The notes: generated by a model not told the origin, from the sequence alone. A stretch of 64,000 nucleotides of DNA from Neocallimastix sp. 'constans' (GCA_050613775.1 JBODTK010000011.1:248001-312000), one strand, 5' to 3'. Shown: positions 1 to 64,000, numbered from the stretch's first letter. Translations and numbers: made by a program.

Positions 1-53
1 ATTGTAATTTCTTTAATTTATAATAAATTTTATTTAAGAAAATAGAGTTTAAA

Positions 54-1207
54 TTAATGACCAGTTTTTGAATATTCAATAAATTTATAAAATTGTGCCA
101 TATTATAAGATATATTGCTAATTATAGGTTTTATTATAGAATAATCTATTGTATGATTATTATCATCATCATCATATGTTTTATTATCATCATCATCATT
201 ATATGCTTTATTATTATTATTATTATTGGTATTATTATTATTATTATTATTGATATTATTATTATTATCTAAATCTTCATTAATCATATATTCAAATTTT
301 CTTTTTTTATTATTATTATTTTGAGATTCTTTAATATTTTGGGTATCTTTAGTTTTAATTGATTCAGGCTCCTTTTTTATATTATTAATAATTTCCTTGG
401 TTGCAATTGTATCGTTGCTATCATAGCAGCTTTTCTTTTGGAAAACCTTTTTTAAGCGAGAAAATAGATTATCCAAAGTTATAATAGAATTATTTTGTTC
501 ACAATGCTTTGCTAATATTTCTAAATTTACATTTTCTTCATCATCGGGAATATAAGTACTTCTCTTTCTTAAATATCTCTCTGTCTTAAAATATTTTGTT
601 TCAGGTATTTTATCCTCATTAACATTGTTTGGACATTTCTCTATTTTGATATTCTTTGTTTCTGGTAATATATTTTTATTATCATAATCTTCAATTATGT
701 AAATTTCATCGGATTGTTTTTCATTATTTATTTTTTTTTTTAAATATTTTTTGAAATATTCTTTTTTTTTCTATTTATTATGAATATAAAGAATAATTAA
801 ATAATAAAAATATAATGAATAATATAATAAATAAATAAATAAATATTCAAATAATCAATAGATAAATAAATAAATAATCAAATAAATAAATAGATAGATA
901 GATAAATAAGTAAATAAATAAATAATCAATTAAATAATAAAATAAATAAATAAATATAAAAATAAATAATTTAAACAAATATGGAAATAAATTTTTTTTC
1001 TATTACTTTTTCATATTTTTTTATATCTTCCAGAATTCTGTTCATATTTAATCTTAGGTTACTTTTTTTATGGAGAGATTCTACAAAATTTTCAATTCCT
1101 TCCATACTATTTTTAAACTAAAATATATATATATATATTTAAAAAAAAAAAAAAGAATATATAATTTATAATTTATTAATATTTTTTTAATTTTTTATTT
1201 TTTATTC

Positions 1208-1271
<64 letters not shown>

Positions 1272-1757
1272 TTTTTTTATTTTATTTTTTTTTTTTTTAA
1301 AAAAAAAAGATAACTAATTATTATTCATTACAATAGTAATTTCATTATTGGTATCAATTTTATAGAGAATTGGTCCCATGGTATAGTAATATTTATTTTC
1401 CTATGATTTTAATATTTTTTTTTTATTTTTATTTTTTTTTTTTTGATATTAAAAATATAATCGAAAATATTATTAATTATTAAATATGTAAATTTAATTA
1501 TTTAACTTTTTTTTTTATTTTTTTTTGTTAGACTGTATTAATAGTATTGATATTTTTACATTAGAATCATTTCCAACGCAATAAATTTCCATAAGGTCAA
1601 GATAGCTAATTTTATATTTATCAAACTTTTCTTTTGTAAATTTTCGAATATTTTTATGATCACGAATTTGAAGCTCACATAAAACCTATATATACATACA
1701 TACATATATTTATGATATAAATATATTTAAATAATAATTAAATAAGTTTAAATTTAA

Positions 1758-1795
<38 letters not shown>

Positions 1796-2689
1796 CATTC
1801 TTAATAAACAATAGAAAATAATAATTAGTTATTTGAATATTACTTTTAATATCTCCATTCTATCATCTGGAGTTGACTTTAAAATATTGTATAGACCTTT
1901 TTCAGGGACTAATGGATGATTTAATGGAAATTCGTTATCTATTATATATCCTAAAATTGTTGTCCATTTATATCTTTTGTAATATTAAAATTTAATAATA
2001 AAAACATATTTTTTATTACTACTATTATTGTTATTATAATTATTATTATTATTATTTTATACTATTTATTATTATTAGTTTATTTTTTTTTACATAAATT
2101 TGTTTGCATATATATATATGTAAGTTTACCCTTTATATTCACGCACTTTTTTGTATATAATTTTTTTTATAAATACTAAAAATAGCTGATAGATATCTTT
2201 TTCTGGATCATTTATGAATTGTTCTGGGGTTAATTTTAGGGCTTCCTCAAGACGCTTTCAAATAAAATAGTTTTTATTTTAAATTAATAAGTATAAATAG
2301 AAATACCTTTTTTTTTTTTAATTATTATTATTATTATTATTTATCATTTTAAATAAGATATAAATTATTGTGACTTTTATTTTATTTTATTTTATTTTAT
2401 TTTTTTTTTATTCTTTTTTATTTTTTTAGAAAAAGTTATTTACATCAGGTGTAATATATTTAAACTTGTAAAATTTTTCATATATATGTAAATAATAATA
2501 CAAGAAAATGAAATTTGGCTTAAAATATAAATATTATTTCAATAAGTATATCGATATATAATAATAATTTTACAATTTTTTAATAATAGTTTTTTTTTTT
2601 TTTTTTATATTAGTTAGTTAAATATGAATATTTACCTTTTTTTTAAAATCATCAGTTTCTTGTTGATGAGTACCCAAATTTAAAAACAT
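54..2689 (-). CDS. Divergent DDT/WHIM-domain protein (ISWI accessory subunit-like), 8 exons, paralogue A
   Basis: Manual GT-AG splicing gives MFLNLGTHQQETDDFKKK|PNFIFLYYYLHIYEKFYKFKYITPD|RLEEALKL...|GYKWTTILG...PDDRMEILK|VLCELQI...LDLMEIYCVGNDSN|ENKYYYTMGPILYKI...|FKNSMEGIENFVESL...|last exon 770-54, which contains the tracked ORF 54..476. Motif order matches DDT, WHIM1 and WSD, and the protein aligns with the neighbouring gene. Confidence 0.6.
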
Positions 2690-3341
2690 AGTTTAGGTAT
2701 TAGTATCACTTTAAATAAAAACTTTTAATGGAAAAAAAAAAGAAAGTGTGTAATTATAATAATGAAAAAAAAAAAAGCCTATAAAAATATCTAATTTTTA
2801 TTCGTTATTTTATTTTATTATTATTATATTTTTATTATTAACAAAAAAAAAAAAAAGATTATAAAAAGGAAAATGTTTAAAATTCAATTTTATGTTTTTA
2901 TATATATATATATATATATAATGCTAATTCACCATGTTTTCTTTTATTGGATAAAATATTAAAAAATATAAATTGAACAAATAAAAAGCAACAGCAACAA
3001 CAACAATAATAATAATAGAAAAAAAAAAAAAACTTAAAATTTAACCGTTAAAAGTATTTTTTTTTTTTTTTCTTATTTATTATAATAATAAACCACCACG
3101 TGAATATAATTAAAGTTAAAAATTTAAAGGATTTGTAATATTAGGTTATAAAAAAATATTAAGGTTAAAAAATATTTTATATTTTTTTTATCAATATATA
3201 TAATAAAAATTAAAAATATATATGTTATTAACAATATTAAATATATAAATGATTAAAATAATATTATATGATATAATCAATATAAAGTAATACATAATCT
3301 TGAACTTTATGTCTTATTTTTAAATGTCTTTTATTTGTTTT

Positions 3342-3381
<40 letters not shown>

Positions 3382-3599
3382 TTTTATTTTTTTATTATTA
3401 TTATTATTTATTATGGTTACACAAAATATAATAATTAAGATATAACGGATATTAAAAAATATAAAATAAAATAAAAAAACTTCCACATTTTTTTATTAGA
3501 TAAATTATAAATTAAATTAGATGTTATGTCAATACCAATAAATTAAAGAATTATTTTGTATTTTAAAAATTTTAAAATACTACTAACCCTAATTTTTAT

Positions 3600-3870
3600 T
3601 TCACTGAAATAAAATAAAATAAAATAAAATAAATAATGAAGTAATATAAAAGAGTAGAGTACTAATAAAAATAAAATAAAATAAAATAAATAGTAGAAAT
3701 ATAAATATAAAGTACAGATTTAATTAAATAAAATAAAATAAAATAAAATAAAATAAAATAAAATAAAATAAAATAAAATAAAATAAAATAAAATAAAATA
3801 AAATAAAATAAAATAAAATAAAATAAAATAAAATAAAATTAAAATAAAATTAAAAAAAAATAAAATAAAA
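3600..3870. repeat. (AAAAT)n microsatellite with an adjacent dispersed repeat copy
   Basis: Pure AAAAT array at about 3726-3838. The flank at 3690-3722 is the reverse complement of the AATCTGTACTTTATAT repeat also found at about 38060-38230 and 51831. Confidence 0.85.
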
Positions 3871-4098
3871 TAATAATTAAAAGGGAATAAAGTTAAATTA
3901 ATAATACTATTAATAATTAAAAAAAAATTAAATAAATTGTATTTATTTATATTAATTCATGATAATTAATTATAATTACATGATGATTTTATAGATATCA
4001 AAGAATAAAAAAAAATTATATATAATAAATAATGATATAATATACATTTAAATAATAGACAATAGATAAGAATTCATTGTTCATATGCTTATTACTAA

Positions 4099-4916
4099 CT
4101 ATTCACAATAACTATCCATAATTTCTTTTAATTGATTAAATGAATAGTATAAGCCATCAATATATAGCTTTAAAATTCTTTTATTAATTGATAATCTTCT
4201 TCTTTTAGTATTTCTTGAATTATTTTTTTCTTTTTCTTTTTCATTTCCATTGTCTTCTTTTTCTCTTTTTAATGTTGTTTCTCTATTTTCTTTCGACTTT
4301 TTATTGGTATCGTTATTGACAGTTATTATCTTTAATAACTTTTCAAAATTTTCTGTTGTTTCTTCAATTGTTTTCTTCACAAATACTTTATTGTCATTGT
4401 CATTGGATTGATTATTATCATCATTTTCATCGTCATCATCATCTTCAATAATAATAACCTCTTCATTTTTCTTTTCAGACGGCTTTGTTTTTACTTCTTC
4501 ATATCCAATAATTGAAGATCCAAGATATTTTAATTCGAATGGCGTTAACGGAATAAAATCATAGTTTTTTTTCAGTTCTGTACACTGTTTATTTTCTTTT
4601 ACCCATTCCTTCAATACAAATTAATAATATATAATATTAGTAATAATTATTAATATTTATTTATTACTTATTTTTTATTTTTTTGTTTTTATTTTTTTTA
4701 TTTTTATTATAATTATTATTATTATTATTTATTTTTATTTTTTATATAAAAAATATATATTATTTTGTTATTAAATCGACTTACTTCGTTTGCCATGTCA
4801 ATATATTTAAGTATTACGTTTTCTAATTTATCCTTTAACCTTTTTTCTTTTATATCCTCAGAATTCAAAGATTTAATTAATTCTTCTACTTCCTCTTTTG
4901 TATCAGTAACCTAAAA

Positions 4917-4952
<36 letters not shown>

Positions 4953-5693
4953 AATTGGAATAATAATAAATATTATGATTAATAATATGTGTGAATGATG
5001 ATCTTTTAAATAATATGATATAATATATACATATAAATATATATATATATATAATTTATTTATATTCTTAATATAGCAAAATAAATATAAAAAATTACAG
5101 ATTCAAAACATCCATTACTATGAATTCTATAGAGACGAGGGCTGTCAGTGTAAAAATAAATGCGGTTCTATTTATTATGAATATATTAATTCATATTAAT
5201 AATACATACATAATAAATTACTTAATAATAATGATAATAATAATAATAATGAAAATAAAAGAACAATCATCTTTTTTTTTGTATTTCAATGAAATATTAC
5301 TATTGAATCTTGACCAATAGGACAATCCATCAGATCTACAAGTGTTAAGTTATGGGTTACTTTTCCATAAATTAATTTTATATTTTCTTGAACTTTTTCA
5401 CTAAACTTTATTTGAAATAGGCATAAAAGCTGGATAGTATTAATTGAGGTTAGTAATAATTAAATAAAATTTTTAATTATTCTTCATTAATCGATTTACT
5501 TTTTTTTTTTATAAAACAAAGAAGAAGATACCTTTAGAATCATTATTTTTTTTCTAGTAGAGCAGTTTAAAAATGGATTGTCTTTTCTATAATGAAAAAA
5601 CAAAGGATTTTCTTGGATTTTTTTACTTTCAATTTGATCTTCAAAGAAGTCATATAAAAAATCTTCCCAGTTATCAAAACTTTGAATTGATTT

Positions 5694-5771
<78 letters not shown>

Positions 5772-6236
5772 GTTGTTGTTGTTATTGTTATTATTAATAT
5801 TATTTTTAATTTTTTTGAAAAAAAAATATAAAATTAGCAAAATAATTATATATATATATATTCTTTTTTTTTAAAAAAAAGAATTTATGATTAATAAATA
5901 TATATATAATTACTTTATAGAGTCAACATTATTTGGGTATAAATTTCTTAAAAATACTATAATAATAGTTCTTAGAATTATAAGAGATGGATACCCTCTC
6001 TCGGTTAAAGCTTTTTCTATTTCCTATAATGTAATATATATTTTATATTAAACAAAATTATAATTTTAATTATTATATTAAAAGTAAAAGTATGAAAAAA
6101 AAAAATTTCTTTTTTATACCAATGGAGTGAATTGAGGGAAAATTGTACTAAATTTTCTACAAAAGAAATATACATATGCTAAATCTGGCTTATTAAAAAA
6201 AAAAAAAAAAAAAAAAATTTAATAATAGTGAATTAG

Positions 6237-6284
<48 letters not shown>

Positions 6285-6411
6285 GCATATATACATTTTT
6301 TTTAATTTCTATTTAAACTTTTATATATATATATATATAAATATTTTAAAGAATATTCATTAAAAGGTTTAAAATCTTATTATATACATACATAGTTTGA
6401 TATACTATCAT
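4099..6411 (-). CDS. DDT/WHIM1/WSD-domain protein (CECR2/RSF1/Ioc3-like ISWI partner), 8 exons, paralogue B
   Basis: Spliced product: |PDLAYVYFFCRKFSTIFPQFTPL|EIEKALTE...IVFLRNL...|FDNWEDFL...NPFLNCSTRKKIMILK|LLCLFQI...PIGQDSI|NRIYFYTDSPRLYR...|VTDTKEEVEELIKSL...EKRLKDKL. This follows the DDT helices, WHIM1 and the PIGxD..RxYxY WSD motif. The start codon (6411) is tentative. Confidence 0.7.
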
Positions 6412-6479
6412 CGAATGGAGTTAATACAACCATTTATACCAACAATGAATTAAAATTATATAATAAAAATGAAATAAAT

Positions 6480-6528
<49 letters not shown>

Positions 6529-7299
6529 GAAATAATAATAATAATTAAAAAAAAGTAATAATTATAAAAAAAGAAATAATAATTATAATAATAATAATAA
6601 AAAGAAAAAGAAATAATAATAATAATAAAAAGAAATAAAAAAAAAATAATAAAAATAAAATAAAAAAAAAAGGAAATAAAAAAAAAAGAAATAAAAGAAA
6701 AAAGAAATAAAAATAATAATAATAACTATATATGTTACATATAAAGCTAATTAATGGTTATATTTATGATATATTGTCATTATAATTTAATTGGATATGT
6801 AATTATATATTAAATAAATTGTATATAAAATTAAAATTATATATAATCTATTATATATAATGAATTATAATACAATATATTGATTAATATGTTAAAATCT
6901 TTTTCATTTTTTTTTTTTTTTTAATTATTATTTTACAGATAAAACAATATATGAATTAATCTTATTTTTTTTACTTAAAATATAAAATATAAAAAAAAAA
7001 TATTAATAATATTTAAAATTAAAATTTAGTAGTTTGAAATAATTTTTAATTAAAGAAGACATCAAAGTTTGTTTGCCATGCCTTTAACCCTTTTTTTTTT
7101 TTGAAAAAAATTAAAAATTAAAAATGTGTAATATTTAATACTAATAATTGAAACTAAATTAACTATAATATATAGACAAATATAATATTATATATTATTA
7201 ATATTTAGTTTAATACAATTCTTAAATTTAAATTTAGTATAAAAGTTTAAAATATTTTGATATAAAATCAAAACAACGAATAAAATAATAAATAATTAT

Positions 7300-7515
7300 T
7301 TAAAGTATATCTTATTTAAAATATATATTATTATTCGAAATATATATTATTCGAAATATATATTATTTAAATATATCTAATTTAAAATATATATTATTTG
7401 AAATATATATTATTTGAAATATATATATCATTTAAAATATATATTATTTAATATATATATAATTTAAAATATATCTTATTTAAAATATATATAATTCAAA
7501 AAATATATTATTTAA
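7300..7515. repeat. Degenerate ~18-20 bp tandem repeat
   Basis: Repeated ATATATTATTT(A/G)AAAT-like units. Confidence 0.6.
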
Positions 7516-8648
7516 TACTGGTAATTTAATTTTTATTAAACTATACATGAATAAAAAACAATAGACATTTTAAGTTATTTCAATAAGTCCTTTTAAAAAT
7601 AAAATTATACTAATATTTATTACCTATAATCAATTTTAATAAAATATATTGATGAATAGATTAAAACCTTTTTTTTTTTTTTTTTAGTTTTAGTTAACCA
7701 TATGAGTTTTTTTTTTTTAAAAAAAAAAATTTTAAATTTTTAAATTTTTAAATTTTAAAGTTTTAAAGTTTTAATAATATATATATTTTAGCCAATAATA
7801 TTTGTTAACATTTGACATTTTTGAATAATAAAAATTTTAATTTTTGTTTTAAATGTTTAAATAAAATTTTAATTCCATTTTTTCTTATTCTTTTTTTTTT
7901 TTTTTTATTTTATTTTCTTCAATTTTTCGAACAATATACTCCTGTTTAAATTTTTTTTTTAAATATTGTCATTATAATTATATATTAAATTTATATTATA
8001 TCTGATTTGCTTTTTAATATCTTTTTAATTTAATCAGCCTCATGATAAAATTATAATAAATAATAGGAATCTTAAAAATTAGAATAAGCTACTTTTTCGA
8101 GATATTACTAGTTTTATTGATATATTTTAAAAAGTATTTAGTTTTTTTTTTTTTTTTTTTTTTTAAATTTTATAGATTAAAAGGTTTTATTATTATAATA
8201 ATTATTATTATTATTTATCTTATGGATTTTGATAATACTTAAATATTAAAAGTTTTTTATTTTTAATTAGTTATTAATTTATTTATTATGGATTTAATAA
8301 TAATATATATAATTTTTTTTTTTTTTACTTTGTCATATTTACAGAATTAAGCTCTAGGTGAGAATATTAATTTATTAAAATATACACATGAGATTACTAA
8401 TATTATAATCACTGTTCATTTTAATAATGTAATATTATATGAAATACTCTTTTTTAAAAAGTATTAAAACCAATAGACTATTTTTAAATTTAAACAATAT
8501 AGTCTAACTTGCTAATGATTGATATGATAATATTATATATTTCAATTCATCATAGTAAAAATAGGTTAAAATTTAATGTGAAAGAGTATATACATAAGAA
8601 TTAATGTAAAAAAGAAATATGTATTATTTAATATATAAAAATGTCTTT

Positions 8649-8685
<37 letters not shown>

Positions 8686-9462
8686 GACTAATTAGATATT
8701 ACTAAAAATAATATTTTATAAATTAATAAAATTCAAATATCATTTTATTTTATTTTTTTTTATATTTATCATATAAAATTTTTATTAAAATTAAGGGGAA
8801 AAATTAATAAACTTACTATACAGGTATAAAAATTAAAATATCATATTTATAACTTAATTAATATATAAATAGTCTTTATAAGAATAATTATACTTATTTT
8901 AAAAATATATTTTAAATCATTCAGAGTAAGTATGTTATTTTTACTTCTTATGTACTTTGTTAAGTACTAATATACTAATATATTAAAAATTAAAATTATT
9001 TTTTCTTAATTTACTTTTGTTTATACAATTAACCATATTAATTTGATATTCCTTTATATATATATAAATAAATATATTAAAAAAAATATTTAAAACTATA
9101 CATATATATTTTTTAAAAAAAAAAAAAAAAAAAAAAAAGAATTTCAAGAAAAATAAGTGGCGTATTATCTTCATGAAGTTTTGCTAATTTTTTTTTTAAA
9201 TTAATAGTAAATATTTGGTAAAAAAAAGTTTTAATAATATTAAAAAAAAAATAAATAAATAAATCTTTTTATTAAATTTTTTTTAATTGTTATATTAATT
9301 TCATGATAAATTATGGTACAGAGATTATAAAAAAAAAAAAAAAAAAATGATATATTGATTTACTTAACATTCTATATTATTATTCCTTTTCTTTTATTTT
9401 TATTTTTATTTTTTATTTTATTTTTCATCTTGATTTAATATATCTTGATATTAAAAAAGAAA

Positions 9463-9505
<43 letters not shown>

Positions 9506-10154
9506 TAAAATTTATTATTATTTGTCTTTTATATAATATATAATATATATATATAAATATATATATAAATATATAAATAGAATTTCCAAACTTTATTCGT
9601 TTATTAATATGAATATAAAAATACCGAATTGAATCAAAAAATATTAATAAATATTTTAAAGAGTTTAGATTGGTAATTAGTAAATATTGGAAATATTCAA
9701 TTTATTTTTTTTTTTTTTTTAATTTATTATTATATCATTTATTTTAATTTTAAACTATTCATTTTTATTAGTAATAATAAAATAATAAATTAATAATAGG
9801 TAAAATAATTATAAATTATACTAATAATAAATTAATAATAATAGTAATAATAATATAACATATATAATTATATAATAAATATATCATAAAATTATTAATT
9901 TTAAGATTATTACTCCTAAATATATTATAAAATATATTAAGTAAAAATTTTTACTTTTATCTTTTTTTTTTTTTTATTATTATTAATTTTATGATTATTA
10001 CTCCTAAATATATTATGAAATATGTTAAGTCTTTTTCTTTAAATAAATTAATTATACTTTATCCTTTTTTTTTTTTTTTATTATTATTATTTAAAGTAAT
10101 ATGGACTTAATAAATTTTAAATTTAAAGTTTTAAAAAAAAAGTATAGAACATAA

Positions 10155-10444
10155 TATATATATATATAAAGAAAGAAATTAATGATTTAATTATATCAAA
10201 TTTTATTATTAATGAAATAATACTATATATTTAAATATATATATATATTATTTTTAATAATTTAAGTCTCATTTATTATTAATAGATTGACATTATATAT
10301 ATATATATATATATAAAGAAAGAAATTAATGATTTAATTATATCAAATTTTATTATTAATGAAATAATACTATATATTTAAATATATATATATATTATTT
10401 TTAATAATTTAAGTCTCATTTATTATTAATAGATTGACATTATA

Positions 10445-10460
<16 letters not shown>
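10155..10460. repeat. 147-bp near-perfect tandem duplication bounded by (TA)n
   Basis: The block GAAAGAAATTAATGATTT...GATTGACATTA starts at both 10171 and 10318. Confidence 0.9.
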
Positions 10461-10475
<15 letters not shown>

Positions 10476-10943
10476 CTTAAATTAATTTAGATGAGAACAA
10501 AATATAAAATATTTTAATTAGTAGAAGATATTTACTCTTTATTTGAAATAAAAATATCAAAGGTTATAATTAATGATATATATATATATATCATTAAATT
10601 CATATTATTTTTATTTTAGAAAATAAATATTCTTAAAACCCAAAAATTCAAAAGTTGTACACATAAAGTATCATTTTATTTTTTCTCAGAGATAAACCAT
10701 TAATAAAATATAATTTGATTATATAATTTATCTTTTTAAATATTTGAAATGGTATAATTTAATTTTTAAAATTTTGATTATTTAATTTAACAGTAAATTT
10801 TACCATTATATATAACTTTACTATTATTAATTATTTCAATTAATAATAAATATCTATATGTATATTTTATGTTAATTTTGATTTAATACACAATAGTTTT
10901 TCATAATTTTTAATGGAACTAGTCTTTTTTAATTATTTATTTT

Positions 10944-10981
<38 letters not shown>

Positions 10982-12537
10982 AAAAAGGATTTTAAAATAT
11001 ACATAATCCCATTATACCATATTTTATATATTATAATCTTATAATCTTATATTAATTATATACATATTTAATATATATACTAATCATATATCCTATCTAC
11101 ATAAGTAATATGAAGAAATTATAAAATCTTGAATTATAGAGATTAATGAATCTTGCTATATTTCATTGTTTTTTTTATATAATAGTTTATGTTATATATT
11201 AAATATAAAATAGTTCTATTTTGTTAAAGATTTATTAAATTGTTGTCAAATAAATATAACTCATTAGTGTTTACTTTAATTTCTACAAAGTAATTACAAA
11301 TTAAAAAATATTTTTATCATGAATAATTAGAATTTATTAAAGTCATTCACTAAAGTATTCATTTTTTTAGTAAATATGTTTTAGGCATGATAAGAGAATA
11401 TTTTATTTAAAAAGTATTATTTATTTATTTATTTATTTATTTATTAATGATAATTATGATTATTATTTCTTTCTGAAATTATAAAAAATAAAGTATCTTT
11501 TCTTATTTAAATTCTCAACTTTCAATAGGTCTTATGTTTTAATAAAGGACTTTTTTAACATACCAATTTGACTTAAACTATTACTTGTACTCACTCGTAT
11601 AATTGGTAGTTTAACTTGGTAAAATAATATTTTTTTGAGAATTAGATAATATGATAGAAAATCTTTATTTGTCTATTTGTAGGTATATAAAATAATATAT
11701 TTACGTAATATGATTAACAATTTCATGTTTATTCATTTGGCAAAATATAAAACTATTTTTTGTAAAGTAATAAAATTTCAACATTTAAATCAATAATTAT
11801 AACAATAATAATACGAATATGAATAAGTAAAAAGATTAATTTTAATATCACAAAATATAAAAGTGAGCAAGTTTTAAAAATTAACAATAATAAAAAAAAA
11901 AAAAAAAAAAAACATATATAATTTAAAAATATTAATCATTTTCAAACATACTTTATATATAGTTTTAAGTAAAAAATTATAAACATTCAATATACAAATA
12001 ATAAATAATAGCATAAAGAGACCAACGAAAACGAATTATTAACAAATATAAATATATATTTTTTATATATAATAATAATTGTTAAATATAACACTTTAAA
12101 AATTAGAAATGATATTTATATTTTATTATGTGATATTTAATAATAATCATAGTAATAATAATAATTAATAATAATAATTAACAATCAAGATTATTATATA
12201 ATTATACAGTAATAATAATAATATAAATTTAATATAATATAAAAATGTATATCCTTATAAATTTATTCTAACATATGATGTCACATGTATTTATTCATGA
12301 TTTAATTTTATTTATGTATATGTAAACAATTGCTATACTTTACTCTTTCAAAAACTAAAAATAAAGTGTTAATAATAAATATTAATACAAAGCTATTAAA
12401 GTTATTATTTTGTCTATGTGTCTTTTTCTACCGATAGTCGGTTAATAATAACAAATAATAATAATAATAAATAATTATAATAATAATAAAAATAATAATA
12501 AATAATAAATAATAAATAATAAATAATTAAATAATAA

Positions 12538-13041
12538 CGTTAAGAACAATTTTTATTTAAATATATATTCATGTGTTTTTATACTCATACATAAAACTAT
12601 ACTACATTATTTTATGTTTACTTATTTATCACTTAATATATAGTTATTATTATAGTAACACTTCACCTCAAATTTATTTTTATATTTGTATTGATATAAT
12701 AGTTTAATTAAAAATATAATTTGCAAAAATAGTCATTTTATTTCCATTTACATCTTTTGTGAGTATATCTGCTATCATTTTATCTGTATTTATGTATTCT
12801 TACTTAATTCTGTGTTTATATCTTTTCTGTTAAAATGATATTTAATATCAATATATTTTAATTTTGTATTTAAATCCCCCATTTTCCATAAGTGGTTTTT
12901 TGCTTGATAAATTGTCGGTATATTATAATTATTTCTTGATCAATATTTAATAATTCTATAAGAAATGATATTTCTTATCTATAATACCTTCTTTATACCT
13001 TCTGAAATTCTCTGCTTCTGTTGTAGATGTCACAATACTTG

Positions 13042-13078
<37 letters not shown>

Positions 13079-13650
13079 CGACCAAACTTATTGCTGAGTT
13101 TTCTCATTAATATTATATACTGAGACATAGATTTTCTATCCTATGAGTCCATTGCAAAAATTCAGAGTCTGAATATTTATTATTTATATGACTGACCCCA
13201 TTATTAAACAATTTTGTAGGGCTTTTTTTTTTTTTTGTAGAATTTAAAATATTTAAAAAAATATTAACAATCATTTTCTTGTTAGATAATTTTGAACCAA
13301 TATCTAAAAGTTTTGGTTTCCTAAAAGTTTTGGTTTCCTACAACCTTAGCCTTAGCCGGTCAACTAGTTTTTAAATCAAGTTTCTCTTTGATCTCACCGG
13401 ACAAGTGTACATTTGTATTCATATTTATCAATATTTATATATTTTTTTTATTTATTTATTATGTTTTTTTTTTATTGTATTTTATTTTGTTTTAGAGTAC
13501 TGAGACTCTTGGTCTGTAAAAAAAGTCAAGAACAATTTTTATTTAAAAATATTTTCATGTGCTTTTGTACTAATACATAAAACTAAATTATATTATTTTA
13601 TTATTTTATGTTAATCTATCTATCGCATGATGTAGAGTTTGATATGAGGG
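12538..13650 (-). mobile_element. Internally deleted Ty1/copia LTR retrotransposon remnant
   Basis: The minus strand carries degraded copia RNase H (YSDSEF..DRKS..WSSKK..TSTTEAE; YTDN; IDIKYH; YINTDKMIADILTK). A purine tract GAGGTGAAG follows, then TGTT at about 12660. Two similar LTR copies lie at about 12540-12660 and 13515-13640. Confidence 0.8.
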
Positions 13651-13865
13651 ACTTTTATGCCCTATGAATTTTTACTTGTATAATTATCTTTTTTATTAAT
13701 ATTAATATGTTCTTATCCTAGAAAAATAATCAAAATTAACCTCTGTATAATAAATTAAGCGAAGGATGGCTATTAATTAGGATTATTTACATATAAAAAT
13801 TATAGTTTAATAATTACTAAATAAAATATAATAATATATAGATAATATTATTTAATTATAATATA

Positions 13866-15303
13866 TAATATATAAATAATAAATAATAAATAATAAATAA
13901 TAAATAATAAATAATAAATAATAAATAATAAATAATAAATAATAAATAATAAATAATAAATAATAAATAATAAATAATAAACAATAAATAATAAATAATA
14001 AATAATAAATAATAAATAATAAATAATAAATAATAAATAATAAATAATAAATAATAAATAATAAATAATAAATAATAAATAATAAATAATAAATAATAAA
14101 TAATAAATAATAAATAATAAATAATAAATAATAAATAATAAATAATAAATAATAAATAATTGAATAATAAATAATAAATAATTGAATAATTGAATAATAA
14201 ATAATAAATAATTGAATAATAAATAATAAATAATTGAATAATAAATAATAAATAATAAATAATAAATAATAAATAATAAATAATAAATAATAAATAATAA
14301 AAAGAGTATTTATTAATAAATAATAAATAATAAATAATAAATAATAAATAATAAAAAGAGTATTTATTAATAAATAATAAATAATAAATAATAAATAATA
14401 AAATAATAAAAAGAGTATTTATTAATAAATAATATATAATAAATGATAAATAATAAATAATAAATAATAAATAAAAAATAGACATAATAGATAATAAATA
14501 ATAAATAATAAATAATAAATAATAAATAATAAATAATAAATAATAAATAATAAATAATAAATAATAAATAATAAAAAGAGTATTTATTAATAAATAATAA
14601 ATAATAAAAAGAGTATTTATTAATAAATAATAAATAATAAATAATAAATAATAAATAATAAATAATAAATAAAAAATAGACATAATAGATAATAAATAAT
14701 AAATAATAAATAAAAAATAGACATAATAGATAATAAATAATAAATAATAAATAATTGAATAATAAATAATAAATAATAAATAATAAATAAAAAATAGACA
14801 TAATAGATAATAAATAATAAATAATAAATAATTGAATAATAAATAATAAATAATAAATAATAAATAATAAATAATAAAAAGAGTATTTATTAATAAATAA
14901 TAAATAATAAATAATAAATAATAAATAATAAATAATAAATAATAAAAAGAGTATTTATTAATAAATAATAAATAATAAATAATAAATAATAAAAAGAGTA
15001 TTTATTAATAAATAATAAATAATAAATAATAAATAATAAATAATAAATAATAAATAATAAATAATAAATAATAAATAATAAATAATAAATAATAAATAAT
15101 AAATAATAAATAATAAATAATAAATAATAAATAATAAATAATAAATAATAAATAATAAATAATAAATAATCAATAATAAATAATAAATAATAAATAATAA
15201 ATAATAAATAATAAATAATAAATAATAAATAATAAATAATAAATAATAAATAATAAATAATAAATAATAAATAATAAATAATAAATAATAAATAATAATA
15301 ATA
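13866..15303. repeat. (AATAAAT)n satellite with higher-order variant units
   Basis: About 1.4 kb of the 7-mer, interrupted by recurring AAAGAGTATTTATT, AAATAGACATAATAGAT and AATTGAAT variants. Confidence 0.95.
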
Positions 15304-15704
15304 ATACAACTACTTACTACTATTTCTACTACTACTAATAATAATAATGTTATTATCAATATTATATTTGATTTTATATATATATATTTTTTTAAGTCTT
15401 TTTTTAAAATTATAAATTTAATATTTTATTATTGCATTTATCACATATCATTTATATCATTTATAATTAATTAAATAATAAAATATTTTTAAAATAAAAA
15501 AAAAATTTTTATTTTTTTTTTAAATTTTTTTAAATCTTTTTTTGGTTCATTTTTTTTTTTTTTATATCCAAATTTTTATTATCAGTTAATTCCATTTTGT
15601 TATATCCAAATTTAAAATTTTTATTATCGTCAGTTTTTTCTTTTATTATTTCCAATTTTTTTTTTTTTTATTTTTTTTTTTATTATATTCTTCTTTTTAT
15701 ATCC

Positions 15705-15756
<52 letters not shown>

Positions 15757-15966
15757 TTACAAACTTTTTGTCCTTTTTTTTGTTTTTATCTTTTATATAT
15801 AAAAACCTTTTTTTTTTTTTTTTTTTTTTTTTCTTTTATTTTTCATTATATAAAAATACAGTAAATAAACTTAATAAAAATCAAGTCTATATAACTATAT
15901 AATAAAAATTTTATGAAAATATTTAGTCACTCTATATATAAAAATCTTTTTTATTAATATTTCAAT

Positions 15967-26790
<10,824 letters not shown>

Positions 26791-26986
26791 AAAAAAAAAA
26801 AAAAAAATTTCAATTAATATTAATATAAGTAAATAAATAAATAATAAATAAAAAAATAAATAAATATATATATATTTATATAATATATAAATAATAAATA
26901 AATAAATAATCATAAAATTATTATTGGAACGTTTTACAATTTTTTTTAAAAAAAAAAAAAAAATTATTATTATAAACTGTAATAGA

Positions 26987-27024
<38 letters not shown>

Positions 27025-27293
27025 TAAGAAATAACAATAATTAATAAAATAAATATTATTATAATAATCAATAAAATAAATATTATTAAATTGGTTTTAT
27101 TTTCTTCAGTATATATAAAAGGTCTGTTTTATTGTGTGATATTTATTGAAATAAAATAATTAAATATGGTCTTATTGAAAAAGTTTGTATTTTTATAAAA
27201 AGAATAAATTTACGTTAATTCCATTTTAAATCATATTGTTTTGGACTTATCGACCTTAAATAAGTGGAAATCAAAATTAAAAATACCTTGTTT

Positions 27294-27349
<56 letters not shown>

Positions 27350-27702
27350 AACGAGACAAGATTTTGTATTATTATTTCAATCTCTTTTAGATAGCATTGG
27401 ACAATGTAATAAAGTTTTTAAGGATTTTGAAGAGTCCGGTTATTTTTTTCTTTTTTTTTTTTTTTAAATTTCTTTTTTTTTATATATACATTCAAAATTA
27501 AATATACAGATATTAATATATATATATAAAAAAAGTTTTCATTATAAATAATTCTTTTTTGATAATAATTATTTAGTTATTTCTTTGAAAATTCGATAAA
27601 TTTTATTTTTATCATATTCTTTACTGAAATTAAATTGAAATCTCTTAATTTTACAGTTATCAATTGGTTATTTAAAAATTTGAATATATATATGTAATTT
27701 AT

Positions 27703-28081
27703 GGGAGAGTTGCATTTCCCCAAATTGCATTTCGCCAGATTGCATTTCGCCAAGTGGCGTAGTATTAAAATGTTGCATTTCCCCAAGTTGCATTTCCCCA
27801 AGTTGCTATTCGCCAGGTTGCATTTCGACAAGTAGAGTATTGATATAAATAAATGAATAAATAAATAAATATTAATTCAAAATATTTTTTTTAAAATTGT
27901 TTTTATGCGATATTAATAATATTTAATTTTATTTATTGATTTATTTATTTATTTAATAATTCTCAATTTGGCGAAATGCAACTTGGCGAAATGCAATTTG
28001 GCGAAATGCCACATTTTTTTAATACGCCACATGCTTTCAAAAAAATTGGCGAAATGCAATTTGGCGAAATGCCCCACACCC
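27703..28081. mobile_element. Non-autonomous Mutator-like (foldback-type) MITE, 379 bp
   Basis: Termini are GGG...CCC. An identical 9-bp flank GTAATTTAT occurs at 27694-27702 and 28082-28090. Seven ~15-bp TTGCATTTCGCCAA units on the left face five inverted copies on the right. Confidence 0.85.
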
Positions 28082-29156
28082 GTAATTTATATATAATATA
28101 AAGTGGGTTAGTTTTCAATAATACTAACCAAAATGTCATGTAAGATTTCTTTATTATTTTCATCAAGCATATCATTAAATTTAAAGTAATTATTTTTATC
28201 ATTATTTATTATTTTGACTATCGCTTTGAAAGGTTCATATTATTTAAAAAAATATTTAAAAAGTAATTTTTTTATCATTTATATCCTTTAATTGCAATGT
28301 AATACTTCAATAAATTTTAATAACTTAATATATAATTAATTTGTTTTTATTAAATTTCAAAGAGTATATAACTCTATCCTGAGTTGGGTATTATTTATTT
28401 GTAATTCATACAGGCCACATTCTTCAAAATCACAAATTGTGTTATTCTCACATCTTAACCTAATTCTGATGAAAAAATCATCACAAAAAAGGGAAGGAAT
28501 ATTACTTTATTTATCAAAATGAACTTGACATAACATTTGTATAATATAAAGATTTTAGTTATATTATTAGTAATAATTATAATATTAATAATAGTAAAAA
28601 TAATAAAATAAAAATAAAAATAATTGTTTTAATATTTATATTTAAAGTAAATAAATAATTAAAAGTCATAAAAAAATTTAGAATATATTTTACTGATATA
28701 AAATAATTATGAAAAATATTAACATAAATGTATGATTATACTATAAAGTCATATTAATCATAATAAATCATTAAATATAGTATTATATTATATTATTAAA
28801 TTAAATATGATTAATTTATATATAATATGAGAATAAATAATAATAATTAATTTTATAAAAACGGAAGTAAATAAAAAAGAAAAGTAAATAAAAAAAATTT
28901 AATTATAAATTTTTAAAATATGGCACATGATATTTTCATATGAACAAAATTATTTAAATAAAATTTATTATTTTATTTAAATACAGGTAAAAGGAAGAAG
29001 GAAAAAAAAAAAAAAAGAAGAAATTTGTATTTAAAAAATTATTATATGTATTTAATTTAATTTGATAAAATTAATATAGATATACTATTCATTTAATAAT
29101 ATATAGTAACTGATATTTGTAGTCTTTAAAACGAAATATTAATTTATAATTTTAAG

Positions 29157-29845
29157 ATGGATTATTTAGATGAAGAATATATTGACCCTTTTGAAGCAAG
29201 AATTCAATTTACAGAGATATTAAATAATTTAACGGCTTCTCAAAAATCGGTTACTGATGCAGCTATATTTGCAATGAAAAATAGAAGATCGTATGAACTA
29301 ATATATGAAATTATAAGAAAATTTATTTCAAATCAAGTAAATGATATTTATTAATTTAAAGCTTTTTTTTTTTTTTTAAATTAAATAATTTATAATAATT
29401 AAAATTTTTATTCAATAATATATATATATATATATATTTTTTTTTATTTTTGTTTTTTTGTTTTTATATGTTATAAGCCTGTACAGGCAAGATTAAATAT
29501 ATTTCATGTTATTGATTGTATATGTAGATATAGTATAAAACTTGATTTTGAAGAATATATTGAATTAATTAAAAAAGATTTATCATCAATAATAAAAGAT
29601 ATAACACCAGAAAATGATGCAAAGGGAGATGCCAATGTTAAACCGGTAAGAAAGGTAATAAATCAATTAATAAATAAAAAAAATTTTTTTTTTTTTTAAT
29701 TTTAATTTAAATAATGATAATATCAATGATAATAATGTTGATAATAATAATAATGATAATAATGATAATAATAATGAAAATAAAAATAATAAAAATTATA
29801 AAGATAGAAATACTAATACTAATTATATTGATATTGATGATAATA

Positions 29846-29879
<34 letters not shown>

Positions 29880-31960
29880 TAATTTATTTTATTATAAATT
29901 CAAATTTTTTTAAAATATAAAAAAATTCAAAAATATTAATTTTTAAATTTATAATATATTAATATATTAATGAAAAGGTTTTAAAAGGTTGGAAAGATAA
30001 AAATTTTTTCTCAGAAGAAATATTAAAAACAATATATGAAAAGCTTTACAAAAGAGAACTGAATTTCGAAGAAAAGCAGTAATATATATATATTTAATAT
30101 ATATATATATATGAACTATTAAATCAGTTTATATTTTTTTATTAATGGGTTTTACAATTTTATAAATGTAAATATTATTTTAATAATAATTAGTAAAGCA
30201 AAACAAAGAGCAAAAAATGAAATAACTAAAAGAATGGAGGAAGATAGAGTAAAAGTTAGTAAATAATAATAAAAAAAAATTTTTTATTTTTTAATAAAAA
30301 TAGTTTATTTAACAAAATTAAAATTATGTATATGTTTATATCAATAGCAAAAAAAACGAAAAGAAAATGCATGGATATTAACTCCAGAAATGGATGAATT
30401 TTCAATATATTGGAATAGCTTACCATTATATTCAAAATCTGATTGTGAGGATATAATAAACGAAAATAAAATATTTTATCATGGAGAATTTCCGGATATA
30501 AATGAGAAAGATATATTAAAAATATTAAATGTTAATGAAATTGAACAAAAATTAAGGTCAAAACCTATTGTTTATAATAGTAATGAAAATTTTGAAGATA
30601 AATTATATCATAAAAATAAAAGAATTGATAAAAATACTGAACTATCAAAAGGATATAATGAATCATATTATAATAACAAAGATTATGAAATTAATAAAAG
30701 TCCAAATAAGCGAATAAGAATTGAAAGGGAAAAGGAAATATCTTTTAATAATAACAATAAGAATAATATAAAAGATGATAAAATTAATAAGGATATTGAT
30801 GATTATGAAAGATCATATAGTCGAAATTATGAAAGAAGTAAAGATAAAAATAGAGATTATGATCAAGATAGCAGAAATAGTAAAAATGATAGAAATAATA
30901 AATACAATAATAATGATACTGATAATAAATATGATAAGGAAAGTATTTATTCTTCATACTCTATTCATAAATTAAGAAAGAAAACACGAATATTTATTTG
31001 GGATTTGGATGAGACATTAATATGTAAATATGAATATATAATTTATATTGATTTATTTATGTATACAATTTGTCTAATTTTAAAATAAATAAAATTAATA
31101 TATATTATTTTTTTTTTTTTTTTTTTTTGTATAATATATTTATTATAAAACATTAGTATTTAAATCATTACTCGATAAAAGTTGTCCAGAAATAAAACCA
31201 GAAGATACAAAATTAGGTGTTTTGGCAGCGGAAAAGATGATGAGATGGATTTTTGACATTTCAGAAAATTATTTTCATTATAAAGATATGGAAGAAATTG
31301 CGGATCCTTCTAACTTAGAAATAGATGATATAATACCTTTTGATAAAGACTTAAGGTATTTTCTTTTATATATATATATATATATATATAATTTTATATA
31401 TAATCAAATTAAGTTTTATTTAAATAAAGTATTAATTTTATATATTTGGTTAAAGAAATTATCCTTTTAACAAAGATAATATAAAAAATGAACCCAAAGA
31501 TTCAAAAATATTATTAAAATTATTATCCTATCGATATAAAGATATTAAAAATAAATATGATTCTAATTCATTTAGAGGTAATTAAATCCTTTGATATTTA
31601 TATTTATATTTATTTATTTATTTATTTTTATTTTTATTTTTTAATTATTTATTAATTATTAATATTGTTAATACTAATAATATTATTAATACTACTATTA
31701 TTATAAATATATATATTCTATTAATTAATAAAAAAAAAAAATGTATCATATACATATATATACATATGTACCTTGGGAAAAATAAGATAATATTAAAGAT
31801 ATTAATTTAGTTGATAAAGTATACAATGATATTGATGATTTAAGTCATAAATGGTTAAGTTTTATGTTATCATTGTTAGATGGCGTTAAATTAAGGTTTA
31901 TAAAAATAAATTATTAGATGCATATAAATCTATATTGTTATTATTATTATTATTAATTTA

Positions 31961-32024
<64 letters not shown>

Positions 32025-32689
32025 TATATATTAAATTTCTTAATTTACATAATTAAATATTATATATATTAAATTGAATAGTGGGTCACATGGTAAAGCT
32101 GCTGATTGTGTATTAGTTTCTGCTGGCCATTTAATACCAACATTAGCAAAATGTGTATTATTTAAATTAAGTAATATATTTACAAGTGATAAAGTATGGA
32201 GTTCATCCAAAAATGGTAAAGATTGGTGTTTTAAAGAAATTAAAAAAAAATATGGTAATAACTATGAATATATTGTAGTTGGAAATAGTGAAGAAGTAAG
32301 TAATTTAAAAAAATTAAAATTTAAATTATGGATTTAAATTGAAATTAATGTTAAATTATTATAATATTATTGTAAAATAATATATTTCTAATTGAAAATT
32401 CCTATTTTTTTTTTTTTTATTTTATTATTATTATAAAAAAACAGGAGGGTATAGCTAGTCAAAAGGTAATCCATATAAGTATATATATATATATAATTTT
32501 TAAATATTTCAATACTATTTTTTTTTTTTTTTTTTTAAAATATTTCAATACTAATTTATATATATATATATATATACATATTACTATAATAATATATAAT
32601 AATATAATTATTAGAATGGATGGGCATTTTTTAAAATAAAAGATAAAAGATCATTAATCGAATTTAATAGATTATATATTGATTCTTAA
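29157..32689 (+). CDS. Fusion of CTD kinase I gamma subunit (Ctk3-like: CID-like N-terminus + CTK3_C) and Eyes-absent (EYA) HAD phosphatase domain
   Basis: Ctk3-like part: DPFEARIQFTEILNNLTASQKSVTDAAIFAMKNR, RLNIFHVIDCI, KRMEEDRVKQKKRKENAWIL..EF..YW. EYA-like part: RIFIWDLDETLIVFKSLL, LSYRYKDIKNKY, IDDLSHKWL, VLVSAGHLIPTLAKCVLFKL..VWSSSKNGKDWCFKEI..YIVVGNSEEE. Stop codon at 32687-32689. Confidence 0.85.
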
Positions 32690-32900
32690 ATAAAAATAAA
32701 TAAATAAAATTAGAAGTAAATAAATGCAAAATAAGTACTAAATAAATAAATAAATAAAAATATATAAAAATAATTTGTAAGTTATTAGATAGTAATTATA
32801 AAATAATTTATTTTACTATAATCAATAGTAAAATAATAAATATTATAAAATCATTAAATTAATTACTATTATTTTTATTTTCATTCTTTTTCATATTTTA

Positions 32901-32931
<31 letters not shown>

Positions 32932-33788
32932 TATTATTATTATTATAAATTATAAATTTTTATTATATTGTTGTATCATATATTAATTATAATATTTAAA
33001 AAAAATAATTATATAATATAGAATATTAATATACCAAGTAAAAGTATTAAATTAAAAAAAAGGAAAAATAATAAAGAAAGATTTATTTATAAAATATATT
33101 ATTGTATATAAACTATTAATAAAATATTATTTATATGTATATAAGAACTTATAATTAATTAATAGTTAGCTATTTAATTTTAATATCGTTAGAGTAGGTT
33201 TCAAAATTTTATAATTCTTTTATTATTTATTATTATCATTATTCTTTTTCATAATTATTTATAAAATTTTTTAATGAATAAAAATAAAAAATATATATAT
33301 ATATTGTTCAATTTGGTAAAATTAAATATTAACCAATAATTTTTATAAACAAAACAAATTAAAAAAAAAAAAAAAATTTAAAGTATTATGAAAAAAACTT
33401 TAATTATATGTTATAATTAAAGTTTTGGAATATGATAAAAAAATAATAATAAAAACTTTAATTAGCTTAAAATAAAGTACAAATATACATATATAAAAAC
33501 AAAACCTGTATTTAGTTATATATATATATATAATTATTTTTTATTTTTTTTTTTTATTTTATATTTTTATTAAAAATTTCGAAAAAATAACACAGTATTT
33601 TATTCATATATATATATGAATTTTTTTTTTTTTTTTTTTTTATAATATTTTTTTTTTGTAATATCAAAAGAATAATATATATAATATAATGGTAATAAAG
33701 ATTCTTAAATAATAAAATAGTTAATATATTTAATATATTCATATTATTAATTAGCTTATTTTAATAAATTAATAAATTAAAATAATAG

Positions 33789-36480
33789 TCAAATGAATGT
33801 GTAAAAGTGGTTGTTAGATGTCGACCATTTTCCGAAAAAGAAAAAGAAGCTGGTCATGAAAATATTATAACCATTAATAAAGAGGCAGCTTCAGTTGAAA
33901 TTAAAGATCCAAAATATTTATCAGATAACAATAACAATAATGGTTTTGGAAATAATAATAATAATGGAGATATAGAGCAGACAAGTAAAACATTTACATT
34001 TGATAATGTTTTTGATGAAGAGACTACTCAAATGGAAATATACAATACAACAGCAAGACCCATTGTTGATTCAGTATTAGAAGGATATAATGGAACAATT
34101 TTTGCTTATGGTCAAACTGGTACAGGAAAAACATTTTCAATGGTCGGAGATCGAGATAAAAAAGAATTACGAGGAATTATTCCTAATGCATTTGATCATA
34201 TATTTTCATATATAGGGCGTGGAGGAGAAGATAAAAAGTTTTTAGTTCGTGTAAGTTATTTAGAAATTTATAATGAAAATATTAAAGATTTGTTAAAACC
34301 AAAATCAGGAAAACTTGAGATTAAAGAAAGTCCAGACATTGGTCTATATGTGAAAGATCTTTCAAATTTTGTTGTAAAAGATGTACAAGAAATGGACAGA
34401 TTAATGACAGTAGGTAATAAAAATAGAAGTATCGGAGCAACACAAATGAATGCTCATTCTTCTCGTTCTCATTCAATATTTACAATTACAATTGAAGCAA
34501 GTGAAGTTGATAGTGATGGTCAAGAACATATTCGTGCAGGTAAACTTCATTTAGTAGATTTGGCAGGAAGTGAGCGTCAAACTAAAACTGGTGCAACAGG
34601 AGATAGATTAAAAGAAGCTACAAAAATTAATCTTTCTTTATCAGCATTAGGAAATGTTATTTCAGCTTTAGTTGATAGAAAATCATCTCATATTCCATAT
34701 CGTGATTCAAAATTAACTAGACTTTTACAGGATTCTCTTGGTGGTAATGCAAAAACAGTTATGATTGCCACTCTTAGTCCTGCAAGTTATAATTATGATG
34801 AAAGTTTATCTACTCTTCGTTATGCTAATAGAACTAAAAATATTAAGAATAAACCTAAAGTTAATGAAGATCCAAAGGTTAGAAATAATATCTATATTGA
34901 TTATATTAACTTTTAATATAAATATATTTTTTATTTTTATTATAATTATAATTATAATTATAATTATAATTATAATGCATATATAATAATTATAATGCAT
35001 AAAAAATAATAATAATTAATATTTAATTAATGATAATTTATTTTTAAAAGGATGCTTTATTACGTGAATTTCAAGAAGAAATTAAAAAACTTAAAGAACA
35101 ATTGGAAAAAATGGAAAATGGAAATGAAGAAGCCAATATTATTGAAGATGTAGAAGAAATTGTTGAAGAAGAAGAAGAAGAGGAAGATGATGACGAAGAT
35201 GATGAAGCAAATGATCAATCAAATTCTCAATCTGGATCAAAAAAAGCCAAAAAGAGTTCAAAGAAAAAGAAAAATGGAGATAAAAAAGGTCAAAAGAAAG
35301 TCAACTTTCCTATTTCAAAATTATCGGAACAGAAGCTTAAAGAAATACAGGAGAAAGGTAATTTTCTATTATAATAAATTTATAATTAAATATAATGAAT
35401 AAACTAAAATAAAAATTTTAAATATTATTTTAAATTTTTTTTTTTTTTAATTTGTTATACTCATAATATGAAAAATTATATATGTGATAATTGTAATTAA
35501 TAATAAATTTTATAATAAAAAAAAAAAATTAAACAGTTCAAGCAGAAAAAGATCGTCTTCTTAATGATAAAAATATTATTGAATCAGAAAAAGTTAAATA
35601 TTTATCTGAGTTAGAAGTTCGAGCAAAAGAATTAGAAAAAGAACGTAAAGCAAGAGATCAAATAGAAAAGAAATTAGCACAGATGGAAGCTAAATTATTA
35701 GTTGGTGGTGTTAATATTTTAGATAAGAATGAAGAACAACAAATAATACTAGCAAACCAAGCAAAAGAATTAGAAGAAAGAAGAAGACAAGAAAGACTAC
35801 TTCAAGAATCTATTCAGAATCAAGAAGAAGCCCAATTCCAAATTGAAGAAAATTATAATTCTTTGCAAGAAGAAGTTACTGAAAAAACAAGAAAATTGAA
35901 AAAATTATTCTCTTTAATGATGACAAAGAAAACCGAAGTAAAAGAATTAAGAGAAGAATATCAACAAGAAAGAGAAGACTTAACAGATACAATTAGAGAA
36001 TTAACCCGAGAATTAAAATTGAAATTCTTAATTGTTGAAAATTATTTACCGGAAGAACAGTTACGCTGGATTGAAGAATCTGCAAAATATGATGAATCAA
36101 CTGATAAATGGAGAATTTTACATATTGCTCATGCTGGAAACAATATTCATGGAAAAAGAGGATTATTAAGTAATGATCCATATAGTGAAGCAATATCTAT
36201 GGGTAATAATAAAAAAAATAATAATAAAATAAATTCTTTACCAAAAGATGCAATATGGGATCCTTATTGTGTATTCCCTGATCCTTATTTAGTTTATGAT
36301 CGTAAGCTTTCTAAAAATATTAATAAAAGTCGAAAGGGACGACCATCTAGTGTGAAAAAAACACTAATGTCAGGAACAAGTGGTTTATTATATAAAAAGA
36401 ATATAGAAGGAAATAATGATTCTGTTGATAATGCTCCAAAAGCTAGAGGATTAGTCGCTAAAACAAAGCACTATGCATAA
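33789..36480 (+). CDS. KIF3: Kinesin-2 motor subunit (KIF3A/KIF3B-like, intraflagellar transport); first exon not located
   Basis: Motor motifs [25 protein letters not shown] and [10 protein letters not shown]. Kinesin-2 neck [22 protein letters not shown]. Stalk [27 protein letters not shown]. Tail PKARGLV. Confidence 0.93.
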
Positions 36481-37161
36481 TACATTAGAAGCTATATAAT
36501 GATTTTTAAAAATAAATAAATAATAAAACAAAATATAATAATATTAGAAAATATATATTTTTTTTAACACTATTCTATGCTAATGTATTCAAGCATAAAC
36601 TTTGCTTTAAATACTCCTAACTTTTTCAAGGTAAAAGTTTAAGATATTCAATACATTAAATAATATTATAATTCTAAATATATTTAAAGTATTTATGAAT
36701 TTTTTTTTTTCCTTTTCTGTAAAAATTCATTAAATTTTGAAATTTATTAATGAAAAAATACATTATAGATTATAGATTCAACAATAAAAGTTAAATTATT
36801 GCTATTTATTTATTAAAAATTAATAATAATTATAATAATAATAATAACAATACATTAAATCAATTAAATAATTTAAAAATACTGTCATTTTATTTATTTA
36901 AAATTATTTTTTTCATGATATTTTCTCTCTATTAATTTTTTTTATTTATTTATTTATTTATTTATTTAATTTGTATATTTTATAAGAAAATAATTCATTC
37001 ATAATATTTATTTCATGAATGAATTACTTTATAAATAAAAATTTTAAAATACCTAATTTATTATTATTTATTAAATATTTTATTTTTTTTTTATTATATT
37101 TTATTTTATTTGATTTTGATTTTGATTTTGATTTTGATTTTGATTTTCATTATTTTTATTA

Positions 37162-37204
<43 letters not shown>

Positions 37205-37549
37205 ATTATATAATTGCATCATTTTTATTTTACTATATTTAATATTTTTTTATTTTACTATATTTAATATTTTTTTATTTTAGTCATTTTATTTTGATTT
37301 GTTATTTCGTTTTAATTTTTTATTTTACCTTATTTTCGTTATTTTATTTTAATTTGTTATTTTATTTTATTTTTGTTATTATATTTTATTTTTGTTATTT
37401 TATTTTATTGTAATTTATAAAATATTCATACTTTATTATAATGTATTAATTTGTTATTAGTTTAATTATTATTTTTATTATTTATTTATTTATTATTATT
37501 ATTTTTTATTTATTTGTTGGTATGTTAGTTTAAATTCTATTAATCAAAT

Positions 37550-38436
37550 TTAATCATCTAAAGAATGAATTGGACAAATACCATCAACTTTTCGATAATT
37601 ATACCATTTATCAATACATTCTTTATGGAATATGCATAAGCAATCAATTCTTACAATAGTTTGTCCTTTTTGAATATTTATATCAAAATAGATAAATAAA
37701 TAAACATATATATATATATATAAAGTTTATATTAACATTCAATAGGGCTTTTATTGTAATAAATTGTTATTAAGAAATAAATATAAATAAATATTTATAT
37801 TACCTTTGAGAAATTCCTCAAAGCAAATTGGACATTCCCTTCCTAAATCGCTATCTAATTCTTGTACTAATTTATATTTAAAATGATATATAATACATTT
37901 AGTATTACAATACATATTTAGTGTCAATTCTACTAATGTTTTTTTTTTATTTTATTGCTAATTAATATATTAATAGTTACTATTATTACTTTTTTTTTTT
38001 TTTTTTTTTTTTATTATCATTTACTTTATTTTATTTCATTTTGTCTTATTTTATTTTATTCAATCTGTACTTTATATTTATATTTCAATTATTTATTTCA
38101 TTTTATTTTTACTTTATCTTATTCAATCTGTACTTTATATTTCAATTATTTATTTCATTTTATTTTATTATTTTTTTTTATTATATTCAATCTGTACTTT
38201 ATATTTATATTTCAATTATTTATTTCATTTTATTTTTATGTAATTTTTATTTTATTTTTATTTTTTTTTTTTTTTTTTATTTTTTTTTTTTTTTTTTTTT
38301 TTTTATTTTTTTTTATTTTTTTTTTTTTTATTATTATTATTATTCTGCTATCTTTTATTTAAAATATTTTATGATTTTTATTTTATATATACAATATTTA
38401 CAATATGTATTATTAATAATAAAAATTTATATTTTT

Positions 38437-38483
<47 letters not shown>

Positions 38484-38519
38484 TATTATCATTATTGCTT
38501 AATTTAAAAATCAAAGAAA

Positions 38520-38565
<46 letters not shown>

Positions 38566-41200
38566 ATTCATGACATTAATCCTTTACTTTAATGTATTTA
38601 TTTATTAATGTATTCACTTTTTATTTGTATCATTAATTAATGGTCTTTAAATAATAAATATTTTTATCGTATTATGTATTTAATTCAATTAAATATTAAG
38701 ATATATATCTTTATAACATTTTTTAGTACTAACGTTCATATCTATTTCCAAGTTTGACTTTATTTTCATTATTTCCATTTTCTAAACATGTTTTAAGATG
38801 ATCTTCAATACTATTTTGATTTGAGCCATATAAAACAAGAGATTTTCCACAAACTGGGCATTCAATTAATTCATCATCTGAAGAATTAGCAGGCTCTTCC
38901 ATTTTTTCCTGATCTGATACTAAAAGTTTATTACCATCAACAGCATTCAGTTTATTTTTTGTTAAATCTTTATAACATGATTTGCAAACTCTTGATGGTG
39001 GACTATTATTTCTTATTTTGAATTGATAATCAGAACATTTGGAACAAAAAACTTTCCCACAATATCTTTTATATATTTTTTATTTTTTAATTAATATATA
39101 AAAAATAATAATATAATATTATTTATTCATTATTAATATATTGGTAATTTATTAATATTTATGATTAGAGTATTTTATTAATTAAATCATAATTAATATA
39201 AAGTATTATTAAAAATATTATTATTGTTATTATTTACCTGCAATGATGTCTTCTATTAAATAATGAAAATTTTGATTTACAGTCATTACAAATTGGGGCA
39301 TTTTCATCTCTTTCCCATTGGGCATTTGGTGATAACAAACTTTCAGATGAAGAAGAATAATTCATTATATTTCCTATTGTTCTAATATTTGGATTTATAT
39401 TTTTATTTTTTTCTTGATTATTATTACTATTATTTTTTAATTTACTCAATTTTGCTTTCAGATATTCAGCTTTTTCCAAATAATTTTCTATTTGTTTTGA
39501 CATTTCTTTTGATTCTGTTAATTTTTTTTCTTTATTAATTAAAGTATATAATTAGTTATTATTCAATATTATCCAATATTATTGGATTTATATTATAATT
39601 TTATTAAATTTTATTTTATAATAATTTGATTATTTTTATAACATTTAACTTCTTATAATATGTATATTTACCTTTATTTTTATTTAATAAATACTCAATA
39701 GCTTTAGTATACTTTTGAAATTGACTTTCTATGATATTTATATTAACTTCATTCTTTGAAATATATTCCCACGAATATTCTTCTTCATTGACTATATTTC
39801 TTGCTTCTAGTAGATACTGACTTACTTGTGAGTTTATTGAATTTTTATTTGTTTCATTTTCATTTTCCATTGGTTTTTTTCCTTTAGGATCATTGGTACT
39901 ATTATTAGTATTATTATTGTCATTATTACTATCATTTGTAGTTCTTTTATCATTCATAATTATTAAATTGTTACTATTGTTATTATTGAGTTTATTAGCA
40001 TTATTATTACTACTACTTGCTGATGCATCAACATAAACATTTGGATTTGTATTTGGTGATATGTTAATATATTTTCTCTTTCGAATACGAATCCAAATTC
40101 TTCTTCTCACACAACCCCCAATTGATGATAAACCTTTTATTGGTTCACTACTCCACATTTCCGGTTTATCTTCAAAACTTTTTGCATATTGCCATCCATC
40201 ATTTTTATTAACTTTAGGACTTTTATAATCAATAGCCCAATCAGTCATCCAGAACCATCCATTACTATTATTAGATTTAGGAAGTTTAATATCTTCTTTA
40301 TTACAAGGAGTACCATACTTATTACTCCAAGGACCACATTTATCTGTTTTTAGAAGATTTTCGCTTGAAAAATTATTAATCGATAGTACTGATGAACGTT
40401 GATTTTCAAAAATCATTTCCGTTACTGTATTATGTGTAATTGCCTCACCTTCATTAGATTTAAAAATTAAAATTTAAAATTTAAAATATTAATTTTATAT
40501 TTTTGTTAATGAAATGTATAATATTTAGTTTTAATTAAATAAAATTTCATATTGACTTTTTTTATATATATATATATATATATACAAATTAAATTTAATT
40601 CTAATATTCTATTTTTTTTTTAAAAATATATATATATAATATACAATCTATAATATTATTAAATAAATAAATATTTATAATTTTTTTATTTATATTTTAT
40701 AAACTTACTTAAATTATTTTTCTTTATGTATTCTTTTTCATAATTTTCTAATATAGCACAAATGTAATATTCATTATTTTGTGCTGCTATATCATATGCG
40801 GTTTCTCCAAGATTGTTTTTCAATAAAGGATTAACATTTGTCATAATCAATAACTGTACAATATCTATATATCCTTTTGAACTAGCAATCACTATTAATA
40901 TAAATTAAATAAAAATAAATTTTTTTTAATTATTATTTTTTAATTTCATTTAATTATATATATTTATATATATTTCCATAAAAAAAATTACTTAGAGGGG
41001 TTTGGCCTGTAACATTCTGACAATTAATATCAGCCTCAGAATTAATAAGAAATTGAACAATATCTAAAAAGCCACGACTACAAGCATTATGTAATGAGGA
41101 CCATCCCTCACGATCTTTATAATCTACATTTGCATTTTTCATTTTTAAATATTGAACTATATTTTTATGTCCATTATAAGCTGCTTTTAATAATGGAGTC

Positions 41201-41231
<31 letters not shown>

Positions 41232-41687
41232 ATGATTATTAAACATGGCATTTCAAAATTATTAATTTATTCTTTAAATATAACTTTTTATTTATTAAAA
41301 AAACACTGAATTAATATTAACATCATTAATATAATATTAATTTTATATATTTACTTCTTTTTCATTATCAATAATATCAACTAAAGCATTTTGTTCTTCT
41401 ACTAAATATTTTACAATTTCATAATGTCCTTTAATTGAAGCAATATGTAAAGGGTATAAACCACTTGGTGTTCTTATCTGATTAATAACATTCTTAAATT
41501 TAGGAAAAAATTTTTTAACTAATGATAAATCTCCAGTTTTTATTGCTGAAAAAAGAGAATCATTAGTTAATATTAATAAACTTGATGTAATATTAGAATA
41601 TTGTAAGTGATAGTTTCCATAATATTCATGTTGAATTCCTGGTAAACATGGTGTTACAAATTCAGGAATTTCCAATTGTTTTTCCAT
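37550..41687 (-). CDS. Ankyrin + DysF + MIT-like + FYVE + Zn-finger + RING-H2 protein (Pib1-like E3 ligase with extended N-terminus)
   Basis: Ankyrin repeats: GLYPLHIAS, GWSSLHNACSRG, GQTPL, GETAYDIA. DysF: FENQR...W.WMTDW.ID...DGWQYA..F...VRRRIWIRIR. FYVE: WERD..C..C...RRHHCRYCGKVFC..C..RVC. Small Zn finger: CPVC..H..TC. RING: CPICFEEF...CLCIFHKECIDKW...CPIH. Confidence 0.88.
38050..38240. repeat. Three ~63-bp tandem units in an intron (dispersed family)
   Basis: ATTCAATCTGTACTTTATATTT..CAATTATTTATTTCATTTTATTT occurs three times, at about 38058, 38121 and 38185. Confidence 0.8.
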
Positions 41688-42005
41688 CTTCAAAAATAAT
41701 AGAATATATTTATTTTAAATTAATTATTTTAACTATATTTACTAATAATATTTTGTCTTATGAATTACAATTGAAATTTCTTTATAGAGAAAGTTTAAAA
41801 CGTTAATCTTTTTTTTTATTTTATTTAATTTGTTTTTTTATAAGAAAAATATTAATATTTTTTATATATATATACATATATATTTTTATATTCTTTATTT
41901 TCTTTATATTTATTGAAATATAATATCAAATAAAATGCTTAATTATTTTGTTTTTTGTTAATTTAAACTATATTTATAGTAAAATTTTAATTAATATGAA
42001 ATTAG

Positions 42006-42990
42006 TGTTAAAAATAAAGTTAAACATAGTTTATTTTATATATATTTTTTTAATTAATACTTTAAGTAAATAAATAAGATTTGTGGCTTGTTTTACTAGA
42101 ATTTTATGTAATGTTTTGTGCTTTATTTATATTAAAATGTTAAAATGTTAACTTAAAAATTAAAAATAATTCATGTAATAAAAAAAAATCTTTAATAAAT
42201 AAAATAAAAGTTTATTAAAAAAGAAAAATATTAAAATATCAAGAGTCTCATTGACTCTGTATTTTAAAGAAAAAAAAATATAATTAAAAAGACAGGAAAT
42301 ATTACAGCCACGAAAGATTTGTTAATGACAAATAATTATAGATCAACTGGTTTCATTTTTAAAACGAACACAGGATCTACCTCATGATATTCAAAATTAC
42401 AACATTGTGTTTCTGTTTCTACCACCGAAAGTGGACAATTAAGATGCAATATTTAATAGTGAAAACAAAACAATAAATCCTAAATCCAGACATATAGAAA
42501 TATAGACATAAAATATCATAATATAAGGGAACTTATATAAAAAAAATAAAATAAAATTAAATTATATAAAATCTGAAAATAATTTAGCCAATGGTTTCAC
42601 AATATATTTAAATACAAATTTATTTAATAAATTCAAAGAATCTATCTTTGTAAAATTTAGATAAAATCAAACTTTAGGAGGAATGTTTAAAATTAAAGTT
42701 TAACTTATTATATTTTTTTTTAGCATTCTTTCTGAAGTTTGGTTTTATCAAAAATTTTAATAAAAAAATTTGAATAAAGTTTAACTTTTTATAATTTATT
42801 TAATTTTTTTTTTTTTTTTTTGATTAATATCTTATGTAAATAAGTAACATCAGTGGCTTAAATTACTAGAATTTTATGTAATGTTTTATGTTTTAATTAA
42901 AATGTAATTTGTAGAATATAAATAATTCATGTAATTAAAAGTAACACTTTAATACATAAATAGTTCATTAAAAAACGAAAAATACTAAAA
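42006..42990 (+). mobile_element. Internally deleted Ty1/copia LTR retrotransposon remnant
   Basis: Degraded copia RNase H (SVSTTES; DIKYHNIRELI..IKLNYIKSENNLANGFT) at about 42300-42660. Purine tract AGGAGGAA, then TGTT at 42684. Diverged LTR-like copies share TACTAGAATTTTATGTAATGTTTT and AATAATTCATGTAAT. Confidence 0.78.
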
Positions 42991-43594
42991 TATTTATAGT
43001 AAAAATTTAATTAATATGAAATTAGTTAGTATAATTTAAAAAATTAAATAATTTTTATATGGAAAAATTAAACAACTTATATATGGAATAATTAAACAAT
43101 TTATTCTAATAATTTATTTTTTAAAATCATTTTTAAAATTTTTAACTAAATTATTTTATAAAAAAAAATAATTAAAAAAGAAAAAAAAAAATAATAAAAA
43201 TATTCAACAAAAACAATAAAAGTATAAAGAAGGAAGTTTATAATTTATATAATTTTTTTTATTAGTTTTAACATTTTTATATTAATTTACTATATTATAA
43301 TAATATATTATATAAAATTAAAATTAATGATAATTAAAATTGTTTAAAGGAAACAAAATTTTAATTAAAATTTAAAATGAAAGAAATTCTAATATTTTTA
43401 GTATATGAAAAAAATATTTATTATATATTTTTCAATTGATATCAAAATAGTTTTTATAAATATTGATATATTTAATAAACTAAATATATAAGGTATTTGG
43501 CTAGATAAAATAGTAAATATAAAATTTTTAGTGAGGAATTTTTTTTTTTTTATTTCAGATGTGTACCACCCTTGGTTTCATACCCCCCCCCCTC

Positions 43595-43745
43595 AGGAGC
43601 AGTTGTATAAGTTTGGTTTAAACTTACGGTAGTAGCCCACTATGCCTAGAAAAGACCTTAGTTTACTCACATCGGTTGGAGGGTCCCAATTTTTAATTGC
43701 TTCCACTTTCGTCATTCCAGGCTTGATTCCATTAAGAGTAGCAGG
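43595..43745 (-). mobile_element. Ty3/gypsy reverse transcriptase fragment
   Basis: The minus strand reads NGIKPGMTKVEAIKNWDPPTDVSKLRSFLGIVGYYRKF, the typical gypsy RT thumb/connection region. Confidence 0.85.
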
Positions 43746-44635
43746 GAATATTGAAGTAGTTACACATTTCTTTTTAATAAAGGCATTTATTGAAAATTAT
43801 TATTTTAATTAATATTTGTGTTTATTAATAAATTTAAAGTACATTACAAATTATTATTCAAAAGTATTTTTTGAAAAATAAATTGTCTTTATTAATTTTT
43901 TTTTTTTTAATTATTATTATTATTGATTCAAAACAAATTATTGATATTACAAGCAAATTTTTAATTTATATTCTTTTTTATTTAAATCATTATAAATTGA
44001 TTAAGATAGTTAATAAAATATTTATTGACATAATTCATAATCCTTTAAAATAAATTAATAAAATTCGTATTAATATATAATTATCAATTAAATGTGTAAA
44101 AATATGAAAAATTCTAAAGATTTTTTAGTTTCATTGTTGTATTCATTAACTAATTTAAATTTTATTAAAAAAAAAACTTTATAAATATATATGTTACGAT
44201 TTAATAATTTTATCTATAAATAAAAAATAATACAAAAAAAAAAAAAGATTTCCTTAATTATCAAAACAATATTATGTAAAATATATAACAATCATTACAA
44301 AAGATAAAATAATTTAACAACAAATGATTTTAATTCAGGTATAAGACAAATTATTAATAATATCTTATTATATTGATTTTTTCATTTATATTTCATAAGC
44401 AATAAAAAAAAAAAATTTAAATCATAACTAATAATGAATTTAATTTTATCGATTTTTTAATATTATTTATACTAATGCAATTATAGTTTTATATCTTTAT
44501 TATTATTAAAAAAATAATAATATATTTTAATTTTAATAATTTATTATTAATTTTTTTAATAATAATAATTATAGTTATTAATTTCAATTTAATAGATCAA
44601 TCATTATTTTTTTATATGAAAATTTTGATAATAGA

Positions 44636-44667
<32 letters not shown>

Positions 44668-45069
44668 TAAAATTATAATATATATATTAATTAAAATATA
44701 ATGGTTGAATATAGAACAGACTAAAAATTAATTATTTTTATTATGTTTTATTTGAAATTAGAGGAGCAAAATAAATCTTATTATTTGATATTTTAACACA
44801 ATTAAGTAATTGAAAATTTTGTTTCAAGAATTAATAATAAAATGAAATATTTAAAAAAAAAATTTTTTTATTGTATTAATATTGAATAAATTTTGCTGGA
44901 TTATATAAAAATTATTTAAAAAATAAAAGAAAAAAAAAATAATAATAATAATAATTATTATTTAACAATTATAAAATAAAATAATTAGCTGTAAAATTCA
45001 TTCATACGTAATTTTACATAAAATATATATATTTATATATATATTTTAAGAAAAATATTTTATGAAAAG

Positions 45070-48000
45070 ATGAAACTACACATAAATATATTTAAAATTA
45101 TATATTATTATATATATATATGTACAAATTTAAATATTAAAATTTTTCATTATATAGATAAAAATTATTAATAATTTTCAAAAAGTATTTATTTTAACTA
45201 ATTAAAGTATTTTTTCTTCTTATTATTCAATGATAATATTTAAATACAATATTAGATATAGATACTATCAATGCTGTAGTAATAAATGCACTTGCCTTTT
45301 CTAAAAATGGTGGAAATTTATTGTATTCACCTTGTGTTAATGATTTTAATGAATATGCCAAAGAAAATAATTTAAATATTACACTTCAACTAAATTTATT
45401 TTCTGAGTTAAATTCTACAGCAACTGTCAGAGATTATGAAACCTCAATAGATTCACTTTTTCAAAGAAAATCTTCTAAATATGACTTAATATTTTATGAT
45501 AATATTTATTCCAAAAGATTTGGATCACATTTAATAAACTTAAATGATATTTTAAGTAAAGATCATATTGACATGTATATGGAGGGTGTTGCATCTCAAA
45601 CTTGCTTTTATGAAAATAAATTAGTTGGACTTGTAATTACATTATATATTATATACAGTACAACATTTTTACTATAATATATATATATTTTTTTTTCTTT
45701 TTTTTACATGGATTATTATATTAATAAATAATTATTTATTATTATTATATTGATTAAGCCATTGACAGTAGATATTACTGTTTTATATTATAATCAAAAA
45801 TATTTGTATGAATATAATAAAGAAGTACCTAAAACATGGGATGAATTAATAGATACTGGAAAATTCATTTTAGATGAGGAAATAAAAAAAAACAACACTG
45901 AATTCATTGCATATAATGGATTATTTAGTAGTAAATAGAATATCATTAAAACTTGTTATTTTAAATTATATTACATGAAATAATTATTAAAAAAATAAAA
46001 ATCAGTGCAATTAATTAATATTAAATTAAAAAAAAAAAATTAAATTAAATTAATAATAATAATAACTGTATCGATAACAATAAATAATAATTATTACATA
46101 ATAATATATAAATATATAATAATTTTAGCATTTGAAATAGGCATTTGTTCATTATATGAATTTATTTATTCTTTCAGGAATTCTGTTGAGTCACCTTTTC
46201 CTGAAATAACGAGTCAAGAAGCAGTTAATGCACTGGAAAAAATAAAAGAAATAAAAGAAACAATTGCATCTGGTATTAATATAATATAATAATATATATA
46301 TATATATATATACGAATCTTAAATTATTTATTTAACATTAATATATATATATATGTGTGTAAATATGAATGAAAAGATCTAATATTTAGTTCACATGAAG
46401 ATTTTACCAAAAAAAAAATTTCTGATGGAAATTTTTTATTTTTAAAATTTTGGCATCAACCTGAATATGAGAAAGGTTATTCTATTACTCCATTACCAGG
46501 AAATAAAAAAGGTATTTCTGGTACAACAGTGGGAGGTCATAATTTAGGAATTAGTATGTATTCCTCATTAGATAAAAGGTCTGAAGCAATTACAGTTTTT
46601 AAATATTTAACCTCTATTGAAATGCAAAGAAATTATATAGCAAAAAATAATTATTTTTCACCAATACCTAGATTATATAATGAAAAAGAGGTATGTGATA
46701 TTGTTGATTGTGATTTTTTTAAAAATATTCAGTTAATAGCAAGACCAACTTCAAAAACTGATGATTATATTTCCTATGCTAAAAAATTTAAAACTTACAT
46801 TTATGAATTTTTATATGGGAATACCTCAGCATTAGATGCATTAAAAAAAGTTGATAATATTACAAAAGTTTATTCAGTACAATTAAATATTCATGATTCC
46901 TACATTGGTGTAATCCTTTTAGTAGTAACATTAATTTTTTCATTTTTGTTTTTAGGATCGTTAATATTTCTTTATATTAATAAATTTAAATCAGTTTTCA
47001 AATTTTTACCTAATGATTTTTGGTTTTTGATGATATTTGGATATATTTTAATGATATCTGTATTTTTCGTAGAAATTGGTGAAGTAACATGTATGAAATG
47101 CCATATTAAAGTATTAATCCTTTCGTTTAGTTTTACATTATTTTTAATACCAATATTATATAAATTAATTGTATGTTTTCCTGAAGAAAATAATGTAGTT
47201 TCAAAATGGGTTAATTCACATAAATACTATATTCTATTATTTTTTATGACATTAGATTTAATATTATGGGGGCTTATGTTTATAACACCATATACAGTGG
47301 AAAAAGAAACATTTAATGAAGGAAAGACCTATCAAATATGTAACATGAAAAATCTATTTGGGCGAATAATAATATGTTTTATCTATTTTTATAAAATATT
47401 AATTTTTTTGACAATATTTTTTTTAATATTTATTGAATGGAATCTTAAAATTTTGCATTATGATATACGATTTTTGGACATAGCATTTTATATTGATTCT
47501 TTAATAATTCTAACATTTATAATAATATCCTTGATTAAGTTTGATGATTATACCTTTTATTTTGTAATAAAGGAAATTTTAAATATTACATTTGCAACTA
47601 ACAACTATAATTTAATATATGGATTTAGAATTATTTGGGGATTAATGAAAAAAAAGCATAAAGAGAAGTCAGTTGATGATCTAGTTAATGATCTTTTAAA
47701 AATAGCTGATCGACAAGATAATAATTTTAATATTAACTTCAACAATAACAATAACAATAATAATAATATTAATGTTAATGTTAATTATAATAATAATTTT
47801 AATATTAATATTAATAATAATAATAATGATAATAATAATAATAATAATAATATTAATATTAATAATAATATTAATAATAATGACTCTAATGTAAGTATAG
47901 CGGATTTATGTGATGATTCTCATGCAAATATTATAGCAGGTAAACCAGAAGATAATCGAAAAGCTTCAATCATTTCAATAATGTCTCAAAGAATTATAAA

Positions 48001-48085
48001 TTATCATTATAAAACAAGTTTAGAAAATATAAGTAATATAGAGGAGTCCGATATTACATTTATATTGAAATCAAATATAAACTGA
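45070..48085 (+). CDS. 7TM (class C GPCR-like) receptor with N-terminal extracellular solute/sugar-binding protein domain
   Basis: Signal-peptide-like first exon (MKLHINIFKIIYYYIY). SBP family 1-like motifs: YDLIFYDNIY..FGSHLINL, KLVGLPLTVDITVLYYN..L..YNKEVPKTWDELI, LPG..G...VGG..LGI, A..FKYLTS.EMQ, RP. About seven hydrophobic helices and an Asn-rich tail follow in exon 46378-48085. Confidence 0.85.
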
Positions 48086-48639
48086 TGTTTCTATATATAA
48101 TTAATTAATTTGTACTTTAATTTTATAAATAAATTTTTATATATGCTAGATTATAAAAAAAATTGAATATATACAATTTTATAATATATTCATATATCAC
48201 AAATAAAAACTTAAAATGTTACTTTAAATTATTATTAATATATGATAATTTTTTTTTATTCATGAACTTTTAATTTTTCGTTTTTTAATATATATATTTT
48301 CATTATTTTGTAAAAAAAGATAATATGATTATATAATTTATTAAAAAAAATAGATAGAAAAATTTTATTTTATAATTCGAATAGTGATGAATAAAAAAAA
48401 ATTAAATAATATATATAATTAAATACTTATATATAATAATTATCCAAAATTTAAATTATCCAAAATTTTAATAATTAGCAGTATATATAAGTCTGTCGTT
48501 TTGTCTATTCCCAAATGGTCTGTGTATTCCAAGTTGTGATTCGATCTTATTATTAATTACCTAAATAAAGCATGGATACATACCTCTTCAGTTTTTTTTT
48601 TTCCTTAATAGAAGACTATTTACTTCTAGTCAATGCTTC

Positions 48640-49900
48640 TGGTTGTAGTTGGTTTCTATTACTTTCAGCTAAATCTTGAATTATTTCCTGAGCAATTTTA
48701 TCTTATCGGTAGGCCTGCTTGATATCATCCACGAAGTTAGTAGCTATGGCTAAGTAGCTGGTTTCCCTGTCAATTTCATTAAATCTTACCATCTGGTCAG
48801 GCGTTAGCAGACTATTCTTTATCAAAGTTCTTACCCTTTGTCCTCTCAATCTCTACTATTGAGAAGGAATCAGCTTTACCATTTATTTTCCAAGTTCTAT
48901 AAACTATCCCAAACCGGTATGTGGCAAACAATTCTTGACACCTGATTTGCCAAGGAGTTAGCAATTGTGGTTTAGTAGCGAACAATAAATTCCTGTGATC
49001 GCTAGAAATGATGATCTTATGCTTCGTACTTTAAAGCAAGTGTCACTATTCTCTAAACGCAGCTTTAATGCCTAGTAATTCTTTCTCATTAATCGAATAA
49101 TTTAACTCAGCCTTACTGAGTATTTTCGAATAGTAGTAAATCACGTAAAGGGTCCCGTTGTCTTCTTTTTACGACAATACACCTTTTATGGGGTAATTAC
49201 TAGGATCTTGTATCAGGAGTGTCGTCTTTGGGATCAGGTTATTATGGCTTGTGCGGGAGTTCTTGAAATAATTAGGTTTAATTCATGGTCTCACACTAAA
49301 ATCTCTTCATTTACCATTGTTGTTGTTTTCTTTCTTTTTTTTTTCTAAGTACAGGCGTCTAGTAGAATCTTTCCTCTCCAAATACTTCCTATCGCATTGG
49401 GATTTAGACATATTAAAGTAACCTACAAGAATATAAGGAGTATTAATATGTTTCTTCCAGAACTTGCTGGTGAATTGGACTCCGCGGGCGGTGGTAATAA
49501 TTAGTGGTAATCCGTTCAGTTTAAAAATATTGTGTAGGTATGCAGAGACAGTTTCAGCTGGATTTGTATCGATTATTCTTCATTTTGGCACAAATTTCAC
49601 AGGATTGTACATAATCAGCTACTTCTTTTTTCAAGTTTGGCCAGGTATACTAGCGGCGTATTAGTTCGTAGGTTCTTTTGATACCTAAATGACCAGCAGT
49701 TTCATCATTATGGTTTAAATTTCATGATGGTTTTCCTTAAATATAGGGGGGACATATACCTTCCCTTCCCTCTCTAAAATAACCCCATCTTCAGGGAACC
49801 AATTGTCCATAATAGTTTTGTCCTTAGAGGCCAGAATATCTTGGGCAAAGTTATCTTGTAAGTAACCCTGCTTAATATCGTCATTGTATATGAATATTTT
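48640..49900 (-). mobile_element. Ty3/gypsy pol remnants (RNase H and integrase fragments)
   Basis: RNase H: YYSKILSKAELNYSINEKELLGI, SDHRNLLF, NGKAD. Integrase: AGHLGIKRTYELIRR..WPNLKKEVADYVQSCEIC and NGLP.II..RGVQFTSKFW. Stops and frameshifts throughout. Confidence 0.85.
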
Positions 49901-50189
49901 TCTTAACTTATTTTTACTCTTCATTTTAAATATTACTTTTATTTTACATTACTATTTAAAATATTATTATGATTTAATTGGACATATAATATTTATTTTT
50001 TTATTAATACTACTTTTTTTAAAAATCAAAAAATATTCATCCAATCAATGAATGAATAGATAAATATAATTAAAGTTCATAATAATTACCACCGAAAAAA
50101 GAACAATCATTAGATTTTAAGTCTGACAATGATGCTCCTTTTATCCTATTAGAGTACATGAATTTTTTTTATAATAAAAATTTTGTGTT

Positions 50190-50700
50190 AACCAGGAAAG
50201 ACCGCTTATAAGAAACTGTGAAAAAGTGGTATCAAATGAGTGAGATATTTAAGCAACATGATAACCCGCAACCACAAAAATTAATGGATAGGTTGCAACA
50301 AGAGTTTAAGAGTGAGCGAACTCTAGAGGAGGTAAAGACTGGGATGATGCTAAAGCTTAGTCGTGATTGAGGAAAGGTATGAATACCTCGTTGAGTTCAA
50401 TATATTAAGTAGGATTCTGCAGCTCACTTACGAAACGAAAAAATTGCTGATAATGCAGCAAGTAAGACCTTTAATTAGGGAAGCTTTCTATGACTTACCT
50501 GCTGAGAAACAGACACTAGATTGTTATATTGAATGTTAAAGGTGTGATACCTTCCCAATTAATTATAAGGATGAATTCTTGGTGAAATAAGAGTACAACC
50601 GAAAGCAAAAGATAGCCAGTATGGTTTTATTAGGAATGATTGATCCAAGAAAACACTCAAAGGATATTTGAAGCCAAAAGAAGGGAGGAACAATTATAAT
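50190..50700 (+). mobile_element. Probable retrotransposon gag remnant
   Basis: Locally raised GC and a broken helical frame (LMDRLQQEFKSERTLEE..YLVEFNILSRILQL..VRPLIREAF) resembling gypsy capsid. Confidence 0.5.
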
Positions 50701-50754
50701 CTCCAATTAGAAAGTTTACTTAATATATCATCTTATCACATGGGCTCGGAATGG

Positions 50755-51168
50755 TATATTATAGAGGATTAAATTAATTTATGTATATACTATTTATTTT
50801 AATACATTCATATTTAATTTAATAACTGTAAAAATAAAATAAAAAGTAAAAAATGATAAATATTAATGACTCTAAAATTGACTAAACCTCCAAATATTGT
50901 ATTTTTCAAACTATTTTATTAAATATTCGTTTGGTATTTATTTAACTATTTAAAAATCATCAATAATAGAAAATTATATTATAGAGAATTAAATTAATTT
51001 GTGTATTTACTATTTATTTTAATACATTCATATTTAATTTAATAACTGTAAAAATAAAATAAATAGTAAAAAATGATAAATATTAATGACTCTAAAATTG
51101 ACTAAACCTCCAAATATTGTATTTTCAAGCTATTTTATAAAATATTCGTTTGGTATTAATTTAACTAA
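50755..51168. repeat. 220-bp period tandem duplication
   Basis: The block ATAGAG(G/A)ATTAAATTAATTT...GACTAAACCTCCAAATATTG...CGTTTGGTATT starts at both 50761 and 50981. Confidence 0.9.
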
Positions 51169-51486
51169 ATATAAAAATTCTAAGAAAATTACGTTAAATA
51201 GAAGAAAATTTCAATAAAGATATTAATACTTTAAAATATAAATTTTCTATTATTAATATATAAAATAAAAAAGCTTAGAGAATATAATATATATTATATT
51301 AAAATTATTAATATAATATTTACGATTATATATTGCTTAATTACTGAAAAAAAAAAAAAAAAATTTACGTTAAACATAAAGTTTATATTATTATTTTGTA
51401 ATATTGTTATTTAGGTGTTATGCAACGTTTAACATGAGAAATTTTTTAAATTTTATTTTTTAATATTTTATACCAACAAATACTAT

Positions 51487-51593
<107 letters not shown>

Positions 51594-52039
51594 TCTATTT
51601 TTTTATTTATTTATTTATTTTTTATTTATTTATTTATTTATTTAATAAAATTATCAAAATTCAGTTAAATTTATTGGATAATTAACATTTATTTTAATAT
51701 AAAGTTTTATAAAAAAGTTTGATAAAAAAATTTTTACAGAAAGGTTTTAAATCTTTTTTGATAATATTTCTTGAACTTTTTTAATACATATCAAAAACAT
51801 TTATAATTTTATTTTATTTTATTTTATTTTATTCAATCTGTACTTTATATTCATATTCTACTATTTATTTTATTTTATTTTATTTTATTTACTATTTCTT
51901 CTTATTTTTCATTTTTTTTTAATATATATTTCATTATATTATATAGTAATATTAATAATATTAACAAATATTATAAAAATTTGTTCATTTTCATATAATA
52001 AAAAATAATTCTAATAAAAAAATAAATGATAAAAAGATG

Positions 52040-52556
52040 TATTTATTAATAAATAATAAATAATAAAAAGAGTATTTATTAATAAATAATAAATAATAAA
52101 TAATAAATAATAAATAATAAAGAGTATTTATTAATAAATAATAAATAATAAATAATAAAGAGTATTTATTAATAAATAATAAATAATAAATAATAAAAAG
52201 AGTATTTATTAATAAATAATAAATAATAAATAATAAATAATAAAGAGTATTTGTTAATAAATAATAAATAATAAATAATAAATAATAATAAAAAGAGTAT
52301 TTATTAATAAATAATAAATAATAAATAATAAAAAGAGTATTTATTAATAAATAATAAATAATAAAAAGAGTATTTATTAATAATTAAATAAATAATAAAT
52401 AATAAAAAGAGTATTTATTAATAAATAATAAATAATATAAAGAAGTTTATTTATTAATAAATAGATAAATAATAAAAAAAAAGAGTATTTATTAATAAAT
52501 AGATAAATAATAAAAAAAAAGAGTATTTATTAATAAATAATAAATAATAAATAATT
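52040..52556. repeat. Second array of the (AATAAAT)n / AAAGAGTATTTATT satellite
   Basis: Same core and same variant unit as the array at 13866-15303. Confidence 0.9.
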
Positions 52557-53078
52557 CATAAATTAATTATTAATAAATGTATAAAAAGTCTGAATAAATA
52601 AATTTTTATAATTTTTTGTGATACTTTATATTAAATTCTGTATGGATTAATTTATAATAGAATTAATTTATAAAAGGATTTATTTATAAAAGGATTAATT
52701 TATAATAGGATTATAATTTATGATATGGGACTGTGGATCAAATTTTAAACAATAAAGATTTATTAATTTTTATGATAATAAAAAAAACAAATAAATAAAC
52801 AAATAAATAAATAAACAAATAAATAAATAAATAATAAATTTTTATACACTTTTATTTCTTTTATGATTATAACGATTATAACATCTATTTATTAATTAAT
52901 ACAATTTAATTATTAATTTTAAACTTTATTTATTTATTTATTTATTTATTTATTTTATATATAAGTATTCAAAAAGTTACAAAAAAAAATTTTTTTTAAC
53001 AACAAAATAAAATATTATAAAATAAATATTTAATAAAAATAAAAAATATTTTACTAAATTTTATTTAAAAAAAAAAAA

Positions 53079-54029
53079 ATGAAAACATTTATTTTAATTA
53101 CTTTATTATATACTTTAATATTTGTTTTTGGTATTAATGCTTTCAATGTTACTATCTCTGATAGAGATTTAGCAAACTATGAAAAGGAAACTAATATTAA
53201 GAAAAATATTAAATTTAATGGTAAAAGATTATTAGATGTTTACTATGATAAAAATGATACAAAAAATAAAAAGAAAGTTGTCATTTATATTTATGGTAGT
53301 GCATGGACTAATGGTGATAAGATAGGTCAAACTAAGATTGGTTCCCTTCTTCAAAGTGAAGATTATGTTGCTGTCATTCCAAATTACGTCTTATTCCCAA
53401 ATGGTTGTGTTGAGGATATGGTGGATGACGTCTATAAAGCTATTAATTGGACATACAAGAATATTTCAAAGTATGGTGGTGACAAAAAGAAGATATATGT
53501 CTGTGGTCACTCTTCTGGTGCTCATCTTACAGCTTTAACTTTCATTAAGTCAACTCTTCATCTTAAAAATAAAGGTATCCCTCTTAAAAGTTTACCTGCC
53601 CTTAAAAAGATTATTTTATTAAACGGTCCATATGCTTTTGATCAAGAGTTCATTGCTTACAATTTGAAAAGTTTAGGCGGTATGTCTCCTGTGGCTCAAG
53701 ATATAGAACAACAACTTTTACTTCAACAATTAATGGTGAAGTACATTATGGATGAGAGCATTTCTCCAGTGGCTATTCTTAAAAAATTGAAAAAGAACTC
53801 CATTAGTAATAAATTTAATGTTGAAAAGCTTGTTTTCTTTTACACATCGGACGATGCTGTTATTCCAGAATCTTCTTCCAAACAATTAATGACTGAACTT
53901 CTCCGTATCAGTCAATGTTCTTTAGAATACATTTATGAAGAAGGTTTAGGTCATTCTACCATTACGGATGGTGTTAGAGATGATAATGAAAAGTATAACG
54001 AATGGTTCATGAATATAATTCGTTCGTAA
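53079..54029 (+). CDS. Secreted alpha/beta hydrolase (carboxylesterase/lipase, HSL/BD-FAE-like), intronless
   Basis: 316-aa ORF with a signal peptide. Motifs: LDVY, VVIYIYGSAW..GDK, YGGD..IYVCGHSSGAHL (nucleophile elbow), DDAVIP (acid) and LGHS (catalytic His). Confidence 0.9.
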   Translation: MKTFILITLLYTLIFVFGINAFNVTISDRDLANYEKETNIKKNIKFNGKRLLDVYYDKNDTKNKKKVVIYIYGSAWTNGDKIGQTKIGSLLQSEDYVAVIPNYVLFPNGCVEDMVDDVYKAINWTYKNISKYGGDKKKIYVCGHSSGAHLTALTFIKSTLHLKNKGIPLKSLPALKKIILLNGPYAFDQEFIAYNLKSLGGMSPVAQDIEQQLLLQQLMVKYIMDESISPVAILKKLKKNSISNKFNVEKLVFFYTSDDAVIPESSSKQLMTELLRISQCSLEYIYEEGLGHSTITDGVRDDNEKYNEWFMNIIRS

Positions 54030-56049
54030 GTTAAATTTTAAAGGGATATATTTTGAAAAAAAATTTTTTTCTTTAGTAATTAAAACAAGAAATAATAAAA
54101 GTAATTTAATTAAAAATAAAATAGAAAAAAATTCAAAAAAAGAAAAAAGTAAATTCATAAATTTACATAATTAATGATCTTTTTTTTATTTTAAAAAAAA
54201 ACCATAAAATAAAATTAACAACTAAGAAAATTCATAAAAAAAGTAAAAAGAAAAAAAAAATTAATATTTTAGATATAAATAAAAAATAAATATATAAAAG
54301 CTAATATAATAGAATGAAAATTCTAAAATAAAATAAAAAAAAAATAGAAATAAAAATAGAAATACAAATACAAATAGAAAAAAAGTATCAAAAAAATATT
54401 AAATAAAATAAAATAAAAAGTAAATTTTTAAATACATATAAAAGAAATAATAAATAACAAAATAATAAAAATAAAATATAAAGTAGATTTATAAATAGAA
54501 AAAAAATATAAAAAATAAATAATAAAATAATAAAAATAAAATATAATGTAGTTTTATAAATAGATAAATAATAAATAAGTATATAAATTGATAAATAATA
54601 GAATTACAAAAAAATAATAATAAAAAAAATAAAATTAAAATAAATAAAATAGATAAAAAAAAAAAAAAACACTATTGAATAAACAAATAAATTATGTCTA
54701 TTATTTTTTTTTTTATATGATTATTTAATTTTTTGGGGGGATAATATTTAGTATTATCAATGTTTAAGATTATTAAAATGATATTTTAAAAAATATTAAT
54801 ATATTTATTTTAAAAAGTTTATGATTTAATATAATCCTATTTTTATCCAAAATGAGGATTATATTAAAACTTTGGAGTATTTGGTTTCTGTAGTTGATAG
54901 CTATAGCTATAGCTATAGCTATAGCTATAGCTATTATTATTATTATTATTATTATTTTTTTTTTTTTTTTTTTTTTTTGAGTAATGGATTTCCATGATAT
55001 TGAATGACTTCCTAATACGAAAATATTATCCTGAAGTGAATTTTTTTTTTCACTTCATCACCAGCAAAAAAATATATATATTTATATATATGGCATCATA
55101 ATAAAGCTTTTTTTTTCTTTCCATTATTATGGATTGAAGAGATTGAATAGTCCCCGGGTACCCCGCTTTTTTTTTTTTTTTTTAATATTTTTTTAATAAT
55201 ATTTTGGATATTTTGAATATATCTACCTTCTGTATTTAAATCAGCCAACCTCGGTTATGTTGAATTCCAAAAAAAAAAAAAAAAAAAATCTTGCAACTTG
55301 ATTTTTACTTCAAATAGATATATCTGGTCCTTTTTTTTTGTTCAACTTTTAATTGATACCCTTATACTAGAGGAATCCCATATCTAATATCCATCTTTTA
55401 TCCTTAGTTTTATTAATTTTTTTATAGAGTTTTTTTTTCTCAATTTTTAATTGATACTCTATATTAGAGGGAGTCTATATCCAATATCCATCTTTTGTCA
55501 TTATTTTTATTAATTTTTTTTTTTAATATAATCTTTTTTGATTAATTTTGAATTTTGTAGCTACAATTAGTTTTCTAATAATATTAAATTTCAAATGAGA
55601 TAAAAATGGCTTCCTGTTTTTTTTCCCTTACAAATTATGCGAATTTTGACTAGACCATTTTAATTTTCTTACCAGGAGGTGTCGTAGTAAATCCATCAAG
55701 CGATGTTTTTTTTTTTTTTAGACAAGGAAAAGAATACATTTCTATTGAATTATTTATTAATTATAAAAAAAAATTATAATATTAATATTAATTAATATAT
55801 TTTATGTATTTAAAGGTAAAAATACCTTATAAATATATCAAAAATAAAAAAGAAAATATTATATAAAAAAAATGTATCTATTAAAAAATAATAAAGTTAA
55901 ATGTAAATACAATACAATGAAAATATAATGAAGTTGAGAATTTAAAAAGTTATTATGATATTATGATCTAAATAGAAATCATTTCTACTAAAAAAAAAAA
56001 AAAAAGATAAAAAATAATAAAATATTTATTTAATAAAATAAAAACCAAG

Positions 56050-57990
56050 AATAAAGTTAACATCTACAAAATAGATAGTGTAGAGACCACTAAATGCTCC
56101 CTCAGCTCAAGAGAAATATTATTAGAAGATTCAATTTCATGTAGATTTCATTGTCGTTGTCGTTGTTTTGTTAAAAAAGATCTGTTATAATATATACTAT
56201 TTTATGATAAGATATACTTTAAGAGGACTTAGTAATAGAGGTTCTTCCTCATGCTATATCGGTTAGACGTTGACTCTCTTGGTGATTGTGAAAAATTTTT
56301 TTTTTTTTTAAAAAAAAAAAAAATCACTCAATTAAAAGGGAAAAAAATCATTTGTAAAAAGGTACACCTAGGTAGGTAGAGCATTTCATTTTCATTTTTA
56401 GGTTAAATTCTTGTCTTGAAAGATAAAAGGGTAGGGTGACCATTATTAAGATATTTGTAAAATATCCCCATTCGTACTACTAAACTGGCGTATTTATTGA
56501 TATTGCATATCAAATGGCATTTCATTTGTTCTTAGCCCATCTAATCTACTGAAAAATTTTATTAATTTCTTAAGTTGAGATCTTATTGGAGCACAATAAT
56601 AATAACAGCAATGTCATCTACAAAGAGAGACAGAACAGACCTCCCACAACCACAACAGCATTTTATCCCCAATCGAGATTCCATATATCATAAATCCTAT
56701 TTATTATTAAAAAAAAAAAAAAGAATGTTATGTCATTAATGTAAAAAGTTAAAAGCAAAATTGGTAAGAGGGAGAGGGGTCAACCTTAAGGACGAATACC
56801 TTTCTTAATACTAAATGATTCCTGATAATGATCCTCAAATGGACCTTGATATCAAAGGACATTTCATTTTTATTAGCCCAACAAAATAAAAAAAAAAAAA
56901 AAAAAAAAAAACATGACAAAGTAGGGCCTTCATTTTTCTTTCACTTGGGACTATAAAAACAATATCATCAGCGAAAAAAGACTACTACAACATTTTTTTT
57001 ATTACAATACTAACACCATTTTTATCACAATTATTTAAAAATATCATTAATGAATAAAATTAAGCAAAATTAGTGATAATGGAGAGCCTCGTCTAACACC
57101 ATAATGAATAGGAAAATTCATTTGATATCATATCAAGGTAATGAGCTCCTCTAGCTTCAGAAGTAAGATAGAGCTCAAAAATGAAAATCAAAAGCATTTG
57201 TCACGAATACCAAGGTGAAAGATTTTTGTAAGAATGTTGAAAATAGAAACAGAGTCATTGACTTTTTTACCAATCAAAAAAAGCTACATATATCAATTGA
57301 CTCTTTAAATTTTTTCTTTTTTGACACATTTCTCTAAATAGAAATGTAAAGACTGATGCATTCTTCATGATTTCGAAAAAAAACCAAATTATTCATGTTT
57401 AATAAAATTATGTTCATTAAGTAAATTTAGAGATTCTATCTGTGACTATTTTTGTTAGAATTTTTAAGACCGACATTAATATGAGAAATACCTCTATCAT
57501 TATTACAATTAGAAAGATCACCTTTCCTTTGGAATAGAAACAATAGATGTAGAGTTTCATTCATTAGGAAAAGAACCTTTCCAAATTTTGTTAAAAATAA
57601 TCTCAATGAATTTTACCAGCAGAAGGAAAGACTTTCTTCGAGATCATGATTACAAAAGAAAACTTTATAAAATTCAATAGGAATACCATCTAGGTCCCAA
57701 GGAACTTTGTTACGCTTCCTAGAAAGTACTATATTTCTTATCATCATCATTAGAGAGTGAAATAGGATCATTTATATTCCAGGTATTTGGATTACCAGAA
57801 TTATTACGGGAAAACATTTGCTCAATAGTCCTGGTTTAAGTTGTGACCAGTAGAATCAGACACTAAGTTCTTGTAACGTTTAGCCCAACGTTTAAGTTGA
57901 TCATTGGGATCAAATAGATCCAGATGGGATTTAGACTTAACAAGATGAAGAGGAAAAGTTTGAATAGGCAGGTTTAGAGATTTTCTTAAG
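56050..57990 (-). mobile_element. Degraded LINE (non-LTR) reverse transcriptase region, at least two overlapping fragments
   Basis: Motifs in order: DGIPIEFYK, SIVSIP..GDLSNCNNDRGISHINVGLK.ILTKIVTDRI, GVRRGSPLS, FADDIV, a second FVDDI, and YLGVPF. Many stops and frameshifts. Confidence 0.85.
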
Positions 57991-58249
57991 ACCACGCCAA
58001 CACTGACTATAGTATTTGTTTATAAAAAAAAAAAAAAAAAAAAAAGAAGTTAACTAATTTTAACATTATTTGCTTTATTTGCTTTATAAACGATTGGAAT
58101 GTTAAGGAGCTTTTTTAAGCTTTCACGAAAGCTTTGCATTTTTTTTTTTTTTTTTGTTAGGCGCAATTATTGCGAACTTTAATCTTTATTTAATTATTCT
58201 TATATAAAATACATGAATACTTTTAATTTTAATTAAAAAATAAAAAAAC

Positions 58250-59460
58250 ACAGAATTAATAAAATAAATAAATATTATTTGTCCAATTTGAACATAATAA
58301 TAAATGAAATAGTAACATGAAATAAAAAGTAGTAATCAAAAATAAGTGTATAAATAAATTCAGAAAAAAGTTCATATACAACGAACCTCACCTCCTTATG
58401 GATTAGGGTTTTAATTGTCTATCTGAAAGAAATTATGGTCTTCTCCTTCAGAGGCATTGGCCCCTGCTAACCTGTCTTACTGCATTTTCAGCGTTGACAC
58501 TCCTGGTTAGTTTGCGTTTATACTTTCGGAATAGTAATTGCCGAGTACTAGACCGAGGCATAATTTCTGTAAAGAGAGCCGCAGATTGCACCAAGAAAGG
58601 CGTTTTTTGAATAATCACCAAAAATGATTTGGTTCTTAAACAAAATATCCCATTCCTTTTTATAATTTAAATCTATTATGATTGCATCCCTTCCACCAAG
58701 AAGGAAGTTATATAATCGGTACCACGTCACATATGTATTTACACACTCTTTCAAAAATTACTTAAATTACCACGATTTTCACCAATTGAACTATTCACTA
58801 AATTAGAAGTAACGATATTATAATTTTCAATATCACTAATATTAATATTCCTATTTTCACTTATCACTATTTTCTACTATTATTAACAATATTATTTCTA
58901 TTGTTAATATTATTAATATTATACCCTTCGTTATCAGAATCAGAACTTAATTCTATATTATTCATATCTGTGATAACTGTGTCTACATTACTATTAGATA
59001 TTGGACAATATTTAGAAATAATATAAAATATTTCATAAAGAATTTCAATATCCTTAAAATATTTCATTCGAAATTCACAGAAAAGATAGCATTTAGAAAA
59101 CTAATGTTCCAATCGAGAATTACTATTTTTTCTATAACAACAAGGACACCTTTCAGGACAGTCTTCTTCAATCATTTTGGCGACTTTGGCAGCATCAAAT
59201 TTATATCTACATCTGGCCCGAAGTACCCATCTGAAGCCAATGCTAAATTCAGGATATTTATAATTTAGCTTAAGATTGAAGTATTAATATATTCTTTAAC
59301 CATATCATCTGCTGATGTTTCATCAAATTTGAATTTCAAGATTACTTGCTAAAAAAAAAAAAAAAATAAAATAATTATGAGACCATAAATTTATATCCAA
59401 AGTATAACAAGTATGTTTAGATCATTTGAAAGTTTTTCTTAGGATTATTATAACCATCTG
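58250..59460 (-). mobile_element. Probable 3' end of another LINE copy (ORF2 C-terminal Zn knuckle region)
   Basis: WVLRARCRYKFDA..., then CPERCPCC...LEH...KC, running into tracked ORFs 58867..59067 and 58548..58754. Confidence 0.55.
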
Positions 59461-60086
59461 ATAGATATACTATTACTTAATGAATAAAAAATAGAAAATA
59501 AAAAAAAAAAAAAAAAATTAATTAAATAACTTTGATAAAAATAATTTCAATTTCAATTTCAAACCACTACCCAATAAGCAATAATACTAGAAAAAAAAAA
59601 AAAAAAAAAAAAAAAAAACATTCATGGCGTTTGGTTTTTTTTTTTTTTTCTTAATCATCACCCCCAGATATCTATGAGAATTAAAGATGATGATGATGCT
59701 TCTCTCAGTTATACCCCTATAGTAGACACTCCTGAGAAGAATTATTTACAAATCAATTAAAAAAAAAAAAAAAAAAAATAATAATAATAATAATAAAAAT
59801 AAAAGAAACACACTTTAATTAAAATAAATAATCAAAAAAAAATTTTTTTTTTCTACTTTTAAAATTTTAAATACTACAGAAAATATTATTTTTAAAATTT
59901 ATAAATATTTTCTTTCTTTTTTTTTTTTTTTAAATTTTTTTAATTTTTTTTCTTTTTTTTAATTTTTGATAGTTTAAAAAAAAAATTTTTACATATTTAT
60001 TCTTTCAACTATTTCAATTATATAAGTAATTGTTTATTTTTATTTAAATTATAAATAATATCAACAATATTTTTATATAAAATGAT

Positions 60087-60128
<42 letters not shown>

Positions 60129-60365
60129 TCAAATAAAAGAAAAAGAAAGAAAACATAAAATTACAATTTTAATTTCTGTTATCTTTTTTTTTTTTTTTTT
60201 TTTTTTAAATAATTGCTATTATAATTTTTATTATATAATTATTAATATTTACTACAAAAATATAAAAAAAAATGATGATGTTAATATGCTAATGTTAAAA
60301 TATGTTATTATATATATATGAGGAAATGTTGATTTTGTTCATTCTGCAGGTAATTTTTTCTTTTT

Positions 60366-60396
<31 letters not shown>

Positions 60397-60434
60397 TTAT
60401 TATTATTATTTATTTATTTATCTATTAAACTTAA

Positions 60435-62266
60435 TTATTTAGATCTGATAGACTTTCCTCTATTAATGTAATTTCCATTTTTTCCACTTTGGTATCTAGA
60501 ATCTCTATATTCATTTCTATTACGGCTACTATATGAATTATTAAATCCTTTTCTCTTGTGTTTTTCTTCTGCTAAAACCTTATGACCATCAATCATCACA
60601 CTTTTAGCAGCAATTGCCTTCTTTACTGATTCAACAGTAGCAAATTCAACAAAGCCATTATGCTATTTATATTAATTAAAAACAAACAATTCGATTAATA
60701 TTTCTTTAAATACATTATTTCTTACTTTTTTTTTTTTATTCATTTTTAAAATATTGTAATTATAAAATAATTTTTATTAAATATTAAAAATTGTTCAAAA
60801 AAAAATTATTTTTTTTCTACTTTTTAAAATTATTATTACTTTTTTTGTAATTTATAAATATACTACAATATATAAATATAAGATAAAACTAAAAAAAAAA
60901 AAAAAAAAACTTACTCTATTGTAGAAAACATCAATATTTTTAACTTCACCAAACTTTGAAAAAGCTTCCTTTAATTTATCTCTAGAAATATTATCATTAA
61001 CATCCTTTATAAAGATTTCTCTTTCAAAGTTGATCTTTTGATCTTGACGAACACCACGGCCTTGAGTAGTTTTACTAGCATTTGGTAATGATTTGCTTTC
61101 AACCTTTGAAACTTCCTTATAATGAGTAGTTGTAGCATGACTATTATTAGAAGTATTAAAAGCAGTAACTGTAGCAAAAGATTTAACCTGATTAGTTCTC
61201 TTTGTTTCATTTTCAGTAGCAGATTCAGTTAATTCATTAGTTGGATCAGTCGTAGCAGTATTAATAGTTGTAGTAGTTGAGTTAGTGACATCAGCAGTAG
61301 TAGTTGTTTCATTGGTAGATGGAGCTTGAGTAGTACTTGTAGCATTATCAGTAGTATTAGCTTCACTAGTAACAGGGGTACCATCTGTTTCTGTAGTAGT
61401 ATTTAATTCAGTAGTAACGTTAGTAGTAGTGGTAGTAGCTGGAACCTCAACTTGTTCTTCAACTACTTCTGTTTCAACCTTCTTTTCCTCAATAATTGGT
61501 TTAGTTTCCATTGTTTCTAAGTTTTCCTTTTCTTCTAAACCAGCTTCATTTTCAATAACTAAAGATTCATTCATTTGTTCAATGATCTCTTCAGTCATCA
61601 TGGTATTTGCTTGATTATCCATATATTGTTCTTGGGTAGCATAATTTTCATTTGGAGCATCAAAATCTTCATATTCGTTTTCAATATCTTCCTTTAAGAA
61701 TCGAATAATATCGTTAAGAACAAAATAACCATTTGGTTGCTTAGCTAAGAAGAAGGTTTGAGCAAATTTGTGAGATGCACCACCCTTATTAGACATTTCA
61801 CCTAAAACTTGAATAATGATACCATCATTACTAGAAACTTGACTATCAACATTTGAGACTAAAACTTTACAATCTTCATATTCAAGTTCCTTAATTCTTT
61901 TATTAATTTCCTTTAAAATATATAATAATAAATATTAATATGAATATTTAATTTTTTAAAATGATATCTTTATTTAAATATCAATTTATTCTAAATAAAA
62001 AAATTAATACAGATAACAATATAATATAATATAATATATATTTATTATATTTATCTGTAAAATATAAAAAATATTGTATATAAAAATTAAACACTTACAG
62101 ATTGTCCATGATATATTTTTGAACTTTCACCTTCGCTACCATTACAATAGTATGAATCTTTATTATAAAATTGATGAAGTTTTTCTGGACTATTGTTCAT
62201 GATGGTATAATATTCTTGAACAAATAACCAACTAACTTCAAATGGACTAAACTTCTTATCAGACAT
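60435..62266 (-). CDS. NTF2 + RRM protein (G3BP / Bre5 / Nxt3 family), 3 coding exons
   Basis: NTF2 domain: FVQEYYTIMNNSPEKLHQFY, VDSQVS...IIIQVLGEMSN, KFAQTFFLAKQPNGYFVLNDIIRFL. Acidic/Thr-rich linker. RRM (LKEAFSKFGEVK..AFVEF-like). Arg/Asn-rich tail. Confidence 0.92.
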
Positions 62267-63951
62267 CTATATATATTAATAATTAATTATAAAAATAAGA
62301 TATTATTGAACAATACTAAAACAATATATATACAATTATATATTCTAAACTATTTTAATAATATTAACCCCAAATCTTTATATATTTATAAATAGTAATA
62401 CATTAATACAAAGAAAAAAAAAACATTTTAATTTATACTATTTATGATCATATTAATCTATTTACTTATTTTTAAAACTAACGTTAACAACAATGATATT
62501 AATAATGATAATACAATATTATATACTTTATATGTATATATATTTTTTATATAAATAATTAAGTAAAATACTATTTTATTTGTTTGTTTGTTTGATTATC
62601 ACATTATTGTTCAAGTATTTTTTTAACTTTATTATCATTTTATTATTTATAAATATATATATTAACTTCTCTACTATAATAGTATAATTTTTAAAATATA
62701 AAAAAAATCATTTTAAATACATATAAAAATTATATACACTAACCTTGAAAAAGAATATATAATTATTAAATTAAATTAAAATAAATATAAAATATAGTAG
62801 TGTTTATAAAATAATAAATATTTAGGTTTTCTGTTATTTTATAATTATATATAATTAAAATTTAATAGTTTTTTTTTTTTATTCAAAATTTTTTTTAAAT
62901 TTTATTTCATTATATATTTTATATTGTATAAAGTTTATCAATTATTTTATTTGAAAATTTGATGATAAATGTATTTTTGTTATTGTTTTATGTATTTTAT
63001 ATATTTTTAATAGGTTTTTACAATTATAATTATAGAAATAATAATATATATTAAAATAAAAAATATTAATTTGAAATTTTAAATTAATATTATATTATGA
63101 AAGATCTATTTAACTTTTAAAAGATACATATAATAAAATAATTTTATATAATATATATATGTTTTCTGCATTTTAAATGTTTTTATTTTTTTTTACCTTT
63201 TTGTAATAAAGAAATAGTATTACTGATTTGATTTCAATAAAACGCAAAAAATTTTAATTTGATGTTTGTGGAGAGCGTATTACGAATAAATATATATATA
63301 TATATATTTCGCTTTTTTTTTTTTTTTTTTTTTTTTTATTAAATGATATATAAGGGTTATATTAATAAATTATATAATATTTATAAAATTAATTTTTAAT
63401 TTAAAAAAAAAAAAAAAAAAAGGAATTTAAAATATAATCTTTAAGTTTTCTCTTTTTTTTTTTTTTTTTTTTTTATTATTAATATTATTGTTTTATTAAA
63501 GAACAAAGTGAACTTTTTCTTTTTTTATTTTTTTATAAATAAATAAAATAAAAATAAAATAAATATAAATATATATATATTTATGAAAAAAAATGTTAAA
63601 AAAAGAAAAAAAGATTAAACGTTTATGGATTGTTTAAAAAAGTATTAATATATAAATATAAATAAGTGAATAAATTAAATAATATTAAGATAAATATATT
63701 AATAAATACAATAAATAATTAAATAAATAAATAATTTTTTTTTATTTACTTTGCAAATAAAATTTTTTTTAAATTAATTTTTTTAAATTATTGACAATTT
63801 AAAATAATATATTATGAAATATATTATGAATATAATATAATTTAATTTAAATATAAATTAATGAAATAAAAATTAATAATTAATTTTATAATTTAATTAA
63901 AAAAAATTTTAATAATAAAAAAAAAATTATAAAATATTAAATATTAAATGT

Positions 63952-64000
63952 TAATAATAAATAATAAATAATAAATAATTGAATAATAAATAATAAATAA
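63952..64000. repeat. Start of another (AATAAAT)n satellite array, truncated by the window
   Basis: 7-mer repeat including the AATTGAAT variant seen at about 14160. Confidence 0.7.

What the first reader, a model, noticed from the sequence alone, without database searches (positions are those of the whole stretch)
29157..32689. Ctk3 (Pol II CTD kinase I subunit) fused to an Eyes-absent phosphatase domain
Seen in sequence: a full Ctk3-like protein continues through a charged linker into a complete EYA domain. The CTK3_C motif (QKKRKENAWIL..EF..YW) and the EYA motif I (RIFIWDLDETLI) are in the same stop-free exon (about 30348-31023), so the join does not depend on my splicing. Established knowledge: Ctk3 is the non-catalytic subunit of the fungal Ser2-CTD kinase complex CTDK-I. 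EYA is a HAD-family tyrosine phosphatase known mainly from animals and plants and is absent from yeasts. Inference: an early-diverging fungus may tether an EYA phosphatase to the elongation CTD kinase, forming a coupled kinase/phosphatase module that could act on CTD Tyr1 or chromatin. I do not know of this architecture being described.
Basis: partly seen in the sequence, partly recalled or inferred. Interest (0 to 1): 0.9.

Follow-up and report, generated by a model that had tools for sequence, protein, structure and literature searches.

The report
Ctk3 kinase subunit fused to EYA
One spliced gene, in what is likely an anaerobic gut fungus, joins Ctk3 (a helper subunit of the kinase that marks the RNA polymerase II tail) to an Eyes-absent phosphatase domain, and because the same layout recurs in distant single-celled eukaryotes, yeast Ctk3 and animal Eyes absent are likely two surviving halves of one old transcription protein.

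Summary
The fusion is real. An 11-exon gene (29157-32689, +) encodes 644 aa: Pfam CTK3 and CTK3_C above cut-off, a charged linker, then a whole EYA domain (predicted fold Z 31.9 to human EYA2). An intron-free contig, L002, matches the spliced CDS 1935/1935 with all 10 junctions exact. A Piromyces finnis protein is colinear at 60% identity. The layout is not a local oddity. Ctk3- or CID-plus-EYA proteins also occur in Endogone, Rozella, Ichthyophonus (model ends early), a choanoflagellate, Ancoracysta, Plasmodiophora and two unnamed eukaryotes, and their EYA domains do not form one clade (AU p 0.033, weak). It is likely an old architecture from which yeasts kept Ctk3 and animals and plants kept EYA. 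Caveats: this copy has Asn in place of the motif IV metal-binding Asp, so activity is uncertain; binding to Ctk1/Ctk2 and a CTD Tyr1 substrate are untested; many protist EYAs lack the module. A 2021 review lists the Piromyces EYA without naming Ctk3; no searched paper holds both names. The scan noted this architecture twice before on other genomes.

The parts
29157..32689 (+). Ctk3-EYA gene, 11 exons, 1935-nt CDS, 644 aa
   Evidence: splice model; identical intron-free copy L002
29157..29336 (+). exon 1 (aa 1-60), start of CID/CTK3 domain
   Evidence: Pfam CTK3 E 3.9e-12
29478..29654 (+). exon 2 (aa 61-119), CID/CTK3 domain, holds the Asp73 that is invariant in alignment A4
   Evidence: Pfam CTK3 E 9e-10
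29978..30078 (+). exon 3 (aa 120-153), end of CID and start of a long predicted helix
30194..30254 (+). exon 4 (aa 153-173), first half of CTK3_C
30348..31023 (+). exon 5 (aa 174-398): second half of CTK3_C, charged linker and EYA motif I in one open frame
30567..30974 (+). linker aa 247-382, 42% charged, 20% Asn, predicted disordered (pLDDT mostly under 50), 38% identical to Piromyces
31002..31016 (+). HAD motif I, D392-L-D394-E-T396, intact
31157..31355 (+). exon 6, EYA cap
   Evidence: TIGR01658 positions 15-73
31456..31577 (+). exon 7, EYA cap
   Evidence: TIGR01658 positions 83-116 (E 0.02)
31787..31895 (+). exon 8, EYA cap
32082..32295 (+). exon 9, EYA core: motif II Ser555, motif III Lys588, motif IV G-N610-S-E-E
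   Evidence: TIGR01658 E 1.3e-16; alignment to EYA2
32445..32465 (+). exon 10 (21 nt), holds Glu614 of motif IV
32615..32689 (+). exon 11, last strand and helix of the EYA core, stop codon
29087..29156 (+). 5' untranslated stretch present in L002

Best explanation
The window holds one 11-exon gene for a 644-residue protein in which a Ctk3 module is joined through a charged linker to a full-length EYA domain; it likely serves as the third subunit of the Ser2-CTD kinase CTDK-I, would thereby hold the EYA domain beside elongating RNA polymerase II, and is likely a survivor of an old eukaryotic layout that yeasts cut down to Ctk3 and animals and plants to EYA. Shown: the single reading frame, both domains, and the same order of domains in several other lineages. 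Inferred: the CID and CTK3_C parts bind the cyclin and the kinase as in yeast; the roughly 135-residue flexible linker lets the EYA domain reach phosphotyrosine on the elongation complex, CTD Tyr1 being the likeliest target, so that Ser2 marking and Tyr1 removal are coupled. My odds by step: one gene 0.98; CTDK-I subunit 0.75; layout already in the ancestor of fungi and animals 0.85, in a deeper eukaryote ancestor 0.6; the family acts as a phosphatase at Pol II 0.5; CTD Tyr1 the main substrate 0.3; this copy, with Asn at motif IV, keeps useful activity 0.45.
For: Single frame: (L002 identical, 10 of 10 junctions). Domains; predicted model matches EYA2 (3hb0, Z 31.9, rmsd 1.7, 251 aligned) and the Ctk3 CID (5ce7, Z 20.6, rmsd 1.7, 139 aligned); by sequence the N-terminus is far closer to Ctk3 (E 1.8e-14) than to other CIDs (best 1e-3). 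CTK3_C is the best-kept N-terminal part against Piromyces (45 of 58 identical; CID 83 of 137; linker 53 of 138; EYA 196 of 259). Same layout: Piromyces P0156, Endogone P0158, Rozella P0049, Ichthyophonus P0168, Codosiga P0084, Ancoracysta P0067, unnamed P0014, Plasmodiophora P0147 (CTK3_C-only profile 25.9 bits, 0 of 1000 shuffles), unnamed locus L009. The motif IV Asp is kept in 6 of 6 complete fused proteins outside the gut-fungus group. The eight fused EYA domains need 5 changes on the tree, are one group in 0 of 200 bootstrap trees, and forcing them together is rejected at p 0.033. Ctk3 bridges Ctk1 and Ctk2 and has no human counterpart (passages of PMC10746219; 10.1101/2024.10.14.618141). 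EYA inhibition raises Pol II pTyr1 in human cells (PMC12548103).
Against: Asn610 replaces the metal-binding Asp in the window, Piromyces and fragment P0001; 130 of 165 aligned rows have Asp there, 8 have Asn. TIGR01658 stays under its cut-off. Only 4 of 58 EYA hits scanned had a Pfam CID or CTK3 match at E up to 0.05, and Rozella's is under cut-off; 2 of 17 metagenome loci hit my N-terminal profile. Complete-looking EYAs of Paulinella, Aphanomyces, green algae and Creolimax show no such module, so the old-layout reading needs many losses. In Ancoracysta and Codosiga only a generic CID is seen; the CTK3_C-only profile found nothing there (128 and 102 of 1000 shuffles as good). The base of the tree is unresolved, branches are long and the AU result is marginal. 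Near relative P0151 ends just before motif I. The human Tyr1 result rests on one inhibitor with other known targets. From recall, not from a call: the fission-yeast Ctk3 CID was reported not to bind phospho-CTD peptides.
Confidence: 0.55

Rival explanations
1. In this fungal group the EYA domain is a dead or nearly dead phosphatase that works as a phosphotyrosine reader or protein scaffold on the Ctk3 subunit; catalysis matters only in other lineages.
For: Asn for the motif IV Asp in 3 of 3 gut-fungus-type sequences, with Ser for the next Gly; the review names that Asp as the Mg ligand (PMC8069645). The domain is still 76% identical to Piromyces, so something other than decay keeps it. A paper titled 'Eyes Absent tyrosine phosphatase activity is not required for Drosophila development or survival' is in the listing (listing only).
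Against: Motifs I, II, III and Glu614 are kept. Asn at this column also occurs in four proteins that fall in the animal group of the tree (P0002, P0004, P0024, P0055), so it may be tolerated. PMC5673202 reports measurable residual activity for one Asp-to-Asn EYA mutant (motif I).
Confidence: 0.3
2. CID-type domains were fused to EYA several times independently, or one opisthokont fusion spread sideways, so the layout is not ancestral to eukaryotes.
For: EYA takes many N-termini: C2H2 fingers in Paulinella, SH3 in Codosiga and P0148. Ancoracysta and Codosiga show CID but no detectable CTK3_C. Most EYA hits lack the module. The tree base is open. Ancoracysta is known here from one transcriptome protein only.
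Against: Plasmodiophora carries the Ctk3-specific CTK3_C segment ahead of EYA and its EYA does not group with fungi. Domain order is the same in all cases. Fungi and two holozoan lineages share it.
Confidence: 0.3
3. The N-terminal module docks the EYA domain on the Pol II tail directly, as an ordinary CID, or aims it at another substrate (a histone tyrosine, or the kinase itself), with no stable CTDK-I complex.
For: The predicted CID fits RPRD and SCAF8 CIDs almost as well as Ctk3 (Z 19.2-18.7 against 20.6). Asp73 is invariant and aligns with the Asp of SCAF8 and RPRD2 CIDs, recalled as a CTD Tyr1 contact. Known EYA substrates include H2AX Tyr142 (PMC8069645). Codosiga and Ancoracysta lack a visible CTK3_C.
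Against: The window protein has a CTK3_C above cut-off that is strongly conserved and aligns to the C-terminal part of Ctk3 in the CTDK-I structure 7jv7 (profile E 4e-4).
Confidence: 0.2
4. Two neighbouring genes, or an assembly or annotation artefact.
For: P0151, a near relative, is recorded as a Ctk3-only protein ending before motif I. L002 itself runs on into the next gene, so it can bridge two genes.
Against: One exon spans CTK3_C, linker and motif I without a stop; L002 has one 644-codon frame; Piromyces is colinear end to end; P0151 ends in a poly-Lys, AT-rich tail that looks like read-in to an intron (my reading).
Confidence: 0.02

Closest known systems
Ctk3 / Lsg1 / FlpB, gamma subunit of fungal CTDK-I (Pfam PF12243 and PF12350; PDB 5CE7, 7JV7)
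   Same: CID-fold N-terminus followed by CTK3_C, both above Pfam cut-off; predicted fold closest to 5CE7.
   Different: Continues for about 430 residues into a linker and an EYA domain. Known Ctk3 proteins stand alone: the nine Mucorales orthologues in the PMC10746219 table are 221-324 aa, too short for both parts.
Eyes absent (EYA1-4) HAD tyrosine phosphatases (TIGR01658; PDB 3GEB, 3HB0, 4EGC) and plant single-domain EYA
   Same: Whole core and helical cap, motifs I-III and the last Glu of motif IV.
   Different: N-terminus is a folded Ctk3 module, not the low-complexity transactivation region of animals or nothing as in plants; motif IV Asp is Asn; score under the family cut-off.
Piromyces finnis ORX42533 (672 aa), the top fungal EYA hit named by species and length in the review PMC8069645
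   Same: Orthologue: 60% identity, colinear, same Asn at motif IV.
   Different: The review's text and figure legend call the N-terminal part a variable (transactivation) domain and do not name Ctk3 or CID; I did not see the figure itself.
CTD phosphatases of the HAD class (Fcp1/Scp) and CID adaptors (RPRD1/2, Rtt103, Pcf11, SCAF8)
   Same: A HAD domain or a CID aimed at the Pol II tail (Fcp1 role recalled; CID folds matched).
   Different: No known member joins a CID to a phosphatase domain in one chain as far as I recall; the catalytic domain here is EYA-type with the large helical cap, not FCP-type.

Membership tests
Ctk3 | Pfam CTK3 (PF12243) above cut-off | tested here: met
   102 bits against 23.7, aa 9-129
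Ctk3 | Pfam CTK3_C (PF12350) after the CID | tested here: met
   39.6 bits against 25, aa 160-213
Ctk3 | CID closer to Ctk3 than to other CIDs | tested here: met
   phmmer E 1.8e-14 (5CE7) against 1e-3 (RPRD2); fold Z 20.6 against 19.2, a small margin
Ctk3 | binds Ctk1 and Ctk2 and activates the kinase | not testable with these tools
   no genome is held and no Ctk1 or Ctk2 sequence of this organism was retrieved
Ctk3 | stand-alone subunit without a catalytic domain | tested here: not met
   644 aa with an EYA domain
EYA | TIGR01658 above curated cut-off | tested here: not met
   157.6 bits against 195.3, though E 5e-46, the only family hit and nearly full profile; 7 of the 8 other protist or fungal EYAs in the same call are also under it
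EYA | HAD core with the EYA helical cap | tested here: met
   predicted model against EYA2: Z 31.9, rmsd 1.7, 251 aligned; next unrelated HADs Z about 12
EYA | motif I DxDxT, motif II S/T, motif III K | tested here: met
   D392 D394 T396, S555, K588
EYA | motif IV metal-binding Asp | tested here: not met
   Asn610 aligns with the Asp of EYA2 GDG; Glu612-614 present
EYA | Mg-dependent phosphotyrosine phosphatase activity | not testable with these tools
   needs an enzyme assay

The most novel reading that the evidence does not exclude
Eyes absent began as the catalytic half of a Ctk3-EYA subunit of the Pol II Ser2 kinase in early eukaryotes, removing CTD Tyr1 phosphate as Ser2 is written; yeast Ctk3 (no human counterpart) and animal EYA (no yeast counterpart) are the complementary remains of that one gene.
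Probability: 0.3. Interest if true: 0.92.

Novelty: new variant of a known kind. Interest (0 to 1): 0.77.

Why it matters
Two puzzles would meet in one gene: why the yeast Ser2 kinase has a third subunit that animals lack, and what the EYA phosphatase did before animals used it in eye, ear and kidney development, where its true substrates are still debated. The fusion points to the Pol II elongation complex and makes that directly testable in yeast and in vitro, with natural Asp and Asn versions for comparison. It also bears on reports that human EYA inhibition raises Pol II Tyr1 phosphorylation.

Tried and rejected
No genome is held for the window, so I could not look for Ctk1, Ctk2 or a second Ctk3. 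Word-index search with exon 9 found nothing significant. ESM Atlas: no usable hit for P0014; for the Piromyces N-terminus only CID/CTK3 clusters, nothing on the fusion. The CTK3_C-only profile was negative on Ancoracysta, Codosiga, both Paulinella proteins, P0009, P0148, P0161, P0002 and P0120 (9 of 10 tested; only Plasmodiophora positive). The careful tree of 75 rows did not finish; the quick tree was replaced by a careful tree of 34 of those rows. P0148 (SH3-EYA) may have the end of a CID (7.9 bits, 0 of 500 shuffles) but was not counted as fused. No complex prediction was run, for want of partner sequences. The CTDK-I structure paper was not held. Look-ups of earlier findings by place and by sequence returned nothing.

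Full report
What was checked. The region is very AT-rich (6-29% GC per 2 kb across the window). Reading splice sites by hand gave 11 exons from ATG 29157 to the stop ending at 32689, ten GT-AG introns of 93-323 nt, and one open frame of 644 codons. Coding exons have 16-43% GC, introns 6-10%. Before any splicing was assumed, exons 1 and 2 each hit Pfam CTK3 and pieces of exons 5, 6, 7 and 9 hit TIGR01658 in the right order.

Independent check of the gene model. A scan of metagenome contigs returned 17 loci (17 of 64 parts of the collection were scanned). L002 holds the CDS without introns, 1935 of 1935 bases identical, all 10 junctions exact, plus 70 nt upstream. I infer that it was assembled from mRNA; the record type is not given, and at this identity it is probably the same species or strain, so it confirms splicing and not distribution. 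Piromyces finnis ORX42533 (P0156, 672 aa) aligns end to end at 60% identity. That identity, the base composition and a neighbouring kinesin gene (kinesin-2 type by my reading) make an anaerobic gut fungus likely; this is inference.

Anatomy. On the L002 frame Pfam gives CTK3 at aa 9-129 (102 bits), CID at 17-137 and CTK3_C at 160-213 (39.6 bits), all above cut-off. TIGR01658 covers aa 386-631 at E 5e-46 but 157.6 bits, under its 195.3 cut-off, as were 7 of the 8 other fungal or protist EYAs in that call. The AlphaFold model from a 32-row alignment (mean pLDDT 76.6, pTM 0.48) has two confident domains and a linker under pLDDT 50 at 247-319 and 332-382; the low pTM means their relative position is not predicted. 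The model matches EYA2 (Z 31.9, rmsd 1.7, 251 residues) and the Ctk3 CID 5CE7 (Z 20.6, rmsd 1.7, 139), with other CIDs close behind (Z 19.2 and lower) (Foldseek agrees). Against Piromyces, identity is 61% in the CID, 78% in CTK3_C, 38% in the linker and 76% in EYA.

Active site. Motif I (D392, D394, T396), motif II (S555) and motif III (K588) are present. Motif IV reads GNSEEE where EYA2 has GDG, so Asn610 replaces the Asp that the review PMC8069645 names as the metal ligand. Of 175 sequences aligned to my EYA profile, 165 had a residue in that column: 130 Asp, 8 Asn, the rest mostly ragged fragment ends (near-duplicates and the window protein included). The Asn rows are the window, Piromyces, fragment P0001 and five others, four of which sit in the animal group of the tree. 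I found no measurement for this exact change (one search listed two papers, neither holding the motif IV mutant names). Activity of this copy is therefore open.

Distribution. An HMMER search of 1.84 billion cluster representatives with exon 9 gave 203 hits, 150 listed. I scanned the 56 of 330 aa or more plus two shorter ones: 4 of 58 had Pfam CID or CTK3 at E up to 0.05: unnamed P0014, Rozella allomycis P0049 (under cut-off), Ancoracysta twista P0067 and Codosiga hollandica P0084, the last with an SH3 between CID and EYA. A profile search gave 13 hits, 3 with CTK3 or CID, adding Endogone P0158 (922 aa, CTK3, CTK3_C and EYA) and Ichthyophonus hoferi P0168, whose model ends just after motif I. 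A profile from seven fused or near-related N-termini, built without them, found Codosiga, Ancoracysta and Plasmodiophora brassicae P0147 above all 500 shuffles each. A CTK3_C-only profile was positive for Plasmodiophora alone of 10 proteins tested (25.9 bits, 0 of 1000 shuffles), not for Ancoracysta or Codosiga. Of the 17 loci, L002 and the intron-containing, GC-rich L009 hit the N-terminal profile. The P0014 model also splits into an EYA fold and a CID with 5CE7 as best CID hit. The Codosiga and Ancoracysta records are labelled complete ORFs in transcript style. All six complete fused proteins outside the gut-fungus group keep the motif IV Asp. Against a universal layout: Paulinella (two, with C2H2 fingers), Aphanomyces, Creolimax, green algae, plants and animals show no module, and near relative P0151 stops before motif I.

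Tree. Of 175 sequences, 83 covered 80% of the EYA profile; I dropped 8 near-duplicates, built a quick tree of 75 and a careful tree of 34 of them, thinning mainly the animal-type and green-type rows. The window, Piromyces and Endogone group at 96/88; a group with Polyodon (animal-type) at 100/98; a group with Chenopodium, Tetraselmis and Apatococcus at 98/94. Plasmodiophora falls near Paulinella with weak support (81/55). The eight fused rows, labelled before the tree was built, need 5 changes, are together in 0 of 200 bootstrap trees, and holding them together is rejected at p 0.033; starred branches alone do not rule out one group. The tree is unrooted, its base is open and branches are long. 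It fits vertical descent with repeated loss, and does not prove it.

Mechanism. Ctk3 bridges the kinase and the cyclin of CTDK-I and is absent from humans (passages, PMC10746219); it opens the Ctk1 T-loop (passage of the preprint 10.1101/2024.10.14.618141). Since both Ctk3 parts are kept here, I infer that the protein fills that place and carries EYA to elongating Pol II on a flexible tether. A 2025 letter reports higher Pol II Tyr1 phosphorylation after EYA inhibition in human leukaemia cells and cites Li et al. 2003 for EYA1 acting on Tyr1 (PMC12548103, parts 1 and 2 of 3 read; its supplement and the 2003 paper not seen). From recall only: Tyr1 phosphate blocks CID-type termination factors, so coupling its removal to the Ser2 kinase would be coherent, and the fission-yeast Ctk3 CID was reported not to bind CTD peptides. 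No step of this mechanism was tested here.

What is in print. 'Ctk3' with 'Eyes absent' occurs together in 0 papers of the library. 'Eyes absent', fungi, phosphatase and chytrid give one, the review PMC8069645, whose section 5 (read whole) reports five fungal EYA hits led by a 672-aa Piromyces finnis protein and choanoflagellate EYAs, with no word on Ctk3 or CID; its figures were not visible. Of 25 papers holding two of EYA, 'CTD-interacting domain' and choanoflagellate, none of the 20 listed held the CID phrase. Database names give one half each: Endogone is named for CTK3, Piromyces as a tyrosine phosphatase. In the PMC10746219 table the 11 Mucoromycota Ctk3 orthologues with a length are 221-324 aa for nine Mucorales and 361 and 498 aa for two Mortierella (one supplementary PDF was unreadable). 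Other papers were seen as passages only: PMC4083861, PMC5673202, PMC5457138, PMC4350670. The library lacks most subscription journals and preprint supplements, so a mention elsewhere is possible. Two earlier notes of this scan describe the same layout on other genomes; I had written my reading before seeing them, and they are not independent proof.

Verdict. Observation confirmed; interpretation partly supported and widened. Both domains are known, their union is not described in what I could search, and it links two families thought to be confined to different kingdoms. I file it as a new variant of a known kind, a Ctk3 homologue that is not stand-alone and an EYA homologue that fails the motif IV test, with interest 0.77.

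Noticed in passing
window 32777-33021 and 33194-33788; L002 2092-2265: L002 runs on from the Ctk3-EYA 3' end through two GT-AG skips into the spliced downstream kinesin gene, entering after a likely ATG-only first exon at 33689-33691. This looks like a read-through transcript that leaves the kinesin frame without its start codon; an assembly merge is not excluded.
   Followed up: partly
window 27703-28081: A 379-bp element with long inverted arms made of 15-nt repeats, flanked by an exact 9-bp direct repeat: likely a Mutator- or foldback-type miniature transposon, about 1.1 kb upstream of the gene.
   Followed up: partly
P0030, P0034, P0168, P0084, P0148: Protist EYAs carry other add-ons: C2H2 fingers in both Paulinella proteins, a C2H2-like stretch after CTK3_C in Ichthyophonus (read by eye), SH3 in Codosiga and two SH3 matches in P0148, one inside the EYA cap.
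   Followed up: no
P0151: Near relative (64% identity) recorded as a 391-aa Ctk3-plus-linker protein that ends just before motif I: a gene-model error or a Ctk3-only isoform.
   Followed up: partly
P0009, P0036, P0173: A divergent EYA group with altered motifs I and IV (for example WELDEA or WEIDGA, and GGN or GGG), probably inactive.
   Followed up: no
window 33789-36480 (+): Kinesin motor gene (Pfam Kinesin E 5.5e-126), kinesin-2-like by my reading, which would fit a flagellated organism.
   Followed up: partly
window 45237-48085 (+): Open frames that read like an extracellular solute-binding domain followed by a seven-transmembrane region, a receptor type recalled from anaerobic gut fungi; not scanned.
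   Followed up: no
window about 13850-15420 and 51990-52380: Long degenerate short-unit tandem arrays that give spurious open frames on the minus strand.
   Followed up: no
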